Shown here: in pieces, positions 1-64,000 of the stretch
How the letters are laid out: each line of letters opens with the position of its first letter
Numbering within the stretch: the first letter of the stretch is position 1
Notes under the pieces: generated by a model
Told to the model about the DNA's origin: nothing
Databases searched by the model: none
What the model saw: the letters and a program-made list of their open reading frames with translations, nothing else
Sequence record: MT764208.1
Origin: Escherichia phage JEP8
Direction: 5' to 3' (one strand)
Length of the DNA stretch: 64,000 nucleotides
Translations under genes and position numbers: made by a program

Positions 1-2321
<2,321 letters not shown>

Positions 2322-2352
2322 CGATAATGCATAAAAAGATGAGGAAATTCTA

Positions 2353-4353
2353 ATGACTCTATTATCACCGGGTTTCGAAACGAAAGAAACTACTCTCTCC
2401 ACTACCATTGTGCAATCTGCGACTGGTCGCGCGGCACTGGTAGGTAAATTCCAATGGGGTCCAGCTTTCCAGATTATTCAAGTAACTAATGAAGTTGAAT
2501 TAGTTAATAAATTTGGTCAGCCGGATAATAACACCGCAGACTATTTCATGAGCGGGGCTAACTTCCTCCAGTACGGTAATGACCTGCGTGTTGTTCGTGT
2601 ATTGAATAAAGAAAAAGCGAAAAACGCAACCGCACTGGCTGGTAACGTCGAGTTTGAAATCACAAACGAAGGTTCAAACTATGAAGTAGGCGATACTATC
2701 AAGATTAAACATAACCGTCAAGATATTGAAACGGCGGGTAAAGTAACTAAAGTTGATGGTGATGGTAAAGTTAAGGGCGTATTTATCCCAACTGGTAAAA
2801 TTATCGCTCACGCTAAAGCAATCGGTGTATATCCAGAACTCGATGGCGGTTGGACGGCAGAGTTCACTTCTTCGTCAGGTAACGGTAGTGCGGCGCTGTC
2901 AGTAACTAAAATTGTCACTGATTCCGGTCTTCTGTTAACGGATCTGGAAACTTCCCGCGCCAATATCACAAATCAAACTTTCTTGACTAAACTCAAGAAA
3001 TATGATATGCCAGCGGTAAGCGCGATCTATGCTGGTGAGATTGGAAACTCGCTGGAAGTTGAAATTCTGGCGCGTAGTGCGTTTAAGAACACTGCACCGG
3101 ATCTGACCATGTATCCTTATGGTGGCGAGCGCACCGCAGCACGCAACCTGATTCCATATGCACCGCAGAATGATAATCAATATGCGTTTATTGTTCGTCG
3201 TGATGGTGTTGTGGTAGAATCCTATGTACTGTCTACTCTGAAAGGGGATAAAGACGTATACGGCAATTCTATCTATATGGACGACTTCTTTGCTCGTGGT
3301 TCTAGCCAGTACATCTATGCAACCGCTCAAGGGTGGGTAGATGGTTTCAGTGGTATTATCTCTCTTGCTGGTGGTGTTTCTGCTAACGAAGCAACGACTG
3401 CTGGTGTTGGTGCTGATCCGTTCATCGGTGCGATGATGCAAGGATGGGATCTGTTTGCTGAACGTGAATCTATTCACGTAAACCTGTTGATTGCTGGTGC
3501 ATGTGCTGGCGAAGGCGATGCGTTCTCTACCGTACAGAAACATGCTGTTTCCATCGGTGATGAGCGTCAGGATTGCTTAGTAATGGTTTCTCCGCCGCGT
3601 AGCACTGTTGTTAATATTCCGGTGACTACTGCAATTGATAACCTGATTGCATGGCGCGAAGGTTCAGGAAACTATAATGAAAACAACATGAACATTAATA
3701 CCACTTACGCGGTTATTGATGGTAACTACAAATATCAGTATGACAAATACAACGACGTAAACCGTTGGGTTCCGTTGGCTGCTGATATTGCTGGTTTGTG
3801 CGCTCGTACTGATGCTGTATCCCAGCCGTGGATGAGTCCGGCAGGTTATAACCGTGGTCAGATCATGAACGTGGTTAAACTGGCAATTGAGCCTCGCAAG
3901 GCGCACCGCGATCGTCTGTATCAGGCCGCAATTAACCCGGTAATCGGTGCTGGTGGTGAAGGGTTTATCCTGATGGGTGATAAAACCGCTACGACTGTTC
4001 CTAGCCCGTTTGACCGCATTAACGTTCGTCGTCTGTTTAACATGCTGAAAAAGAATATCGGCGATTCAAGCAAATACAAACTGTTTGAAAACAACGATAA
4101 CTTTACTCGCGCTTCCTTCCGTATGGAGGTTTCGCAATATCTCAGCACGATTCGCTCTCTGGGTGGCATTTATGACTTCCGAGTACAATGCGACACCACG
4201 AATAACACGCCGGATGTAATTGATCGTAACGAATTTGTTGCTAGTATGTTCATCAAACCAGCAAAATCGATCAACTATATCATGCTCAATTTCACTGCTG
4301 TTGCAACTGGTTCTGATTTTGACGAAATTATCGGTCCAGCTAACCAGGCATAA
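2353..4353 (+). CDS. 18: tail sheath protein (gp18-like)
   Basis: 666 aa; N-terminus MTLLSPGFETKETT… and overall match to T4 gp18; RBS GAGGAAA upstream. Confidence 0.93.
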   Translation: MTLLSPGFETKETTLSTTIVQSATGRAALVGKFQWGPAFQIIQVTNEVELVNKFGQPDNNTADYFMSGANFLQYGNDLRVVRVLNKEKAKNATALAGNVEFEITNEGSNYEVGDTIKIKHNRQDIETAGKVTKVDGDGKVKGVFIPTGKIIAHAKAIGVYPELDGGWTAEFTSSSGNGSAALSVTKIVTDSGLLLTDLETSRANITNQTFLTKLKKYDMPAVSAIYAGEIGNSLEVEILARSAFKNTAPDLTMYPYGGERTAARNLIPYAPQNDNQYAFIVRRDGVVVESYVLSTLKGDKDVYGNSIYMDDFFARGSSQYIYATAQGWVDGFSGIISLAGGVSANEATTAGVGADPFIGAMMQGWDLFAERESIHVNLLIAGACAGEGDAFSTVQKHAVSIGDERQDCLVMVSPPRSTVVNIPVTTAIDNLIAWREGSGNYNENNMNINTTYAVIDGNYKYQYDKYNDVNRWVPLAADIAGLCARTDAVSQPWMSPAGYNRGQIMNVVKLAIEPRKAHRDRLYQAAINPVIGAGGEGFILMGDKTATTVPSPFDRINVRRLFNMLKKNIGDSSKYKLFENNDNFTRASFRMEVSQYLSTIRSLGGIYDFRVQCDTTNNTPDVIDRNEFVASMFIKPAKSINYIMLNFTAVATGSDFDEIIGPANQA

Positions 4354-4386
4354 TCAGTAAATTGGCATAGATTAAAAGTTAAATCA

Positions 4387-4407
4387 AGCGGGGAGAAAAT
4401 CCCCGCT
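4387..4407 (+). other. intercistronic GC-rich stem-loop between genes 18 and 19
   Basis: inverted repeat AGCGGGGA-gaaaa-TCCCCGCT; no downstream T-run, so probably an RNA structural element rather than a terminator. Confidence 0.5.
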
Positions 4408-4426
4408 CTATTAAGGAATATCAATT

Positions 4427-4921
4427 ATGGCACTCGATTTGAATGATATTACACGCGGTTTCGAGTCTGGCGATTTTGCTCGTCCTAACCTGTTTGAAGT
4501 TGAGATCCCGTATCTGGGGCAAAACTTTAAGCTGATGTGTAAGGCTGCGACTGTCCCGGCTGCTACCGTAGAAAAAATTGCTATAGGCTATCAAAACCGT
4601 AAAATTAACATCGCTGGCGACCGTGTATACGACGACTGGACCATCACTGTATTCAACGATGACGCACACAAGATCCGTGATGCTATCGTTGCATGGAGCG
4701 ATCAGACACACGGCACTGGTTCGGCGATCACTGGTGCAACTCCTGCACAATATAAGAAACAAGCTATTGTTCGTCAACTTAACCGTAACACCGAATCAAC
4801 TAGCGAAAAAACATTGTACGGTATTTTCCCTACCAACGTTGGTGAAGTAACCCTCGATTGGGAACAAAACAACGAAGTTGAAACGTTTGAAGTTACTTTT
4901 GCTATCGATTGGGTAGAATAA
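4427..4921 (+). CDS. 19: tail tube protein (gp19-like)
   Basis: 164 aa; …FESGDFARPNLFEVEIPYLGQNF…; matches T4 gp19 and is paralogous to the gp54 N-terminus. Confidence 0.9.
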   Translation: MALDLNDITRGFESGDFARPNLFEVEIPYLGQNFKLMCKAATVPAATVEKIAIGYQNRKINIAGDRVYDDWTITVFNDDAHKIRDAIVAWSDQTHGTGSAITGATPAQYKKQAIVRQLNRNTESTSEKTLYGIFPTNVGEVTLDWEQNNEVETFEVTFAIDWVE

Positions 4922-4933
4922 ATATATTATCAT

Positions 4934-4952
4934 GCGGGGAGAAGTTCCCCGC
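4934..4952 (+). other. intercistronic stem-loop between genes 19 and 20
   Basis: GCGGGGA-gaagt-TCCCCGC, nearly the same hairpin as at 4387. Confidence 0.5.
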
Positions 4953-4979
4953 CTAATTTCTCCCAATTCGAGGTGAATA

Positions 4980-6545
4980 ATGTTTAGTAGATTAAAAATG
5001 CTTGCGCGTTGGGCTGATTTTGACAACGACAAATACGAAGAACAAATTAAAGATAAAGCAGAGTCTATCGCCGCACCTAAAAACAATGATGGTGCTACGG
5101 AAGTAGAAATTAACGATAATTCACCTGCTAGCTCGTGGAACTCTCTTACCCAGCAATTTTACAGCACAGACCAGAAAATCAGCACAACTAAGCAATTAGT
5201 TAACACATATCGCGGTTTGATGAATAACCATGAAGTCGAAAACGCTGTACAAAATATCGTTAACGATGCGATTGTATTTGAAGAAGGTCATGAAGTTGTT
5301 TCATTAAATCTTGAGGCGACTGGCTTTAGTGAATCTGTAAAAGAGCGCATTCATGAAGAATTTAAAGATCTTTTAAACACTATCCAGTTTGATAGGCGCG
5401 GTCAGGATATGTTCCGTCGCTGGTATGTCGATTCGCGTATTTTCTTCCATAAAATCATCGGCAAAAATCCAAAAGATGGTATCGTAGAATTACGCCAGCT
5501 TGACCCACGTAATCTTGAATATGTTCGCGAGATCATTACAGAAGACACACCGGAAGGTAAAATTTATAAAGCAACGAAAGAATATTTCATTTACACCGTA
5601 GGCAATAGTTCTTATTGCGCGGGTGGTCAAGTATTCTCTCCCAATAGTCGCGTTAAAATCCCGCGTAGTGCTATTACATACGCTCACAGCGGCTTGATGG
5701 ATTGCGATGATAAATATATCATTGGTTATTTGCATCGGGCGGTTAAGCCAGCAAACCAGCTTAAATTGTTGGAAGACGCAATGGTCGTTTATCGTATCAC
5801 GCGTGCACCGGAACGCCGAGTGTTCTTTATTGATACCGGAAACATGAACAACCGCAAGGCTGCACAGCACATGAACTCAGTGGCACAGTCTTTTAAAAAC
5901 CGCGTTGTTTATGATGCATCGACTGGTAAACTTAAAAACCAGCAAGCAAATCTATCAATGACAGAGGACTACTGGTTACAGCGTCGAGATGGTAAAGCAA
6001 TCACCGACGTTACTACTTTACCCGGTGCATCCGGTATGAGTGATATCGATGATATTCGCTACTTTAACCGTAAGTTGTATGAAGCGTTGCGTGTGCCATT
6101 GTCACGTAGTAATCTCTCCGATGCTAATATGGTGATCGGTGGTGACGGTTCAGAAATTACTCGCGATGAGTTGGAATTTTCGAAATTCATTAGAACTCTG
6201 CAATCACAGTTTTCGGAAGTATTGCGCGATCCTCTGAAATATAATCTGATTCTCAAAAATGTAATTACGGAAGACGATTGGGATCGTGAAATAAATAATA
6301 TCAAGGTGGTTTTCCATCGGGACTCTTACTATACAGAAGTTAAAGACGCGGAAATTTTAGAACGTCGAATCGGTCTAATCGAACGTATTACACCTTACAT
6401 TGGTAAATATTTCTCTAACCAGACAGTGATGCGTGACATTCTGAAATATACCGATGACCAGATGGACACCGAGAAGAAACAGATCGAAGAAGAAGCGAAC
6501 GATCCGCGCTTTAAACAAACTCCCGATGAAATAGAGGATTTTTAA
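4980..6545 (+). CDS. 20: portal vertex protein (gp20-like)
   Basis: 521 aa in the T4 gene-20 position; conserved portal core. Confidence 0.93.
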   Translation: MFSRLKMLARWADFDNDKYEEQIKDKAESIAAPKNNDGATEVEINDNSPASSWNSLTQQFYSTDQKISTTKQLVNTYRGLMNNHEVENAVQNIVNDAIVFEEGHEVVSLNLEATGFSESVKERIHEEFKDLLNTIQFDRRGQDMFRRWYVDSRIFFHKIIGKNPKDGIVELRQLDPRNLEYVREIITEDTPEGKIYKATKEYFIYTVGNSSYCAGGQVFSPNSRVKIPRSAITYAHSGLMDCDDKYIIGYLHRAVKPANQLKLLEDAMVVYRITRAPERRVFFIDTGNMNNRKAAQHMNSVAQSFKNRVVYDASTGKLKNQQANLSMTEDYWLQRRDGKAITDVTTLPGASGMSDIDDIRYFNRKLYEALRVPLSRSNLSDANMVIGGDGSEITRDELEFSKFIRTLQSQFSEVLRDPLKYNLILKNVITEDDWDREINNIKVVFHRDSYYTEVKDAEILERRIGLIERITPYIGKYFSNQTVMRDILKYTDDQMDTEKKQIEEEANDPRFKQTPDEIEDF

Positions 6546-6788
6546 ATGAAACAATTTATCGAAGCAATTAAAACTCGCGATCTAACGCTGATCGAAAAAG
6601 AATTTGATAAGATCATGGAGGCTAAAAAAGCCCAGATCATCGAATCCCAGCGTGTCGAAATCGCATCCAGTATCATGATCGAAGGTGAAGAAGAAAAAGA
6701 CCGCGATGATGAAGAAGATATGGAAGATGAGGACGACGAAGACGAAGATCGCAAAGACGATAAAAAAGACAAAGAAGACGACGAATAA
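6546..6788 (+). CDS. 67: prohead core protein (gp67-like)
   Basis: 80 aa with a highly acidic C-terminal tract (EDMEDEDDEDEDRKDDKKDKEDDE), like T4 gp67; position between 20 and 68. Confidence 0.7.
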   Translation: MKQFIEAIKTRDLTLIEKEFDKIMEAKKAQIIESQRVEIASSIMIEGEEEKDRDDEEDMEDEDDEDEDRKDDKKDKEDDE

Positions 6789-6800
6789 TAGGAAGCCAAC

Positions 6801-7208
6801 ATGATTAAAGATTTTACTCCTAAAGCTGACTTAGAAACTTTTCTGCCGGAAGCACAGGAAAAATTGGACATGTTGGCTATGTTTGAGTCAGAAGAACTAT
6901 TGAAAATCGTTGAAGGTATCTCCGAGGATGAGCCTGAACTGGCGGTAGCAATGCTGTCTATCATCGACGGAATTACTGTAAATGAAGCAATGGTTAAACA
7001 TGTAAACGCACGCGGGGAAGTTGCACGTAAGAAAGATCGCAAAACCCGTGAGCGTAATGCTTACATGACTACTGGCCTAAGCAAAGCTAAACGCCGTCAA
7101 ATTGCCCGTCGTGCTGCAAAAACCAAACGTGCAAATCCATCTATCGAACGTCATGCGGAACGTAAGCGCAAAAAAGCAATGCGTAAACGTAAGGCGTTAG
7201 GATTATAA
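6801..7208 (+). CDS. 68: prohead core protein (gp68-like)
   Basis: 135 aa, basic C-terminus; synteny between 67 and 21. Confidence 0.65.
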   Translation: MIKDFTPKADLETFLPEAQEKLDMLAMFESEELLKIVEGISEDEPELAVAMLSIIDGITVNEAMVKHVNARGEVARKKDRKTRERNAYMTTGLSKAKRRQIARRAAKTKRANPSIERHAERKRKKAMRKRKALGL

Positions 7209-7219
7209 CAGGAAACAAC

Positions 7220-7915
7220 ATGGAAAAGAACGAATTACTGATCGAACAATGGGGCGTTCCTTGTGCTCGCGGTAGTTCGTCATTGCTTGAATCATTTGAT
7301 GATAAGGCTACAGGAAATCTCTATATTCAAGGGATTTTCCTGCAAGCCGAAACAGTAAACCGCAATAAACGCTGGTATCCTCGCAGTGTTCTAGAAAATG
7401 CGGTTACTAAATACATACATGAACAAGTTGAGACACATCAAGCTCTAGGCGAACTTAATCACCCAGCAAGAGCAATGCCAGATCCATCTAATGCTTGCAT
7501 CATAATTGAAAAATTATGGTGGGAAGGTAATAACGTGATGGGTAAAGCCCGTGTTATTGAAGGGGATAAAGGCGCAGGTGATAAACTTGCTGCACTGATT
7601 CGCGCTGGCTGGATTCCTGGCGTTTCCTCCCGTGGGTTGGGTCGGTTGAAAGACTCTGGTCGCGGATACAATATTGTACAGGAAGGTTTTGTGTTGACGG
7701 TTGGTGTTGATGTTGTTTGGGGTCCGAGCGCACCAGATGCGTGGGTAACTCCGGTGGTTGAGTCAACGGATAGCGATTCTAGCGCGTCAGACGCACCAGA
7801 AAGCGATAAAACCGAAAAAGTGACTAACCCTACAGCCTCACAACAAAACATCGTAGAATCGAATAATAGCGCGTTTATGGCGCTCGCAGAAGCGTTATCT
7901 AAACGCTATAAATAA
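7220..7915 (+). CDS. 21: prohead core scaffold protein and protease (gp21-like)
   Basis: 231 aa; …GIFLQAETVNRNKRWYP…GELNHP…RAGWIPGVSSRGLG… matches T4 gp21. Confidence 0.88.
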   Translation: MEKNELLIEQWGVPCARGSSSLLESFDDKATGNLYIQGIFLQAETVNRNKRWYPRSVLENAVTKYIHEQVETHQALGELNHPARAMPDPSNACIIIEKLWWEGNNVMGKARVIEGDKGAGDKLAALIRAGWIPGVSSRGLGRLKDSGRGYNIVQEGFVLTVGVDVVWGPSAPDAWVTPVVESTDSDSSASDAPESDKTEKVTNPTASQQNIVESNNSAFMALAEALSKRYK

Positions 7916-7946
7916 TAACGTCGTTATCAACAAGAAGGTTATAACC

Positions 7947-8741
7947 ATGCTTAAAGAAATGCTGCTCGAAGAAGCAAAACAGATCACCGTAGACGTTGCT
8001 CTCGATGACCTGTTTGAATCCGTCGAACTGTCGCCGGAAGTAAAAGAAAATTTTGGTACTATCTACGCTCAGGCGGTAAAAGCTAATGCTGTTGCTCTGG
8101 CAGAAAGCCACATTGAAAAAATCGCCGCTAAAGCCGATGAACTGGTAGAATCAAAGGTCGAAGAAGCACGCACCGAGATTGAAACCAAACTGTACGAAGA
8201 TGCAGATAAATTCCTGAATCACTTAGGCGCTAAATGGCTGGCAGAAAATAAAGAAGCCGTTACCCGTAATATTAAAGCGGATCTGTGCGAATCCCTGATT
8301 GGTTCTCTGAAAGATGTTTTCGTTACTCACAATGTTGTAGTACCGGAAGAATCTGTAGACGTTGTTGCTGAACTTGACGAAGCACTCAAAGAAGAAAAAG
8401 AAAAAACCTCTGAACTCTTTGATGCCAAACTGCAACTTGAAAGCGAAATTCGTGGCATGAAGCGCGAACAAGCGATCAATGAAAGCACTCGTGATCTTTC
8501 CGATACTCAGAAAGAAAAAGTAACCGCGCTGATTGAAGGTCTGGAATATAGCGAAACTTTCGATAAGAAATTAACTGCAATTGTCGAAATGGTTGCTAAG
8601 AAAGAAGACAAACAAGCGAAGATTGAAGAATCACTAAATACTGATGCCGACAAGCTGAATGTTATTGCAGAAAATGTCGAAAAATCAGATAAAAAGGCAA
8701 CTGTAGATTCCGGCGTATCCCGCTACCTGAATTTCATCTAA
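7947..8741 (+). CDS. 22: prohead scaffold protein (gp22-like)
   Basis: 264 aa, acidic coiled-coil-rich; gene-22 position. Confidence 0.8.
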   Translation: MLKEMLLEEAKQITVDVALDDLFESVELSPEVKENFGTIYAQAVKANAVALAESHIEKIAAKADELVESKVEEARTEIETKLYEDADKFLNHLGAKWLAENKEAVTRNIKADLCESLIGSLKDVFVTHNVVVPEESVDVVAELDEALKEEKEKTSELFDAKLQLESEIRGMKREQAINESTRDLSDTQKEKVTALIEGLEYSETFDKKLTAIVEMVAKKEDKQAKIEESLNTDADKLNVIAENVEKSDKKATVDSGVSRYLNFI

Positions 8742-8759
8742 TGTAATTCAAATCTACTT

Positions 8760-8767
8760 TATAAATA
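8760..8767 (+). promoter_or_regulatory. T4-type late promoter TATAAATA upstream of gene 23
   Basis: exact TATAAATA about 35 nt upstream of the major capsid gene start. Confidence 0.65.
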
Positions 8768-8800
8768 CTTTAGGTTAACAACAAACAAGGTTTAAAGAAC

Positions 8801-10387
8801 ATGAAAACTACCAAAGAACTGATGGAAAAATGGTCCCCGCTGCTGGAGAACGAAAAACTGCCGGAAATCGCAACTGCGTCTAAGCAGAAACTGGTTGCTA
8901 AAATTCTGGAATCTCAGGAAGCGGATTTTGCTGTAGACCCGATCTATAAGGATGAAAAAGTTGTTGAAGCATTCGGTGGCTTTATCGCAGAAGCCGAAGT
9001 TGCTGGCGACCACGGTTATGACGCATCTAATATCGCGGCTGGTCAGACTACCGGTGCAATCACCAACGTAGGTCCGGCTGTTATCGGTATGGTTCGCCGT
9101 GCTATCCCTAACCTGATTGCATTTGATATTTGTGGTGTTCAGCCGATGAGCACTCCGACTAGCCAGATCTTTGCAATCCGTTCTGTATACGGTGGCGATC
9201 CGCTGAAATCTGGTGCTCGCGAAGCATTCCATCCGATGTATGCACCTGATGCGTTCCATAGCTCTCTTGCTGCTAAAGAGGCAACTGTAGGTTCACCAAC
9301 TGGTACTGCATTCGCTAAACTAACTCTTTCCCAGGCTATCGCTGCTGGTGATATCGTATATCACACCTTCGCAGAAACTGGTATTGCTTATCTGCAAAAC
9401 GTAACTGGTGATTCTGTAACACCACAGAAAGTAGGTAGCGAATCCGAAGATGAAGTAGTAATGAAGCTGATTGAAGAAGGTAAATTGGCTGAAATCGCTT
9501 TCGGTATGGCTACTTCCATTGCCGAAATTCAGGAAGGCTTTAACGGTTCCAGCAATAACCCGTGGGCTGAAATGTCAATGCGTATTGACAAACAGGTTGT
9601 TGAAGCGAAATCTCGCCAACTGAAAGCCCGTTATTCTATCGAAGTTGCGCAGGATCTGCGTGCTGTACACGGTATGGATGCTGATGCCGAACTGAATGCT
9701 ATCCTGGCTAACGAAGTTCTGCTGGAAATCAACCGTGAAATCGTTGACGTTATCAACTTTACCGCTCAGGTTGGTAAAACTGGTATGACTCAGACCGTTG
9801 GTTCTAAAGCTGGTGTATTTGACCTGCAAGACCCGATCGATACTCGCGGTGCTCGTTGGGCTGGTGAATCCTTCAAATCTCTGATCTACCAGATCGACAA
9901 AGAAGCTGCTGAAATCGCTCGTCAGACTGGTCGCGGTGCGGGTAACTTTGTTATCGCTTCCCGTAACGTTGTAAACATTCTGGCTTCTGCTGATCAGGGT
10001 ATCAGTCTTGCTATGCAGGGTGCTGCAAAAGGTCTGAATACCGACACCACTAAAGCTGTTTTCGCTGGTGTTCTGGCTGGTAAGTACAAAGTGTTCATCG
10101 ACCAGTATGCTCGTCAAGACTACTTCACCGTAGGTTACAAAGGCGACAACGAAATGGATGCTGGTATCTACTATGCTCCGTATGTTGCTCTGACTCCGCT
10201 GCGTGCAACTGACCCGCAGTCTTTCCACCCGGTTCTGGGCTTCAAGACTCGCTATGGCATCGGCATTAACCCGTTTGCAGACAGCAAATCCCAGGCACCG
10301 TCCGCTCGCATCACCTCCGGTATGTTGAGCAAAGACAGCGTAGGTAAAAACGCATACTTCCGTCGTGTATGGGTTAAAGGTTGCTAA
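8801..10387 (+). CDS. 23: major capsid protein (gp23-like)
   Basis: 528 aa; near-colinear match to T4 gp23 (…MVRRAIPNLIAFDICGVQPM…YFTVGYKG…GKNAYFRRV…). Confidence 0.97.
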   Translation: MKTTKELMEKWSPLLENEKLPEIATASKQKLVAKILESQEADFAVDPIYKDEKVVEAFGGFIAEAEVAGDHGYDASNIAAGQTTGAITNVGPAVIGMVRRAIPNLIAFDICGVQPMSTPTSQIFAIRSVYGGDPLKSGAREAFHPMYAPDAFHSSLAAKEATVGSPTGTAFAKLTLSQAIAAGDIVYHTFAETGIAYLQNVTGDSVTPQKVGSESEDEVVMKLIEEGKLAEIAFGMATSIAEIQEGFNGSSNNPWAEMSMRIDKQVVEAKSRQLKARYSIEVAQDLRAVHGMDADAELNAILANEVLLEINREIVDVINFTAQVGKTGMTQTVGSKAGVFDLQDPIDTRGARWAGESFKSLIYQIDKEAAEIARQTGRGAGNFVIASRNVVNILASADQGISLAMQGAAKGLNTDTTKAVFAGVLAGKYKVFIDQYARQDYFTVGYKGDNEMDAGIYYAPYVALTPLRATDPQSFHPVLGFKTRYGIGINPFADSKSQAPSARITSGMLSKDSVGKNAYFRRVWVKGC

Positions 10388-10470
10388 TATAAGCCATTCC
10401 TGAAAACTCCGGTCGGGTGCAATACCCGACTTATCATAAACCTTATGACAGTGTAAAGTGTTAATTCCAA

Positions 10471-10502
10471 AGGGAAGACTCGAAAGGGTCTTCCCTTTTT
10501 GC
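10471..10502 (+). terminator. rho-independent terminator after gene 23
   Basis: 9-bp stem AGGGAAGAC/GTCTTCCCT followed by TTTTT. Confidence 0.7.
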
Positions 10503-10885
10503 GTATTATAACCAGTTATAAATAAGGTTGCAAGCCTATATTCTATTGTGAGCGAAAATAGATACACACAACAAAGACAGGAAGATGCAGAACATCGGTG
10601 GGTTGCTAGCCTAAATCCGGTGGCTATGATATGTGATTTCTTTTGATGCTGGATTTATTAAAACACAACAAACAATTCCACCAATTTTCGTAGTAACTGC
10701 ATGGCAAAGGGACCAATGAATGAAATGAGCGTTCATGTTGATATTGGGTCGGATAGATTTGGTAGATATACAGATCTGGTGTATGCCGACCTTTTTATGA
10801 CATTCCAGCGTGACGCTAGCGGTAATTTTTGGTTTTGGTACGCTGTTCCCTGAATTAACCCCAAATTCTCCATAAGGAGGAATGC

Positions 10886-11038
10886 ATGAGTAAGAAAGAA
10901 AACAGCTATGTTATGACTCGTAAGGAATACAACGAATTGATGTTAGCATTAGCTTATGCAATTATTCGTTCTGATCATGCAATTAATCTGGTAAACAAAG
11001 TTAACCGTAGCGTTGATAATGTTTCTAGGAAGAAGTAA
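10886..11038 (+). CDS. hypothetical small protein (50 aa)
   Basis: ORF MSKKENSYVMTRKEY… preceded by a strong RBS AAGGAGG; not in ORF track (below 60 aa); coordinates approximate. Confidence 0.3.
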   Translation: MSKKENSYVMTRKEYNELMLALAYAIIRSDHAINLVNKVNRSVDNVSRKK

Positions 11039-11048
11039 GTTTATTTTG

Positions 11049-11076
11049 GAATCCTTCGGATTCCTTTTTCTTTTTG
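11049..11076 (+). terminator. rho-independent terminator upstream of gene 24
   Basis: GGAATCC-ttc-GGATTCC followed by TTTTTCTTTTT. Confidence 0.65.
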
Positions 11077-11084
11077 TATAAATA
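11077..11084 (+). promoter_or_regulatory. T4-type late promoter TATAAATA upstream of gene 24
   Basis: exact TATAAATA about 38 nt upstream of the gene 24 ATG. Confidence 0.6.
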
Positions 11085-11121
11085 TGATATATCCATTAAG
11101 GCAAATACAGGATTCATAAAC

Positions 11122-12363
11122 ATGACTCATATTTTTACTGAACTGTTGCGGGAATCTACTTCCTCAGTAGCTAACCAGACAGCGCGACCGCAACTATTAT
11201 CATTAACTCGCGCGGTAAACAACCTGATTTTCTCTGATCTGGTAGCAATCCAGCCAACGGATCAACCAGTATCTGCATTGTACGGCCTACGTTATCTTAA
11301 TCGTGATGGTCAGATGACTTTCCGAACTGCTACAACCTACGGTGGCGCGGCTGGTGATCGCACAGAGATTGAAGAGTTTTCAAAAGAAAAATCTTATGAC
11401 GAAGGCGCACTGTTCAAATCAGACGATGTTGTATACGAAGTTGTGACCGCTGGTACAGTCGGTGAAGATGCCGAAACTCCAGAAGCTGCAATCTTTAAAG
11501 GCGTAATGACAAACAAAATTCGTTTCTATAGCGATTGTGCATCGGTAGAATACTTTGAAGATAAAAACACCGAAATTTCGTCTACCTCTATGCAGTTTGA
11601 TAAATGGCAGGTTAATGTAGGTTCTCGTAAACTGAAAACCTCATTCACGACCGAATTGATGCAGGATCTTGAGGCAAGCCAAATCAACTCTGAAAACTCT
11701 GTAATTGATCTTCTGGCTACTGTTGCTTCCGAAGAGATCAACAAAGATATTATTCAGAAGTTGATCACTGTATCATCTCGCTATAAAATTAAAGGGATCA
11801 CCCCTGATGGCGTACTTTCTCTCGTTAGCGTTAAGGATGCACCAACACAAGCGCGTGAACTTTACCGCTATGCTTGCGAAATGAGCAATCAAATGTTGCG
11901 GACTTCCTCCTTTGCTGGTACATACGTTTTGGCGTCTTCTCGCGTGGTTGGCCTCCTGCAATCTACCGGATGGATGGAAGAAACCGACAATGCTCTAAGC
12001 GAAGGTCGTCTACGTTGCGGTCTGGAAGTGTACGCAGACACGACGACACCTTTCGATTATATGCTCGTTGGTTGTAAGCACATGATCGGTGATATGGAGA
12101 GTGTAGGTTCTCTGTTCTACTCCCCATATACAGAAGCCGACGGCGCTGGCGCGTATAAGAGCGTAATTGACCCTAATAGCTTCCAGCATCATGTAGCTAT
12201 TATGAATCGTTATTCACTCTCTGTCAACCCATACACATCAAAAGTTGATCAGGAAGAACACCAGGTCATCAAGGGTGACGATTGGGGTAAAATGGCTGGA
12301 CGTTCAGAAATGTCCTACATTTTAGGAATCGAACTGCCACCGCTTGAGATTGACAACGCTTAA
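11122..12363 (+). CDS. 24: head vertex protein (gp24-like)
   Basis: start placed at the internal ATG (MTHIFTELLRES…) that aligns with the T4 gp24 N-terminus; gp23 paralog. Confidence 0.9.
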   Translation: MTHIFTELLRESTSSVANQTARPQLLSLTRAVNNLIFSDLVAIQPTDQPVSALYGLRYLNRDGQMTFRTATTYGGAAGDRTEIEEFSKEKSYDEGALFKSDDVVYEVVTAGTVGEDAETPEAAIFKGVMTNKIRFYSDCASVEYFEDKNTEISSTSMQFDKWQVNVGSRKLKTSFTTELMQDLEASQINSENSVIDLLATVASEEINKDIIQKLITVSSRYKIKGITPDGVLSLVSVKDAPTQARELYRYACEMSNQMLRTSSFAGTYVLASSRVVGLLQSTGWMEETDNALSEGRLRCGLEVYADTTTPFDYMLVGCKHMIGDMESVGSLFYSPYTEADGAGAYKSVIDPNSFQHHVAIMNRYSLSVNPYTSKVDQEEHQVIKGDDWGKMAGRSEMSYILGIELPPLEIDNA

Positions 12364-12951
12364 CTAAATATCTAACCAAGACAAGTCAGATCCGCCCAAG
12401 ATTTTTTCGACGGCGGATCTATTTTCTTGATGATATAAGTTAAAACATGGTATCCCATGTCTACGGGCAACATAAACAGCAATTCTAGTTCCTCCAGAAA
12501 CAATCCCATTAACTTCTTTCGCCCAAAATAACACACAATCTACAGGATCATCAAGTGTCTCACCTAAGACTTGAGCAACATTTCTAGAAAACAGATTTTG
12601 CATGTATAACGGTATAGAACGAGGATTATCATAAACGTGTTCTAATTCATCCATCGCCAGATTTTTTTGTTCTAAGGTTTGCCATGCAATCACATCATGA
12701 CCGTTATGCTTATGGTCGTAAAACTTCCAATTTGGAATGAAAATTTTTCTATAATCTGGATCGTAATACTTCATGAAAGCATTGTCCATACCGTAAGCCC
12801 CTCCAGAATGCGCTACAACGCGATTTTCTGACAATACCCTCCCAATGGTACTAGCCATTATCAAAATGTCGCTAGGCGCTTTTCTAGAGCCGATTAAAGC
12901 ACATCTACGAAGTGGTTTTACTCCAAATAGATCTTGTAACTGGTCAAACAT
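12364..12951 (-). CDS. SLOG/DprA-Smf-like Rossmann-fold protein (hypothetical)
   Basis: 195 aa; GSRKAP…HSGGAYGMDNA and …GGTRIA… resemble the GxR…SGGAxGxD signature of SLOG/DprA-like domains; call is motif-level only. Confidence 0.4.
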   Translation of the reverse strand: MFDQLQDLFGVKPLRRCALIGSRKAPSDILIMASTIGRVLSENRVVAHSGGAYGMDNAFMKYYDPDYRKIFIPNWKFYDHKHNGHDVIAWQTLEQKNLAMDELEHVYDNPRSIPLYMQNLFSRNVAQVLGETLDDPVDCVLFWAKEVNGIVSGGTRIAVYVARRHGIPCFNLYHQENRSAVEKILGGSDLSWLDI

Positions 12952-13104
12952 AATATTTCCTCCATAGAAAGCAATATCATACTACAAGTTAATAACAAAT
13001 ACAAGTATCCGCGTAGCGGAAGCGAGCACAGCGAGCAATAAAAACACTTCCAGTAATTGATTAATAAATGTTCGAAACAAATTTTTATTATTCTATAAGA
13101 TAAG

Positions 13105-13130
13105 TCTTCGTTTTGATCATAATTTAATCA
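13105..13130. repeat. 26-bp direct repeat copy 1 (TCTTCGTTTTGATCATAATTTAATCA)
   Basis: exact copy recurs at about 13254-13279 in the same intergenic region. Confidence 0.8.
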
Positions 13131-13253
13131 TACATGTAAAAACTACACAAAAGGATATCGCTTCGCGAACTCCTACGGAGTATAACATTTGTGTTACAAT
13201 ATGTAGTGATTAATAATTAACCAAAGATACATTTTCTATGTTCTAAAGATCTT

Positions 13254-13279
13254 TCTTCGTTTTGATCATAATTTAATCA
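13254..13279. repeat. 26-bp direct repeat copy 2
   Basis: identical to copy at 13105-13130. Confidence 0.8.
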
Positions 13280-13333
13280 AACAGTATTAATATTGTGCAC
13301 ATGTAAACTAAAATTATGTCAATAATAGATACG

Positions 13334-13358
13334 AAAAAGCCGCCCCGAAGGACGGCTA
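13334..13358 (-). terminator. rho-independent terminator (minus strand) after ORF 13366-13803
   Basis: AGCCGCCCC-gaag-GACGGCT hairpin with an A-run on the plus side, giving a U-run on minus-strand RNA. Confidence 0.55.
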
Positions 13359-13365
13359 ATGTTAA

Positions 13366-13803
13366 TTATTTGTTGATAACGATCTGATTTCGGCGAATGG
13401 TAACATTACTCTTAGAGATGATCAGATCATCCGGCACTACGTTAGTTTTGTATGGTTGGAAGCGAACAAGCATCTGATTGCGTTTAGACCCTTCCTTAAT
13501 CTTGATTTCCATCTGGATATTGTTGCCTACGTGAGCAACCGCAATTTCACCTTTATTCTCATAGACCCACTTGTTGGTAACGTCTCCAGCAAAAGCCTTA
13601 ATAACTTGCAATGCTTCGTCGTATGCGGTAGAGCTGTGAACTTTCAGAAGTCCAGCCGTAGCAAGACGGGAGCAGGTGATCGCCGGAGATTGCCAAACAT
13701 CAACATTAATTTGCTCAATCAGAGTAACACCGCCCTGATCAACTGCTTTGAATGCTTCGAACATTGCCTTTTTCATTGCTACGTGGTTTTTACGGAATTT
13801 CAT
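13366..13803 (-). CDS. hypothetical protein (145 aa)
   Basis: ORF with RBS GAGGTG upstream; no recognised motif; the antisense track ORF 13456-13809 is judged spurious. Confidence 0.4.
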   Translation of the reverse strand: MKFRKNHVAMKKAMFEAFKAVDQGGVTLIEQINVDVWQSPAITCSRLATAGLLKVHSSTAYDEALQVIKAFAGDVTNKWVYENKGEIAVAHVGNNIQMEIKIKEGSKRNQMLVRFQPYKTNVVPDDLIISKSNVTIRRNQIVINK

Positions 13804-13849
13804 AATTAGTCACCTCTATTGATTAGTTATTCAGAATATTAATTACAAA

Positions 13850-14125
13850 TCAGGACATTGCCCGTTTGAATGCGTCCATTATAACAGTGTTATTTGGCTT
13901 GTCAACACGTTTTTGAACTTTATTTTTAAATTTTTTGTTGATGTGGTGTTTACGATAAACAACCTTTTCACGGCTGGCGTAAGCCTCGCGTGCATCTTTT
14001 ACCATCAACCATGCCTTAGCCGCATCTTGTCCGCTGATCCCGCCAATCTTCTTAGCAATATCAACAAAATTAAGACCGTGGTCTTCGCGTAGCATGTAAA
14101 CCATTAACGCTGTTTTCTTGTCCAT
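13850..14125 (-). CDS. hypothetical protein (about 92 aa)
   Basis: start placed at internal ATG (MDKKTALMVYML…) that overlaps the stop of the upstream small ORF (TGATG coupling). Confidence 0.35.
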   Translation of the reverse strand: MDKKTALMVYMLREDHGLNFVDIAKKIGGISGQDAAKAWLMVKDAREAYASREKVVYRKHHINKKFKNKVQKRVDKPNNTVIMDAFKRAMS

Positions 14126-14322
14126 CACTTCGCCCCATTGACGATTAACAGGATAGTGATCAGTACCGGAAACTGGATCATGACAGTACCAATAAACCGG
14201 ATAAACGCATTTTCTGACTTCCACACATGACATGCGACTAGCTGATAGACCATTGTTGCAACCAAAGCCAGAAAATACATCTCGATTGGTGTTTCTTTGA
14301 TCAATCGTACAATCTCATTCAT
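14125..14322 (-). CDS. hypothetical small membrane protein (65 aa)
   Basis: hydrophobic segments (…MYFLALVATMVYQLV…VLITILLIV…); RBS GAGGTG upstream. Confidence 0.35.
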   Translation of the reverse strand: MNEIVRLIKETPIEMYFLALVATMVYQLVACHVWKSENAFIRFIGTVMIQFPVLITILLIVNGAK

Positions 14323-14481
14323 ACTTCACCTCATACATTCATAAACACAACAACGAATAGGACAGTAACAGTTATTAAAGCCATTTTCAACCCCATATTC
14401 ATAATATTTTCTTCGCCTCACTATGACAGTAGCATGTCGATGCGTGCCATTATAGGCATCTAAATCGCTCTGTCAAGCACT

Positions 14482-14513
14482 AAAAACAAAAAAAGCCACC
14501 CCGAAGGATGGCT
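14482..14513 (-). terminator. rho-independent terminator (minus strand) after hoc
   Basis: AGCCACCCC-gaag-GATGGCT hairpin flanked by a long A-run on the plus side. Confidence 0.6.
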
Positions 14514-14524
14514 GATAGATTTCA

Positions 14525-15727
14525 TTAATCACGAATGCGTAGAACTCGCTCTAACGTATCTCGGTCCAGTTTATGTAACTCTTTGGAATGATACATGAAA
14601 CCATTGCGAGATTCCATGCAAGTGCAATCACTATATTTTTCTTCCGCTGCCGCGATTGTCTCCAGATCTTTGGCGTACTTGCTGGTAGAATAAACTTCTC
14701 GGTCACGCCACTCTAACCCAGCCTCATTGAATTTAACAATCTCGTCAAATACCCACCATCCAATGTAGATAAATGAAGTTTTGCGCCACGGGATCGGGTG
14801 TACGTAACGAAACATTTTAACAACTTCCATTGAACATTTTCTACTTGTACTTGTTGCAACTTCTACTGTTTCATTTTCGATCTGTTGATATAGTTTAGCA
14901 ACACACCAGAATTTGGCTGTGTCATCGTAAGTAGCACTCTCTTTGAACAGATGACCGTCTGGAGTGATAGAAAATCCTTCCTGTGCTTCGCCGACCTCAT
15001 TACCGATCAGAGTCGGTGACAGTTGCCCTTCGCGCTGCAAATACCAGTTATGTTTGATCGTCAATTCAGGCATACCGCTAGAATCGCCTACAATGTCCTC
15101 TGACACAACATAATTAAGTAAGATCTCATTACCTAGTGCCACGGTCTTTGATTCCACCACATCCTGTTCTACGTTCATTGTTGCCAGCATGATTTTAGTC
15201 GATGCGCTATTGGCTGAATCTTCCGACTCACCCCACACTTTTACAGTATACACGCCGTTTTTATCTGCTGTAAATTTTTGGATTGTAATATCCTGTTTTG
15301 TGTCTATAACTTCTTCGCCCTTACTCCAACTATAATGTAGTTCATAGTTGTCTGATGGAGTCTTCCCACCAGAAAAATTTACTGTTGCATGTAATTCTAC
15401 GTCTGTTTGTGATGATACGTAGAAATGCTGCGGTTCGGTGATATTTACGATTAATTCCGCTTCTTCCATGAGGAAAACTTCAGATTCTACTGATGTCGTC
15501 GTATCGGTATCTTGTACCGTTACTTTATAGCTACCCGCATTTTCACTTGTTGCGCCTTCTACAGTTAGCGTAGCTGTGTTATTTTCATGCGGTTGGTCGT
15601 CTTTTGTCCATGTATATGTCAAATTGCTGGGTAATGGTTCGTCACCATCTACAGTCGCCGTTAAGGTGAAACCATCGCCAGCAAGAAAACATCTTTTGTC
15701 AGATTTAATTGATACTGTGAAAGCCAT
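14525..15727 (-). CDS. hoc: outer capsid decoration protein Hoc-like (Ig-like repeats)
   Basis: 400 aa; repetitive Ig-like N-terminal region; C-terminal …YVHPIPWRKTSFIYIGWWVFDEIVK…ESRNGFMYHSK matches the T4 Hoc capsid-binding C-terminus. Confidence 0.85.
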   Translation of the reverse strand: MAFTVSIKSDKRCFLAGDGFTLTATVDGDEPLPSNLTYTWTKDDQPHENNTATLTVEGATSENAGSYKVTVQDTDTTTSVESEVFLMEEAELIVNITEPQHFYVSSQTDVELHATVNFSGGKTPSDNYELHYSWSKGEEVIDTKQDITIQKFTADKNGVYTVKVWGESEDSANSASTKIMLATMNVEQDVVESKTVALGNEILLNYVVSEDIVGDSSGMPELTIKHNWYLQREGQLSPTLIGNEVGEAQEGFSITPDGHLFKESATYDDTAKFWCVAKLYQQIENETVEVATSTSRKCSMEVVKMFRYVHPIPWRKTSFIYIGWWVFDEIVKFNEAGLEWRDREVYSTSKYAKDLETIAAAEEKYSDCTCMESRNGFMYHSKELHKLDRDTLERVLRIRD

Positions 15728-15896
15728 ATAAAGCCACTCCCATCGAAAATCCGAATTTAATTAATTGAAATAGTTGATTGTCATCAACCAGATAACCATT
15801 GCGAGATTCCAATACATGAGTATTAGAATAGTGATGCAACGAGGCCGAAATAGTATCGATCTCGTCTGGGTATTTGTTCTGTTTGATGTAATACAT
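15705..15896 (-). CDS. hypothetical small ORF with Hoc-C-terminus-like ESRNGY motif
   Basis: 63-aa track ORF overlapping the hoc start; contains …HVLESRNGYLVDD… similar to the Hoc C-terminal ESRNGFMYH; may be a remnant rather than a gene. Confidence 0.2.
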   Translation of the reverse strand: MYYIKQNKYPDEIDTISASLHHYSNTHVLESRNGYLVDDNQLFQLIKFGFSMGVALYGFHSIN

Positions 15897-15992
15897 TGAT
15901 TTTGTTAGACATGTAGTATCCTCTTTTTAATTGCATAACGGAACTACAATTAAAATTATAACAAATATTTCACAACTTTTATCACCCAAAAA

Positions 15993-16718
15993 TTACTTGA
16001 GTGTGTGGAATTGGCTATGTTTAGTCTCTCGCACCTTGACAGACCCATCGCGTTTGATATAATAGATCAGTGACTTGAGGGTGTCGTGTACATACGCGTG
16101 CGGGAAACGCTCTGGATACTTCTTCCAATCTGGAGTATTAACGATCCAGTCGAAAATCCACCACGGGCAGGAGTAGTAACCACGACCGCCACCGATCAAG
16201 CAAATGGTCGGACGGAAGCCAGTAAGATCGCAAAATGAATCAGTGTCATGTGATGGGGAACGATGTTCTGCTTCGTCAGAGAAAATGTTTGCTACCGGAG
16301 ATTTCACTTTAACTTCCGGTGCTTCTTCAACATCTGACTTAACTTCTTCGACCACTGGTTCAACTGCTGGAGATTCTTCTTTTGTTTCTTCAATGACGAT
16401 CTCAGTTTCTTTCATTGCTTCAACCAGAGACGGGTCAACTTCGTCGAATACCACTTTATCATCTGCGGTGTCTGCTGCCAGAATAAGATCGTTAATACTG
16501 GTTCCTTCTGCCGGAGTTTCTTCTTCCATTTCGGAAGCCAGTTTAGTTAATTCGGTTTCTACGAACTCGATCATGTTCTCTAGTGATAAAGTCTTTTTGA
16601 CCTTAATATCAAATTGTTTTGCGTAGTCAGCTAATTCTGTTTTAGCTGTTTTCTGTGCTTCTTTGTCGTCGGACGCCGCAATAGCGCGGAGTTCTTCGAA
16701 ATATTCTTTATCAAACAT
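15993..16718 (-). CDS. inh: Inh-like protein (prohead protease inhibitor-like) sharing the Hoc C-terminal motif
   Basis: 241 aa, acidic middle; C-terminal …CPWWIFDWIVNTPDWKKYPERFPHAYVHD… shares a WW[IV]FD motif with Hoc; position next to hoc as in T4. Confidence 0.55.
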   Translation of the reverse strand: MFDKEYFEELRAIAASDDKEAQKTAKTELADYAKQFDIKVKKTLSLENMIEFVETELTKLASEMEEETPAEGTSINDLILAADTADDKVVFDEVDPSLVEAMKETEIVIEETKEESPAVEPVVEEVKSDVEEAPEVKVKSPVANIFSDEAEHRSPSHDTDSFCDLTGFRPTICLIGGGRGYYSCPWWIFDWIVNTPDWKKYPERFPHAYVHDTLKSLIYYIKRDGSVKVRETKHSQFHTLK

Positions 16719-16744
16719 GTTATTCTCCTGATTGGGGGTGTTTG

Positions 16745-16752
16745 TATAAATA
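16745..16752 (+). promoter_or_regulatory. T4-type late promoter TATAAATA upstream of uvsW
   Basis: exact TATAAATA about 37 nt upstream of the uvsW ATG. Confidence 0.55.
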
Positions 16753-16788
16753 TTTGTATACTGTATTTATTGAGTGAGGCTATTCGCT

Positions 16789-18291
16789 ATGCAAGATATT
16801 AAAATTCACTTTCTGAACTACTCCCATGTTCAAATTGAATGTAGCGATTCAATTTTATTAGAAATGCGAGATTATTTTAGTTTTGAAGTCGAGGGAGCGC
16901 GGTTTCAAAAAAGATTTAAGTATGGTGGATGGGATGGGCGTATTCGTCTTTTAGATTACAACGGAAAGCTGCCAATCGGCCTAACTAAAACCGTGGGAAT
17001 CTTCGCTAAAAATATGGGCTATAGCGTATGGGTAGATCCTCGCTTATTCGAAAAAGAACAAGTTACAGAAGAAGAAATTACAAAATGGTGTAATGACTTA
17101 GAATTATATTCCGGTGATAACAGGATCACCCCGCATTGGTATCAATCAAAGGCCGTCTTTGAAGGTATTCATCATAAACGCCGTATGTTAGTTTTGCCTA
17201 CGTCCGCTGGTAAATCTGCGATTGCTTGTATGTTGTCTCGTTGGTACTTAGAGAACTACGAAGGGAAAGTGTTGATCATCGTTCCTACCACGTCGCTAGT
17301 GCTGCAAATGCGTGATGACTTTGTTGATTATCGCCAGTTTCCTTATGAAGCAATTCATACTATCATGAGCGGTACTAGTAAACACGTAGGTGATCGCCTG
17401 ATCGTTGTTAGTACGTGGCAATCTGCATGTAAACAACCTCGTGAGTGGTTCCAACAATTCGGGATGGTTATTGTTGACGAATGTCACAAGGCCACTGCTA
17501 AAAACCTGCTAAACATCGTTACTGATATGGATCATTGCCAATTTAAGATCGGCATGACTGGTTCCCCTCGTGACGGGAAAGCTAACATGATGCAGTATGT
17601 CGGGCTTTTCGGTGATATTTCTAAGATCGTGAGTATTGACCGCCTGATGGAAGAAGGGCAGGTGACAAAACTGAAAATTAACTGTCTTTTCCTTCGTTAT
17701 ACCGATGAGGAATGTAGCGCGGTTAAGGGGAGAGAATATGCGGAAGAGATCAAGTATATTACATCTAACCCACGACGAAATAAGTTTGCTTGCAATTTGG
17801 CGCTAAAACTCGCTAAGAAGGGCGAAAACGTATTCCTGATGTTCCGCAATACTAAGCACGGAAAACTTATGTATGACGCGTTACAGAAGGTACACGACAA
17901 GGTTTATTATATTGACGGTGGAGTTAAGACAGAAGAACGTGATGAATTTAAGAAAATGGCGGAGGGTGACACCGGGATCATTTGTGTTGCGTCTTATGGT
18001 GTGTTCTCTACTGGTGTTTCAATTAAGAATTTGCACCATGTTATTTTCGGTCATCCAGTGAAGGAATCAACTATCGTTCGTCAGAGTATCGGTCGTGCAT
18101 TGCGTAAACATGGTTCTAAGGATATTGCTACCGTTTGGGATCTTATAGATCATCTGGCGGTGAAGACAAAGAGCAAGAATGCTAAGAAACAGTTTAGTCA
18201 CCTTAATTATGCTCTTAAACATGCCCTTGAAAGAATAAAAATTTACAACACCGATCGATTCGAATATGTCACGAAAACCATCGAGATTTAA
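16789..18291 (+). CDS. uvsW: UvsW RNA-DNA/DNA helicase
   Basis: start placed at MQDIKIHF… aligning with the T4 UvsW N-terminus; SF2 helicase motifs (LPTSAGKS, DECH). Confidence 0.93.
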   Translation: MQDIKIHFLNYSHVQIECSDSILLEMRDYFSFEVEGARFQKRFKYGGWDGRIRLLDYNGKLPIGLTKTVGIFAKNMGYSVWVDPRLFEKEQVTEEEITKWCNDLELYSGDNRITPHWYQSKAVFEGIHHKRRMLVLPTSAGKSAIACMLSRWYLENYEGKVLIIVPTTSLVLQMRDDFVDYRQFPYEAIHTIMSGTSKHVGDRLIVVSTWQSACKQPREWFQQFGMVIVDECHKATAKNLLNIVTDMDHCQFKIGMTGSPRDGKANMMQYVGLFGDISKIVSIDRLMEEGQVTKLKINCLFLRYTDEECSAVKGREYAEEIKYITSNPRRNKFACNLALKLAKKGENVFLMFRNTKHGKLMYDALQKVHDKVYYIDGGVKTEERDEFKKMAEGDTGIICVASYGVFSTGVSIKNLHHVIFGHPVKESTIVRQSIGRALRKHGSKDIATVWDLIDHLAVKTKSKNAKKQFSHLNYALKHALERIKIYNTDRFEYVTKTIEI

Positions 18292-18334
18292 TAAATAGGG
18301 GCTTTAATGCCCCTTTATTCTACGGAGATTAAAA

Positions 18335-18571
18335 ATGATTAGCTTTAAACGTTTTTTGGTTGAGGCCGCTATTGACGGTTTCATGAGTAAGATTTATTCT
18401 TGTAATACTATCGAGGGATTAAATGAACTTGAGGCATATTATGAGAAGCGCAAGAAAGAAACAGAATTGAAACCTGCTGATGATATTTCGATCCGTGATG
18501 CCATCGCTGGACGCCGTAAGCAATTGGAGGCCGACAACGAGCCAGAAGAGGAGCCAGAAGAGGATTTTTAA
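18335..18571 (+). CDS. UvsW.1-like small protein
   Basis: 78-aa ORF directly downstream of uvsW, acidic C-terminus; assignment by position only. Confidence 0.4.
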   Translation: MISFKRFLVEAAIDGFMSKIYSCNTIEGLNELEAYYEKRKKETELKPADDISIRDAIAGRRKQLEADNEPEEEPEEDF

Positions 18572-18575
18572 GATA

Positions 18576-18608
18576 TAAAAAAGCCCCATCAATGATGGGG
18601 CAAAATAA
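18576..18608 (-). terminator. rho-independent terminator (minus strand; convergent junction)
   Basis: GCCCCATC-aat-GATGGGGC hairpin with plus-side A-run; sits where plus (uvsW) and minus (uvsY) transcription converge. Confidence 0.55.
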
Positions 18609-18634
18609 ACCAATTAAAATCGGTTATCAACAAA

Positions 18635-18811
18635 TTACATTAACAGCATTGTTTGCTCTACGAGTTGTTCTTGTTCTTCGCCGTTCGCATCTTCACTAAT
18701 CGAACGTTCTGTTACTAGCTGTAAGCAGTAGCCAGTGTGAACAACGCCGTTTTCTGTCTGGACGGCTAACGCATCCTCGACAGGTTGTTTACAACAAATA
18801 CAGATTTTCAT
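18635..18811 (-). CDS. hypothetical Cys-rich small protein (58 aa; uvsY-adjacent)
   Basis: ORF MKICICCKQPVEDALAV… with RBS GGAGGAA; not in ORF track; coordinates approximate. Confidence 0.35.
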   Translation of the reverse strand: MKICICCKQPVEDALAVQTENGVVHTGYCLQLVTERSISEDANGEEQEQLVEQTMLLM

Positions 18812-18832
18812 AAAAATTCCTCCTGCATGTAT

Positions 18833-19240
18833 TTAGCGACCAGATTCAAGCATACGCAATTCTATAGCATTCTTGATCGCAAATCCACGAGATTTAACGA
18901 TATCAAGTGCGCGACCAGCGAAATCCATTACCATCTGGTAGTATGCAATTTTCGTATCAAGTGGTAAGATCTCGTCGTCTGCTGCCATGACAACTTTCAA
19001 TTCTGATTTCTCATACTCAGCGCGACACCAGTCATCACTACGGTTAGTGTAAAAGTCAAGACGATTTTTCATAGCCTTTTTCTTTTTAGCCTCAAGAGCA
19101 ATCGTCTCTCTTTTCGCCTCGCTGTAAATCCTTAACCACTTTGAGTATACTACCGGATTATTCAGCGCCTCCCATTGCAACTTAGTCGCATCGATCTTCA
19201 TGTCAGCTTCTAATTGTTCTTTCAAATCGTTTAGGTCCAT
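18833..19240 (-). CDS. uvsY: UvsY recombination mediator
   Basis: 135 aa; …KLQWEALNNPVVYSKWL…IKSRGFAIKNAIELRMLESG matches T4 UvsY. Confidence 0.9.
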   Translation of the reverse strand: MDLNDLKEQLEADMKIDATKLQWEALNNPVVYSKWLRIYSEAKRETIALEAKKKKAMKNRLDFYTNRSDDWCRAEYEKSELKVVMAADDEILPLDTKIAYYQMVMDFAGRALDIVKSRGFAIKNAIELRMLESGR

Positions 19241-19287
19241 AATATCCCCTTATTCACACTAAGACCTATATCATATCACACACAAAA

Positions 19288-19674
19288 TCACTTTGCAAGT
19301 CTTATGCGTAGTTGTTCAAGATCATCTGGGTTATCTATTACTGAAAAGTAGATTGATACTATGATTGAGTTATCGTCGTACTGCGGAGTTACTTCTACTG
19401 TCAGGTTTCGGACCCGTGGTTCATAGTTTCGGATCGCCTCATTGATGTTTTTTGATAAGGTGTCCACTGTCAGTGGGTTCATGTTCTCAAACAGTGATTT
19501 ATTGAGATCGCATCCAAACAGTGGATCAAATGGACGAGATCCCTTGCGAGTAGTAACGATCAGTAGAATCGAATCCTTAACCGCTTTAATTCCTATGTTC
19601 TTTTTAACGTCGTTATTCCATGATCTGGATATATTGAGATCCAAATCAGTATACATCTGATTAATAGTTGCCAT
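19288..19674 (-). CDS. 25: baseplate wedge protein (gp25-like)
   Basis: start placed at ATG (MATINQMYTDLD…); …TTRKGSRPFDPLFGCDL…NYEPRV…FSVIDNPDD matches T4 gp25. Confidence 0.9.
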   Translation of the reverse strand: MATINQMYTDLDLNISRSWNNDVKKNIGIKAVKDSILLIVTTRKGSRPFDPLFGCDLNKSLFENMNPLTVDTLSKNINEAIRNYEPRVRNLTVEVTPQYDDNSIIVSIYFSVIDNPDDLEQLRIRLAK

Positions 19675-19682
19675 GTTATACC

Positions 19683-20312
19683 TCAAAGAATTTTAAGGAA
19701 ACTGGATAGACCTGATAATGAATATACACCAGATTCCCCGCATTCGCATTTGATCGGTACTGCCAGCGTGATTTGATTTCTTGTTAGCTCGTCGATCACT
19801 TCTTCCACTTTATCCGTGGTAAGCATATCCAACACACGGTCAAAGTCCTGTGCGTTCAGGTCGTCTATATTGAATTGCTGATCGCCGATCACGATATATT
19901 CGATACATGCAATTACCATCTGCATAATATCAACATCTTCTGTAAACTTAGGTTGACGAAATTTAATTTTTATTTGACCTAAGTCCAGAATATACGGTTC
20001 AACTTCTGGTATCTGTGTGCGTGAAACATCAAGAGAATATACTTTCTCTTTATTGCATACACCACATACCCAAGTAGCATCAATTTTCATCTTATTTAGG
20101 CTGTGACACCATAAGAGAAGAAAAATATATTCTGCTTCGCATTTCTCTAGCTCTAATGCATTGATCCCCGTACATTCATGTATGATCTCTATAACAACCT
20201 CTGACAGCTTGCCAGTCTCTTTTGCTGCTACCAGTTTTTGAAATTCGCCGAAGGTGAAAGCACGGGCGTGTATTAACTTTTCGCCTAATTGGATCTTGAA
20301 AAAGTATTGCAT
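19683..20312 (-). CDS. 26: baseplate hub protein (gp26-like)
   Basis: 209 aa, divergently oriented from gene 51 as in T4; weak sequence signal, synteny-based. Confidence 0.75.
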   Translation of the reverse strand: MQYFFKIQLGEKLIHARAFTFGEFQKLVAAKETGKLSEVVIEIIHECTGINALELEKCEAEYIFLLLWCHSLNKMKIDATWVCGVCNKEKVYSLDVSRTQIPEVEPYILDLGQIKIKFRQPKFTEDVDIMQMVIACIEYIVIGDQQFNIDDLNAQDFDRVLDMLTTDKVEEVIDELTRNQITLAVPIKCECGESGVYSLSGLSSFLKIL

Positions 20313-20354
20313 AATAAAACACCCTTTATAAACACATAGAATTATTTAGTATTT

Positions 20355-20362
20355 TATAAATA
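20355..20362 (+). promoter_or_regulatory. T4-type late promoter TATAAATA upstream of gene 51
   Basis: exact TATAAATA about 21 nt upstream of the gene 51 ATG, in the divergent 26/51 intergenic region. Confidence 0.55.
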
Positions 20363-20382
20363 CCCGAAAGGGGGATTATACC

Positions 20383-21153
20383 ATGAATATTATCCGAATA
20401 AAACTACCGGAAGGTGTGCAGAGATTTAAACCATTCACGGTAAAAGATTATAGAGATTTCCTTCTGGTGTCAACTGAAATTAAGATGAATCCAGAAGAAG
20501 AACACACGATTCTTGATGAGCTATTAGAAGAAATATATCCAGATGTAGATCCGGCATTTCGTGAATATATTTTCCTGAATGTCTTTACTAGTTCAATTGG
20601 TAAAACGAAGATACCGCTTTGTTTTACTTGCCCGACTTGCAACAAAGAAAGAAGAATGTTGCTTAACTTACAGGTTGAAGCACTAAAACCAATCGTTCTG
20701 GAGGCCGCAGGGCTTAAAATAACTTTCCGGTATGTTAAACCATCAACCGACTATGCAAAAACGTTTCTGGATGCGATAGAGCGTGTATCTGATGGTGTTA
20801 ATGATTATCTATGGACTGAATTACCGGAAGAAGTCAGAGAACAGGTTATCGATTCAATCTCATTTGCTGAATTTGAAGAAGTTGTTAAGCAGATGCACAC
20901 GATCAAGATCGAACAAAAGATATCTTGTTGTGAAAGTCATGACCTGAAATACATAGGTCTTCTTCCATTATTCAAATTGTTGTTGAATCCAGATGAGTTA
21001 TTCATCTTTTATCGAATAAACCATCTATTGGCAAAATCAAATTATTCTATCAGTGATCTTATGGACATGTTGCCCGTCGAGAGAAACATTGCACTGACAC
21101 TGGTCGAGAAAGACGTAAAAGAGGCAAACAATGCAAAGAACGGGGTTTCCTAA
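20383..21153 (+). CDS. 51: baseplate hub assembly protein (gp51-like)
   Basis: 256 aa with CxxC motif (CFTCPTC); first gene of hub operon; synteny with T4. Confidence 0.75.
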   Translation: MNIIRIKLPEGVQRFKPFTVKDYRDFLLVSTEIKMNPEEEHTILDELLEEIYPDVDPAFREYIFLNVFTSSIGKTKIPLCFTCPTCNKERRMLLNLQVEALKPIVLEAAGLKITFRYVKPSTDYAKTFLDAIERVSDGVNDYLWTELPEEVREQVIDSISFAEFEEVVKQMHTIKIEQKISCCESHDLKYIGLLPLFKLLLNPDELFIFYRINHLLAKSNYSISDLMDMLPVERNIALTLVEKDVKEANNAKNGVS

Positions 21154-22240
21154 TGTCTCAATAAAACTTTATCAGGATTATGAGGCGTTTCTAAATCATC
21201 GCTTTATAGAATTGGGTGCTACCTTTGTTACAATGACTCTGCGTGATTCGATTCGTGGGGTGAACGAAGGATTGTTGCAATTCTATGATAATAAAGCGAT
21301 GCATACAAAATTAAACGGACGAGAGATTATTCAGATTTCGCTATCCACTGCCAACACAGATGAAGTGTTCAACCGAATCTATGGGATCTCTCATAGTAAT
21401 GTAACTATTGACCAAAAATCTGACAACATTTTAACATTCCAGTTAAAGAGCTATCACGAAACACTAAACCTTAAATTTTCTCGCGCATTGACAAATAACG
21501 CTGTTAATAACGTAACCAGTATGATTGATGCCATCTATAAGGAAGTTCCTTTATGGAAACCTACTATAAAGGGTGATAACGTTGTTATTCCTCGTTGTCC
21601 GTGGGTTAGTACCATAAATGACTATATGGATTTTGTTAGGGCATACGGGCAAAGCGTAGAAACCGAGTCTTTCGTGTATTGCTGGGAAGATTTTGATGGT
21701 ATAACGATCGCTGGACACGATACAATATTAAAAAATGAGCCAATACCAGCTATAATCTGTGAGCCTAGACTCATGGGGCAATTTATTGATATGTCGCCTA
21801 ATCTGATGGTTTTTAATTTCGAGTGGCAGACTAAGAGCAATGCTAAAGTTAAAAATTCATTTAGCAATGTGACATACACAACTATTGATTTTGTTACTAA
21901 GCAGTATAATAAAATTGTTGTTGGTAATGGGGATAATATTGCACACTTTGCTCATGGTGGCGCTTATGGTAATTTAACTTATAAGAATGCGTTTTTGGAA
22001 GGTTCTAAACTTGCCACAATAGAACAATATGATTCATATGCTACCGCCGTGTGTCACGGTAATTTTTCGTTGCGCCCCGGTATGGTTATTCGATTCTTTG
22101 ATGAGAAGCAACAAGCACGCAATGATTTTATTGTTGACGAAGTGGTGCATGAAATTAGCCGAGAGCAATCATTAACTCACCTGTATATGATCGGTAACAG
22201 CGAAGAATTACAGGAAGTCAAATTTGAAGGTAAGATATAA
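21131..22240 (+). CDS. 27: baseplate hub protein (gp27-like)
   Basis: 369 aa; …YDNKAMHTKLNGREIIQIS…EPRLMGQFIDMSPNL…THLYMIGNSEEL… aligns with T4 gp27. Confidence 0.9.
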   Translation: MQRTGFPNVSIKLYQDYEAFLNHRFIELGATFVTMTLRDSIRGVNEGLLQFYDNKAMHTKLNGREIIQISLSTANTDEVFNRIYGISHSNVTIDQKSDNILTFQLKSYHETLNLKFSRALTNNAVNNVTSMIDAIYKEVPLWKPTIKGDNVVIPRCPWVSTINDYMDFVRAYGQSVETESFVYCWEDFDGITIAGHDTILKNEPIPAIICEPRLMGQFIDMSPNLMVFNFEWQTKSNAKVKNSFSNVTYTTIDFVTKQYNKIVVGNGDNIAHFAHGGAYGNLTYKNAFLEGSKLATIEQYDSYATAVCHGNFSLRPGMVIRFFDEKQQARNDFIVDEVVHEISREQSLTHLYMIGNSEELQEVKFEGKI

Positions 22241-22758
22241 TGACAGAAACTAAACCTATGTTAAAATTTGTTGTTCCTGTAAAAAAATTAGAGATAAACG
22301 GGAAACATATCAAGATCCCAAAAATGGGGATTAAGCAACATCGATTATTAAAAGATGTTCGTAGCTGTGATGAAACATTAAAGATTCTTCTTGATTCAAT
22401 CTGTCCTGGGTTAAACGCTGCCGAGTCTGAATTGGTTATGCTTAACCTTTGTGCGTTTAATGGTAAGTGTCTGGAAGAAAAAGATGGTCTTAAGCTGTCT
22501 GATGTGTATATTTGTACAGAGACTGAATTTACTTTAAATGGTAAAGTCTTTAAATTTAAAAATCCAATGTATACTTCTGACCCCATTATCGATGACGCTG
22601 ATTTCTTGAGTCATCATTATCACGATCCTAGTGTAGACTTCCATGATTTCCCAGCTTTTATTATGGATTGGGCTACAGGATTAAGAAAAACTATTGCACT
22701 TGATACACCGGAAGGTACTATCTATGGTGGAATTAACATATTGGATCGCCTATCATGA
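22240..22758 (+). CDS. 28: baseplate hub distal subunit (gp28-like)
   Basis: 172 aa; position between 27 and 29; start overlaps the gp27 stop. Confidence 0.8.
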   Translation: MTETKPMLKFVVPVKKLEINGKHIKIPKMGIKQHRLLKDVRSCDETLKILLDSICPGLNAAESELVMLNLCAFNGKCLEEKDGLKLSDVYICTETEFTLNGKVFKFKNPMYTSDPIIDDADFLSHHYHDPSVDFHDFPAFIMDWATGLRKTIALDTPEGTIYGGINILDRLS

Positions 22759-24488
22759 ATGACGCATTAACATCATTTCGCGGGATGCGCAAGGAAGCGG
22801 AAGAAAACCCGATTGATAAACTTAACAAGTTAGATAAACTTGATTCTATTGATAATCTGCAAGCCGCTACCGAATTGGTGGCGGAGACAGTAGAACAAAA
22901 ATCTAATGAAGTTGTTGGTGCGGTAGAGGATAACACCGCAGCCAATGAATTGACGGCAGAAAATACACAATCTACCGCTGGCAATACCCAAAAAACTTAT
23001 GAAGAATTGCAAAAACTCAATAATTTCTCTTCTCAGATGAATGAGAAATTACGTGGTTTTGGTGTTATGATGGAACGTAGATTTGGTGTTGTCAGTAAAA
23101 TGGCTAGCGGTATTGGTGCGATTGAAGAAGCACTGAAAAAACCGGAACAACCGCAAACAATGCCATCACCTCAGCCAGTTTTGCCTACTGTACCGGAACA
23201 GCCTAATAATGACAACTATCAAGGTCTTCCGAAGAAAAAACCAGATGTTGATGACCGAAAGAAAAAGAACGCCACAGATAAGCGTAATGCGGATTCTATG
23301 GAAAATCTTCTTAAAGTTGTTCGTGGAGGATTTAAAGAAACCATAGGTATCTCTAATAAGGTCTTAGGGATGTTATTTAAGATCACTTTGACCGCTATGG
23401 CAGAAGCCGCAAAATGGGGTGCTATTTTGATGGGTATTGTTTTTGTCATTGATACCCTGATGGTTCATTTCAGATATTGGAGCGATTTATTCGAGACAAA
23501 ATTCAGTGAATTTATGGATAAGGCCGGAGATTGGGCTGGTCCTATTAGCGATATTTTAACTACTGTTCGTCAGGTTAGAGATTATTGGTCTAAAGGAGAA
23601 TATAAAGAATTAATTAAATCGCTGGTTATGGGTATTGGTGATGCATTCTATAAAACCTTTATCCAACTTGATCGAATTATCACTACTGGTATTGCTAAAA
23701 TTCTTCGCATGATCCCTGGTATGGGTGATTATGCCGATAATTTAGAATACGGTGCTTTAAAGTCTGCTGTTGCTAAAGGCTATAAGCCAAATGACAGAGA
23801 ACTCGAATTAATGGATAAGATCGAGTCTGAACACGAAGAAGACAAATATGGAGAGCGCACAGGATGGACAGGAAAAGCCCGTGATATTGGCGAAGCTATT
23901 GGGGATTCTATTAAGGATAAAGTTAACGAAGGTCTTGTTAGTCTGGGCTGGAGAGATCAAAAGGATGTTGACGCAGAGAAACGACAAGAAGAATTAAAAC
24001 GCGGGGAATACAAGTCTGTTTCTGCTGAACAACGATCTGCTAGTCGTAAACTTAAAATTAAAAGCGAGGGAGCGATCAATAATATTAATGAAGTTATGGA
24101 GAATTTGAGCGGTGACTATGACAAAGAAAGAATGGAAGAGTTGAAAAAGGATATTGATGTTTACCGTGAGCAAGTTCAAGATCCTACATTAGTTGAAAGT
24201 GATCGTTCTCAGTTAGAGCGTCTTATTGAAAAATTTGATGAGATGTATGCTGATAAAACTAATGGTGTGGTTCCAACTAACCCTGTTCCTGCAACTGAAA
24301 CGGAAACAGCAAAACAAGCGGAACGTACTGAACAAATGCAGAAACAAGCTGCAATCCAGCAACAAACGACAAATCAGACCTCAAACGTAAATAATACACA
24401 AATTGTAACAAACAATAGAACTATTAAACAGGGTGCACCAACAACTAGAATTGATGCCCCTGGTACAATTAATATGGGGAACTTTTAA
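22755..24488 (+). CDS. 29: baseplate hub / tail length determinator (gp29-like)
   Basis: 577 aa, coiled-coil and Q/N-rich C-terminus; synteny. Confidence 0.85.
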   Translation: MNDALTSFRGMRKEAEENPIDKLNKLDKLDSIDNLQAATELVAETVEQKSNEVVGAVEDNTAANELTAENTQSTAGNTQKTYEELQKLNNFSSQMNEKLRGFGVMMERRFGVVSKMASGIGAIEEALKKPEQPQTMPSPQPVLPTVPEQPNNDNYQGLPKKKPDVDDRKKKNATDKRNADSMENLLKVVRGGFKETIGISNKVLGMLFKITLTAMAEAAKWGAILMGIVFVIDTLMVHFRYWSDLFETKFSEFMDKAGDWAGPISDILTTVRQVRDYWSKGEYKELIKSLVMGIGDAFYKTFIQLDRIITTGIAKILRMIPGMGDYADNLEYGALKSAVAKGYKPNDRELELMDKIESEHEEDKYGERTGWTGKARDIGEAIGDSIKDKVNEGLVSLGWRDQKDVDAEKRQEELKRGEYKSVSAEQRSASRKLKIKSEGAINNINEVMENLSGDYDKERMEELKKDIDVYREQVQDPTLVESDRSQLERLIEKFDEMYADKTNGVVPTNPVPATETETAKQAERTEQMQKQAAIQQQTTNQTSNVNNTQIVTNNRTIKQGAPTTRIDAPGTINMGNF

Positions 24489-25546
24489 TGAAAATTAGTG
24501 TTATCAATGATGCCGTTGATAGCTTTAAAGCGGGGGTTAAAACCTCCGCTGGTTTTACCTCAAAAAATAAAGGGAAAACATTAACCGCTCAATTCCCCGC
24601 TGAACGTGCTAGCGGTAATGATGCTAGCGGTTATTATATCAACGACTTATATAATAATGGTCTGTTATTCACTGCATACGATTATACATCTCGTACTACT
24701 GGATCGTTGCGTGATTTCAGGAAAAAGAAAAATGTTGCTAGCGGTTTTGGCGGTAGCGTTAATATCGCTGGTTTTGATTTAAATTTGGGAGGGAGAAATG
24801 CTGCATTTGACCGCGAGGCAATTGCTAATATTCTTCTTCCTCGTAGTCAATCTGACGTTGACGCTGCTAGCCATAAGTTTAATGATGTTGGTGAATCTGT
24901 CATTTCTCGCGGCGGTGGTACTTTAGGTGGTGCTCTTTCTAATATGGCATCTACTGCCGTTTTTGGTGGTATCGAAAGTATTACTGGTGGATACCTTGCC
25001 GATCACGGTGAACAGATTTATAATACTGCGCGAAGCATGTATGCTGGTGCTGACGCACGAACTAAAAACTACGTATGGCATCTAACCCCACGTAGTATTG
25101 AAGACCTTCGCAATATTCTGATCATATACGAAACGTTTTTAGAATTGTCTTATGGTTCTAGTGGTATTTCCAGCACAGCAAAAGAATTAAAAGCGGAAGT
25201 TGATGCGTGGTATAAAAATACACTATTGAGAAAATCCACTCCAGAGGAAGCGAAGAGAAATGATACTCTTTTTGAAGGGATCACCGATTTTCTATCAAAC
25301 GCAATTACTGTATCTAACCCGACAATATGGATGATCTCTAACTTTGGTAAGCGTACATCGTTTGAAGGGCGTAGCGATGCATTTGGTCCCGCTCAGATCT
25401 CAAGTGTACGTCTGGACAAGTCGCCTGATGGTAAGTTTAATGGCCTTGCTATTTCTCCTAACTTGCCTAGTACATTTGTTCTGGAAGTATCATTTAGAGA
25501 GATCTTGACACTTTCCCGTGGTACTATATTTGGGAGTGTGGTATAA
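24488..25546 (+). CDS. 48: baseplate tail tube cap (gp48-like)
   Basis: 352 aa; synteny between 29 and 54. Confidence 0.85.
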   Translation: MKISVINDAVDSFKAGVKTSAGFTSKNKGKTLTAQFPAERASGNDASGYYINDLYNNGLLFTAYDYTSRTTGSLRDFRKKKNVASGFGGSVNIAGFDLNLGGRNAAFDREAIANILLPRSQSDVDAASHKFNDVGESVISRGGGTLGGALSNMASTAVFGGIESITGGYLADHGEQIYNTARSMYAGADARTKNYVWHLTPRSIEDLRNILIIYETFLELSYGSSGISSTAKELKAEVDAWYKNTLLRKSTPEEAKRNDTLFEGITDFLSNAITVSNPTIWMISNFGKRTSFEGRSDAFGPAQISSVRLDKSPDGKFNGLAISPNLPSTFVLEVSFREILTLSRGTIFGSVV

Positions 25547-26478
25547 TGTTTGATTTAAATGATTTTAACGAACAAGCCGCTAACCTTGACTTTCAGCGAT
25601 CTAACTTATTCAGCGTGGCATTTGCCACCACTCCAAGTAATAAGACACAAGCGATCCTAGAAAGTATGGGCGGTGCGGTATATGATATTATACCAAATGC
25701 ATTAAATGACTATTTCGGGATTACTCGTGGTGATTATACTGACGCATTAACAAATCTTGCTGTACAGGGTGTTAGGCGTGCTGTTGATTCATCTGGTGTC
25801 AAAAAGTATCTTTTAGGTGCAATGTCATCCCGCGTAGTTCAATCTCTTCTGGGGCAATTTGATGTTGGTACATATGCGCTTGACTGGTTCAATATGGCAT
25901 ATAAGACAAGCGGTCTTCTGGTGTATGCTGTTAAGGTTCCAGAAAACAGATTGAATTATGAAATGGACCGTAACCACAATGCGCCAAACATTAGAATTAC
26001 CGGACGTGATTTCGATCCGCTTGTATTGAGCTTTAGAATGGACTCTAGCGCATCAAACTATCGAGCAATGCAGGATTGGGTTAACTCAGTAGAAGACCCC
26101 GTTACAGGGCTTCGTGCGCTTCCTGTTGACGTTGAAGCAGATATTCAGGTCAACTTACATAACCGAATGGGAGTTCCTCACACGATCATGATGTTTAATG
26201 GTTGTGTTCCTGTTGGTGTGAGTGCACCGGAATTAACCTATGAAAACAACAACGAAATTACAACATTCGATGTTACTTTCGCATATCGTTCTATGCAAAC
26301 TGGTGCTGTAGGAGAGCAAGCCGCGCGAGAATGGATTGAGGATAAGGCAATAAACGCAATAACAAACACTTTCGGCAATAATTTACTTGATAGTGGGTTA
26401 TCTGCTGCTGGTAATGCTTTATCGCGTCTAAATGGCGTTGGTGGGCGTGTGGTGAATACTGTCACTAACTGGTTCTGA
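25546..26478 (+). CDS. 54: baseplate tail tube initiator (gp54-like)
   Basis: 310 aa; N-terminus MFDLNDFNEQAANLDFQRSNLFSV… is paralogous to tail tube gp19. Confidence 0.85.
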   Translation: MFDLNDFNEQAANLDFQRSNLFSVAFATTPSNKTQAILESMGGAVYDIIPNALNDYFGITRGDYTDALTNLAVQGVRRAVDSSGVKKYLLGAMSSRVVQSLLGQFDVGTYALDWFNMAYKTSGLLVYAVKVPENRLNYEMDRNHNAPNIRITGRDFDPLVLSFRMDSSASNYRAMQDWVNSVEDPVTGLRALPVDVEADIQVNLHNRMGVPHTIMMFNGCVPVGVSAPELTYENNNEITTFDVTFAYRSMQTGAVGEQAAREWIEDKAINAITNTFGNNLLDSGLSAAGNALSRLNGVGGRVVNTVTNWF

Positions 26479-26484
26479 TAAGCG

Positions 26485-26518
26485 AAAGGCGGGGATTATC
26501 CCCCGCCTTTTTATTTTG
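26485..26518. terminator. bidirectional rho-independent terminator between gene 54 (+) and the lipoprotein gene (-)
   Basis: 10-bp stem AAAGGCGGGG/CCCCGCCTTT flanked by an A-run and TTTTATTTT. Confidence 0.75.
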
Positions 26519-26996
26519 CTAAATCATTGCAATATTTTAGTGCCTTAGTTTGAAATTCTGCGCTGTTAAGTTCTTCATAACGGTCATAATCACCGTTTAA
26601 TGCTGCCTTTCTTGCTTCTTGCTCTATCTGCATGTCAGACATGATAATACAGCGATCCCGCGCTTTCATCTTCTCAAGTTGTATAGACTCTTCTTTCTGC
26701 TTGCGCAATTCTTCTTGACGCTTCTTTTCTTCTTGTGCTTTCTCTTCCCGCGCTTCTTTGATTGCATCCTTGAACATCTGCGTTTGTGGTGCTAAACCAA
26801 CTTTAACGCGATCTACGTCTCGACGTTCCATTTTAGAAATAAAGCATGATTCGATCTGATCATCACTTGCATATGCTGCTTTACATTCACGAAGCAAGAA
26901 AACCGGATCTGATTTAGCATTCATCATAGCTTCCATGTTGGCACAACCAGTAAGCATGAATGCAGCCGCAAGACCAATCAGTTTAATCATTTTCAT
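26511..26996 (-). CDS. putative lipoprotein with coiled-coil region
   Basis: 161 aa; N-terminal signal peptide ending in lipobox LTGC (MKMIKLIGLAAAFMLTGC); K/E-rich helical middle. Confidence 0.55.
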   Translation of the reverse strand: MKMIKLIGLAAAFMLTGCANMEAMMNAKSDPVFLLRECKAAYASDDQIESCFISKMERRDVDRVKVGLAPQTQMFKDAIKEAREEKAQEEKKRQEELRKQKEESIQLEKMKARDRCIIMSDMQIEQEARKAALNGDYDRYEELNSAEFQTKALKYCNDLAK

Positions 26997-27817
26997 TTAG
27001 TCACCTCACCGAAAATTGTAAATTGTCTACGATTCTCATCACCGAAAGATTCTACTACGTCGTTTACCTTGACGCAAGTCCCGCGCGGTAAAATTACTTC
27101 ACATTCGCAAGGATTCCATGCAATTGACCCAACAACAAAACCTTTATGATCTTTTACGTCAATTACCCACGATACATTACAAGAATGTTGCATCTTTCCG
27201 GTCATGGATTCATATCGATTCTCACAATAAAGGCTAGTGCTGTTTGATAGCCAGCCTCCAAAGATGATCGGTGTCATGCTGGTTGACACAAAGTTTTTAA
27301 AGGTAAATTCCTTATCTTCAATAATACGCTCTATTGTCTGAATGTCAAGATGTTGACCGCGATAAAGAGTACCGTTTAACTTTTCGGTTTTATCCATGAC
27401 GCAATCCATCAAATCAACAATCTCTGATATCTCATCGGTCATGTCTTCTTCCCCTAAGAGAGCACCATTTACCCATTCGTATTGTTCAGACACATAATCA
27501 CAGATTGCATTATATTCTGCTGGGGTTATGTTGTTATGTTTGTAATGTTTGAATACATTATCTCCAAAGTCTTCGGAGTGTACTTCATACATCACATTAA
27601 TGATTTTCTTGACAAATCCATAATCTTGTGTCTCACGCTCAAGGAAGCGGATAACCTTCACATAATCATCAAAGTTAATCTGATCGCTAATCATCTCAGT
27701 GATCATGTAACCATTAATCCCCTCGATGTCATATGTTTCGATGTAATTATCCATACGTTCCATCATTGATTCGCGTGATTCTTCTGAAAGACGAAAATCC
27801 TGTAATTGTTTGAACAT
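26993..27817 (-). CDS. ADP-ribosyltransferase, Alt/Mod-family paralog
   Basis: 274 aa; R-S-E triad context …GTLYRGQ…FKNFVSTS…ECEVILPRG… parallels the catalytic region of the adjacent Alt (…ILYRGM…FKNYVSTS…ECEILLPRG…). Confidence 0.75.
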   Translation of the reverse strand: MFKQLQDFRLSEESRESMMERMDNYIETYDIEGINGYMITEMISDQINFDDYVKVIRFLERETQDYGFVKKIINVMYEVHSEDFGDNVFKHYKHNNITPAEYNAICDYVSEQYEWVNGALLGEEDMTDEISEIVDLMDCVMDKTEKLNGTLYRGQHLDIQTIERIIEDKEFTFKNFVSTSMTPIIFGGWLSNSTSLYCENRYESMTGKMQHSCNVSWVIDVKDHKGFVVGSIAWNPCECEVILPRGTCVKVNDVVESFGDENRRQFTIFGEVTK

Positions 27818-27849
27818 TTTAAACCTACCATATAACAGAAAACGGGGCT

Positions 27850-27878
27850 AGTATAAAACTAGTCCCCGTTTGAGTCAA
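27850..27878 (-). promoter_or_regulatory. sigma70-type promoter (TTGACT-N17-TATACT) within a stem-loop, upstream of the ART paralog
   Basis: read on minus strand; overlaps inverted repeat ACGGGGCTAGT…ACTAGTCCCCGT; approximate. Confidence 0.45.
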
Positions 27879-27894
27879 CCATTATTTCTTAAAA

Positions 27895-29946
27895 TTACAT
27901 TTTAAATTTATCTGGCATTGCGTCTACAGATACCAGATCAGCGATAAGCTGACGTAGAGTTGCCTTATCTGCTTTCTTACGTTCGGTTTTAGCTTCGCTA
28001 ATGAAGCTGGAGAAAGACAGGTCAGAAGCAGGTTTAATAACACCTTCACGGATGAATGCATCACCGTCTGCGATCATCTCGCCAGATTCTTGTAATGCTG
28101 CCAGTTCATTTTTGTTCATAATATGTGCCTCAATGTAATAAGTTTCTTGTGAATCCGTCGATGCCGTAGCACGAGTTACCGTATCAAAGGATAACACAAC
28201 ACCGCGAGGAAGTAAAATCTCGCATTCTTTGTAAGCAAATGCTTTGTTACCTACTGGCAATACAGGGATGTTTTCCGCGCCAGCAATGGAGAAAGCAACA
28301 TTAGCGCCACCTTCACCGCGAGAGCCAGCCATAGAATCTACACCAGCAACGGCACTAGCCACGTTTGCATTCCAGCCGCCAAAAATGTTAGGTGCAAGGG
28401 AAGTGCTCACATAGTTTTTAAAGTAAAACGCTTTTTGCTTACGTGCAGTTTCCCACATTTGCGACCGGAAGTCCATACCACGATACAGAATAGTACCAGG
28501 ATCAAGTTTAACACCATAGTTAGAGAAGGCATTATCCAGTGCATCGCACATCTTGACCAATTCTTCTGGATCTGCGATTCCCTCAAACTCTTCCAGCTTA
28601 CGATCAGTTAGGAAGTTGTTCATATTGATGTATGCTGCATCGGCATATTCGCTCAACACAAAACCTTCCGCGCCCGGCAGATCAAGATCAATATCTGCCA
28701 TCATTTCACCCATGTTGCTAGCAATTGCTTCAAACATACCGGACGCAACATTACGAAGGGCATCGGTTTTAATCTGGGTGATATGACTACGCAGCATTTC
28801 AGCTTTTACATCTGCTGGCATAGACTGGTCTACTCGATCCATTGCCAGGGCGGTGATCTTGTTTTCAAATACTTCCTCGCTCATGATTTCTTTTAAGCGT
28901 TTGATTGATGCTGCGATAACTTCCGCAGACAACGGATCATATTGATCCTGAACTTTTACCAGTTCGCTTACTGCGTATTTTGCATCGGCTTCGCTTTCAA
29001 AAATAGTACGCATGAAACCATAGCGAGTGATAATATCACTTGTCCAGTCATTCAGAGAACGGGCGGTTGAACGTTCTAAGGCTTGACGGTCAATCAGAGT
29101 ATTAAACTGTTTCTTAGGTTCTGCTTCGGTGATATCTTCTTCCGGTTTAAGATTAATTTTTTCTGGATGATTCACGTAGTCGCTGTTATAGGTCGCTTGA
29201 GTTTTCAGCATTTCTTCTTTAGTCAAACGAGATTTAGCCGCTACGCGTTGTTCTGCTTCCGCGTTTCGTTCTTCTTCTGACACAAGACTAGCCGCATACG
29301 CCTCATCTTTAGTCAGAGATTCACCAGTAGCCTTAGATACCCAGCGATCACCTAAATCACTTTCTACTTTAGTGAACAAGGATTCATCAAGTTTAATCCC
29401 TTTAATCTTATCAATCGCCATCCCGCGACGCTTGACAACAACTAAAGCGATCTTTTTGCTGGTCATTACTTCCTGCTGGAATACTTCAAACTTCGGTGTA
29501 CGACGCACCAAACGCTCTATAACGCGCTTAACCAGTTCGGTCTTACCTTTCATGCGGGATACGTTAAAACGGAACATAACAGCGTCTAATTGCGCTTTAC
29601 GGGCTGTTTCCATAACCACATCAAAAGCACTTGCCATAACTGCAATCGGGTTATCGCCTAGACCATTTTTAAGCTGTACAATACGACCGCTTTTGTTCAT
29701 TTCGCACAGTACAACATGTGCGGTTTTGTCACCCATACGAATGATTTTAGGTGTTTTGTTGGTGAAGTTACAAAGACGGACAATCACATCTTTATCGCGT
29801 GTCTGTACTGCAAAAAGCTGTTTAGGATTCTGCTTAGGCTTTAAGCACTGTACCGGAGCAATACTGCCAAAGTTTTCTTCCTCTTCCGTCAACAGCCATT
29901 TCTCGAAAGATTCAATCATTAGATCGTCGATTTCTAAGTTAAACAT
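27895..29946 (-). CDS. alt: Alt ADP-ribosyltransferase (packaged RNAP-modifying enzyme)
   Basis: 683 aa (T4 Alt is 682 aa); conserved ART motifs; located after gene 54 as in T4. Confidence 0.9.
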   Translation of the reverse strand: MFNLEIDDLMIESFEKWLLTEEEENFGSIAPVQCLKPKQNPKQLFAVQTRDKDVIVRLCNFTNKTPKIIRMGDKTAHVVLCEMNKSGRIVQLKNGLGDNPIAVMASAFDVVMETARKAQLDAVMFRFNVSRMKGKTELVKRVIERLVRRTPKFEVFQQEVMTSKKIALVVVKRRGMAIDKIKGIKLDESLFTKVESDLGDRWVSKATGESLTKDEAYAASLVSEEERNAEAEQRVAAKSRLTKEEMLKTQATYNSDYVNHPEKINLKPEEDITEAEPKKQFNTLIDRQALERSTARSLNDWTSDIITRYGFMRTIFESEADAKYAVSELVKVQDQYDPLSAEVIAASIKRLKEIMSEEVFENKITALAMDRVDQSMPADVKAEMLRSHITQIKTDALRNVASGMFEAIASNMGEMMADIDLDLPGAEGFVLSEYADAAYINMNNFLTDRKLEEFEGIADPEELVKMCDALDNAFSNYGVKLDPGTILYRGMDFRSQMWETARKQKAFYFKNYVSTSLAPNIFGGWNANVASAVAGVDSMAGSRGEGGANVAFSIAGAENIPVLPVGNKAFAYKECEILLPRGVVLSFDTVTRATASTDSQETYYIEAHIMNKNELAALQESGEMIADGDAFIREGVIKPASDLSFSSFISEAKTERKKADKATLRQLIADLVSVDAMPDKFKM

Positions 29947-29986
29947 TTTATATCCTCTAGTTGATAACCTATAAACCTATATTTAT

Positions 29987-30008
29987 GAAAAAGGGGCTTA
30001 ACGCCCCC
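29987..30008 (-). terminator. rho-independent terminator (minus strand)
   Basis: GGGGC-ttaac-GCCCC with plus-side A-run; the same hairpin recurs at about 34028-34048. Confidence 0.5.
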
Positions 30009-30013
30009 ATTTA

Positions 30014-30226
30014 TTATAATGCACCATCGAGCAATTGCTCTAATGTGTATCCTGAATAGTCTTTTTCAATCAGGATATATTTTCCTACTCGTTTAATACA
30101 ACCGCGCATTTCAACGTATTCTGCGTAGTTGATGGTACGGGTTGTTCCATCTTCCAGTAATGCAGTACCGATTTCGTTAATGCGGTCATAAGTTACGTCG
30201 GTAATGATGATTTCGATGTTAGCCAT
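30014..30226 (-). CDS. hypothetical protein (70 aa)
   Basis: small ORF behind a PeSL-type promoter; no motif recognised. Confidence 0.4.
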   Translation of the reverse strand: MANIEIIITDVTYDRINEIGTALLEDGTTRTINYAEYVEMRGCIKRVGKYILIEKDYSGYTLEQLLDGAL

Positions 30227-30262
30227 TTGATACTCCTTAGTAGTTCGTTTCGGTGTGGGTGT

Positions 30263-30291
30263 ATTATGCTATACACCCTCTGTTATGTCAA
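30263..30291 (-). promoter_or_regulatory. PeSL-type early promoter (TTGACA-N17-CATAAT; -10 embedded in hairpin GGGTGTAT…ATACACCC)
   Basis: minus-strand reading; followed by conserved leader …CCGAAACGAA…GGAG…ATG; approximate. Confidence 0.55.
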
Positions 30292-30297
30292 CAACTT

Positions 30298-30477
30298 TTA
30301 GAACATTTTTGAAATTAATTCTGCTTTGATTTCGCAGAGAACACCTAAAGATTTCTCGTCACCCGCTTTTGCTGCTTCTGATTGCATTTTTGAAATGGCT
30401 TCAATGTCAGTGCAATTATAAGCCGCTTGAACTTTAGCGATTGCGATGATTGCCGATTCGATGGTTAATTGTTTCAT
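30298..30477 (-). CDS. hypothetical protein (59 aa)
   Basis: ORF MKQLTIESAIIAIAKVQ… with RBS GGAG; not in ORF track; approximate. Confidence 0.3.
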   Translation of the reverse strand: MKQLTIESAIIAIAKVQAAYNCTDIEAISKMQSEAAKAGDEKSLGVLCEIKAELISKMF

Positions 30478-30509
30478 GTTTGATTCTCCTTTCGTTTCGG
30501 TATGGGTGT

Positions 30510-30538
30510 ATTATAGGGGATCGATGATCCCCTGTCAA
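30510..30538 (-). promoter_or_regulatory. PeSL-type early promoter (TTGACA-GGGGATCatcGATCCCC-TATAAT)
   Basis: perfect -35 and -10 hexamers with 17-nt palindromic spacer; approximate. Confidence 0.6.
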
Positions 30539-30546
30539 CAAATTTT

Positions 30547-31083
30547 TTAGTTATTTTTTAATTGCTCATCTTGCAATAGGGCAATCACATGCTGGCGATG
30601 TTCTTCCGATTGAGGCACACCGAAAAAGTTTGTTTTGTAGAAATACTCTAATCGGTCTTCTCGTGTGCTCTCTTCCATCATGATCGCGGGTAGTCCGAGA
30701 TTTCGGAAACGTCGCTTTTCTGCTGGCGTAAAATCACTGTAATACAACATAGAATCATCATTACAAGCAATGCTAAACTCATCCTTCATAAAGGAGAATA
30801 TTGCGTTTAAACGCTGTTTACCGTCCACGATTTCGATCTCATAGCGAGAGCCATCATCAATCTTAGCCATTGCGATAGCACCAACCGGAAAATCATTAAT
30901 CAGGTTTTCGATAAACATACGTTTGTTTTCGGTGTCCCATACTAAAGGACGCTGATAATCTGGGTTCATGTTGATATAGCCATCTTCTAACCATGCATCA
31001 TAAACAGAGATGACAAAGTTTTTAGTATTGGTATAGTAACGGCGTTTAGGCGTTAAACGGCGTTTAGGCGTTAAACGGTTCAT
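30547..31083 (-). CDS. DUF262 / ParB-like nuclease-domain protein
   Basis: start placed at ATG preceded by AGGAG (MNRLTPKRR…); hallmark motifs …NPDYQRPLVW… and …EIVDGKQRLNAIF… (DGQQR-like); lacks any C-terminal HNH/DUF1524 module. Confidence 0.65.
   Translation of the reverse strand: MNRLTPKRRLTPKRRYYTNTKNFVISVYDAWLEDGYINMNPDYQRPLVWDTENKRMFIENLINDFPVGAIAMAKIDDGSRYEIEIVDGKQRLNAIFSFMKDEFSIACNDDSMLYYSDFTPAEKRRFRNLGLPAIMMEESTREDRLEYFYKTNFFGVPQSEEHRQHVIALLQDEQLKNN
31041..31076. repeat. exact 18-bp tandem duplication (GGCGTTTAGGCGTTAAAC x2) inside the DUF262 gene
   Basis: in-frame; encodes duplicated peptide LTPKRR-LTPKRR at the protein N-terminus. Confidence 0.8.
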
Positions 31084-31084
31084 G

Positions 31085-31414
31085 TTATAGTCTCCTGAAT
31101 GGATCATCACGTAAATCAATATCTTTTAAGAACTCATCCCATGAATGGCGGATGTTGTTCTTAATTCTCCAGATAAGAGCAGGGATTGAACGCTCTCCCA
31201 TCTGGAAGTATGGATCATATGATCCGTATGCCCAATATGCTACTACAATTCCACAATCAGCGCAATAGTATTCTATTTCACTTGCTGGCGACCAAAGTCC
31301 ATCAATATGATCGGTGATCTTGCTTTCGATGTTATGGCTATGACAATCAGGGCAACGGATGCAATGACCTTGTTTATCGTAATTTGACGTTAGCGAATAC
31401 TTAAACAATCTCAT
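31085..31414 (-). CDS. zinc-ribbon protein (two CxxC pairs)
   Basis: 109 aa; …CIRCPDCHSH…CADCG…; translationally coupled (TAATG) to the upstream methyltransferase-like gene. Confidence 0.45.
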   Translation of the reverse strand: MRLFKYSLTSNYDKQGHCIRCPDCHSHNIESKITDHIDGLWSPASEIEYYCADCGIVVAYWAYGSYDPYFQMGERSIPALIWRIKNNIRHSWDEFLKDIDLRDDPFRRL

Positions 31415-32130
31415 TATAGATCCTTATTTGCTTCAAATACTGCCTTTGCGAATCCTCGCGGGGTAAGTGACCTTATAGTCTTTGTTCTGGTTCCTTTCCC
31501 GCCTAGCTTAGAATGCTGTTTACTGTACCCTTTATTAATCTGCAACGGTTTCTTTTCTGGCATTATAAAGCCTTGTCCGGTCCATAAGCAAGTCTTTTTC
31601 GGGTACATATCACGGGCGGCAATATACTCAGGAAACGTAGGATGCTTATCATCTTCCGGCAAATAACCGCCATATTCCCACGGATGGAACATGTAATCAG
31701 GCTTACGCCACATGCTAGAGATAACGCTTACAGGATTCTCTATCATGTAGGGAACTCCGAGCCATTCACCCAAATAAGCGGTTATTTTAGCTGCCCGTAC
31801 ATCATGAACTTGAATCAATGGTCCTTGTTCTCGTTTCTTTCGTTCAAAGTGCGCAGCGCCACTAACAGCTAAATTGGTGCACGGTGGGAATGCAAAGATA
31901 ATATCCGGTTTCCCCCATTCAAGGTCCATTGCTCTTTCCAGCCAGTTCAAATCAATCCAGGTGTTTACATAGGTAATGTTTGGATGTTCAAATCTGGTAT
32001 TATACTTTTTGTATGTACCGTGGTCGGCGTCATCCGCATTAAAGCAGACTACCTTATGACCTGCTTTAGCCCATTCTAGCCCCATTATCCCCGATCCGTC
32101 AAAGTTGCAGAATATTAATTTTTGTTTCAT
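31414..32130 (-). CDS. C5-cytosine methyltransferase-like protein, truncated (catalytic motifs I, IV, VI only)
   Basis: 238 aa; motif I FCNFDGSGIMG, motif IV PDIIFAFPPCTNLAVSG (PC Cys), motif VI YMIENPVSV (ENV-like); colinear with the M.HhaI N-terminal half; no target-recognition domain or motifs IX/X visible. Confidence 0.6.
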   Translation of the reverse strand: MKQKLIFCNFDGSGIMGLEWAKAGHKVVCFNADDADHGTYKKYNTRFEHPNITYVNTWIDLNWLERAMDLEWGKPDIIFAFPPCTNLAVSGAAHFERKKREQGPLIQVHDVRAAKITAYLGEWLGVPYMIENPVSVISSMWRKPDYMFHPWEYGGYLPEDDKHPTFPEYIAARDMYPKKTCLWTGQGFIMPEKKPLQINKGYSKQHSKLGGKGTRTKTIRSLTPRGFAKAVFEANKDL

Positions 32131-32372
32131 ATACGACCCTTTAACCCAGCACAGATTTTAGTCGGTTCTTTACCGTGCCACATTAAGTAAAGTCCGTTAA
32201 TGCGACCTTGTTTTGTGTGTGATTCTTTTCTGATCTTCTTATAGTGTCGTGCTTCCTCAACCGATTGTTTAGAATACCAATCATAAAGGAAGAGGCACAA
32301 AGGCCAACCATTAGCGGCCTTAATGCAGTTATTAAGAAATTCCTTATTGCGTTTAATTAATTTTCTTTTCAC
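32127..32372 (-). CDS. hypothetical protein (81 aa)
   Basis: basic small ORF overlapping neighbours by 4 nt on both sides (operon member). Confidence 0.35.
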   Translation of the reverse strand: MKRKLIKRNKEFLNNCIKAANGWPLCLFLYDWYSKQSVEEARHYKKIRKESHTKQGRINGLYLMWHGKEPTKICAGLKGRI

Positions 32373-32620
32373 GCTGCCCCCATTGGTTTGATAGTAACAG
32401 AATCTAAAAGACCTTTGTTAGCCAGTTCGCGGCAAGTTTTCAGATCCGCAACTTCCCAGCCAGCCGCAATCAGGTTATCAATCAGGCTGTTAGCAACTTC
32501 TTCGCTCATGAAAGAGCACTGTTTGCCGATGGTGTAGCGTACACGCTGTAATTTCAGTTTACGGAAGCCTTTAACGTTCAGGTCTTTAGCGATTTTCTTT
32601 GCGGTTTCGATGTTAGCCAT
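32369..32620 (-). CDS. hypothetical protein (83 aa), first gene of cassette
   Basis: ORF directly downstream of a PeSL-type promoter. Confidence 0.4.
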   Translation of the reverse strand: MANIETAKKIAKDLNVKGFRKLKLQRVRYTIGKQCSFMSEEVANSLIDNLIAAGWEVADLKTCRELANKGLLDSVTIKPMGAA

Positions 32621-32660
32621 TGTTTGATTCTCCTAAGTGGTATCTCGTCTTGATGGTTGT

Positions 32661-32689
32661 ATTGTAGGGGAGTTATCCTCCCCTGTCAA
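32661..32689 (-). promoter_or_regulatory. PeSL-type early promoter (TTGACA-GGGGAGgataaCTCCCC-TACAAT)
   Basis: minus-strand; palindromic 17-nt spacer; approximate. Confidence 0.55.
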
Positions 32690-32703
32690 CACTTTTTATA
32701 AAA

Positions 32704-32871
32704 TTATTTGTTAATTTCTGGTGCGTTGCTAGGATAGTAACCTTCTTTAACTCCGAGGTATTTCGCAACCATCCCTACAATCTTCTGTGCTACTACAATG
32801 TCAAATTTCAGATAATCTTCGCCGTGGGTTTCAATGATATATGCTTCACATGCTGCTTTAGTCTCGAACAT
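32704..32871 (-). CDS. hypothetical protein (55 aa), paralog of 35962-36129
   Basis: MFETKAACEAYIIETHGEDYLKFDIVVAQKIVGMVAKYLGVKEGYYPSNAPEINK; about 85-90% identical at DNA and protein level to the copy at 35962-36129. Confidence 0.45.
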   Translation of the reverse strand: MFETKAACEAYIIETHGEDYLKFDIVVAQKIVGMVAKYLGVKEGYYPSNAPEINK

Positions 32872-32904
32872 TTTGATTCTCCTATTTCGTTTCGGTATGT
32901 GTGT

Positions 32905-32933
32905 ATTATAGGGGATCTCCCGATCCCCGTCAA
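32905..32933 (-). promoter_or_regulatory. PeSL-type early promoter (TTGACG-GGGATCgggaGATCCCC-TATAAT)
   Basis: minus-strand; approximate. Confidence 0.55.
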
Positions 32934-32947
32934 CAACTTTTTTAAAA

Positions 32948-33229
32948 TTATTCGTGATTAGTTTCGATGTTGTGCATTTTGCACCAATTCAGCCAATCAC
33001 CCAGATCCTGATAGTTAATGCTTTTATCTGCTGCCATCGTTTTTGTCTTGATACCCATATGTGCGTTATGAGTAAGCATTTTTACAGTGAACTCAATTTT
33101 ATCGCCTTTAGCTTTAACATCAACCAGTTTGGTCCACTGGCTACCAGCGCCGCGAATGTTCATACCAACGATGTTTCCGATGTATGCTTCTTTGTTTTTC
33201 AGGATTTCGGTTGCTTTGATGAATTTCAT
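32948..33229 (-). CDS. hypothetical protein (93 aa)
   Basis: ORF behind PeSL promoter; no motif recognised. Confidence 0.4.
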   Translation of the reverse strand: MKFIKATEILKNKEAYIGNIVGMNIRGAGSQWTKLVDVKAKGDKIEFTVKMLTHNAHMGIKTKTMAADKSINYQDLGDWLNWCKMHNIETNHE

Positions 33230-33262
33230 TTTTGATTCTCCAGTTCGTTTCGGTATGGGTGT

Positions 33263-33291
33263 ATTATGCTATGTTCTTACTTTGGTGTCAA
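33263..33291 (-). promoter_or_regulatory. PeSL-type early promoter (TTGACA-N17-CATAAT)
   Basis: minus-strand; approximate. Confidence 0.5.
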
Positions 33292-33299
33292 CAACTTTT

Positions 33300-33569
33300 T
33301 TAGATATTTTCAGAAATAAATTTTAAAACTTGACGTAAATGTTTCTCATCTTTGATAGTCGCCGGAAGTTCTTCTTTTACTTCCTGTGCAAGATAGATAT
33401 TTCCGTTCCAAGTGAAAGATCCGTCTTCGTTTACGCGATAGCTGAACATCCACTCGCAATCATTTTCGATTTCATATACACACAGAAGAGTGTAATCTTC
33501 AAAGCTATTGAGTTCAAGGTCGAAGCCGTGACGTTTTGCAAAGTTGGTAGTGGTTTTAGTCAGTGCCAT
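33300..33569 (-). CDS. hypothetical protein (89 aa)
   Basis: ORF behind PeSL promoter. Confidence 0.4.
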   Translation of the reverse strand: MALTKTTTNFAKRHGFDLELNSFEDYTLLCVYEIENDCEWMFSYRVNEDGSFTWNGNIYLAQEVKEELPATIKDEKHLRQVLKFISENI

Positions 33570-33609
33570 TGTTTGATTCTCCTAAGTGGTATCTCGTTTC
33601 GATGTGTGT

Positions 33610-33639
33610 ATTATGCTATAGGCGTGATCTGGTGTCAAT
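33610..33639 (-). promoter_or_regulatory. PeSL-type early promoter (TTGACA-N18-CATAAT)
   Basis: minus-strand; approximate. Confidence 0.5.
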
Positions 33640-33663
33640 GCCTTTTTTAAAATTTTATGCAAT

Positions 33664-33688
33664 AAAAAAGCCGACACTAAGGTCGGCT
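33664..33688 (-). terminator. rho-independent terminator (minus strand)
   Basis: AGCCGAC-actaa-GGTCGGCT hairpin with plus-side A-run. Confidence 0.5.
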
Positions 33689-33695
33689 AATAAAA

Positions 33696-34004
33696 TCATT
33701 TAGACAAATAATCATTCTGTGCAATCCGGTCGGCGTATGCTGGTGTTATGTCAATCGCCAGCACTTTAACGCGTGCTTTCTTGCGACCTGGGTTTTCTCG
33801 TAACCAGTGCTCATGGCCGTGAACATTTTTATACTGCGATGCTTCTTCGAAGGTACGGATCGGACCTGGGTAATCAGCGTAAAGGATCTCTAGATCTTCG
33901 GTGATGTAAAAATATACATCGTAATTGCTGTTCTCTAGCTTAAGCAGAGACTTTCGGAACATTGGGAGATTTTCGCGGGTAAATTCAAAGATATTATCTT
34001 TCAT
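33696..34004 (-). CDS. HxHW-motif small protein, paralog family member a
   Basis: 102 aa; …YDVYFYITEDLEILYADY…NVHGHEHWLRENPGRKKARVKVLAIDITPAYAD…. Confidence 0.5.
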   Translation of the reverse strand: MKDNIFEFTRENLPMFRKSLLKLENSNYDVYFYITEDLEILYADYPGPIRTFEEASQYKNVHGHEHWLRENPGRKKARVKVLAIDITPAYADRIAQNDYLSK

Positions 34005-34027
34005 AGTATTATCCTCAATAGTTGGAT

Positions 34028-34048
34028 GAAAAGGGGCTTAACGCCCCG
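34028..34048 (-). terminator. rho-independent terminator (minus strand), repeat of the 29987 hairpin
   Basis: GGGGC-ttaac-GCCCC with A-run. Confidence 0.5.
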
Positions 34049-34052
34049 TATA

Positions 34053-34340
34053 TTAAAACAGTCCTTCCTGTACACCGTAGTAGAGTTCATCGCTGATAAT
34101 TTCATTAATGCGACGGTGTGCATATTCCTGATTTGCGAAGTTGTCAGCAAGTTCTACTTTAGTTTCGCCGTCATGAGTCCATTTAGTGATAACTTTACCA
34201 TCGGCAAATTTGAAGTTGAACTCTTTAGCTACCGCATCGCGTACCAGACGTGCGAACTTGTTGTTACGGATTGCATTATCGGTTTCGTGTGCAGCGTGAG
34301 CAAATTTGTTAACTTTCAGAGTGATGGTGATGTATGCCAT
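34053..34340 (-). CDS. hypothetical protein (95 aa), paralog of 37346-37657
   Basis: shares …ARLVRDAVAKEFNFKF… with …TLIREVRKALAKEFNTKI… in the 37346-37657 protein. Confidence 0.45.
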   Translation of the reverse strand: MAYITITLKVNKFAHAAHETDNAIRNNKFARLVRDAVAKEFNFKFADGKVITKWTHDGETKVELADNFANQEYAHRRINEIISDELYYGVQEGLF

Positions 34341-34386
34341 AATTTGATTCTCCTAGTTAGAAAGTGTATCTCGTTTCGATGGGTGT

Positions 34387-34415
34387 ATTATGCTATACAC
34401 CCGATCTTATGTCAA
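34387..34415 (-). promoter_or_regulatory. PeSL-type early promoter (TTGACA-N17-CATAAT; -10 inside hairpin GGGTGTAT…ATACACCC)
   Basis: minus-strand; approximate. Confidence 0.55.
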
Positions 34416-34421
34416 CACTTT

Positions 34422-34715
34422 TTATAAAATAATTTTTTGATATTTTTCTATGATGTTTGTGTAGGTCACATCAACCGCGAGCACCGTTGCTTCGAATCCA
34501 CCGTTTAGCCAATGGCTATGATCGTGATCGTTAAAGAAACCGAGGCCAGTGCGAAGACCTTCTTTATATTCGGCGCGTACATTCAGTTTGTCGTCGATAA
34601 ACAGATAAAACCATGAATTTTTACTAGGATTGATGATACAACCTTTCAGATTAGGGAGAATATCACGACTAAGAATAAACTTATCACCTACTTTGAACAT
34701 AATATTAGTCCTCAC
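34422..34715 (-). CDS. HxHW-motif small protein, paralog b
   Basis: 97 aa; …WFYLFIDDKLNVRAEY…NDHDHSHWLNGGFEATVLAVDVTYTN…. Confidence 0.5.
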   Translation of the reverse strand: MRTNIMFKVGDKFILSRDILPNLKGCIINPSKNSWFYLFIDDKLNVRAEYKEGLRTGLGFFNDHDHSHWLNGGFEATVLAVDVTYTNIIEKYQKIIL

Positions 34716-35025
34716 TTATAAGGTCAAACCAATTGTTTTTCGCATAATGCTTAATGCGTGCTTGATCTGCTTCCGCTGGTGATAGATTCCATGCAACCAC
34801 TACAACTTCTGACGCATCGTCATCCGTTTTTGATACCCAATGATTGTGATTCATACAGTTATTTGCTATCGAGTGAGCAAATGATTTCATCACTGGAGAC
34901 GTATAATCATAGTAACGGATTTTCAGATTTTCATCAACATACAAGTAGATCGTATACGGCTTATATTCAGTAACCAATAACAGACAGTTACGCAATTCTG
35001 GGAAAATCTTTTTAGTTAATTTCAT
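34705..35025 (-). CDS. HxHW-motif small protein, paralog c
   Basis: 106 aa; …YTIYLYVDENLKIRYYDY…NHNHWVSKTDDDASEVVVVAWNLSPAEAD…. Confidence 0.5.
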   Translation of the reverse strand: MKLTKKIFPELRNCLLLVTEYKPYTIYLYVDENLKIRYYDYTSPVMKSFAHSIANNCMNHNHWVSKTDDDASEVVVVAWNLSPAEADQARIKHYAKNNWFDLISED

Positions 35026-35227
35026 ATTCTAGTTCTCCGTAATACACAGTAATCCATTTTTCTTCATACTTTGTATCTTTCCAACACACAATCCCGTTTA
35101 CTGTGCAATCTTTGGAATTGACGAATGATTCATATTGTTCTGCATCTTCCATCATTGCATGAGCGGTCTTTTCATCGAATATATCGCAGATCGCTTTATA
35201 TGCTCGATAATCTTTAAATTTGCTCAT
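35012..35227 (-). CDS. hypothetical protein (MSKFKDY…), tandem paralog 1
   Basis: start placed at ATG of MSKFKDYRAYK…; adjacent gene starts MSKFKEYKAYQ…. Confidence 0.4.
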   Translation of the reverse strand: MSKFKDYRAYKAICDIFDEKTAHAMMEDAEQYESFVNSKDCTVNGIVCWKDTKYEEKWITVYYGELEYEIN

Positions 35228-35229
35228 AA

Positions 35230-35439
35230 TTAACACCACTCAAGAGTTTTTGAAAACACATCTATCCATTGTTGAGTATATGCGGTTTCTTTCCATGACA
35301 CAATACCAGTCGAATAATGGTTTTTGTTTCCAGAAAAGGACGGGCATTTTGATGCATCTTCCATCATCTTTTCGGCGAACTCTGGTGCGTATACTCGCAA
35401 AATCTGTTGATATGCTTTGTATTCTTTAAATTTGCTCAT
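35230..35439 (-). CDS. hypothetical protein (MSKFKEY…), tandem paralog 2
   Basis: start placed at MSKFKEYKAYQQ…; shares N-terminus and …MMEDA…GIV.WK.T.Y… with the neighbouring gene. Confidence 0.4.
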   Translation of the reverse strand: MSKFKEYKAYQQILRVYAPEFAEKMMEDASKCPSFSGNKNHYSTGIVSWKETAYTQQWIDVFSKTLEWC

Positions 35440-35704
35440 AATCATTCACTACCTTATCAGCTTCTTTTGTTGTTTTTACATCAACTGCGATAACTCGTAA
35501 AGGTTCGTCATGGTTCCACCAGTGGTCATGAATATCGGCTTGTGATTTATCACCAAAGGAATCACGAATATCATTTTTACATTTATAGCTAATGTGACCG
35601 TCATAGTCAACATAAAGGTAATTATCGAAAATCGGCGTTTTTAAGATCATACCGAAAAATCTTTCTTTGTGTGTCTTATCCAGCGTTGCAGTAATTCGCA
35701 TCAT
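35426..35704 (-). CDS. HxHW-motif small protein, paralog d
   Basis: 92 aa; …FDNYLYVDYDGHISYKC…DIHDHWWNHDEPLRVIAVDVKTTKEAD…. Confidence 0.5.
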   Translation of the reverse strand: MMRITATLDKTHKERFFGMILKTPIFDNYLYVDYDGHISYKCKNDIRDSFGDKSQADIHDHWWNHDEPLRVIAVDVKTTKEADKVVNDYEQI

Positions 35705-35716
35705 AATATATTCCTC

Positions 35717-35896
35717 TTAGAAAGGGATGGTCATTTCTTGAGCTTGTATGTTCTCGTTAGGATTAAACTTCATCCAACCGATATTGTCTACCAGCATATT
35801 TACATTTTTATCATATCCTACGTGAGTAGTCAACACTAAATGTGCTTTACCTTCAACGATGATTTCCATGTACTTCTGAACTTCGATAGCTTTCAT
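35717..35896 (-). CDS. hypothetical protein (59 aa)
   Basis: ORF MKAIEVQKYMEIIVEGKAHL… behind PeSL promoter; not in ORF track; approximate. Confidence 0.3.
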   Translation of the reverse strand: MKAIEVQKYMEIIVEGKAHLVLTTHVGYDKNVNMLVDNIGWMKFNPNENIQAQEMTIPF

Positions 35897-35929
35897 TTTT
35901 GATTCTCCGTTTGTTGTCTTGATGGGAGT

Positions 35930-35958
35930 ATCTTACTACTCCCTTTAATCATTGTCAA
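35930..35958 (-). promoter_or_regulatory. PeSL-type early promoter (TTGACA-N17-TAAGAT within GGGAGTA…TACTCCC hairpin)
   Basis: minus-strand; approximate. Confidence 0.45.
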
Positions 35959-35961
35959 CTA

Positions 35962-36129
35962 TTATTTGTTAATTTCTGGTGCGTTGCTTGGATAGTAACC
36001 TTCTTTAACACCCAGATATTTTGCAACCATTCCGGTGATCTTCTGTGCTACTACGATATCGAATTTCAGGTAGTCTTCACCGTGGTTTGCTACAATGTAT
36101 GCTTCGCATTCTGCTTTAGTCGGGAACAT
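35962..36129 (-). CDS. hypothetical protein (55 aa), paralog of 32704-32871
   Basis: start placed at MFPTKAECEAYIVANHGEDYLKFDIVVAQKITGMVAKYLGVKEGYYPSNAPEINK. Confidence 0.45.
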   Translation of the reverse strand: MFPTKAECEAYIVANHGEDYLKFDIVVAQKITGMVAKYLGVKEGYYPSNAPEINK

Positions 36130-36163
36130 TTTTGATTCTCCTATATCTCGTTGGTATGTGTGC

Positions 36164-36192
36164 ATTATAGGGGATCACCGATCCCCTGTCAA
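36164..36192 (-). promoter_or_regulatory. PeSL-type early promoter (TTGACA-GGGGATCaccGATCCCC-TATAAT)
   Basis: minus-strand; approximate. Confidence 0.6.
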
Positions 36193-36197
36193 CAACT

Positions 36198-36491
36198 TTA
36201 TAATGCTTTATATGCGTATTTCATAAATTTGTCTGCCACTTCATTGGCATGTTCAGCTTCTACGCCTGATTCGAGAACAATAGCTAGGTCGGTTTCGTCA
36301 TTCCCGCCGTACCAATGATTTGATGTTCGATTTTTTTCAATTGGAAATTGGTCACTTTTATCTGTGCGACAAAATACATCTAAATGCTCGTCGATGTAAA
36401 AGATCCAATCTTCATAAAGAATAACGGTATTAGCCAGATTTTTATTGCCTTCAACGAAAGGTTCGGCTACAAACAAATTAGTATGTTCCAT
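36198..36491 (-). CDS. HxHW-motif small protein, paralog e
   Basis: start placed at MEHTNLFVAEP… (RBS GAGGAAA); …VILYEDWIFYIDEHLDVF…SNHWYGGNDETDLAIVLESGVEAEHAN…. Confidence 0.5.
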   Translation of the reverse strand: MEHTNLFVAEPFVEGNKNLANTVILYEDWIFYIDEHLDVFCRTDKSDQFPIEKNRTSNHWYGGNDETDLAIVLESGVEAEHANEVADKFMKYAYKAL

Positions 36492-36507
36492 AGTAATTTC
36501 CTCAAAA

Positions 36508-36699
36508 TTATACAGCTTCGTAAACTTCCCAATGTCCAACACCAGCACGCTTAACGAAAAGGTTTTCTTTGATGTTATTCATAAACGTCTGGATGGATTT
36601 AATGCGGTTTGAAGGTTTCCATTCTTCGTTGGCATTGCGTCGATACATCATAACATTACCAGTTCGCTTATATTCAGCAACCATTTTAAGACCACACAT
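36508..36699 (-). CDS. hypothetical protein (63 aa)
   Basis: ORF MCGLKMVAEYKRTGNVMMY…; no motif recognised. Confidence 0.35.
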   Translation of the reverse strand: MCGLKMVAEYKRTGNVMMYRRNANEEWKPSNRIKSIQTFMNNIKENLFVKRAGVGHWEVYEAV

Positions 36700-36756
36700 A
36701 ATATTATCCTCAATTTGTGGGAGAGTATTACCCCTCCCAATGATTGTTATGTTATA

Positions 36757-37077
36757 TCACACAAAATGGCGTGTCAATGCTTCTTTTGCGGTTCCGCTAA
36801 GACTTTCGATCTCGCCTGGCATAACATCAACCGCCAGAACTTCTACAACATCCTCGGACCCTAACCAGTGAGTATGACCTTTGTAGAACTTGATAACCAG
36901 ACTACCTTCCTCGTCCCATTTAACGCTATCGCTAGCCCACCACACATCACCGTCGATAAAGTTGATGTAAAGCACACTACGCCACATTGAATTAATTACT
37001 TTCAATACTGCGCCTTTCATCTCTTCCACGGTATGGTCTTCCATTTTGAAGACCTCACCTACCTGAACTTTTGCCAT
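36757..37077 (-). CDS. HxHW-motif small protein, paralog f
   Basis: 106 aa; …VLYINFIDGDVWWASD…KGHTHWLGSEDVVEVLAVDVMPGEIES…. Confidence 0.5.
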   Translation of the reverse strand: MAKVQVGEVFKMEDHTVEEMKGAVLKVINSMWRSVLYINFIDGDVWWASDSVKWDEEGSLVIKFYKGHTHWLGSEDVVEVLAVDVMPGEIESLSGTAKEALTRHFV

Positions 37078-37094
37078 TTAGTCACCTCTCTTTA

Positions 37095-37274
37095 TTACAT
37101 AACAATCACGCCAGCCGTTGAAAGTTGATGTTTCAACTGAGCATTTTCTGCTACCGTCAAATCAATGATTTCTTGTGACGCTGCAATCATATATCCATTG
37201 GTGATATTGTTTTGCATCAGTTCAATGGTTTCTTCGTTGTAGCGGATTTTAGCGATGATTTCGTTGAAGTTCAT
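37095..37274 (-). CDS. hypothetical protein (59 aa)
   Basis: start placed at MNFNEIIAKIRYNEETIELMQNN… immediately after the conserved PeSL leader. Confidence 0.35.
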   Translation of the reverse strand: MNFNEIIAKIRYNEETIELMQNNITNGYMIAASQEIIDLTVAENAQLKHQLSTAGVIVM

Positions 37275-37308
37275 GATTGATTCTCCTAGTTCGTTTCGGT
37301 ATGTGTGT

Positions 37309-37337
37309 AGTATAGGGGATCGGTGATCCCCTGTCAA
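37309..37337 (-). promoter_or_regulatory. PeSL-type early promoter (TTGACA-GGGGATCggtGATCCCC-TATACT)
   Basis: minus-strand; approximate. Confidence 0.55.
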
Positions 37338-37345
37338 CAACTTTT

Positions 37346-37657
37346 TTAAAGTTTTTCCATGATAACGGTCATAATTACATCTTCTGCGCGAGCGGTCAGA
37401 TTATCAGCGTCAGCATGTGGGCGGTTGGTTGTTACAGAGATAACACCGTTGCGCACTGGTTTGATATTGATATCAAGATGATCCGCGAAACGTTCGCCAG
37501 TTACAGAATGAATTTTGGTGTTAAATTCTTTTGCCAGTGCCTTGCGAACTTCACGAATCAGGGTAGCGTTTTTCAGTTGGTTCTCCGCGCTCATGGTCTT
37601 CTGGGTGTTAATGGTTCCGTCGAAGTCAATCATTGGCAGCGTTACGATGTATTTCAT
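37346..37657 (-). CDS. hypothetical protein (103 aa), paralog of 34053-34340
   Basis: shared AKEFN motif region with 34053-34340. Confidence 0.45.
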   Translation of the reverse strand: MKYIVTLPMIDFDGTINTQKTMSAENQLKNATLIREVRKALAKEFNTKIHSVTGERFADHLDINIKPVRNGVISVTTNRPHADADNLTARAEDVIMTVIMEKL

Positions 37658-37702
37658 TTTTGATTCTCCGTTTAAGAAAGTGTGTTTCGTTTTGATGTGT
37701 GT

Positions 37703-37731
37703 AGTATAGGGGATACGTGATCCCCTGTCAA
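37703..37731 (-). promoter_or_regulatory. PeSL-type early promoter (TTGACA-GGGGATacgtGATCCCC-TATACT)
   Basis: minus-strand; approximate. Confidence 0.55.
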
Positions 37732-37744
37732 CAACTTTTTTGAA

Positions 37745-38221
37745 TTATTTTTCTTGATGCTCGCGCTCGTACTTTTCGAAATAAAATTCTACTGGCTGGT
37801 CATGAATTGACAGCAAGCCAAAGCGTTTAGCCGCTCGCAATCCCATATTGCGCTGAATGTACTTCTGGAAGTTCTCGCGTATACACTTACGCCAGTATTC
37901 TAAGCCCATACAGCTTTTATAAAGATTGCATTGCACACACGCCGGATTCATGTTATCAAGTATATCATGCTCCGGTTTATGCATTCCTACGACCTTATAC
38001 TTCCACAATCCATCATCATTACGGGCAATTCGTCCATTTTCATCATAGACTACCTTTGAGCGTCGCAATACTGGTTTGATGTGGTCTGCGTGCCAGCGAT
38101 CCCCTAGTTCCTCGCCACAATAGGCACAACGTCCACCGTATTTCATTTTCAGGATCTGGCGTTGCTCTTTCTTTGACAATTTTTTAGGTTTAGGGGCTTT
38201 CGCCCCTTCATTATCACACAT
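37745..38221 (-). mobile_element. free-standing HNH endonuclease (putative homing endonuclease) gene
   Basis: 158 aa; HNH signature …GRCAYCGEEL…WHADHIKPV…DNMNPACVQCN…; sits between DNA ligase and the hyperplastic small-gene region. Confidence 0.7.
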
Positions 38222-39710
38222 CGAATACCTCTTTTACTGTATTTGCAGTGGTCTTGTCGTAGCGAATACGTTTGATGATTGGGAGAAATAAAGAGAACTC
38301 CGGTTCATCTTCTTTACGTGATTTGCTGCGAATGTACCCGTTGCATGTCATCTCAATGACTTTTCCAATCAGGTTATGACGGTCAGCCCATAACATTTCT
38401 CGGTCGAGTTCATTTCGACTATCGAACGGAATTACACGTTCGATACCATCATCACCTTTTTCGGTTGTGGTGTCGGTCAATCCCGATCCGGTGTTAGTCA
38501 TCATTCGTCCGCACGCACTACGGACAGTAAAACCGCCTACCTTATTAGGATCTTTACTATGCGGATATACATCAACAATTTCCGCGTCGAAGTCAATCAC
38601 TTCTTTAAATTTAACCTGATCTTTACTGCGACGATCTTCAAATACACCATGCAGATTTTTAAGGATAATACCTTCTAATCCCATGTTTACATAGCGATGA
38701 TATACTTCGCGAGCTTCATCGAGATTGTTAACTACGGTATTTTCGATTATCTGAACACGAGGATCGTTAAGTTCTTCAACAATCTGTTTTAGTTCTTCGA
38801 ATCGATCTTTATACTGCTTCGTTGCTTTCTCGTTACCGTAGTACACATCACGGTCGATAACATCCCAGACAGTGTAAACAATACATTGGGCTTCTTCTTT
38901 TGGAATAGTTCCTTTCAGTGATTTGTTGAGGATACCATTTCCGGTCTGACGATCTGCAACAACGGATTCTTTCACTGCTTCCGCTACTGGCGTTAATGGC
39001 ATTTCCTCTTCTTCAAATATCCATGACAGAGTACCATCATAAACGCTCTCAACGAAGTTCTGCGCTGGTGTTTGCGAAAGGGTAGGCATATATACCAATT
39101 CGCCATCTAGAACAATTCCACGGCCTCGTAGACGCTCTAAAACCGCAAACAAATCATCAAGCCCTTGATAGGTATTACCTGAGCGGGTATAGATTGCTAA
39201 TGTTTCCCCGTCAATATCAGCCATACCACGAGCGCCATCGCTTTTAAGTTGTGCATACGCCGGATACTTGATATTAGCAATAGTCTTATCAGAACATGAC
39301 GATGCAAGGTGGCACGGTTGCTGAGGGATCAGTTTCTTCCATACCTTGTTTGCAGTGGTAGCGGAACAGCCGCATTCCAGATCACGATTCAGGACCATCA
39401 TTGCAACTTTAGCATCATCCTCTGACAAGCAAGTCAGAGTATCGGTAACTAGTTGTAATGCTGCATTACCAGTTACTTGACGCGTGGCAAGTTTATTTTT
39501 AAAGACCTGTAATGCACCGGATAAAGACAATACAGACGAATAGCGAGATGGTTTATCGTATTTCTTTACGCCAAACGTAACCTGTTTGCAATATGCCAGA
39601 TAAAAGCATTCTTTCAGCGTTTCATTGCTCGCGGATTCTTTCAGAATCTTTTCTTTCAGCGATGTTTTGTCTGTTGCTGCAAGCTGATTAATGATATTAA
39701 GAATTGACAT
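38214..39710 (-). CDS. 30: ATP-dependent DNA ligase (gp30-like)
   Basis: start placed at ATG after GAGGTG; adenylation motif KSDGARG and colinear similarity to T4 DNA ligase. Confidence 0.93.
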   Translation of the reverse strand: MSILNIINQLAATDKTSLKEKILKESASNETLKECFYLAYCKQVTFGVKKYDKPSRYSSVLSLSGALQVFKNKLATRQVTGNAALQLVTDTLTCLSEDDAKVAMMVLNRDLECGCSATTANKVWKKLIPQQPCHLASSCSDKTIANIKYPAYAQLKSDGARGMADIDGETLAIYTRSGNTYQGLDDLFAVLERLRGRGIVLDGELVYMPTLSQTPAQNFVESVYDGTLSWIFEEEEMPLTPVAEAVKESVVADRQTGNGILNKSLKGTIPKEEAQCIVYTVWDVIDRDVYYGNEKATKQYKDRFEELKQIVEELNDPRVQIIENTVVNNLDEAREVYHRYVNMGLEGIILKNLHGVFEDRRSKDQVKFKEVIDFDAEIVDVYPHSKDPNKVGGFTVRSACGRMMTNTGSGLTDTTTEKGDDGIERVIPFDSRNELDREMLWADRHNLIGKVIEMTCNGYIRSKSRKEDEPEFSLFLPIIKRIRYDKTTANTVKEVFDV

Positions 39711-40176
39711 TTTCACCTCGTTTTGTTAAACGTTCACGAATATCATTGAGGATACTACAAAATTCCGATTCAGTCAATATAGTCTTTAACGGATCAGTTC
39801 CACCTATACTATGACGCAATTTCTTATTTCCGGTAGCGAGTAATGCTTTACAAAATTCTGGGTTATTCCGTGCCATCGTAACAAATGCCAGATGTACCAG
39901 TCTGTAATAATGCTCACTCATTCGATGAATCGGGCGACCCTGAAAATATAACATGTGATTCTCTATCTTTTCGGTCCTTCCGGTTCTTTTTGCTTTGCCA
40001 CCGTGCATCAAAAAGATTTCTCTTTGTCTCTGAGGGTTCTTAAATCTTAGCCCCTGTAAAAATCCTTCTGTGCTGTTAATATCGCAACCAAATAGACGGA
40101 ATGGTCTTTTATTGAAATTACTCAATTCACCCGATGGATAAGGTCCACCCGCATAGATATCAATTTCAGAAGTCAT
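39697..40176 (-). CDS. NADAR-domain (YbiA-like, DUF1768) protein
   Basis: 159 aa; …GELSNFNKRPFRLFGCDINSTEGFLQGLRFK… fits the NADAR signature; coordinates from ORF track. Confidence 0.6.
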   Translation of the reverse strand: MTSEIDIYAGGPYPSGELSNFNKRPFRLFGCDINSTEGFLQGLRFKNPQRQREIFLMHGGKAKRTGRTEKIENHMLYFQGRPIHRMSEHYYRLVHLAFVTMARNNPEFCKALLATGNKKLRHSIGGTDPLKTILTESEFCSILNDIRERLTKRGENVNS

Positions 40177-40371
40177 TGAAACTAATCTCGCTAATCAGAG
40201 AGAACGGATCATAATCGTCACTAGGAATATCGATAGTAATCGAGTGAGGGTTTACCCATACACCAAACTGGTCTTCTTCGGTGAATACTTCGGTATGGAT
40301 TTCGTGGATGTTTACATTCATAGTTTTCATAATAAAATTCCTTAATAATCAATAACTTACAAAATCATATA

Positions 40372-40401
40372 GCCAAAATATAGGCGGGATTATTACCCGC
40401 C
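40372..40401 (-). terminator. rho-independent terminator (minus strand) after gene 31
   Basis: GGCGGG…CCCGCC hairpin followed on minus-strand RNA by UAUAUUUU. Confidence 0.5.
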
Positions 40402-40412
40402 GTTTAAAATCA

Positions 40413-40736
40413 TTAACCGTAAACTACCACAATATTCTGTTTGTGCGTTACAGTCCATTTCAGGTCGATCTCTTCTTCCTTCTTAACGCCGTTAATAACG
40501 TCTGGATGAGGAACTTTATTCATCTTTCCATGTGGCAGTAAAACAGTTTTACCCAGCAATTCTTTATCTACCGTCTCGCCAATATCAATAATCTTACCTA
40601 CCAGCGGAATCTCACCCATAGTGCGCTTTTGCTCAATAATGATCCCCATAGAGCTTTTTACTTCGGTCCCTGCGCTTTCTGCTTTAGCTTCGATAATTAC
40701 ATAATCACCAAGTGCTTTAGGAGTTTTAACGGTCAT
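40413..40736 (-). CDS. 31: co-chaperonin GroES-like (gp31-like)
   Basis: 107 aa; GroES-like pattern (…DYVIIEAKA…GEIPLVGKIIDIG…); position between ligase region and cd as in T4. Confidence 0.75.
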   Translation of the reverse strand: MTVKTPKALGDYVIIEAKAESAGTEVKSSMGIIIEQKRTMGEIPLVGKIIDIGETVDKELLGKTVLLPHGKMNKVPHPDVINGVKKEEEIDLKWTVTHKQNIVVVYG

Positions 40737-40777
40737 AATTTTATTACCTCTTCAAATCAATACAGTTTAATGATGAA

Positions 40778-40957
40778 TTATTTATAAATTTCGACGATCT
40801 GCGCTGGAGTCAGCCCGTCTACATTAATCAGACTATCAAGCCCAAAACTACGGAAACCTTCAACTGCAATTTCATATACTGGCAAAGATGTTTCTGATTC
40901 TTTACGCGGTTTCTCAACATTCGGAACTAACCACTTTTCGTATGTTTCGAAAGGCAT
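40778..40957 (-). CDS. hypothetical small protein (59 aa; 31.x-like position)
   Basis: ORF MPFETYEKWLVPNVEKPRKE…; start overlaps stop of upstream small ORF (TGATG); approximate. Confidence 0.3.
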   Translation of the reverse strand: MPFETYEKWLVPNVEKPRKESETSLPVYEIAVEGFRSFGLDSLINVDGLTPAQIVEIYK

Positions 40958-41076
40958 CAGTGCCGGATCTCGCGGACAGTACCATCTTTCTTAGTAAACT
41001 GCAAAGAGTGAGTACCGACCGAAAACATTTTCTTTAGTGCTTCACGAAGTGCGATATTATCAATTTGTTCCGTCAT
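40957..41076 (-). CDS. hypothetical small protein (39 aa)
   Basis: ORF MTEQIDNIALREALKKMF… beginning inside the last codons of cd (+1 frame); approximate. Confidence 0.25.
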   Translation of the reverse strand: MTEQIDNIALREALKKMFSVGTHSLQFTKKDGTVREIRH

Positions 41077-41575
41077 TATCAATACCCTTCAAATCAGTCA
41101 ATAATGCTTTTGGAATACGCGTAACCGTAATATCGGCATTATTCAGAATATCAGCCCAATCACGCCCACCATTTCGATCATATGTGTCGCAGTAATATAT
41201 GTGTTTAATACCACTGTTTGCAATTGCTTTAGCGCAATCTGGACATGGTGAAGCAGTACACCACATACTAGCGCCTTCAATCGACACACCGCTACGGGCA
41301 GCAAACAAAATAGCATTTAATTCAGCGTGGATCTCGTTTTTCTGCGACCATGCACTATGCTCTGGTCGTTTTTCTGGGATCATTTTGCCTTCATCATCCA
41401 GCCAACCGCTTTTATGTGCATGACAGCTACAGTTTTCTTGCCCTGCTGGAGTGCCGTTAAATCCAGTAGAAATGATTCGCCCGTCTTTTTCGATCAGTGC
41501 GCCTACCTTCCACGAAACACATTTAGAGTTCTTTGCGATTAGATAAGCGATCTGCATGTAAGTTTGTGACAACAT
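41060..41575 (-). CDS. cd: dCMP deaminase
   Basis: 171 aa; zinc-binding deaminase motifs …HAELNAILFAA… and …CTASPCPDCAKAI…. Confidence 0.9.
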   Translation of the reverse strand: MLSQTYMQIAYLIAKNSKCVSWKVGALIEKDGRIISTGFNGTPAGQENCSCHAHKSGWLDDEGKMIPEKRPEHSAWSQKNEIHAELNAILFAARSGVSIEGASMWCTASPCPDCAKAIANSGIKHIYYCDTYDRNGGRDWADILNNADITVTRIPKALLTDLKGIDNDGTN

Positions 41576-41596
41576 AATATAATCCTCACATATTAA

Positions 41597-41800
41597 TTAA
41601 CCGTATACGCGAAAGTATTCTACTGATCCGTCGCTATACTGTTTTACATTGAATGTATTCACACCATGACCATTGCTCATAATGACATATACACTACGAC
41701 GCTCATCGCTAAACGGGTTAACTGGTGCGGGTTCAATTTCAACATTAAAACCACGTTTAGCAAGTGCTTCGCCCAATTGCTTGAGTTTATCGGTAAACAT
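41597..41800 (-). CDS. hypothetical protein (67 aa)
   Basis: small ORF between pseT and cd. Confidence 0.4.
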   Translation of the reverse strand: MFTDKLKQLGEALAKRGFNVEIEPAPVNPFSDERRSVYVIMSNGHGVNTFNVKQYSDGSVEYFRVYG

Positions 41801-42678
41801 TAAAAGTCTCCGTAGTTAACCTGAAAACATTCTACACCAATTGCGCGGTACATGTCAACCACTTGATCACGGTCATCTACTGCCAACACAACATGATAAC
41901 GCGGTGCAATTTCAGAGAAGAAAATCTCTTTCTTCACTTCATGGTCAGGACGACGATCATTAGTTTCACGTTGAAAGTGAACACTAGGTTCAATACCCTG
42001 TTCACGCAACCATTGCAGAGTATCTTCTTCGCAAACATCCTCACGCCCTGAGCATGTAATGATACGATAGCCATTATCACGATACAGTTTAAGCATTTCG
42101 ATCACTTGCGGACGTGGTTTATCTTCTTTGACCTTTGTCCAGTCAAACGGATGACGACCGCCCTTATCCGCTAATGTCCCATCAATATCAAAGATCACTG
42201 CCTTTGGCAGCATGGTATTCGGTTTGTATACTTCTTGACCCATATATTCCTGCATCAGATAAAATTGGTTACGCAAATGAGAAAGTGGGATTGCTTTCTC
42301 TCCACGATAGAAATTACGTTTCTTTAGTGTCTCGAATGATTCATTGAACACTTGTTCAGTATACACCGCGTTAAATTCTTTTGCAAGTTCTTTGTAGAAT
42401 ACACGATGTTTTTCTTTCAGGTTAGTATCAGAGATAATGATACTTAATCCGCGTGATAGAGTCTCACGAGCAATCATTCTCTGAATAGACTCTACCAGCT
42501 TTTCTTTTTCCTTAGTATACTTGTATTTCAAATGTGAGTCAACACCAAACAACATAAGACGAAGGTCATCACGATTAACATTACGATAATTACTAAACCG
42601 TTTACATGTCTCCATAGCCCATGTAGTTTTACCGGACCCAGAACAACCAACGGTTAAAATCACTTCACATTTCGGCAT
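41800..42678 (-). CDS. pseT: polynucleotide 5'-kinase / 3'-phosphatase
   Basis: start placed at MPKCEVILTVGCSGSGKTTW… (P-loop) with ATG overlapping the upstream stop; HAD-type phosphatase motif IFDIDGTLA; matches T4 PseT. Confidence 0.9.
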   Translation of the reverse strand: MPKCEVILTVGCSGSGKTTWAMETCKRFSNYRNVNRDDLRLMLFGVDSHLKYKYTKEKEKLVESIQRMIARETLSRGLSIIISDTNLKEKHRVFYKELAKEFNAVYTEQVFNESFETLKKRNFYRGEKAIPLSHLRNQFYLMQEYMGQEVYKPNTMLPKAVIFDIDGTLADKGGRHPFDWTKVKEDKPRPQVIEMLKLYRDNGYRIITCSGREDVCEEDTLQWLREQGIEPSVHFQRETNDRRPDHEVKKEIFFSEIAPRYHVVLAVDDRDQVVDMYRAIGVECFQVNYGDF

Positions 42679-43130
42679 TATTTCTCCTTCGGTTTGCACC
42701 GTTCCTCATTAAGTTCTTTGCGATAATAACACATGATCAACTTACTTTCAAGTGTATATCTCTTAATATCCGCAAGCCAGACTCTGAATTTTTGGGAGTC
42801 CTCCCACGACATAGAAACTCTAGGTTTACCGTCTATTGTATCCACTTTCAGGTCAATGTCAACTTTTTCTATTGGTGCTGGTAGTGGAGGATGTAATTTC
42901 GGTTCCTGTGAATAATAGTCCATTGTACACGAAGAAAGCGCAAATACAATAGGCACAGCGAAGACATGGATTATGGCGGTCTGAAAATTCTTATGTGCTT
43001 TCTTAAACATCCAGTGTATCACGAAAATTGAAAACACCATCAGGATAATAATGCTTGCACCTATCCACAGATAATCAACCAGATTAAAATGGCTTATCTG
43101 CTCTTGTGTAGGCAATATTTCTATGCTCAT
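42678..43130 (-). CDS. putative o-spanin (outer-membrane lipoprotein)
   Basis: contains signal-peptide-like MFKKAHKNFQTAIIHVFAVPIVFALSSC with lipobox LSSC; true start ambiguous (ATGA-coupled M1 at 43130 versus internal Met about 43010). Confidence 0.45.
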   Translation of the reverse strand: MSIEILPTQEQISHFNLVDYLWIGASIIILMVFSIFVIHWMFKKAHKNFQTAIIHVFAVPIVFALSSCTMDYYSQEPKLHPPLPAPIEKVDIDLKVDTIDGKPRVSMSWEDSQKFRVWLADIKRYTLESKLIMCYYRKELNEERCKPKEK

Positions 43131-43450
43131 TTAGTAGCCTCCTTTAATTCTTCGGTAAACTCCTTAAATGAGTCATTAAGCTGTTTCTCTACCAACTTGG
43201 GTTTTTGTGCGACTACATAGCCTCGTGTAGCGTCTTTCATTGCTTTGTTTTGTTCTTCTGCAAACTTAGTTCTTATCCCGTACATCTCCTTTTGTAGTGA
43301 GTCTACGACCTTCATCTTTTCATCTGTCTTTTTCTTATACTCTGTAAATTCCTGATTCAGTCGATCTACCTCCTTTTTATTTTCCCACCACATATTTCCA
43401 CCTACCCCCAGCAACACAGAGATGATAACAATGTATATCAGCTTTGACAT
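43127..43450 (-). CDS. putative i-spanin (N-terminal TM helix plus coiled coil)
   Basis: start placed at MSKLIYIVIISVLLGVGG…; K/E-rich helical C-terminal part; position equivalent to T4 pseT.3. Confidence 0.5.
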   Translation of the reverse strand: MSKLIYIVIISVLLGVGGNMWWENKKEVDRLNQEFTEYKKKTDEKMKVVDSLQKEMYGIRTKFAEEQNKAMKDATRGYVVAQKPKLVEKQLNDSFKEFTEELKEATK

Positions 43451-43461
43451 ATTACCCCCAA

Positions 43462-43488
43462 CGACAAAAGGCGGGGAACTAGCCCCGC
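43462..43488 (-). terminator. stem-loop / weak terminator between rnlA and the spanin genes
   Basis: GCGGGG-aactag-CCCCGC followed on minus RNA by CUUUUG. Confidence 0.4.
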
Positions 43489-43494
43489 TTATTA

Positions 43495-44664
43495 TTACCA
43501 ATCAATCTTATCAGCCGGAATCAGTTTCTTATAATTCCGTAGATAGTAAGTTTTCATTGAATCCAGAATACGGTCATAATCAAGACCATCAAATGCAATC
43601 ATCAGACACATGAAAATATATGCTTGTGCATCACCATGTTTACGCGATTCGATAGTCGCATTGGATGCATATGTCTTTCTATCTTCACCCGCGTGTGCGT
43701 TATAAAACTCTGTTGCTGTCGTAAAGGCATTGCGAAGAATAGACCTGAATGCTTCCTCGAATAGCTCGATTCGTTCCAGTGCTTCCGGTTCGCCTTCATA
43801 TGCAGCACGCAAATCATCGGTTTCGCTTTCTACGACATAGTAGATCAGGTTATTAGGAAACATCGATGTGTTTTTAATGTTATGCACACCAATATACCAT
43901 TCACTCTTCACTTTGAACAGTTGACCGTCTTTAGTGCGTGCAACAATTCCTTCGATACCTTCTGCGGTCCGAACTTCATCAAGAATATTGCTAAAACGCG
44001 CTGAATCAACCTGTAACGCATTTACCAGATGAGGACGTAGGATTGAATCGGCGAATAGCATTTGATGCGGTACATACTCTCCTGTGACGTTATGGCGTAC
44101 ATTCAGAAGTGTTAGCGACGGTTCAGAATATTCTACAACAATTCGGTTGCTGGGTGCTGTATATTCAAAGTTGAAAGTATAATCAGACCCAATATCGGCG
44201 ATCTTAGCGCGTAGATCCGCATACTTCTCGGAATACAGAAGACCGTTTGCTCTCTCTGCCTGGCTTGAGTATAAGGCCGCTTTAGACTTCAACTGAACAT
44301 AGCCGTTATCAATGTATGTGCTTACTAGACTACCGTCCATTTTGTCCATGACCATTTCCACATCTTCCGGCTTAAAGCGAGCGCGATCATTCTCGCCTAA
44401 ATTAAAAAACTTCTCCATAGGACGAGATGCAATGCGGACCGGACTACCTTTATCGTCAATTTCAAACATGATCCCGCGACACTCTAACGCATCTGGTTTA
44501 TTCCACATTTCCGGTTTGCTCAAGTACAGATAACTAAAAATGCGCATACGGGTTTGCATCGCCGTAATTTCATCTTTGTAATAGAACGTATCAGATCCGT
44601 CACATAGTGCCATCAGATTTTTGAACAATGCTAAAACTTTTTTGTTGTTTTCTTTTGTTGACAT
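43495..44664 (-). CDS. rnlA: RNA ligase 1 (gp63-like)
   Basis: 389 aa; …PDALECRGIMFE…VRIASRPMEKFFNLGEN… and adenylation-lysine context KMDGSL match T4 Rnl1. Confidence 0.9.
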   Translation of the reverse strand: MSTKENNKKVLALFKNLMALCDGSDTFYYKDEITAMQTRMRIFSYLYLSKPEMWNKPDALECRGIMFEIDDKGSPVRIASRPMEKFFNLGENDRARFKPEDVEMVMDKMDGSLVSTYIDNGYVQLKSKAALYSSQAERANGLLYSEKYADLRAKIADIGSDYTFNFEYTAPSNRIVVEYSEPSLTLLNVRHNVTGEYVPHQMLFADSILRPHLVNALQVDSARFSNILDEVRTAEGIEGIVARTKDGQLFKVKSEWYIGVHNIKNTSMFPNNLIYYVVESETDDLRAAYEGEPEALERIELFEEAFRSILRNAFTTATEFYNAHAGEDRKTYASNATIESRKHGDAQAYIFMCLMIAFDGLDYDRILDSMKTYYLRNYKKLIPADKIDW

Positions 44665-45061
44665 AATTTGTGTTCCATTCTGGTTTAAATTTTGTGATCA
44701 AAACAGGTTCTTCGATATCGGCAGTGCTTATAATATCCTTACCCGTTGGATTCTCAATATATAACTCAAAGCACTGGCGGTAATAGAATGTTACTGTCTT
44801 ACCTTCCTCTAGCGCCTTATGAATATTCTTACTCTTGCGAGTATCCGCTGTTGGTGTTTGTCTGTTAATGCTAGTCCGGTAATAGTTGATCCGCTTTCTG
44901 AGATTGACAGTCTGACCAATGTATACCAGTTCATCATCAACTACAATAGCGTAAAGAACATTTAAACGGTTCTTCTGAGGCGGCAGAATCACATCACCAT
45001 CTTTACACTCTAAACATGAATATTTAACGAATCCATAGTTTTCTATTAGCTCATTAATCAT
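44600..45061 (-). CDS. denA: endonuclease II (GIY-YIG family)
   Basis: 153 aa; …NVLYAIVVDDELVYIGQTVNLRKRINYYRTSINR… closely matches T4 EndoII; overlaps rnlA start by about 65 nt. Confidence 0.85.
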   Translation of the reverse strand: MINELIENYGFVKYSCLECKDGDVILPPQKNRLNVLYAIVVDDELVYIGQTVNLRKRINYYRTSINRQTPTADTRKSKNIHKALEEGKTVTFYYRQCFELYIENPTGKDIISTADIEEPVLITKFKPEWNTNYVNKRKQQKSFSIVQKSDGTM

Positions 45062-45075
45062 TATCCTTTCCTCAC

Positions 45076-45104
45076 GTCACAACAAAGGCGGGATTTCTCC
45101 CGCC
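45076..45104 (-). terminator. rho-independent terminator (minus strand)
   Basis: GGCGGGA-tttc-TCCCGCC followed on minus RNA by CUUUGUUGUG. Confidence 0.45.
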
Positions 45105-45111
45105 CACCTTA

Positions 45112-45510
45112 TTAACTTTCCAGAATATCGCGAGCTTCGTTACGCTCCTTGATGATTTTCAGGACAAATTCCAGTTTTTCTTTGTTCAGTGTTCCATTTT
45201 CCATTGCTTCTTTGACGGTAAACACTCCGCCACCTTGCCCGTATACAGTGACAGTGATTTCACCTAACATCGTAGTATGAAAACCGCCAATTTTCGGTGA
45301 TTCGAAAGAAACAATTACCTCGCGGACAGTATTACCGTCGTTGATTTCTGAGAGGGTAATGTCGTTTTTGTAGGCGGTTGCTTTAACCATACGGATCAGC
45401 ATAGTCTGATCTGGGGAGATGGTCATTTTGTCCATTGCATGTTGCAATGCAGCGTAACCGAAAACTTTAACGAAGTCCAGAACGTCTTTGCGAGTTTGAA
45501 ATTTAATCAT
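45112..45510 (-). CDS. hypothetical protein (132 aa)
   Basis: ORF behind a PeSL-type promoter. Confidence 0.45.
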   Translation of the reverse strand: MIKFQTRKDVLDFVKVFGYAALQHAMDKMTISPDQTMLIRMVKATAYKNDITLSEINDGNTVREVIVSFESPKIGGFHTTMLGEITVTVYGQGGGVFTVKEAMENGTLNKEKLEFVLKIIKERNEARDILES

Positions 45511-45543
45511 CTTGATACTCCTTAGTTGTTTTGGTATGGGAGT

Positions 45544-45572
45544 ATCTTACTACTCCCGTGATATGCTGTCAA
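45544..45572 (-). promoter_or_regulatory. PeSL-type early promoter (TTGACA-N17-TAAGAT)
   Basis: minus-strand; GGGAGTA…TACTCCC inverted repeat spans the -10; approximate. Confidence 0.45.
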
Positions 45573-45582
45573 CTGCTTTTTT

Positions 45583-45732
45583 ATGCAACCGCAAACATCA
45601 ACATTTGAACATTCTTGGCTGTCTGGCTTTCAAAGTTCTGACATTCTTTGATAATGTCCTCTACTTTCTCGCCGGAGAACTCCGCGTAAATTTCGATTGC
45701 CATTTTCAGTACCGCGTCAAAGTTGTTCATTT
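45583..45732 (-). CDS. hypothetical small protein (49 aa)
   Basis: ORF MNNFDAVLKMAIEIYAEF… behind PeSL promoter; not in ORF track; approximate. Confidence 0.3.
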
Positions 45733-45768
45733 GATTCTCCTTAAAGTGTATTTCGTTTCGATGGGGGT

Positions 45769-45797
45769 ATATTACTATCCCCGTTTCATGCTGTCAA
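45769..45797 (-). promoter_or_regulatory. PeSL-type early promoter (TTGACA-N17-TAATAT)
   Basis: minus-strand; approximate. Confidence 0.45.
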
Positions 45798-46016
45798 CTA
45801 CTTTTTAATGACAAGTTCGAATTTTGCTACCTTGCGTCCTCGTTTATTGAAAGCAACCCACGGACGGTTTTCAATGTAGAACAATTCTTCACCAATAATG
45901 AATATTGGCTGATTGTAAAGGCGACCCATCAGGTCACGCTGGCGAATGGTAGTAGATTCGTATACTTCGCCTACTACAAAGTGTTTGCTGATAGAGTCGG
46001 TGCAAGTAAATTTCAT
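45798..46016 (-). CDS. hypothetical protein (72 aa)
   Basis: ORF behind PeSL promoter. Confidence 0.4.
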   Translation of the reverse strand: MKFTCTDSISKHFVVGEVYESTTIRQRDLMGRLYNQPIFIIGEELFYIENRPWVAFNKRGRKVAKFELVIKK

Positions 46017-46049
46017 TTTGATTCTCCTTTGTTTCGTTTCGATGGGAGT

Positions 46050-46078
46050 ATCTTACTACCCCCGTTATTCAGTGTCAA
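46050..46078 (-). promoter_or_regulatory. PeSL-type early promoter (TTGACA-N17-TAAGAT)
   Basis: minus-strand; approximate. Confidence 0.45.
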
Positions 46079-46085
46079 CTACTTT

Positions 46086-46304
46086 TTACTTGTTGTATTC
46101 ATTCCACCATTGGGTGAGCTTATCAATTATTTTTGTGTTTCTATCCAACTTCTCCCACCGTTTTCTAGGGTTTATCAACCGGAATAGGTAAGGTGTACTT
46201 GTTAAGTGAATTTGGTCAATGTAGTGATTGATGTACTGCTTTTCGATTCTAAGTTTCATCTTTTTACGATGAAAATATGCAATGACTTGTTCTTCTGTTT
46301 CCAT
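46086..46304 (-). CDS. hypothetical protein (72 aa)
   Basis: ORF behind PeSL promoter. Confidence 0.4.
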   Translation of the reverse strand: METEEQVIAYFHRKKMKLRIEKQYINHYIDQIHLTSTPYLFRLINPRKRWEKLDRNTKIIDKLTQWWNEYNK

Positions 46305-46328
46305 ATGTTCCTCCGTTTCGATGTGTGT

Positions 46329-46357
46329 ATTATGCTATGGCAAGATCAGATTGTCAA
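46329..46357 (-). promoter_or_regulatory. PeSL-type early promoter (TTGACA-N17-CATAAT)
   Basis: minus-strand; approximate. Confidence 0.5.
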
Positions 46358-46404
46358 CACCCAATAACAAAAAAGTCGCCATTATGGGCGACTTTGAACA
46401 AACA

Positions 46405-46881
46405 TTAATCATGACCGTGATTTGCAATATCCGCTCGCGTCTTATCTTTGTGATTTCCTACGTCAAAGACACGATAACCATTTTCACGCAAAACTTTAAT
46501 CACTTCTGGGTTATCCTCAAAGACTCCGACAACTTCATCTTTATCAAAGGATTTAATTACCTCTAATTTGATGTGATAGTCTTTACGGGAATCGGTACGG
46601 CCTCTCATAAAGATTTTATCAAAACACACCCCGTTAGAAATTAACCAATCAATTGTTTCCATGTAAGCATGTGAACTTCGTCCGGTGAGGATGTAAATCA
46701 AATGCCCGTTGTCGGAAAGAGCATTAATAACACGAATTACATCGTAAATGGGGGAATCTCCCCCACATGCCTTGTTATATTCGATCCATGACTCGACTTT
46801 ATCAAGATTTTCGGTTGGCATCTTTGCTAGTCGATGTGTTGGATCTGTGATCGTAAAATCTAAATCGACAAAATATATCAT
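46405..46881 (-). CDS. HAD-superfamily phosphatase-like protein
   Basis: 158 aa; N-terminal FVDLDFTITD (DxD motif I), ILTGRS (motif II), later K and ED motifs; motif-level call. Confidence 0.45.
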   Translation of the reverse strand: MIYFVDLDFTITDPTHRLAKMPTENLDKVESWIEYNKACGGDSPIYDVIRVINALSDNGHLIYILTGRSSHAYMETIDWLISNGVCFDKIFMRGRTDSRKDYHIKLEVIKSFDKDEVVGVFEDNPEVIKVLRENGYRVFDVGNHKDKTRADIANHGHD

Positions 46882-48038
46882 AGATATTTCCCGAATCGGT
46901 TGTAGTCATCGTCTGTTAAATCGGTATTAACCTGAGATACCAGATACATGATCTCTACTTCCTGCGCTGCATTCTGTACTTCGTCAGAGTTCAACCATTT
47001 ACGCATCCACGGTAACGGATGACGACGAACACTAAACGGGCTTTTCAGTCCGGCTGCACGCATACGGGAATCTGCCAGGTATTCTACATAGGTTTTCAGA
47101 ATTTCCGGTGACAGGTTAGGAATTGCCCCCATTGCGAATAGGTGGTCTACCCATTCTTTTTCTTGCTCGACAACATCCAGAAAGATTTTCGTTGCTTCGC
47201 CTTCAAGTTCTTCCGCAATCTGTTTCCACTCATCACCATCAACCCCCGTTTGCCATTGACGAATAATGTATTGTGTGCCTTTTAAGTGAAGTTGTTCATC
47301 ACGCGCAATAAATTTCATGATCTTCGCGTTACCTTCCAGTAAACCACGTTCGGCAAAGCTGAAAGTACATGCAAAGGACACATAAAAACGAATTGCTTCC
47401 AGTGCATTGACGCAGTGTGCACACAGATAAATCGAAGCCATCAGATCTCGTTTTGTATCTTCAAAAAATCTTCTTGCATCATCTAATGCTGTCTGGTCGT
47501 CTCGTTCTTCCCAATAGCGGAGATCTTCTTTTGCATTCTCATACTTACGAATCCAATAAAGAACGTCATCATAATATTTCCCGATAGATTCCGCTCGCTT
47601 CATGATAGCAGGGTTATCGATGATCTGGTCGAACTCACTAGCCGGATCAATGAAACAGTTACGCATAATGTGTGTATAGCTTCGGCTATGAATCGTTTCG
47701 CTGAATGTCCATGTTTGCAACCATGTATCGAGAGTTGGATCAGATACAATTGGACCAAATGCTGCGGACGGTGCGCGACCTTGAATAGAATCAAGTAATG
47801 TCTGATACTTCAAGTTTTCAGTAAAGAAACGCTTTTCAACGTCACCCATATTAAGATATTGAATGCGGTCGGTTGCAAGTGAAATTTCTTCGGGGCGCCA
47901 AAAAAATGACAATTGCTTTTCGATCAGTTCTTCAAATACTTGATGACGCTGAATATCATAGCGAGCGATACCCAACCCACTACCCAGAAACATTGGTTCG
48001 TTCATAATATCAACATGTTCGCGGTTAAATACGCTCAT
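46878..48038 (-). CDS. nrdB: ribonucleotide reductase small subunit (beta)
   Basis: 386 aa; di-iron/tyrosyl radical protein matching T4 NrdB; uninterrupted ORF (no intron). Confidence 0.95.
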   Translation of the reverse strand: MSVFNREHVDIMNEPMFLGSGLGIARYDIQRHQVFEELIEKQLSFFWRPEEISLATDRIQYLNMGDVEKRFFTENLKYQTLLDSIQGRAPSAAFGPIVSDPTLDTWLQTWTFSETIHSRSYTHIMRNCFIDPASEFDQIIDNPAIMKRAESIGKYYDDVLYWIRKYENAKEDLRYWEERDDQTALDDARRFFEDTKRDLMASIYLCAHCVNALEAIRFYVSFACTFSFAERGLLEGNAKIMKFIARDEQLHLKGTQYIIRQWQTGVDGDEWKQIAEELEGEATKIFLDVVEQEKEWVDHLFAMGAIPNLSPEILKTYVEYLADSRMRAAGLKSPFSVRRHPLPWMRKWLNSDEVQNAAQEVEIMYLVSQVNTDLTDDDYNRFGKYL

Positions 48039-48053
48039 TAATTCACCTCACTA

Positions 48054-48221
48054 TCACTTTTTAACACAAAAGAACTTAGTATTTCTGTTAACTTCGCTAT
48101 CCTGCTGCAATTCCTGCACAGCTTCAAAACAATTTTGATATGATGAAAACTCTACGCTGGTAACAGTTCCTTTATTATATACGCCTACGCTAACGGAAAG
48201 CAATAACCATATTGTAGCCAT
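48054..48221 (-). CDS. hypothetical small protein with hydrophobic N-terminus (55 aa), tandem paralog 1
   Basis: MATIWLLLSVSVGVYNKGTVTSVEF…; not in ORF track; approximate. Confidence 0.3.
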   Translation of the reverse strand: MATIWLLLSVSVGVYNKGTVTSVEFSSYQNCFEAVQELQQDSEVNRNTKFFCVKK

Positions 48222-48396
48222 TAGTTCACCTTTTGTTTTTCAACGCAATATAGATTCATAAAGCGTTTATTGTCTTCGCGGATAATCTCGCGAGCTTTAA
48301 CGAAATCCTGCTTTGTTGCAAATTCAATGCTTGACATATTTCCGTAATTATACATTGAATTGCTGATTGCAATCAATAACCATACAGTAGCCATTA
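48221..48396 (-). CDS. hypothetical small protein with hydrophobic N-terminus (57 aa), tandem paralog 2
   Basis: MATVWLLIAISNSMYNYGNMSSIEF…; stop overlaps start of paralog 1; approximate. Confidence 0.3.
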
Positions 48397-48438
48397 TTCG
48401 ACAACCTCAAAGCATTTATCATCAGGAAGAATAGCCCA

Positions 48439-48561
48439 TTATATGCCGTATTCATCCTCAACGTAGTAGCAACTCCCATCATGTCGAGCATCATATACAT
48501 CACCGACAACAAAGCTATCAGCTAGCTCAAAATCTACAGCAACACATTTTAATTTGGTCAT
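48439..48561 (-). CDS. hypothetical small protein (40 aa)
   Basis: start placed at MTKLKCVAVDFELADSF… after GAGG RBS. Confidence 0.3.
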   Translation of the reverse strand: MTKLKCVAVDFELADSFVVGDVYDARHDGSCYYVEDEYGI

Positions 48562-48592
48562 AATAAAATCCTCACTTGTTTTTGATGGTTGA

Positions 48593-48621
48593 ATTATAGC
48601 GGGGATTTCTCCCCGCGTCAA
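48593..48621 (-). promoter_or_regulatory. PeSL-type early promoter (TTGACG-GCGGGGAtttcTCCCCG-TATAAT)
   Basis: minus-strand; spacer hairpin equals the 4387 hairpin in reverse orientation; approximate. Confidence 0.5.
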
Positions 48622-48629
48622 CACTTATT

Positions 48630-50873
48630 TTACAGCTTGCAAGATGAGCACTCGCTAGAGTCTTCCGTACCATCTGCACCGTCGCGAACGTTCGCATAAT
48701 ACAGGGTTTTCAGACCGTAATATTGAGCAAACAACATATCATCTAAAACATCAGCAATATCGACTTTACCAGTCTTATAAGTGCTTGGATCGTAGGATGT
48801 ATTGGAACTAATCGCCTGATCCACAAACTTCTGCATGATCGCTGCCAGTGTCAGATAAGGCTTGTTACCTTTCTTGATCAGTGTCCAAAGCAGGTCAATA
48901 ACATCAGCATTATTCTCTACGTTCGGAATGACCTGATTAAATTGCCCTTCTTTCGATCCTTTAACCGATACAATCCCGCGAGGCGGTTCAATACCGTTTG
49001 TGCTGTTAGATACCTGAGAAGACGACTCACACGGCATCAGCGCCGAAAGTGTACTGTTACGAATGCCATATTTTTTCAGGTCTTCGCGCAGTTCTTCCCA
49101 ATCCATCTCATACACAGGATCAACCAGTTCATCTACTGTCTTTTTGTACCAGTCGATAGGAAGTTCACCGCGACCATAGCGTGTTTCGTGCATCAGTTCG
49201 CAAGCACCCTTCTCTTTAGCCAGTTGCACACTAGCCTTAATCAGAGCATATTGCAAGCGTTCAAACGTTTTATGCGTAAACTCGTTAGCGTCTTCATATG
49301 TGAAGAAATTATCTGCTAGATATGATGCAAAGTTAGTCACACCAACACCCAGAGAGCGACGTTTTTTGGCTGTCAGAGCTTGTTCTACAGGATAATCCTG
49401 GTAATCTAACAGGTTGTCAAGTGCACGCACCATAACCATAGCGATCCGCTCTACTTCTTCCATATTTTCGATATCAAAGTTTCCTAAAACATATGCTGCC
49501 AAAGTACATAGGCTGATCTCTGAATCATCACGACCCATCGGTTTAGTAGGCAGAGCAATTTCACAACACAGGTTAGATTGTTTAATCGGTGCTACATTAC
49601 GAATAAACGCCCCGTGATTGTTCATGTTGTCTGTGAACGTTGGGTAGATTCGACCAGTGTTAAAACGTTCAATTGCCACCGCTAAAAACAGGTCTTCGGC
49701 TTTAACACGAGTTTTACGAACACTCGGATCTTTTTCCAGTTTTTCGTAAAGCTGACGGAAACCTTCCTCATCTCGGAAGTATAGATCCCACAACAAGCCA
49801 CCTGCAACATCTGGACTAAACAGAGTAATGTAATCCCGTTTAAGGAATCGCTCTACCATCAGGTTATTAATCTGTACGCCGTAATCAAGATGACGAATGC
49901 GGTTATCTTCCACCCCCTTATTGTTCTTTAACACAATCAGACTTTCAAACTCTAAATGCCACATTGGGTAATAGAGAGTCGCCGCCCCGCCACGAATACC
50001 GCCTTGTGAGCATGACTTAACAGCAGTCTGAAAATGTTTCCAGAATGGGATAACGCCAGTATGACGAACTTCACCATGCCCGATCTTAGATCCTTCCGCG
50101 CGAATCATGCCAGCGTTGATACCGATACCAGCACGCTTGCTAATATACTTGATGATTGCATTTGCTGTTTCGTTGATGCCCTGCAATGAGTCATCACTTT
50201 CAATCACAACACACGAACTAAATTGGCGTGTTGGTGTACGCACACCTGCCATAATCGGAGTAGGCAGAGAGATTTGCTTATTCGCAACAGCATTATAAAA
50301 ATCAATCACATGTTCAAGTCGATTTTCTGTCTCTTCTTGATGCAAGCACATACCGATCAGCATATACGCAAATTGCGGTGTTTCGATGATTTTCTTAGTG
50401 CTGCGATCCTGAACAAGATATTTCTCTTTTAACTGCATAGCACCAGCATAGGTCATTTTAAAATCAAGTTTATGGTCGATGAATTTCTCCAGATATTCCA
50501 CTTCTTCACGGGAATACTTTTGTAGAATTTCACGATCATATTTTCCGGTTGCAATATTACGCTCAATATGGCTGTAAAAATCAATCGGTTGGAATTGACC
50601 GTATACTGATTTGCGAAGCGCGAACATTGCAAGGTTACTTGCTACATATTGATAATCTGGTGTTTCTACAGTAATGTTATCTGCGGCGACCTTAATCAAT
50701 ACTTTCTGGATATCATTGGTAGACATACCTTCTGTCAGAAGTGGTTCAACCATATCAAACAATTCATATGGATCAACGTTATGACCTTCGGCTGCCGCTT
50801 CCAGAATTTTCATTACTTTTTCTTTTTCAAACGGAACAGTCAGACCGGAAGACTTAACAACATTTTTAATCAT
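48630..50873 (-). CDS. nrdA: ribonucleotide reductase large subunit (alpha)
   Basis: 747 aa; class Ia RNR catalytic subunit with ATP-cone N-terminus and C-terminal Cys pair. Confidence 0.95.
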   Translation of the reverse strand: MIKNVVKSSGLTVPFEKEKVMKILEAAAEGHNVDPYELFDMVEPLLTEGMSTNDIQKVLIKVAADNITVETPDYQYVASNLAMFALRKSVYGQFQPIDFYSHIERNIATGKYDREILQKYSREEVEYLEKFIDHKLDFKMTYAGAMQLKEKYLVQDRSTKKIIETPQFAYMLIGMCLHQEETENRLEHVIDFYNAVANKQISLPTPIMAGVRTPTRQFSSCVVIESDDSLQGINETANAIIKYISKRAGIGINAGMIRAEGSKIGHGEVRHTGVIPFWKHFQTAVKSCSQGGIRGGAATLYYPMWHLEFESLIVLKNNKGVEDNRIRHLDYGVQINNLMVERFLKRDYITLFSPDVAGGLLWDLYFRDEEGFRQLYEKLEKDPSVRKTRVKAEDLFLAVAIERFNTGRIYPTFTDNMNNHGAFIRNVAPIKQSNLCCEIALPTKPMGRDDSEISLCTLAAYVLGNFDIENMEEVERIAMVMVRALDNLLDYQDYPVEQALTAKKRRSLGVGVTNFASYLADNFFTYEDANEFTHKTFERLQYALIKASVQLAKEKGACELMHETRYGRGELPIDWYKKTVDELVDPVYEMDWEELREDLKKYGIRNSTLSALMPCESSSQVSNSTNGIEPPRGIVSVKGSKEGQFNQVIPNVENNADVIDLLWTLIKKGNKPYLTLAAIMQKFVDQAISSNTSYDPSTYKTGKVDIADVLDDMLFAQYYGLKTLYYANVRDGADGTEDSSECSSCKL

Positions 50874-50920
50874 ATTACCTCACTTCATATTTTAGCAGGA
50901 ACAAGTTTATCCTCCATATT

Positions 50921-50944
50921 GGGGGCTTTCGCCCCCTTTTGTTT
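50921..50944 (+). terminator. plus-oriented intrinsic terminator-like hairpin between td and nrdA
   Basis: GGGGGC-tttc-GCCCCC followed by TTTTGTTT on the plus strand although flanking genes are on the minus strand. Confidence 0.4.
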
Positions 50945-52175
50945 ATACTGCCATTTGAGCGGTGATCGCTGGATGGCTTTGATAGTTGTGAATTTTAAAG
51001 TCTTTCGGAGTCTTTGTCAATACCTCATCTAAAGATTTAAATTCCGGCAACTCGATTGTTGGTTTATCAAACGGAACACGGCTTAACTGTTCCATAACTT
51101 GATCAAAATGGTTTTTGTAAATGTGAGTATCTCCACCAGAGAAAATCAGTTCTCCTACCTCAAGGTCACACATTTTAGCTATGATGTGAGTTAACAGCGC
51201 ATAGCTGGCGACGTTAAAGGGCAAGCCCAAAAAGCTGTCTACGCTTCGCTGAAACCACATACAAGACAGTTTACCCTCATTGACATAGAATTGCACGAAC
51301 GGATGACATACACCTAATACAGCATTATGTGTTCCTTGTACGTTCCATGAGTCAATGATGATACGTCGATCCGTTGGATTGTTTTTAATTTGTTCAATCA
51401 CGTTTTGTAACTGGTCTTCCCAAATCTTCGGGCGATAGACATATTCTTCATCGTCTTTAGTGCTCGATGTGTCTACGTCCATACTAGCAAAGATCGTGGT
51501 ATCGGGTGCTAAAATATCCCCACCCAGATAATCACTATCAAGCAGATAACCGAAATAACCATCATCTACCCATTCCTGGAATCCCCACAAGCAATATGCA
51601 TCATTAACAAAATTAGATTGAGTCTTCCAGTGATCTGCTACTAAGAATTGATTATATTCAGAATCAAACTCTTCATAACGCATACCACGCCAGATAGCAC
51701 ATAAACGGTCTTCTGTGTCGTTGGTTGGCGTAAAGTCTTCTACCCACGGGTGTTTAAATGTATGTGTATATTTGCTCTTAACGCGCTTAATTTTGATTTC
51801 ACCGTGTGGATGAATCGGTTTGCGTCGCCATGCCATACCATACATATTGCCAACATTATAGCCGTTGAATCGTAGCGGATTCTTTTCTTTCATATCAAGA
51901 CAGTTGCCGCGCCAAATGTCGAAGGCTTCTTCGTCAAACTGACCGCGTGTAATTTCCTGTAATCGACGGCGGTCAAGTGATCCCTCCATAAACCATAGCA
52001 ACTCGCCAATTACAGAGGCTGTAGCCATCTTTTTAGTGGTCAGTAATGGGAAACCCTTGCTTAAATCAATTCGCATCTCTGCGCCGAATTTAGAGAGCGT
52101 ACCTACCCCCGTGCGGTCTTCACGAGGCCAGCCATTATCAAGAACATCACGCAATAGTTTCAAATATTCTTTCAT
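50943..52175 (-). CDS. td: thymidylate synthase (ThyA/Td type) with a large internal insertion
   Basis: 410 aa; TS motifs …DRTGVGT…, …NPTDRRIIIDSWN…, catalytic …VCHPFVQFYV…, …FQRSVDSFLGLPFNVASYALL…; about 115 extra residues between the …MYGMAWRR… and …DQLQNVIEQIK… blocks. Confidence 0.9.
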   Translation of the reverse strand: MKEYLKLLRDVLDNGWPREDRTGVGTLSKFGAEMRIDLSKGFPLLTTKKMATASVIGELLWFMEGSLDRRRLQEITRGQFDEEAFDIWRGNCLDMKEKNPLRFNGYNVGNMYGMAWRRKPIHPHGEIKIKRVKSKYTHTFKHPWVEDFTPTNDTEDRLCAIWRGMRYEEFDSEYNQFLVADHWKTQSNFVNDAYCLWGFQEWVDDGYFGYLLDSDYLGGDILAPDTTIFASMDVDTSSTKDDEEYVYRPKIWEDQLQNVIEQIKNNPTDRRIIIDSWNVQGTHNAVLGVCHPFVQFYVNEGKLSCMWFQRSVDSFLGLPFNVASYALLTHIIAKMCDLEVGELIFSGGDTHIYKNHFDQVMEQLSRVPFDKPTIELPEFKSLDEVLTKTPKDFKIHNYQSHPAITAQMAV

Positions 52176-52416
52176 CCCACATCACCTTTTTCTTATTGAT
52201 TGCTTTCTTACGCAGTTTTGCTACTGTCTCGTCAATATTGATAAAGACAACGCCCGGATCGAATACAGTAACAGGTCTTGAAATGTCGCTATTTTCCTGT
52301 ACTGGAAGCCATGACGCTTGAGCTTCATCATAGAGATATTGTAAGCCGTAATAATCTACGGCTACTGCGTAGTTTTCACTGGTAGCCGTCCATAATTGAA
52401 TAATACTGATTTTCAT
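52147..52416 (-). CDS. hypothetical protein (about 89 aa)
   Basis: track ORF; start placed at internal Met MKISIIQLW…; overlaps td start. Confidence 0.3.
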   Translation of the reverse strand: MKISIIQLWTATSENYAVAVDYYGLQYLYDEAQASWLPVQENSDISRPVTVFDPGVVFINIDETVAKLRKKAINKKKVMWDERIFETIA

Positions 52417-52509
52417 TATTGTTCCCGTCCACAATGTAAACACCGACTACCAGCAAACATCAAAGATTCACCACAATGTTTGCACTCATAATCTGTCAGA
52501 ATTTTCATG

Positions 52510-53091
52510 TTACGCCTTCTTACGTTCTAAAATTTGTTCGCTGACCAGGTAATCATCAAGGAAGTAATTATGTTCTTCTTTTGTTGCAAAGTTAAAATAT
52601 AATTCCTGAATCATTTCCTTAGAGATTCCAACATCATGTTCAAATGGATCGTTGATCCCTGAACGTTGAACATACGTTAACACAATACGGTCCGCAAAGT
52701 CAACCGCTTTTTCAATCAGGGAAGGTCCACCGATAACACTTACCAAACCTTGCAATTTCTCTATGACTTCTAATAATTCCTTCAATCCACCATCATTAGT
52801 AATCGCGGTATACACATCAGGTTGTTCGCCGTTTTTTGCTTTCGGTGCTGGCTTACTGGTATCGGTACTAACAACCACATTCACACGACCTTCCAGTGCT
52901 TTAGGGAGACTTTCAAAGGTATTACGTCCCATTACAACCGCCGCAAGATCAACATCTCCCATAGTGCGCATTTTAAAGTTTTCCATGTCCTTTTTGATTG
53001 GACGACCCCACGGTAAACCGCCTTTAAAACCAAACGCCCAATTTTCATCTGACATTTTAGTGTCACCAATCGCAAATACACATTGAATCAT
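52510..53091 (-). CDS. frd: dihydrofolate reductase
   Basis: 193 aa; …GFKGGLPWGRPIKKDMENFK…VMGRNTFESLP… DHFR signature. Confidence 0.85.
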   Translation of the reverse strand: MIQCVFAIGDTKMSDENWAFGFKGGLPWGRPIKKDMENFKMRTMGDVDLAAVVMGRNTFESLPKALEGRVNVVVSTDTSKPAPKAKNGEQPDVYTAITNDGGLKELLEVIEKLQGLVSVIGGPSLIEKAVDFADRIVLTYVQRSGINDPFEHDVGISKEMIQELYFNFATKEEHNYFLDDYLVSEQILERKKA

Positions 53092-53106
53092 AATATAAAT
53101 CTCCCA

Positions 53107-53436
53107 TCAAATCAGTTTGAAATAGTTTTCGTTTACATTTTCTTCTGTGATTGCTGTCTTAAATTCTTGACCGTTATCCGGTGTGATGAAATAACGGTCA
53201 GAATAATCACGAAAACGTTTTAAGTGAGATACCCCAACATTAACACCATTTTCCCAAAAACGAAAGGTAATCATTTTTGGTTCATATCGATAGTCGCTGG
53301 TTAACACAGTACCATCCCCGCGACGGGCTTCATAAACCGTAATACATTCACGATTGGCGGCTTTTAGGCATTCTTCAATAGTGCCGCACGAGATAATACT
53401 TACTTTTTCATCTACGATTTGTTCTACAGTCCACAT
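53107..53436 (-). CDS. hypothetical protein (109 aa)
   Basis: start placed at MWTVEQIVDEK… after the PeSL leader. Confidence 0.4.
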   Translation of the reverse strand: MWTVEQIVDEKVSIISCGTIEECLKAANRECITVYEARRGDGTVLTSDYRYEPKMITFRFWENGVNVGVSHLKRFRDYSDRYFITPDNGQEFKTAITEENVNENYFKLI

Positions 53437-53467
53437 AATATAATCCTCTCTTTGTTTCGATATGTGC

Positions 53468-53495
53468 ATTATACACTATTGCGTTACGCTGTCAA
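53468..53495 (-). promoter_or_regulatory. PeSL-type early promoter (TTGACA-N16-TATAAT)
   Basis: minus-strand; approximate. Confidence 0.5.
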
Positions 53496-55112
53496 CTCTT
53501 TTTCAAAAGTTTTTACGATATACATGATAGTGCTCAATTCAGACGGCGCTACTGTTTCTGTGTAGCCATCCGGCATATCTTCTTTTGAGATATAGGAAGT
53601 TTTACCTTTCATCGCTTCCTTGATCTTGTTCTCTAAGTCTAAGATCTTTTGACCGTCTTGTAAAGTCAATTCATAAAAGATCTCGTGGTTGAATTTGGAA
53701 AGTCGAGATTGACCTCCAATTCGTTCTTTTGTTGTTCTATTGGTTATTCCAAATTTAACGCCAACGAATATTTTTTCTTTTATTAGTTTTTGAATATACA
53801 ATACTCCTTTTTTTAAGGTATTATATCCATATTGTGCGCATTTAGGACAACGAGTTCCTTTCTGAAAGTTTGTTATTGTCGGTGTAAATTCATGGCCTTC
53901 ACTACACACCAAATTTAACTTTGTAGACACACCGTTCCATTCTCCAATAAATCCATTAAATATGATATTTTCTTTTTCGAAAATTGGTTTAAGTCTTTCA
54001 AGATATTCTTCTTTTGATAATGCATAATTATTTGCACATTTAGGACAACGAGTTCCATTCTGAAAACTGGATATGATAGGAGTGAAATTGTGGCCTTCAC
54101 AACACACCAAATCCAATTTTGTTACGTTACCTTTCCACTCACCAACGATTCCATTACAGGTTATATTTTCTTTAATAAATATCGGTGCTAATTTTTCGAA
54201 ATATTCTTCCTTTGGAATCAATTTACGTTCTCTTAATTTAAGAGCTTTACATTTCGGACAGCGGCGACCTTGTTGAAAAACTGCTATGCTCGGGGTGTAA
54301 TTGTGTTTTTCATTACACACCAAATTCAGCCTAGTTCTGCTACCTTTCCACTCACCAACGATTCCATTACAGGTTATATTTTCTTCAACGAAGATTGGTT
54401 TTAATCTTTTAAAATATTCTTCTTTTGATATTTTTCTACTGTTTCTCCAGTTGATAATACCGCAGGTCGAACACCTATTACCGGATTGAAAACCGTTTAC
54501 AGTCGGTGTAAATTTATGGCCTTCACTACACAATAAATTCATTTTTGTTGTGCTTCCGTTCCATTCTCCAATAAATCCATTAAATACGATATTTTCTTTT
54601 TCGAAAATTGGTTTAAGTCTTTCAAGATATTCTTCTTTTGATAGTAATTTCAATTCTCTTAATTTAAGAGCTTTACATTTAGGACAACGACTTCCGACCT
54701 GAAATGCTGTTATCGTCGGAGTAAATTCATGATCCTCACAACATGTTAAGTTTAGTTTTGTGTGCACGCCTTTCCATTCTCCGACGAATCCATTAAACTT
54801 TATATTTTCCTCAATAAAGATTGGTTTAAGTTTTTTATAATATTCTTCTTTTGATAGGGCATAATTATTTGCGCATCTAGAGCATCGTTTACCTTTTTGA
54901 AAATCTGATATTCTTGGTGTAAATTCATGTCCTTCACAACACACCAAACCCAATTTTGTTACGTTACCTTTCCACTCACCAACAAATCCATTAAATACGA
55001 TATTTTCTTTTTCGAAAATTGGTTTAAGTCTTTCGTAATATTCCAATGGGCTAATCGAGTTATAATTTTTCTTAACCCATTCAATCTCATGCGCCTTACG
55101 TACCAACATCAT
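53484..55112 (-). CDS. tandem-repeat zinc-ribbon protein (six repeats of about 70 aa; homing-endonuclease-associated-repeat-like)
   Basis: start placed at MMLVRKAHEIEW…; six repeats of consensus EEY.ERLKPIFEKENI.FNGF.GEWKG..TKLNL.C.EGHEFTP.I..FQ.G.RCPKC; C-terminal 110 aa non-repetitive. Confidence 0.5.
   Translation of the reverse strand: MMLVRKAHEIEWVKKNYNSISPLEYYERLKPIFEKENIVFNGFVGEWKGNVTKLGLVCCEGHEFTPRISDFQKGKRCSRCANNYALSKEEYYKKLKPIFIEENIKFNGFVGEWKGVHTKLNLTCCEDHEFTPTITAFQVGSRCPKCKALKLRELKLLSKEEYLERLKPIFEKENIVFNGFIGEWNGSTTKMNLLCSEGHKFTPTVNGFQSGNRCSTCGIINWRNSRKISKEEYFKRLKPIFVEENITCNGIVGEWKGSRTRLNLVCNEKHNYTPSIAVFQQGRRCPKCKALKLRERKLIPKEEYFEKLAPIFIKENITCNGIVGEWKGNVTKLDLVCCEGHNFTPIISSFQNGTRCPKCANNYALSKEEYLERLKPIFEKENIIFNGFIGEWNGVSTKLNLVCSEGHEFTPTITNFQKGTRCPKCAQYGYNTLKKGVLYIQKLIKEKIFVGVKFGITNRTTKERIGGQSRLSKFNHEIFYELTLQDGQKILDLENKIKEAMKGKTSYISKEDMPDGYTETVAPSELSTIMYIVKTFEKELTA
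53600..54990 (-). repeat. about 210-bp tandem coding repeats (x6) within the zinc-ribbon repeat gene
   Basis: repeated DNA segments correspond to the protein repeats; boundaries approximate. Confidence 0.6.
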
Positions 55113-55139
55113 TTTATCCTCCGTTGTTTCGATGTGTGC

Positions 55140-55167
55140 ATTATACATTACATCATCAGCATGTCAA
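55140..55167 (-). promoter_or_regulatory. PeSL-type early promoter (TTGACA-N16-TATAAT) upstream of the repeat protein gene
   Basis: minus-strand; approximate. Confidence 0.5.
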
Positions 55168-55193
55168 CACCTTTTTCATAAAATTTTAGGCAA

Positions 55194-55222
55194 TAAAAAA
55201 GCCTCCCCGAAGGGAGGCTTTA
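55194..55222 (-). terminator. rho-independent terminator after gene 32 (possibly bidirectional)
   Basis: AGCCTCCC-cgaa-GGGAGGCT flanked by AAAAAAA and TTT. Confidence 0.7.
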
Positions 55223-55229
55223 AAATTCA

Positions 55230-56198
55230 TTACATCGCTAACAGAGAATCCAGGTCATCCAGATCAGAAGCGGAGGAAGTACCGCCACCCAGGTCCAGAG
55301 ATGCCATCAGATCATCAGCGGAAGAATCTAACGCCGTGCTAGCTGCGTTAATACCAACTACAGTGCTAGCTGCGGTAGTACCAGCGTCGAATGCATTCAT
55401 CTGTGCGTCAAAATCATCAAGCTGGCTGTTAATCGCTGCCGCAGCACTGGAAGCCGCAGAACCAGCTACCATAGAAACGCCCATAGTTTTCTTAAATTTG
55501 GTTTCCAGTTCATCGAACGGTTTAAACTGGCTAGGCGCTACAATCTCACTCAGATCAACCATGTTTTCCATCAGATATTTCTGATATGCTTCGTCTTCAA
55601 TTTTCGGAAGCTGTGATTGCTGCATGAAACGAGAATCATCATAGTTCTGGTGTTTATCAACCTTCTTAGCTTTCAGGAGGAAGTTAGCACCGGAGAACAC
55701 ACAAGTTACATCTACCGGAACTTCGCCCATGTCGGTATTCACGTTCACCATTGCAACGATCTTATCATAAATTTTCTGACCGAAGCGGAATTTGAATACC
55801 TTACCTTCATTTTCTGGTGCTTGAGGATCTTTCAGTACCAGAATATTTGCGTAGTAAGACGCTTTACGCTTAATCAGTTGCCATTCTGTTTTATCGGTAT
55901 TGTACAGATCTTTTTCGTTAATATATTTGCACACAGGGCAAGAATCAAAATCACCGTGGGTGCTGGAGCAGTTTTCCCAATACCATTTGCCATTAACTTT
56001 GAAGGAATGGTTTACCAGTTTCACAATCGGCAGACCGTCTTCTGTCTTAGACGGCAGGAAGCGAATCAGGGCTTCACCGTTACCTGCTGCATCAGTCTTA
56101 ATCTTCCACTCTTTCGGATCTTCTTTGGAGAAACCGTTGCCACCTTTCAGTGCGGCCAGTTGAGCTTGCAGTTTGGAAGAATCTTGGCGTTTAAACAT
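55230..56198 (-). CDS. 32: single-stranded DNA-binding protein (gp32-like)
   Basis: start placed at ATG (MFKRQDSS…) after AAGGA; zinc site …[14 protein letters not shown]… and acidic/Ser-rich C-terminus match T4 gp32. Confidence 0.93.
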
Positions 56199-56234
56199 AT
56201 TCACTATTCCTTCTTTTGATTAATTTACTAGACT

Positions 56235-56262
56235 ATTATACAGATTTAAATTTACTTGTCAA
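56235..56262 (-). promoter_or_regulatory. sigma70-consensus promoter (TTGACA-N16-TATAAT) upstream of gene 32
   Basis: minus-strand; perfect hexamers; approximate. Confidence 0.55.
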
Positions 56263-56939
56263 CTATTTGTTTCGGCTTTTAATTGAGATATTTCTTTACA
56301 CTCTTTAACTACTTTAACAAATAATGCTCTTGCTTTTGCGGCGTCAATAACAAGTAGTTTCTTGTACGCCTTCATTTTAACACTATAAGTTTGCCAAATC
56401 AAGTCTTTGGCTACCTTGTCGTGTGCGTCGATTATATTTAGAAAGCTATCTAACAACATAAACGACTCAAACGATATAATCCGATTTTGCAGTAGTTTAA
56501 AGATACCGCTAGTTTCGGTTGCGGGATTGTATGTAATTAGCTCTTTAAGAGTAACCCCGCGTTTCTCTGAGAAGTATACCAGACTTTTAATGTCATCGTC
56601 AAATCGTGTTGCTGCATCGGTTATCTTTCCTATGTATTCCATATAAAAGCCGTATGCGTCAACATCAGTGATTTCACCTACCCATGCATCGGTATTAGCT
56701 ACCAGATTGCTTAGGAATAGGAAGTATAATTCTCTTAGATTGTACTTTTCCGCTAATTTTGCGAAATAATACTTATCTCTGCGTTTATTGAATGCGGTAT
56801 CAGACAACCGCATCCTCCAATTGTATTTTACGCAATCATAACGCCCGTTCATGTGAGCTTTCATCATGCAATATAACATATACACAGATTTAGCATTAAT
56901 TCGCATATCTGGATCTGGAGGAAGACGGTTTCTGATCAT
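56259..56939 (-). CDS. 59: helicase loader (gp59-like)
   Basis: 226 aa; …DMRINAKSVYMLYCMMKAHMNGRYDCVKYNWRMRLSDTAFNKRRDKYYF… matches T4 gp59. Confidence 0.85.
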   Translation of the reverse strand: MIRNRLPPDPDMRINAKSVYMLYCMMKAHMNGRYDCVKYNWRMRLSDTAFNKRRDKYYFAKLAEKYNLRELYFLFLSNLVANTDAWVGEITDVDAYGFYMEYIGKITDAATRFDDDIKSLVYFSEKRGVTLKELITYNPATETSGIFKLLQNRIISFESFMLLDSFLNIIDAHDKVAKDLIWQTYSVKMKAYKKLLVIDAAKARALFVKVVKECKEISQLKAETNS

Positions 56940-56948
56940 ACATACCCC

Positions 56949-57218
56949 TTAAATATCGAGAGTGTTGGTCGGTTCGTCGATCACTCCCTTCCTGAGCGTT
57001 CTATTTACTATACATTCTTGTGTGATCTTGTCAATAATGGACACCGGAATATACTTCTGATAGTGACCATATTCTATAGAGTTTTCCTCTACAAACTGAG
57101 TTGTCGCTTCAAGATAAGTCAATCCCTCTTCAACAACCAGTTTTTCGATTGCAAGACCGTTTGCTGTTTTATTCGCGGCTTTTACCGCATGTTCATTAAG
57201 CATTGAACACCCGATCAT
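56949..57218 (-). CDS. 33: late transcription accessory protein (gp33-like)
   Basis: 89 aa; …EKLVVEEGLTYLEATTQFVEENSIE… resembles the T4 gp33 core; synteny after 59. Confidence 0.7.
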   Translation of the reverse strand: MIGCSMLNEHAVKAANKTANGLAIEKLVVEEGLTYLEATTQFVEENSIEYGHYQKYIPVSIIDKITQECIVNRTLRKGVIDEPTNTLDI

Positions 57219-57471
57219 AGAGTTCTACTGCCTCATCGCGTTCTGCTTCGAAGGTTTCGCGCTGTTGCTGGTGATACAGTTTAAACAGAATGCCCCACAT
57301 TTTACCATCTACGCCTAATTCTTCTTTAGCACGCTGCTTGATCTCTTTGATCTTATCGCCATATGCTTCTTGAATGGTTTTCTGATCGCTGGCTTCTTTA
57401 ATCAGTTGTGCCAGGGTATTTCCGTGCACTGCTTCGTCAAATACTACTTTTTCTTTTTTCTGTTCAGCCAT
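57196..57471 (-). CDS. dsbA: DsbA-like double-stranded DNA-binding protein
   Basis: 91 aa basic/acidic helical protein in the T4 dsbA position (between 33 and rnh); weak direct sequence evidence. Confidence 0.55.
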   Translation of the reverse strand: MAEQKKEKVVFDEAVHGNTLAQLIKEASDQKTIQEAYGDKIKEIKQRAKEELGVDGKMWGILFKLYHQQQRETFEAERDEAVELYDRVFNA

Positions 57472-57475
57472 AATA

Positions 57476-58072
57476 TTAACCCTCTTTCGTCATTAATTGA
57501 AAACCACGTTCAGCTTTTGAAATTTCGCTAGGACTTAAATCGTCACCAACATATTCTAGCATCATTTCTCGGATAATGTCAAGTGCTTTTTCATCACCTG
57601 ATTTTAACTCGAACTCAAGTTCATAGTGAGCATCTCCCATTACTTCGCCGACTTTGCAATAATAGAAAGTGTCTTTGCACATTTCCACTATAGCACCCTC
57701 AAGGTCAAGTGTCAATGACTTGCGGTATGTCATTACTTGCAACAAAGGAACTATAAGGTCGGAGTTTACGCCTAGACTATCAACATAGTGATAGAAATCA
57801 TCCATTGTTGAAAAAGTAATTTCTTCTCGGTTGAATAGTCCAGATTCACCATCACCTATTTTGACCATGATCAATGATCTATTAACGTCAAGTCGAGCAT
57901 AAATTCCTTTTCGACGCAGTGCATGATCTTCGGTATCATAATAAAATTCGTGTTTTAGAGTGTTAGCATGATCTACGATATTGTACCCGTCATACATTGC
58001 TACCCACAAATCACGGATTGTTTCTACACCATCCTGTGAATGAGCATAGTATTTTAATTCAAGTTCTTTCAT
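57476..58072 (-). CDS. CYTH-like (triphosphate tunnel metalloenzyme) domain protein
   Basis: 198 aa; N-terminal ExExK signature (MKELELKYY…), …LRRKGIYARLD…, and acidic EhEhE strand (HYELEFELK). Confidence 0.55.
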   Translation of the reverse strand: MKELELKYYAHSQDGVETIRDLWVAMYDGYNIVDHANTLKHEFYYDTEDHALRRKGIYARLDVNRSLIMVKIGDGESGLFNREEITFSTMDDFYHYVDSLGVNSDLIVPLLQVMTYRKSLTLDLEGAIVEMCKDTFYYCKVGEVMGDAHYELEFELKSGDEKALDIIREMMLEYVGDDLSPSEISKAERGFQLMTKEG

Positions 58073-58082
58073 GTGTCAACCC

Positions 58083-59030
58083 TTAGAACTCACCAATTTT
58101 CTGCAACATTTTAACTAACGCATTTGTTACAAAATAGTTATAAATTTTACCGCGTGGTGCTGGTTTAGATTTTTCCCATGCTAACAAAATTTCATATTCG
58201 ATGTTATCGGGAATAAATTCAAAATCAATAAGTTCGCGGTTTTCGTCAAAGCGTCGTGCTTCTTCCTCTGTCATCAAAGACTTTGGATCTTCGGCATCGA
58301 AAATTTGCTCCAACCATTTGGTTGCAATTGGTTTAGCTCGTTCCCCTTCCAGTCGTGAGATAATGAAATCACTACGGCACTTGATAGAAGCTACACCGTC
58401 TTTTGCGTCACCCTTAACACATTTTACCATAAGGTCTTTGTAAGGGCTACCATATTTGCATTTCTTCCACGCTTTCTGTACTGGCGCCCACTGTTTCACG
58501 TTTTTGTATTTGTGCAACTGTGTGTAGTCACCATCGCCGGAGTTGATCAGCACCTGGCGACCTTCTACAGAAAACTTTTTAGTTAACACAGCGATTATAT
58601 CATCTGCTTCAACTTTGTCAACCTTAATAACGTGATAAGGCATGTTCTCTTTAAACTCTTCGGTGATCTTATTGATTGCAGCAAAGATCATCTCCCAATC
58701 ACGCGGATCTGCGTCTCGCTTTTCCTTACGGTTGCGTTTATAGTAAGGGGCGATATCACGTCGCCAGTAACCTTTGCTTGAATCAAAAGCAAGCACCGTA
58801 ATAGGGTATTGCTCTTTGAATTTTGTCATATTATAACGCATGGTGTCAAGAATAAGATGACGGATCATGCCTTCATTAATGGGATCTTCCGGTTTAAAGG
58901 TATGCGAGATAGTAGCAATCATAAGCTGCGACATATCAATCAAATGCACACCTTCCGGCAGTTTATCTTCTGGATCATCGAAGAAATCATTAAGTGTAGC
59001 GGTAGTTTTTGTAAACGGGTTATACGTCAT
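58083..59030 (-). CDS. rnh: RNase H / 5'-3' flap exonuclease (FEN-1 family)
   Basis: 315 aa; colinear with T4 RNase H (…DFIISRLEGERAKP…PRGKIYNYFV…). Confidence 0.9.
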   Translation of the reverse strand: MTYNPFTKTTATLNDFFDDPEDKLPEGVHLIDMSQLMIATISHTFKPEDPINEGMIRHLILDTMRYNMTKFKEQYPITVLAFDSSKGYWRRDIAPYYKRNRKEKRDADPRDWEMIFAAINKITEEFKENMPYHVIKVDKVEADDIIAVLTKKFSVEGRQVLINSGDGDYTQLHKYKNVKQWAPVQKAWKKCKYGSPYKDLMVKCVKGDAKDGVASIKCRSDFIISRLEGERAKPIATKWLEQIFDAEDPKSLMTEEEARRFDENRELIDFEFIPDNIEYEILLAWEKSKPAPRGKIYNYFVTNALVKMLQKIGEF

Positions 59031-59032
59031 AA

Positions 59033-59230
59033 TTAAGTTCTCTCCACTCTCACAACAACATATTCGCCAAACGAGTTAGATACTTCACGATCATACCCGT
59101 ATTTCTCCATAACTCGCAGAATTGCATTGTTTAATTCGGCGCGGAAATAATTGTAATCCTTATCAGGGATTCTGTCAACTACCCATTTTGCACCGTCTGA
59201 CAAATCAACTTTAACCATAATATATATCAT
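59033..59230 (-). CDS. hypothetical protein (65 aa)
   Basis: small ORF between rnh and the gene 34 promoter region. Confidence 0.35.
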   Translation of the reverse strand: MIYIMVKVDLSDGAKWVVDRIPDKDYNYFRAELNNAILRVMEKYGYDREVSNSFGEYVVVRVERT

Positions 59231-59258
59231 CCTCTTTTGTTTCTATCAAGCCTTATTT

Positions 59259-59266
59259 TATAAATA
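59259..59266 (+). promoter_or_regulatory. T4-type late promoter TATAAATA upstream of gene 34
   Basis: exact TATAAATA about 30 nt upstream of the gene 34 ATG, followed by RBS AAGGAG. Confidence 0.65.
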
Positions 59267-59294
59267 TGAACATACTATAAAAGGAGACCCAATA

Positions 59295-62200
59295 ATGGCA
59301 GATTTTTCTCAACATTTCAAGGCCACATTTGGCTTTGACGCTGGTAATGAAAAGGTCGTCAATGTAGCATTGGCTGATAAGAATGTCAACACCGATGCGG
59401 TCAACGTTGAATTTTTCAATTACCATAATGGTATTACTCAGTATGACACAACTCGCGGTTATGATCAATACGGAACTACAATCTATCAAAACCGTCCGTA
59501 TTATGCAAAAGAAGATATCACAAAACCAGCAGGTGATTTTGACCCGACTAAATGGCAAGCACTGCGCACGGACCCACGTTGGGATTATATTGCAGCAACT
59601 TCCGGTGATACTCCTTTACAGTCTGGTGATTATATCGCAGCAGATGGTCAATTTGCAAACTTGACTTTCTCTATGCCAACTAAACCAGCAGAGGGAGACA
59701 CTATAACAGTAAAAGATATCGGTGGCAAGTGTGGTGTTAACGAATTATCGTTCTTGAGTTCAGGACATGAGTTTTACCATAACGGTAATGTGTATAACCG
59801 AAAATGGTATTGCACTACCCCGTATGCAATGAACTATTTCATCTTTGTTCGTAATCGTTGGCATGTTTATCAGACAGGAACAGAGCCACGCGGTGTGTAC
59901 GCACAGCCAGCGATTGATGCTATTCAAATGCAGAATGGTGATCAGGTCTTTCGTCGTAGTTCGTTGGGTAATATTACCTTAGTGCTTCCTAAGTTTGCCA
60001 ACAATGGCGACATGATCCAGACTACAGACCTTGACGGATTAACCGCAACCAACCACGTTACGGTTAAAGTTCATGAGCACGCAGAAGAACAATCAATTGG
60101 CACGTCCGGTCTAAAAGAGATTATCGGTAAGCGTAGCGGTCATGGTGTATTCATCTTTGACAAGACGGAAAACTTATGGCGTTTGTGGGATGGTGATCAG
60201 TCTGTTCGTCTTAAACCGATCATCGATGACACTCGCTTGCAACCTAATAGCTATGTTGCTGTATTTGGTGGTCGTGATGTTACTCTGACGCTGCCGACCA
60301 ATGTCGAGCCGGGTGATCGTATTCAAGTTTCTATGCAGTATATGCACGGAAACCAGAATTGCCGTATTATCACCCCCACAGAGGATACAAAAATCCTTAT
60401 GCAGAAAAACATGGTTCAGTTTCCTAAGCGTAGCGAGTACCCATTCAATGGGACCGATACATGGACTGGAGTGTCTGAATTGTCTTTCAACGCTGCAAAT
60501 GATTATGTACCTTATCTGGAGTTCTCTTATTCAGAAGGTGATGATGGTAAGAAATACTGGTTGGTGGCACATGCTCACCCGATTGTAGAACGAGTAGATC
60601 CGACTCGTAAAGACCGTGTTGGTGTAATTGCACTGGCTACCCAGGATGAAACAAACAAAAACCATGAAGATAATCCTAGCGACGAAGTTGCGGTGACTCC
60701 AAAGGTTCTGGCTAATAAAACAGCCAACGAAACTCGACGCGGTATTGCTCGCATTGCAACTCAAGCGGAAACGCATCAAGATACTGGTTCCAACTTCCTG
60801 GATGATGTTATCGTTACGCCTAAAAAGTTAAATGACTGTGTTGCTACCGAAGCCCGTCGTGGTGTGATGGAAATTGCAACCCAGCACGAAACCAATGAAG
60901 GTTTAGACGATACCCGCGCTATTACTCCTAAGAAATTAGAAGAACGTCGCGCTTCCGAAGATCTCGCTGGTATTGCTGAAATTGTTCAGGTTGGCGGTAG
61001 TGCTGCCGCTCGACGTGGCGAAGCTGGTACAGGGATCTATAACATCAACGACCATGCTAAAATTGTTACGCCAAAAAACATCAACGAGGTCAAGGCGACC
61101 GAAACTTCCCGTGGTGTTGGCTATCTGGCAACTGACGCGGAAGTGCAAGGGGCTACAGAATCAACCCCGCAAGATGCTTTACTAATCACGACTCGCACGC
61201 TAACGAAACGTACTGCTACCGAATCGCGCACTGGTATCGCTGAAATTGCAACTCAGGAAGAAACAAACTTAGGTCAAAGTGATAACCATATCATCACGCC
61301 TAAAAAGCTGCATACTCGCCGCGCAACGGAAACTTTACACGGTTTAGCAGAAATTGCAACTCAGCCGGAATTTGACGCAGGTCTTGACGATGCTCGCATT
61401 TCTACCCCATTGAAGATTAAAACCTTCTTTGAGAATGCACAGCGTTTGAAAGTAGATCCGACTCAGGGGCTTAACCTTACTGGTGATTTGTGGCAAGGTA
61501 TCATGATCCGTGGTCTGGACGCAACCGAAGACACAAAAGGTGTCGCTAAAGTTGCTACTACTCAGCTTACGGATGCTGGTCAAGATGATACTACAATCAT
61601 CACGCCTAAAAAGCTGCAAGACAAAAAGGCCACAGAAGGTAAAGAAGGTATTATCCGAGTTGGTACTCAAGCCGAAACCGTGGCTGGTACACTGGCTAAT
61701 GTAGCAATTTCTCCGAAGAACTTCAAATATGTTGTTCAGACAGAGGATACATGGAAAGCAACCGAAGCGCGTCGTGGTTTCTTGAAAGTTGCCACTCAGG
61801 AAAACTGTTTTGTTGGTGATAATCTGCAAGGTTCTACTCAAGAACTAGGAAACTACCAGCATGACGGAATTGCTGTTACTCCTAAAGGATTAAACTACGC
61901 TCTTGCTAATTTCTTACCTAAGATGGCAACCGCTCAGAATAGTTTGAAATTGGGTAACGTAGAGGCCGCTAAATGGGCGCGTAGAGACATTGACCAGACC
62001 ATAGAGAGCAATTACACGTTTAATAAAAACGTTAACGTGAAGGGCGATTTAGGGTGCTTAAAATCCGGTTCCTTTGAAACTCTGTCTGTGACTAAGAACT
62101 CTACTGATGTTCCGAGTAATGGTCATCTGGTGTTGGGTGAGCGTGGAGTTGACGGTCACACCGGAATTACATTGCATGGCACAACCGCATCGGAAGGCAT

Positions 62201-63035
62201 GAAAAACTCCTGGTCTATTATCGTTGGTGGTACTGGAACGGCGCAAGCAGTTAATAGTGGCGCTATCGCTTTCGGTCAAATCAATGATGGTGGAGTCGTC
62301 GAGCATTACGCCTTTGCTATGGAACACAATGGCGACGCGACAGCATATAGAGACTTTATTGCAGGTCGCAACCTGTATGCGAAACAAGGCGGTTTATACA
62401 TTGTTGACCAGTCTAATCCGGCAATGACTCGTTCCCCAGATGGTATGCTGAATATCGGTCACGGTGGAAGTGTTAACATCAAGGCAGGTCATCAAACGTT
62501 AACTACAGAGATCGCCGGACAGAAATATCAGATCGTACACGCAGGAAACGCCGACGAAGTTCTTAACCGTCGGTTTGTTAAGAATGCTGGCGATACAATG
62601 GTCGGTAAGCTGACTATGGATAATGCGCCTATTGTTTCTGTTAAACATGAAGCTAGCGCGGCAACCGCTCCGGCAATTGGTAACATCGGTTTCTGGAATA
62701 TGCGAGTTACTACCCAGAACATCAAAGAAACTTATCCAGAGAAGAAAAACGGTACTCTGATGCAATGGGGTACTGACGCGGACGGGCTTACCCAGCTTTG
62801 GTCCCCTGATGGTACTCATAAACATTATATCCGTTCCGGTACTGGTGGTCAATGGACCGCATGGGGTGAAATTTACACCAAACAGAATAAGCCTACCGCT
62901 CAGGAAATCGGGGCAGTAGTTGCAGAAGGTGGTTTAATGAACTCTATGACGGTGCGTGACTGGATCAAGGTTGGTAATGTTAAAATCATCGCCAATAATC
63001 TGACTCGTACCGTAGATTTTATCTGGGAAGACTAA
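59295..63035 (+). CDS. 34: long tail fiber proximal subunit (gp34-like)
   Basis: 1246 aa; repeated …TPKKL…ATE.RRG.AEIATQ… modules and C-terminus …TVRDWIKVGNVKII…VDFIWED like T4 gp34. Confidence 0.92.
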   Translation: MADFSQHFKATFGFDAGNEKVVNVALADKNVNTDAVNVEFFNYHNGITQYDTTRGYDQYGTTIYQNRPYYAKEDITKPAGDFDPTKWQALRTDPRWDYIAATSGDTPLQSGDYIAADGQFANLTFSMPTKPAEGDTITVKDIGGKCGVNELSFLSSGHEFYHNGNVYNRKWYCTTPYAMNYFIFVRNRWHVYQTGTEPRGVYAQPAIDAIQMQNGDQVFRRSSLGNITLVLPKFANNGDMIQTTDLDGLTATNHVTVKVHEHAEEQSIGTSGLKEIIGKRSGHGVFIFDKTENLWRLWDGDQSVRLKPIIDDTRLQPNSYVAVFGGRDVTLTLPTNVEPGDRIQVSMQYMHGNQNCRIITPTEDTKILMQKNMVQFPKRSEYPFNGTDTWTGVSELSFNAANDYVPYLEFSYSEGDDGKKYWLVAHAHPIVERVDPTRKDRVGVIALATQDETNKNHEDNPSDEVAVTPKVLANKTANETRRGIARIATQAETHQDTGSNFLDDVIVTPKKLNDCVATEARRGVMEIATQHETNEGLDDTRAITPKKLEERRASEDLAGIAEIVQVGGSAAARRGEAGTGIYNINDHAKIVTPKNINEVKATETSRGVGYLATDAEVQGATESTPQDALLITTRTLTKRTATESRTGIAEIATQEETNLGQSDNHIITPKKLHTRRATETLHGLAEIATQPEFDAGLDDARISTPLKIKTFFENAQRLKVDPTQGLNLTGDLWQGIMIRGLDATEDTKGVAKVATTQLTDAGQDDTTIITPKKLQDKKATEGKEGIIRVGTQAETVAGTLANVAISPKNFKYVVQTEDTWKATEARRGFLKVATQENCFVGDNLQGSTQELGNYQHDGIAVTPKGLNYALANFLPKMATAQNSLKLGNVEAAKWARRDIDQTIESNYTFNKNVNVKGDLGCLKSGSFETLSVTKNSTDVPSNGHLVLGERGVDGHTGITLHGTTASEGMKNSWSIIVGGTGTAQAVNSGAIAFGQINDGGVVEHYAFAMEHNGDATAYRDFIAGRNLYAKQGGLYIVDQSNPAMTRSPDGMLNIGHGGSVNIKAGHQTLTTEIAGQKYQIVHAGNADEVLNRRFVKNAGDTMVGKLTMDNAPIVSVKHEASAATAPAIGNIGFWNMRVTTQNIKETYPEKKNGTLMQWGTDADGLTQLWSPDGTHKHYIRSGTGGQWTAWGEIYTKQNKPTAQEIGAVVAEGGLMNSMTVRDWIKVGNVKIIANNLTRTVDFIWED

Positions 63036-63041
63036 TTAAAG

Positions 63042-63057
63042 GGGGCGAAAGCCCCCT
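63042..63057 (+). other. GC-rich stem-loop after gene 34 (GGGGGC-gaaa-GCCCCC)
   Basis: same hairpin sequence as at 50921 but in opposite orientation; no strong T-run. Confidence 0.4.
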
Positions 63058-63068
63058 ATGGGGTTATT

Positions 63069-64000
63069 ATGACACAAGATATAGAATTACGCAACACTGG
63101 AATTAGGTTTGCGCATTTCGATGAGGACTCCGCGACATTTACCAGCATTTCAGAAAACAACTCTGTGATGTATAAGCTGGAAGTGCGCGGATCTAATGCG
63201 GATTCTACCAAACCAGCAAGGATTAGATTTAATGGAGTGGAGATCGTTGGCACTGGCTATGAAAATGGCCTAAATTTTAAAGTTCTTACTCCAACTGGAC
63301 AACTACACGAAGAAAAGGTATTCTATGGTCGCGGTGCTGTTTTGGCAATGCGTGATTATCTTTCTTTGCTGAAAGGTGACTATATCATTGCGATGGCAAC
63401 GCATGGAGAATTGTTTGCAGATCCGGTAAGTGATGTTGTATTTTCTAAGCTGGGTTCTGTATCATTCCCGAATCACATTTTGTTACAGCAAATGCCTCGT
63501 GTATCCTATGCAGCAATTTATTCTACGAAAATGGGTAAAATTGTGTGCGAAGGTATGCAAGCGACCCACGGGGAAGGACAAGATTCATCTATACAAATTG
63601 AGAAAGTCTATGATACTATAGATGATCTTGCTATAACAGGAACACCACAACGATTTTTAGATTATCCGGTTGAGTATGTTAGCGAAGATGCCGAACATTT
63701 CGAGCTAATACAATGGCCTCACGATGAGATCAGCGCCCCACTTGAGGATTTTAACATAAAGGCAGGTGACAAACTATCAATATCCTTTGAATTGTTCCGT
63801 GATAGTGCCGCAGCCGCAGCCAACGTAACAGCGCGTTTCTATCACAACTACTTCACCGATGGACAATATAAAACTGGTGTTCGATACAATGCCAGCAAAA
63901 AAGATCAATGGGAAAAGTTTGAAGCCGTCTATACCGTACCGGAAGGAGTTGATAGTGTAGTAACTGGTTGTATCAGATATCCAACCAACTCAAATGAAGG
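63069..64000 (+). CDS. 35: long tail fiber hinge protein (gp35-like), 3'-truncated by window end
   Basis: open reading frame MTQDIELRNTGIRFAHF… runs without stop to the window end (absent from ORF track for that reason); assignment by position after gene 34. Confidence 0.5.
   Translation, partial: MTQDIELRNTGIRFAHFDEDSATFTSISENNSVMYKLEVRGSNADSTKPARIRFNGVEIVGTGYENGLNFKVLTPTGQLHEEKVFYGRGAVLAMRDYLSLLKGDYIIAMATHGELFADPVSDVVFSKLGSVSFPNHILLQQMPRVSYAAIYSTKMGKIVCEGMQATHGEGQDSSIQIEKVYDTIDDLAITGTPQRFLDYPVEYVSEDAEHFELIQWPHDEISAPLEDFNIKAGDKLSISFELFRDSAAAAANVTARFYHNYFTDGQYKTGVRYNASKKDQWEKFEAVYTVPEGVDSVVTGCIRYPTNSNE

Follow-up and report, generated by a model that had tools for sequence, protein, structure and literature searches.

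A six-module array of CapR-type zinc repeats joined to a T5orf172-like nuclease domain in Escherichia phage JEP8: a putative homing-type endonuclease in a variable slot next to gene 32

The locus between gene 32 and frd

We analysed a stretch of 64,000 nucleotides (hereafter the window) from Escherichia phage JEP8 (MT764208.1), a Krischvirus, that is, an RB49-like T4-type coliphage. Positions 52400-56300 are 97.7% identical to Escherichia phage Delraymugoa, and the flanks of this region are 92-97% identical to RB49, Phi1, GEC-3S and other phages. All the genes of the region lie on the minus strand, in the order gene 59, gene 32, the gene described here, an ORF of 109 aa, frd and td (Table 1), and the plus-strand ORFs across the gene are short (41-84 aa). 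The G+C content of the gene is 31-36%, against ~38-48% in its flanks. A tblastn search of the 64-kb window with one repeat and with the C-terminal domain of the encoded protein found no paralogue. The "7 places" listed for Delraymugoa are self-hits of repeats on repeats.

Table 1. Features of the JEP8 locus (positions in the window; residues are those of the 542-aa protein)
Feature	Position	Strand	Remarks
gene 59	56259-56939	minus	
gene 32	55230-56204	minus	
Upstream PeSL-type cassette	55106..55221	minus	adjoins the stop codon of gene 32
Gene 32 terminator hairpin	55198-55221	minus	GC-rich, with T-run; in upstream cassette
-35 TTGACA	55162-55167	minus	in upstream cassette
-10 TATAAT	55140-55145	minus	in upstream cassette
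Shine-Dalgarno GGAGGA	55117-55122	minus	in upstream cassette
Six-module CapR/nuclease gene (CDS, 542 aa + stop)	53484..55112	minus	between gene 32 and the 109-aa ORF; six CapR-type zinc modules, then C-terminal T5orf172-like nuclease domain; ORF list, promoter and Shine-Dalgarno, Delraymugoa annotation, Pfam CapR, PHROG 681
Zinc module R1 (residues 23-87)	54852..55046	minus	repeat dissection, AF2 model
Zinc module R2 (residues 88-158)	54639..54851	minus	repeat dissection, AF2 model
Zinc module R3 (residues 159-229)	54426..54638	minus	repeat dissection, AF2 model
Zinc module R4 (residues 230-300)	54213..54425	minus	repeat dissection, AF2 model
Zinc module R5 (residues 301-366)	54015..54212	minus	repeat dissection, AF2 model
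Zinc module R6 (residues 367-427)	53832..54014	minus	abuts the nuclease domain; cysteines near-invariant family-wide
Predicted nuclease domain (residues 425-542)	53487..53840	minus	GIY-YIG superfamily, T5orf172/MUG113 branch
Downstream copy of promoter/5'UTR cassette	53433..53515	minus	76-77% identity to 55106-55188 over ~84 bp
-35 TTGACA of downstream copy	53490-53495	minus	encoded by the last codons of the CapR/nuclease gene (GAG TTG ACA GCG TAA)
-10 of downstream copy	53468-53473	minus	
109-aa ORF	53107-53436	minus	downstream of the CapR/nuclease gene
frd	52510-53091	minus	
td	50943-52175	minus	

The mechanical ORF ends with its stop at 53484 and opens with an ATG at 55148, which would give a protein of 554 aa. 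This start was ruled out: no Shine-Dalgarno sequence precedes it, and its ATG falls within the -10 box. The ATG at 55112 is preceded by GGAGGA and is the annotated start in Delraymugoa, an independent isolate whose protein is 98.7% identical to that of JEP8. The overlap of the first ATG with the promoter, the Shine-Dalgarno sequence and the Delraymugoa annotation together mean that the start at 55112 is the correct one, and the gene of 542 codons (53484-55112) given in the original prediction stands. The full-length protein matches PHROG 681, "endonuclease" (E 1e-111), while its searches against NCBIfam and PADLOC gave sub-threshold, weak and unrelated matches only.

The upstream promoter is a perfect sigma-70 promoter (TTGACA-16-TATAAT, 55167..55140), of an early type and preceded by the terminator hairpin (55221..55198), so that the gene does have the PeSL promoter of its own which the original prediction had given it. 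The downstream copy of the cassette drives the 109-aa ORF, whose start is at 53436. Homology to the relatives breaks exactly at the two cassettes: that to MIZ6, for example, stops at 53503 and resumes at 55113, and for every relative it resumes exactly at the start codon of the gene. The gene is thus a variable segment bounded by PeSL elements, with a hairpin and a promoter upstream and a copy of the promoter and 5'UTR downstream. For RB49-type phages, it has been proposed that modules are shuffled by way of PeSL (promoter-early stem-loop) cassettes (Arbiol et al. 2010, PMC2839356), and the layout found here, an upstream stem-loop with an early promoter and a second promoter/5'UTR copy downstream, is the same as in those phages (PMC2839356; PMC4122927). 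These cassettes are the vehicle and not the gene; we found no mention of the CapR/nuclease ORF in the PeSL paper (PMC2839356).

The gene had been placed between frd and gene 32, at the position of T4 segG. The first part of this statement is right but the second is not: segG of T4 is situated between genes 59 and 32, on the opposite side of gene 32, while frd.3, frd.2 and frd.1 occupy the interval between 32 and frd. Both segG and the CapR/nuclease gene flank gene 32, and some Krischviruses have an HNH endonuclease in the true equivalent of the segG slot. Comparison by hhalign of the family profile with T4 SegG (probability 0.4%) and with I-TevI revealed no similarity. Given the other side of gene 32 and this lack of similarity, we rejected membership in the seg family; the DNA-binding parts of SegG and I-TevI are likewise unrelated to the CapR array.

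Zinc modules and C-terminal domain of the protein

Residues 23-427 consist of six tandem repeats of 61-71 aa each, which are 51-75% identical to one another in amino acids and 64-80% in nucleotides. Tandem Repeats Finder detects them at periods of 198 and 213 nt (scores 442-465), and the Pfam CapR homology domain (PF21817) matches the protein with 109.5 bits (cut-off 24.2, E 9e-32) in six separate stretches, which means that the repeats are far beyond chance. Repeat 1 searched alone still scores 26.2 bits against CapR. The CapR matches overlap with matches to DUF4379, a "probable treble-clef zinc finger". The six tandem zinc-ribbon repeats of the original prediction are borne out by these analyses and by our own dissection, and the consensus proposed for them is accurate: the positions which are invariant across the six repeats read EY, L, PIF, ENI, NG, GEW, G, T, L, C, E, H, TP, FQ, G, RC, C. 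The ligand pattern had been given as CxxH...CxxC, of which the CxxC half holds; CxxH fits only the three repeats with a CC doublet, whereas C-x3-H, followed by a 14-residue spacer and C-x2-C, fits all six. CapR domains have two ligand pairs ~15-26 residues apart, CxxC...CxC in CapR itself, and the JEP8 modules have a variant of this arrangement, in which the putative zinc ligands include a His in place of one Cys.

The AlphaFold (AF2) model of the full-length protein has a mean pLDDT of 90.2 and a pTM of 0.49. Each repeat is modelled as the same compact unit, made of a helix of 14 residues, then a beta hairpin and a knuckle, and finally a short helix with the CxxC, and confidence falls below 50 in two linkers between repeats (residues 83-85 and 221-225). 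In this model, the six repeats are predicted to form an array of beads on a string. A Foldseek search of the PDB with the full-length model returned nothing at E<=0.001, and we dismissed its matches (tandem-dsRBD, glyoxalase; TM ~0.1) as artefacts of such a beads-on-a-string model.

In the Vibrio cholerae satellite PLE, CapR serves as capsid repressor. Its DNA binding is lost when its four cysteines are mutated, and the protein is proposed to have arisen from the DNA-binding portion of homing endonucleases of phage ICP1 (PMC8096241). CapR modules are also required in the DNA-binding anti-CRISPR repressors called CasPRs (10.64898/2026.02.23.707548). Sequence-specific DNA binding by a CapR domain is known only for PLE CapR and the CasPRs (PMC8096241; 10.64898/2026.02.23.707548). 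The reading of the repeats as a DNA-binding array, already put forward in the original prediction, gains support by analogy, as they are zinc modules of the CapR family and DNA binding has been shown in PLE CapR (PMC8096241). The RAZR paper is irrelevant to these modules, as it contains "CapRel" and not CapR.

The last 118 residues are non-repetitive, as had been noted. Searched alone against Pfam, they give no match to T5orf172, MUG113 or GIY-YIG at E<=1, nor even at E<=10, and the domain is thus not a direct member of any of these Pfam families. With a word-indexed protein search only 8 close relatives came up; when 1.84 billion representatives were searched exhaustively by phmmer, 420 clusters reached E<=1e-3, and 88 of these reached E<=1e-10. 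In the 156 family proteins that we analysed (~100-620 aa) the domain is always C-terminal, and 0-12 CxxC motifs precede it. When 56 diverse members were scanned one by one, 33 matched MUG113, 20 T5orf172 and 4 GIY-YIG (best E ~1e-8); one of the members, P0140, scores 22.1 bits against T5orf172 (cut-off 20) over the same region as the aligned domain. PHROG 681 also covers the C-terminal domain (E 1.5e-33). Searching PDB sequences with the family profile gave nothing meaningful (best match ribosomal protein S5, E 1.2).

In the alignment of the 56 members, nine positions are invariant (Y15, K29, G31, R40, G63, E70, G92, E95 and T96 in alignment numbering). They correspond to Y439, K453, G455, R464, G487, E494, G516, E519 and T520 of the JEP8 protein, which has retained 9/9, and Y439, K453-F-G455, R464 and E494 are invariant both in these 56 homologues and in 114. 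The order and spacing of these last residues, a Tyr, a Gly preceded by K-F, an Arg nine residues further on and then a Glu, are GIY-YIG-like, and suggest that they may be the counterparts of Y6, Y17, R27 and E75 of I-TevI. The alpha/beta core fold of GIY-YIG nucleases is predicted for the domain with very high confidence. From homology and from the predicted fold, we place the C-terminal domain in the GIY-YIG superfamily, as a divergent representative of its T5orf172/MUG113 branch. The idea of a divergent nuclease-like domain, with which the analysis had started, is supported by the matches of the homologues to MUG113, T5orf172 and GIY-YIG as well as by this fold.

Relatives of the protein and states of the slot

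The nuclease domain occurs in 194 phage records (tblastn). Its relatives include phage T5, Vibrio phage 184E37.3a (a direct match, 42% identity), the jumbo phages 121Q and RaK2, RB16, Lw1 and Cronobacter T4-like phages. The annotations "endonuclease" and "GIY-YIG nuclease family protein" are already in use for relatives. Among 114 full-length family members, the N-terminal modules are CapR in 71, DUF4379 in 48 and DUF723 in 25, and the last zinc module is near-invariant together with the short connector to the nuclease (C-x3-G-[YF]).

This architecture is that of a published class. Barth, Dunham & Seed (2023) described T5orf172 putative homing endonucleases, 87% of which have CapR, DUF723 or DUF4397 zinc fingers; these fingers are often repeated, up to six times in phage Helene, and the genes show gain and loss of repeats, swapping of domains between alleles and a preference for sites adjoining essential genes (PMC10448857). 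ICP1 gp174 and gp165 and the proteins of the Vibrio phages Helene and 184E37.3a (PMC10448857) resemble the JEP8 protein in that one to several zinc modules in tandem make up the N-terminal part, followed at the C-terminus by a T5orf172-type domain of the GIY-YIG superfamily. The JEP8 protein differs from that class in its ligands (C-x3-H...C-x2-C instead of CxxC...CxC), in its T4-like Straboviridae host and PeSL-bounded slot, and in a nuclease domain so divergent that the Pfam T5orf172 and MUG113 models do not detect it. Screens with Pfam-model HMMs would therefore miss the Krischvirus proteins. According to the same paper, T5orf172 genes are absent from T4, and neither RB49 nor Krischvirus nor T4-like Straboviridae are mentioned there as hosts of the class (PMC10448857). 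Gene T5.141 of phage T5, whose record already carries "similar to RB49ORF239C", has two CapR modules and the same type of C-terminal domain (36% identity) and lies between tail genes, a typical placement of homing endonuclease genes; it differs in its shorter array (250 aa), its phage family and its locus. The PLE CapR and CasPR repressors have the CapR module (PF21817) in common with JEP8 but lack the nuclease domain, carry one or two modules instead of six and act as transcriptional repressors. The CapR-array/T5orf172 architecture, its interpretation as a homing endonuclease, the shuffling of repeats and the PeSL shuffling mechanism are hence already published. What is added here is the placement of the divergent Krischvirus domain in the T5orf172 branch, the exact boundaries of the cassette and a hypervariable slot with several states.

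We surveyed this slot in 58 Krischvirus records with a query of 2,001 nt including the flanks; MIZ6 and JSE were checked in detail and the other records were classed by span. The nuclease gene is present in ~28/58 records (span ~1180-2000 nt), a replacement segment is found in ~24/58 (span ~710 nt) and the slot is empty in 6/58 (span ~315 nt). The replacement in MIZ6 is an unrelated ORFan of 109 aa without any Pfam or PHROG match. In JSE, gene 32 and its hairpin are followed by one hybrid cassette and then directly by the 109-aa downstream ORF, which is the uninterrupted junction that one would look for in a relative lacking the gene. The gene is thus not universally conserved at this position, as a counter-argument to the original prediction would have had it; it is sporadically present at one locus for which an intact empty site exists, as expected of a homing gene. 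Degenerating copies, another expected feature, are found as well, the MIZ4 allele having two frameshifts relative to the intact P0026 (274 aa). No polymorphism segregating with the gene was found in the last 200 nt of gene 32 and its terminator (8 genomes).

The alleles differ in their number of modules, which is 1 in MIZ4, 3 in W115, 4 in Skers and AV108, 5 in RB49 and 6 in JEP8 and Delraymugoa; the repeat subfamily of JEP8 has natural alleles with 1, 3, 5 and 6 modules. Between the arrays of 22 alleles, the median best HSP has an identity of only ~29%, whereas the nuclease domain reaches ~80%. The breakpoints of homology fall at the junction of array and nuclease in RB49, and inside the nuclease domain in Skers, AV108 and MIZ4.

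Possible roles of the nuclease

The protein is probably a free-standing, early, sequence-specific endonuclease of the T5orf172 branch, whose most likely role would be that of a homing-type selfish gene. The assignment of the nuclease domain and the polymorphism of the slot among relatives support the notion of a mobile endonuclease, which the original prediction had raised. What we observed at the locus is the domain architecture, the predicted fold, the invariant residues, a strong promoter belonging to the gene, exact cassette boundaries and, beside an essential gene, a recombination-prone slot which is found occupied, replaced, empty or decayed. It is probable that the six zinc modules, each folded independently, recognise a long stretch of DNA, and that the nuclease domain, which directly follows the last module, cuts close to it. 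In a mixed infection, the endonuclease would cut the co-infecting Krischvirus genomes that do not have the JEP8 allele. The break would be mended by recombination through the conserved flanks (gene 32, the frd-side genes, both PeSL cassettes) with the gene-carrying genome as template, and the gene would thereby enter the broken genome together with the markers around it. Spread of this kind, of a gene and of markers close by, is what SegG brings about in T4. In this scheme we infer DNA binding by the array, catalysis, the target and homing itself.

Widely differing arrays at one locus do not fit simple homing into one empty site, and leave room for a conflict nuclease or for competition between alleles. 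A less likely possibility is that the protein is a conflict nuclease and not the product of a homing gene, aimed by its array at other DNA, for example at satellites or plasmids, at loci of the host, or at competing phage alleles in other places. PeSL-mediated recombination would then be the gene's only means of passing between Krischviruses. The hypervariability of the arrays at one fixed locus (median 29%) next to a nuclease domain at ~80% resembles an arms race. Two PeSL copies mark the exact limits of the variable segment, and its empty site is one hybrid cassette, in agreement with the recombination model of PMC2839356. The promoter is of the immediate-early type, and the co-option of a T5orf172 nuclease is documented in ICP1 Odn, directed against PLE (PMC10448857). 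However, adjacency to gene 32, sporadic distribution and decaying copies are equally expected of a homing gene; moreover, we identified no candidate target, and the PADLOC matches are weak and unrelated. A rather more doubtful proposal takes the CapR arrays for modular, evolvable devices of DNA recognition, in which each module of 61-71 aa would read a fixed stretch of DNA; the many unrelated arrays on one conserved nuclease in this single PeSL-bounded slot would then reflect an arms race between alleles, each cutting genomes with another allele or with the empty site.

Two readings in which the protein does not cut DNA appear less probable still. A domesticated sequence-specific DNA-binding regulator, similar to CapR and the CasPRs, whose array would block transcription while the C-terminal domain no longer cuts, was the alternative of the original prediction, and we regard it as unlikely. 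CapR modules do act as repressors in PLE CapR and in the CasPR anti-CRISPRs (PMC8096241; 10.64898/2026.02.23.707548), I-TevI is also an autorepressor (discussed in PMC10448857), and the JEP8 domain lies below Pfam detection. But the known CapR and CasPR regulators have no nuclease domain, whereas here this domain is the best-conserved part of the protein, its fold is predicted with very high confidence, and all the family-invariant residues are kept, including the Arg and the Glu at the GIY-YIG catalytic positions; because of this conservation, a pure repressor role is improbable. That the gene has lost its function and is passively carried as the decaying relic of a mobile gene is very unlikely. 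Relatives do have frameshifted alleles at the locus (MIZ4), and the gene is dispensable because 30/58 records appear to be without it; against this, the frame of 542 codons is intact in JEP8 with six complete ligand sets and every invariant nuclease residue, a consensus promoter and a Shine-Dalgarno sequence precede it, and a copy 98.7% identical exists in an independent isolate.

The class of putative homing endonucleases combining T5orf172 domains and CapR arrays is now placed in T4-like Straboviridae. Since the Pfam models on which surveys of the class relied do not pick up a divergent branch of the nuclease, genes of this type are probably under-counted. The Krischvirus slot between 32 and frd is a compact natural experiment, with one conserved nuclease domain joined to at least 20 very different arrays, whose modules number from 1 to 6. 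The same slot is also found with an unrelated allele in place of the gene, cleanly empty, or with a copy in decay, all in phages that grow on E. coli K-12. If the modular arms-race proposal were true, the protein would be a natural, reprogrammable zinc-array nuclease, and the variants of one repeat subfamily with 1, 3, 5 and 6 modules would be natural variants of specificity. The gene is of moderate interest as an experimentally tractable system: the diversity of this slot in phages of E. coli K-12 means that homing, marker exclusion and modular recognition by CapR arrays can be tested directly for this putative class.

Variable contents of the 32|frd slot

In MIZ6, the PeSL-bounded slot which in the window holds the zinc-module nuclease gene is occupied instead by an unrelated ORFan of 109 aa (see the table), for which we found no match in Pfam or PHROG. 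The same ORFan apparently occurs in about 24 Krischvirus records, MIZ6 being the one in which it was verified while the others were deduced from the span of the slot. Its role may be that of an alternative cargo, or it may serve as an immunity allele.

In MIZ4, the slot carries a nuclease allele with two frameshifts, both falling in the first zinc module when the intact 274-aa homologue P0026 is taken as reference. The annotation gives this gene as a truncated "endonuclease" of 182 aa, after which come 378 nt of apparently non-coding DNA. Hence this allele looks like a decaying copy.

Some Krischviruses (ECD7 and pEJ01) lack a nuclease in the 32|frd slot, yet elsewhere in their genomes they encode a domain distantly homologous to that of the nuclease (33% identity). 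This means that the nuclease family is found at more than one genomic site within the genus.

Features of the window and of related loci
Feature	Location	Strand	Remarks
Perfect TTGACA-16-TATAAT promoter (the third)	window 56235-56262	-	within gene 59 3' end, just upstream of gene 32
Thymidylate synthase	window 50943-52175	-	410 aa
ORF downstream of the nuclease gene	window 53107-53469	-	120 aa as mechanically listed
ORFan, MIZ6	L003:2581-2910		replaces window 53504-55112
Nuclease allele, MIZ4	L007:2085-3011		two frameshifts
HNH homing endonuclease, Skers	L006:4406-5002
HNH homing endonuclease, MIZ4	L007:4047-4643

Neighboring genes downstream

For the ORF downstream of the nuclease gene, the promoter, the Shine-Dalgarno sequence and the PHROG 16287 match (residues 12-120) all agree, and they indicate a start at the ATG at 53436, giving a product of 109 aa. 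The thymidylate synthase is as long in RB49 and Delraymugoa as in the window, while that of T4 has 286 aa. Pfam Thymidylat_synt matches the window enzyme in two stretches, the best of which aligns residues 254-410 with profile positions 110-266. This split match, together with the difference in length from T4, implies that the central part of the enzyme contains an in-frame insert of about 125-140 aa.

The other flank of gene 32

The promoter upstream of gene 32 has the hexamers alone in common with the two cassettes flanking the nuclease gene. In some Krischviruses (Skers, MIZ4), genes 32 and 59 are separated by a gene for an HNH homing endonuclease, at a position where the window has a gap of only 54 nt (56205-56258). 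It is this site which is equivalent to the slot of segG in T4. Since it holds an HNH gene in some Krischviruses, it appears that endonuclease genes recurrently occupy both flanks of gene 32.

Follow-up and report, generated by a model that had tools for sequence, protein, structure and literature searches.

The closest relative of the protein described here is the tunnel domain of YgiF, the inorganic triphosphatase of Escherichia coli, which is specific for PPPi (PMC3440374). In the active site of YgiF, residue E160 binds metal 1, while E4, E6, and E162 bind metal 2, the metal that activates the attacking water; the invariant arginine of catalysis is R56, and K69 aids in substrate binding (Martinez et al. 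2015, PMC4641920). In the plant enzyme AtTTM3, an alanine mutant of the second arginine of the RxR motif remains active, but a mutant of the first does not (PMC4641920). Two residues before RxR, thiamine triphosphatases carry an aromatic residue (W or Y) and other hydrolases carry a small one (PMC8233210). Class IV cyclases, which share the fold, were described by Vogt et al. (2021) in terms of three motifs: HFxxxxExExK, whose N-terminal extension stacks against the adenine, a small side chain (Val, Cys, or Leu) replacing the first arginine of RxR, and ExA replacing ExE (PMC8233210). The name "adenylate cyclase" is a well-known legacy misannotation of CYTH proteins (PMC3440374, PMC8233210).

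Viruses also encode proteins with the fold of the triphosphate tunnel metalloenzymes (TTMs). CYTH triphosphatases are scattered across jumbo phages (Iyer et al. 2021), and other viral examples include Aeh1ORF004c, proteins of Aeromonas phage 65.2 and uncultured Caudovirales, and the capping triphosphatases of NCLDVs. The similarity of these viral proteins to the one described here is at the level of the fold only, with 8 to 16% identity, and they are encoded at other places in their genomes; in NCLDVs they form domains within capping enzymes, unlike the free-standing phage protein. In our survey of the literature, which covered Krischvirus and links to anti-phage systems, we came across no experimental study of a CYTH protein from a phage.

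We analyzed a 64,000-nucleotide stretch of the genome of Escherichia phage JEP8 (MT764208.1), an RB49-like coliphage (Krischvirus); the stretch, referred to below as the window, contains a CYTH gene. This gene is already known and has been in databases since 2003 to 2006. Its ortholog in phage RB49 is RB49ORF244c, for which GenBank record AY343333 notes "similar to P45267, P30871, HI1598, ygiF" and which Nolan et al. (2006) list as "RB49ORF244c CYTH domain 0.0026" (PMC1524935). The product is named "inorganic triphosphatase" in the Krischvirus records Makalu_001 and Makalu_002 and "adenylate cyclase" in the phage records PHB13, AV108, and KMB43, while PHROG 14893, which the protein matches with an E value of 3.5e-129, is listed as having unknown function. 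As matters stand, little changes for the RB49-like CYTH gene, and the main effect of our analysis is to correct its annotation from adenylate cyclase to hydrolase-type TTM. We add the assignment as hydrolase rather than cyclase from motifs, a Y-x-R-x-D variant of the active site, and a hypervariable cassette within the gene that was previously unreported. Taken together, we think it fairly likely that the gene encodes a free-standing, catalytically competent CYTH triphosphate tunnel metalloenzyme that carries out hydrolysis, and that it is an accessory gene of Krischvirus, probably expressed before or during replication.

Gene neighborhood and expression

The CYTH gene lies among the following features, all on the minus strand of the window:

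57476 to 58072, minus strand: CYTH/triphosphate tunnel metalloenzyme gene, ortholog of RB49ORF244c, 198 amino acids (open reading frame, Pfam, PHROG, AlphaFold2 model, and fold match)
58083 to 59030, minus strand: rnh, encoding the T4 RNase H/flap endonuclease, upstream neighbor, 315 amino acids (Pfam PF09293 and PF02739)
57196 to 57471, minus strand: dsbA, encoding the late-transcription double-stranded DNA-binding protein, downstream neighbor, 91 amino acids (Pfam PF11126)
58080 to 58084, minus strand: Shine-Dalgarno-like AAGGG, 7 nucleotides 5' of the CYTH ATG and overlapping the rnh stop codon at 58083 to 58085 (direct reading)
58594 to 58621, minus strand: perfect sigma-70 consensus, TTGACA-16-TATAAT with TG, inside rnh (consensus scan only)

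The first-pass annotation of this DNA had placed a 198-amino-acid open reading frame between dsbA and rnh, and the listing of open reading frames gives exactly that, with ATG as the start codon. The identity of the neighbors is clear from Pfam, with matches of the rnh product to PF09293 (E = 3e-37) and PF02739 (E = 6e-18) and of DsbA to PF11126 (E = 5e-22). The start of dsbA is 4 nucleotides past the CYTH stop codon, and downstream of dsbA are the genes for gp33, gp59, and gp32, as identified with Pfam and PHROGs. The CYTH gene has the same orientation as rnh, dsbA, 33, 59, and 32 and is tightly packed with them. The AAGGG that overlaps the rnh stop codon suggests that translation of the CYTH gene is coupled to that of rnh.

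The arrangement of promoter-like sequences gives some indication of when the gene may be expressed. The site at 58594 to 58621 could be an early promoter for CYTH-dsbA-33-59, and near-consensus sigma-70 sites were found by the consensus scan inside the CYTH gene. There is no T4-type late promoter (TATAAATA) nearby on the strand of the CYTH gene. Among the sites that the scan picked up is also the early promoter annotated for RB49 gene 32 (56235 to 56262). Expression ahead of replication or in its course is therefore likely, together with the rest of the leftward cluster that runs from rnh to gene 32.

Two proposals link the gene to RNA metabolism. It had initially been suggested that the enzyme might act with the products of the RNA repair genes pseT and rnlA. 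We rejected this functional link on the basis of distance and phyletic pattern, as pseT and rnlA lie 13 to 15 kb away in RB49, and T4 has both genes without a CYTH gene. The second proposal is that the protein is an RNA 5'-triphosphatase that takes the gamma-phosphate off pppRNA or off pppAC-primed Okazaki primers, aiding decay or primer processing beside RNase H. The position of the gene directly downstream of rnh, to which it is apparently coupled, within a replication and transcription cluster argues for such a role, as does the inclusion in the TTM fold of Cet1 and viral capping enzymes, which are seen among the fold matches described below. Yet T4 and most T4-like phages have the same rnh and replication genes without the CYTH protein, and a tunnel that is closed and has a plug helix typifies those CYTH enzymes that act on small molecules. 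In addition, the protein does not appear to be a Cet1-type RNA triphosphatase, since Pfam gave no PF02940 (Cet1-type) match at E ≤ 1 and the capping enzymes are not its closest fold neighbors but rank lower. On balance, we regard an RNA 5'-triphosphatase as a slim prospect.

Fold and active site

The assignment to the CYTH/TTM family is solid because a Pfam match above the gathering score, a confident structure model, and the ranking of fold matches all agree. The match to Pfam CYTH (PF01928) scored 30.5 bits against a gathering cutoff of 23.2 (E = 3.9e-7) and aligned residues 1 to 190 of the protein with positions 1 to 178 of the 179 in the profile. An AlphaFold2 model built on 24 homologs (pLDDT 91.7, pTM 0.85) has eight long strands and a C-terminal helix; the predicted fold is a closed beta tunnel of eight strands with this helix as its plug. 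When the model was compared with the PDB using Foldseek, the top match was E. coli YgiF (E = 5.7e-13, TMq 0.79), followed by plant TTM3, Bacillus CYTH, Sulfolobus SaTTM, thiamine triphosphatase, and class IV cyclases, with weaker matches to the capping RNA triphosphatases. The first-pass annotation had called the product a CYTH-fold enzyme and proposed structure prediction as a check for the eight-stranded tunnel; the model has the eight strands, and its best fold match is YgiF. The profile search, the structure prediction with fold search, and the conservation of catalytic residues in divergent homologs are thus all in agreement with that call. Scans of the CYTH protein against NCBIfam and the PADLOC defense models returned zero matches each, and Pfam placed no CHAD domain in the 198 amino acids at E ≤ 1.

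Four segments hold motif residues of the predicted active site:

58052 to 58066, minus strand: strand beta1 with ExExK (E3, E5, and K7), invariant in all homologs (translation)
57887 to 57901, minus strand: strand beta3, Y58-A-R60-L-D62, the family version of (small/W)-x-R-x-R (MAFFT, custom HMM, and profile against PDB)
57602 to 57622, minus strand: strand beta8, E151-L-E153-F-E155-L-K157 (translation and alignments)
57491 to 57520, minus strand: C-terminal "plug" helix, SKAERGFQLM (S185 to M194; helix at 186 to 194 in the AlphaFold2 model, with invariant columns)

Both of the acidic motifs that had been read from the DNA at the outset, ELELK and ELEFELK, are present in the checked translation, at residues 3 to 7 and 151 to 157. 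An "Arg-rich central segment" had been described as well; it is there but modest (R53 R54 K55 ... R60 ... R65). Residues E3 and E5 align with YgiF E4 and E6, E153 aligns with YgiF E160, and E155 aligns with YgiF E162. In the plug helix, K186 and R189 are invariant even among cellular homologs.

The central motif can be aligned in two registers. In three profile-based alignments (MAFFT with the nearest cellular homologs, an HMM made from those homologs, and the profile of the MAFFT alignment against PDB chains that include YgiF and SaTTM), R60 falls on the column of YgiF R56 and AtTTM3 R52, D62 falls on the second arginine, and Y58 falls on the small/aromatic position. In these profile alignments, the hairpin that follows the Y58-D62 motif has lost two residues at its tip. 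Pairwise phmmer against YgiF shifts the register by 2, so that Y58 rather than R60 lies on R56. If the phmmer register were right, the enzyme would be without the "invariant" catalytic residue. The profile register, with R60 as the catalytic arginine, seems more parsimonious because it retains an otherwise invariant residue and because R60 is 100% conserved. Parity along the predicted hairpin also supports R60, in that the outward-facing residues of the two strands (I57, A59, and L61; I68, V70, and I72) are hydrophobic. From the strand pattern of the model, K71 would sit opposite Y58 across the hairpin.

At position 62, eight of the nine divergent phage alleles have Asp and the ninth has Asn. 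At position 58, the most distant two of the phage homologs (P0044 and P0046) have Val or Ile instead of Tyr. An aspartate here would be compatible with catalysis, since the second-arginine mutant of AtTTM3 is still active, but it should alter contacts with the substrate. Every characterized TTM lacks the Y-x-R-x-D combination, and, as judged from the alignments, D62 would make phosphate binding unlike that of every characterized TTM hydrolase.

Comparison with individual enzymes makes the differences more specific. YgiF (PDB 5a60/5a61) is a two-domain protein with CYTH and a C-terminal, polyphosphate-binding CHAD domain, whereas the phage protein has a single domain and no CHAD. Asp62 stands in place of YgiF R58, the second arginine of RxR, and Tyr58 in place of Gly54; the hairpin that follows has two residues fewer than that of YgiF, and pairwise similarity is weak (E = 0.006). 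Like the phage protein, NeuTTM, CthTTM, SaTTM, BH2851, and AtTTM3 are single-domain proteins of similar size with ExExK and ExE, but they have a small residue with RxR rather than YxRxD, are 13 to 19% identical to it, and none is phage encoded. Mammalian ThTPase (~14% identity) has W-x-R-x-R, with both arginines binding phosphates, in contrast to the aspartate at the second position in phage.

Conservation among homologs suggests that the protein is functional. The invariant or nearly invariant residues are E3, E5, K7, K40, Y44, D46, R60, K71, R82, E84, R117, E130, D134, E151, E153, E155, K186, and R189, and the four acidic metal ligands together with the basic residues of the tunnel are invariant in homologs down to 30% identity. 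In a comparison of nine alleles with pairwise identities of 27 to 87%, conservation of tunnel-facing residues was 0.77 overall versus 0.52 to 0.55 for outward-facing or loop residues; within the variable core, the values were 0.71 and 0.42 to 0.44, respectively. The dN/dS of the CYTH gene is 0.14 to 0.31, which points to purifying selection.

These patterns also bear on whether the protein is an enzyme at all. It could instead be a noncatalytic "sponge" that binds triphosphates, or a drifting remnant without function, and two observations would fit: one arginine of the RxR pair has been lost, and one copy in ~58 genomes is apparently frameshifted. However, even alleles whose synonymous divergence is saturated all have the same metal ligands and tunnel residues, dN/dS is in the low range given above, and the gene is retained in its slot in lineages with identities down to 31%. 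We consider loss of catalysis or of function to be very improbable.

Type of reaction and substrate

The fold is common to hydrolases and cyclases, and the first-pass annotation had left open that the enzyme might make a cyclic nucleotide. A CyaB-like class IV cyclase, producing cAMP or another cNMP to manipulate host signaling, would accord with the "adenylate cyclase" names in the three phage records mentioned above, and the phage protein shares its fold with YpAC-IV and its fold and Pfam family with CyaB and YpAC-IV generally. But all three of the class IV determinants of Vogt et al. (2021) fail. The HF extension is absent, as the protein begins with MKELELK and has just two residues ahead of ExExK; the first arginine of RxR, the gatekeeper, is kept as R60, and the alternative register gives Tyr, which is likewise not small; and ExE is intact as E153-F-E155, with no ExA. 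The record names themselves fit the known misannotation of CYTH proteins. With all three signatures missing, synthesis of a cyclic nucleotide is disfavored and seems improbable in the extreme, and a two-metal hydrolase that cleaves off phosphate is the most likely identity of the protein.

The analysis establishes the fold, the family, the conservation of residues, the synteny, and the distribution of the gene, while its activity, reaction type, substrate class, and expression timing are inferred. Our view of how such a hydrolase might work draws on homology with YgiF and AtTTM3. The triphosphate substrate would lie in the center of the eight-stranded tunnel, with one Mg2+ or Mn2+ held by E153. 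E3, E5, and E155 would hold another metal ion to activate the water that attacks the terminal phosphate, while R60 would stabilize the beta-gamma bridging oxygen and K7, K71, R82, R117, K186, and R189 would bind the phosphates. The predicted reaction is hydrolysis, XPPP -> XPP + Pi, with no cyclization. The substrate could be inorganic triphosphate or a short polyphosphate, or alternatively a small organic triphosphate.

PPPase activity is abundant in E. coli, mostly from its pyrophosphatase, and PPPi is not measurable in cells (PMC3440374); a plain PPPase would therefore have no obvious benefit for a phage. The option of an organic triphosphate arises because the Tyr58/Asp62 pair is on the side of the plug helix, where ThTPase binds the organic moiety. 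At the position of Y58, beside the plug helix, ThTPase stacks the thiazole ring (PMC4641920), with Trp53 as the stacking residue. The ThTPase-type motif is partly present in the phage protein, which has the aromatic Y58 and R60 and lacks the second arginine. By analogy, Tyr58 may be taken as a weak hint of an organic triphosphate substrate, weak because the two distant phage homologs have Val or Ile in its place. If the enzyme does have a specific organic triphosphate substrate, it would matter, as no phage TTM has been characterized so far. The options for its role, namely hydrolysis of an organic triphosphate, removal of PPPi, or dephosphorylation of RNA 5' ends, are speculative.

Distribution and allele exchange

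Within a core cluster that is otherwise conserved, the CYTH gene is an insert specific to its lineage. The first-pass annotation had described rnh and dsbA as adjacent in T4 and had proposed a survey of presence and absence across T4-like genomes. The two genes are indeed separated by just 8 to 10 nucleotides in T4 and likewise in Aeromonas phage AhFM11 and Klebsiella phage Roth21, which represent two other T4-like genera, and the survey found the CYTH gene to be absent from these three phages and carried by Krischvirus. Over the 2.4 kb around the gene, the window shares 95 to 98% identity with the genomes of 58 Krischvirus phages, among them RB49, Phi1, and JSE, and the gene was found in all 58 of the Krischvirus records that have matching flanking DNA. 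Among 1,740 phage records with an rnh homolog, ~58 encode the CYTH protein, and the carriers are Krischvirus only. It is this restriction, along with the abutment of rnh and dsbA in the three phages without the gene, that identifies the CYTH gene as an insert, and it appears to be an accessory gene of the Krischvirus lineage.

The rnh-CYTH-dsbA slot is old. On metagenomic T4-like contigs with homologs that are 45%, 37%, and 31% identical, the gene is still directly upstream of dsbA-33, and in the sole one of the three contigs that reaches far enough upstream (L006), the CYTH homolog is also downstream of rnh. Overall, the CYTH proteins of syntenic relatives are 31 to 48% identical in this conserved slot. 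No close cellular donor can be named because a search of 1.84 billion representative proteins gave just 19 matches at E ≤ 1e-3, one of which was spurious (repeat protein P0051). A scan of IMG/VR with short peptide patterns returned at least two loci. In isolate vB_EcoM_G2494, the copy is apparently frameshifted, leaving a fragment of 130 amino acids (P0034); growth in the laboratory may thus not require the gene.

Within the gene itself, one segment varies far more than its surroundings:

57626 to 58044, minus strand: hypervariable cassette, codons ~10 to 149 (sliding identity and nucleotide alignment)

The DNA of rnh, dsbA, 33, and 59 in phage Skers and two metagenomic contigs (L007 and L009) is 95 to 100% identical to the window, with dS of 0.04 to 0.19. 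In the same genomes, the CYTH cassette has 45 to 65% nucleotide identity and 42 to 43% amino acid identity (~58% protein difference), with pS of ~0.8. The borders are sharp and fall exactly at the codons for the beta1 ExExK and beta8 ELEFELK. There are at least four to five classes of alleles, mutually ~56 to 60% identical, all with the C-terminal 50 residues identical, and the Phi1-type allele is intermediate, with a dS of 0.50 in the core versus 0.04 to 0.15 in the flanks. The residues lining the tunnel stay conserved across the alleles of the cassette. Because synonymous sites in the core are saturated while the flanks are nearly identical, the cassette is best explained by replacement of alleles through recombination from diverged lineages, and we rejected fast in situ evolution of the protein on the same grounds. 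As for the 3' end, it is backbone sequence that lies outside the exchanged cassette; we considered whether it is conserved as a DNA element, for example, a promoter for dsbA, and rejected this as the main explanation, as its pS of 0.09 to 0.13 equals that of the flanking genes. The CYTH gene is thus the one fast-turnover element of an otherwise conserved cluster for replication and late transcription.

Such turnover raises the question of conflict with the host. The enzyme might be a hydrolase used in counter-defense or host takeover, one that specifically destroys a triphosphate nucleotide made by the host in response to infection and whose surface would be selected to avoid a sensor or inhibitor of the host. 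Candidate substrates would include a toxic nucleotide analog, an alarmone, a linear pppN-oligonucleotide, thiamine or adenosine-thiamine triphosphate, and PPPi from a dNTP triphosphohydrolase, the last of which rests on the known chemistry of Dgt/SAMHD1-type enzymes. This idea is compatible with hydrolase chemistry. It is also in keeping with the exchange of cassettes that are 42% identical into genomes with 95 to 100% identical flanks while the tunnel lining is kept, with the relative on contig L006, in which the CYTH protein is 45 to 48% identical but rnh and dsbA are 81 to 83% identical, with the conserved Y58 and D62 pair where ThTPase binds its organic group, and with the lineage-specific, noncore distribution of the gene. 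On the other hand, mosaic exchange of alleles is common among accessory genes of T4-like phages and alone is no proof of an arms race, the dN/dS values do not reach 1, the analysis points to neither a partner gene nor a target, and the literature search found no link between TTMs and anti-phage systems. The zero matches in PADLOC carry little weight, as this would be expected of an anti-defense gene.

Considered by itself, the cassette pattern is equally compatible with a role in host interaction or counter-defense and with ordinary mosaicism of T4-like accessory genes. We judge a counter-defense or host-takeover hydrolase to be unlikely. The more specific version, in which an organic triphosphate would be hydrolyzed by way of a Tyr58/Asp62 pocket for counter-defense or host reprogramming while the cassette evades a host factor, strikes us as decidedly doubtful. 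If that version is true, a defined role in the conflict between phage and host would for the first time be assigned to a phage TTM. Fast turnover often goes with genes for host interaction, and the protein is a reasonable low-cost candidate for anti-defense screens with Krischvirus phages.

A hypervariable cassette within the CYTH gene

The Krischvirus genomes compared differ sharply in one part of the CYTH gene, and a smaller region of divergence lies in the neighboring rnh.

57626-58044, minus strand: hypervariable cassette with sharp boundaries, codons ~10-149 of the CYTH gene
~58180-58201, minus strand: short divergent patch in the 3' part of rnh, from sequence comparison with relatives

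In pairs of Krischvirus genomes that retain 95-100% DNA identity in the flanking genes, amino acid identity within the cassette is 42-43% and synonymous sites are saturated. The edges of the cassette fall at the codons for the ExExK and ELEFELK motifs, and the C-terminal 50 amino acids of the protein are identical across at least 4-5 allele classes. Against RB49, Phi1, and Skers, the rnh patch is strongly divergent (67-70% identity in a 60-nt window), yet it is near-identical in the metagenomic contigs L007 and L009. The rnh patch is a second, small mosaic patch, adjoining the CYTH gene.

One copy of the CYTH gene appears to be interrupted. In MK327935.1 (vB_EcoM_G2494; match H51), it aligns in two pieces and is annotated as two hypothetical proteins, and there is also a cluster of 130-aa CYTH fragments (P0034). 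From its sequence, the split gene of vB_EcoM_G2494 is an apparent frameshift or sequencing error, and it suggests that the CYTH gene can be lost in culture.

Small genes and promoter-like sites around rnh

A second small gene lies between gene 34 and rnh.

59033-59230, minus strand: 65-aa ORF, phrog_3594 (unknown function), equivalent to RB49ORF246c

Because T4, AhFM11, and Roth21 have no annotated ORF between gene 34 and rnh, small genes specific to Krischvirus are found on both sides of rnh. In the rnh/CYTH region, a consensus scan recovered 23 promoter-like sites, compared with 10.7 +/- 3.1 expected, including the following candidates.

58594-58621, minus strand: perfect sigma-70 consensus (TTGACA-16-TATAAT) with extended TG, within rnh
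58051-58079, minus strand: 11/12 match, at the start of or within the CYTH gene
57687-57715, minus strand: 11/12 match, at the start of or within the CYTH gene
57553-57582, minus strand: 11/12 match, at the start of or within the CYTH gene

The RB49 annotation contains none of these promoter-like sites except the gene 32 promoter, which was recovered by the same sigma-70 scan.

Neighboring and distant gene arrangements

Near gene 32, a homing-endonuclease gene sits between genes 59 and 32 in Skers (locus L002, 5802-6398) and in T4 (locus L003, 4628-5260), and is absent between these genes in the window (~56205-56258), RB49, and Phi1. On the archaeal metagenome contig L013 (4797-6606), the gene for the CYTH homologue P0045 directly follows a PRK-family (phosphoribulokinase/uridine kinase) gene, with RNA ligase and NUDIX genes nearby. 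The arrangement is reminiscent of the kinase-TTM fusion of plant TTM1/2 (PMC8233210), although on L013 the kinase and the CYTH protein are encoded by two separate, adjacent genes.
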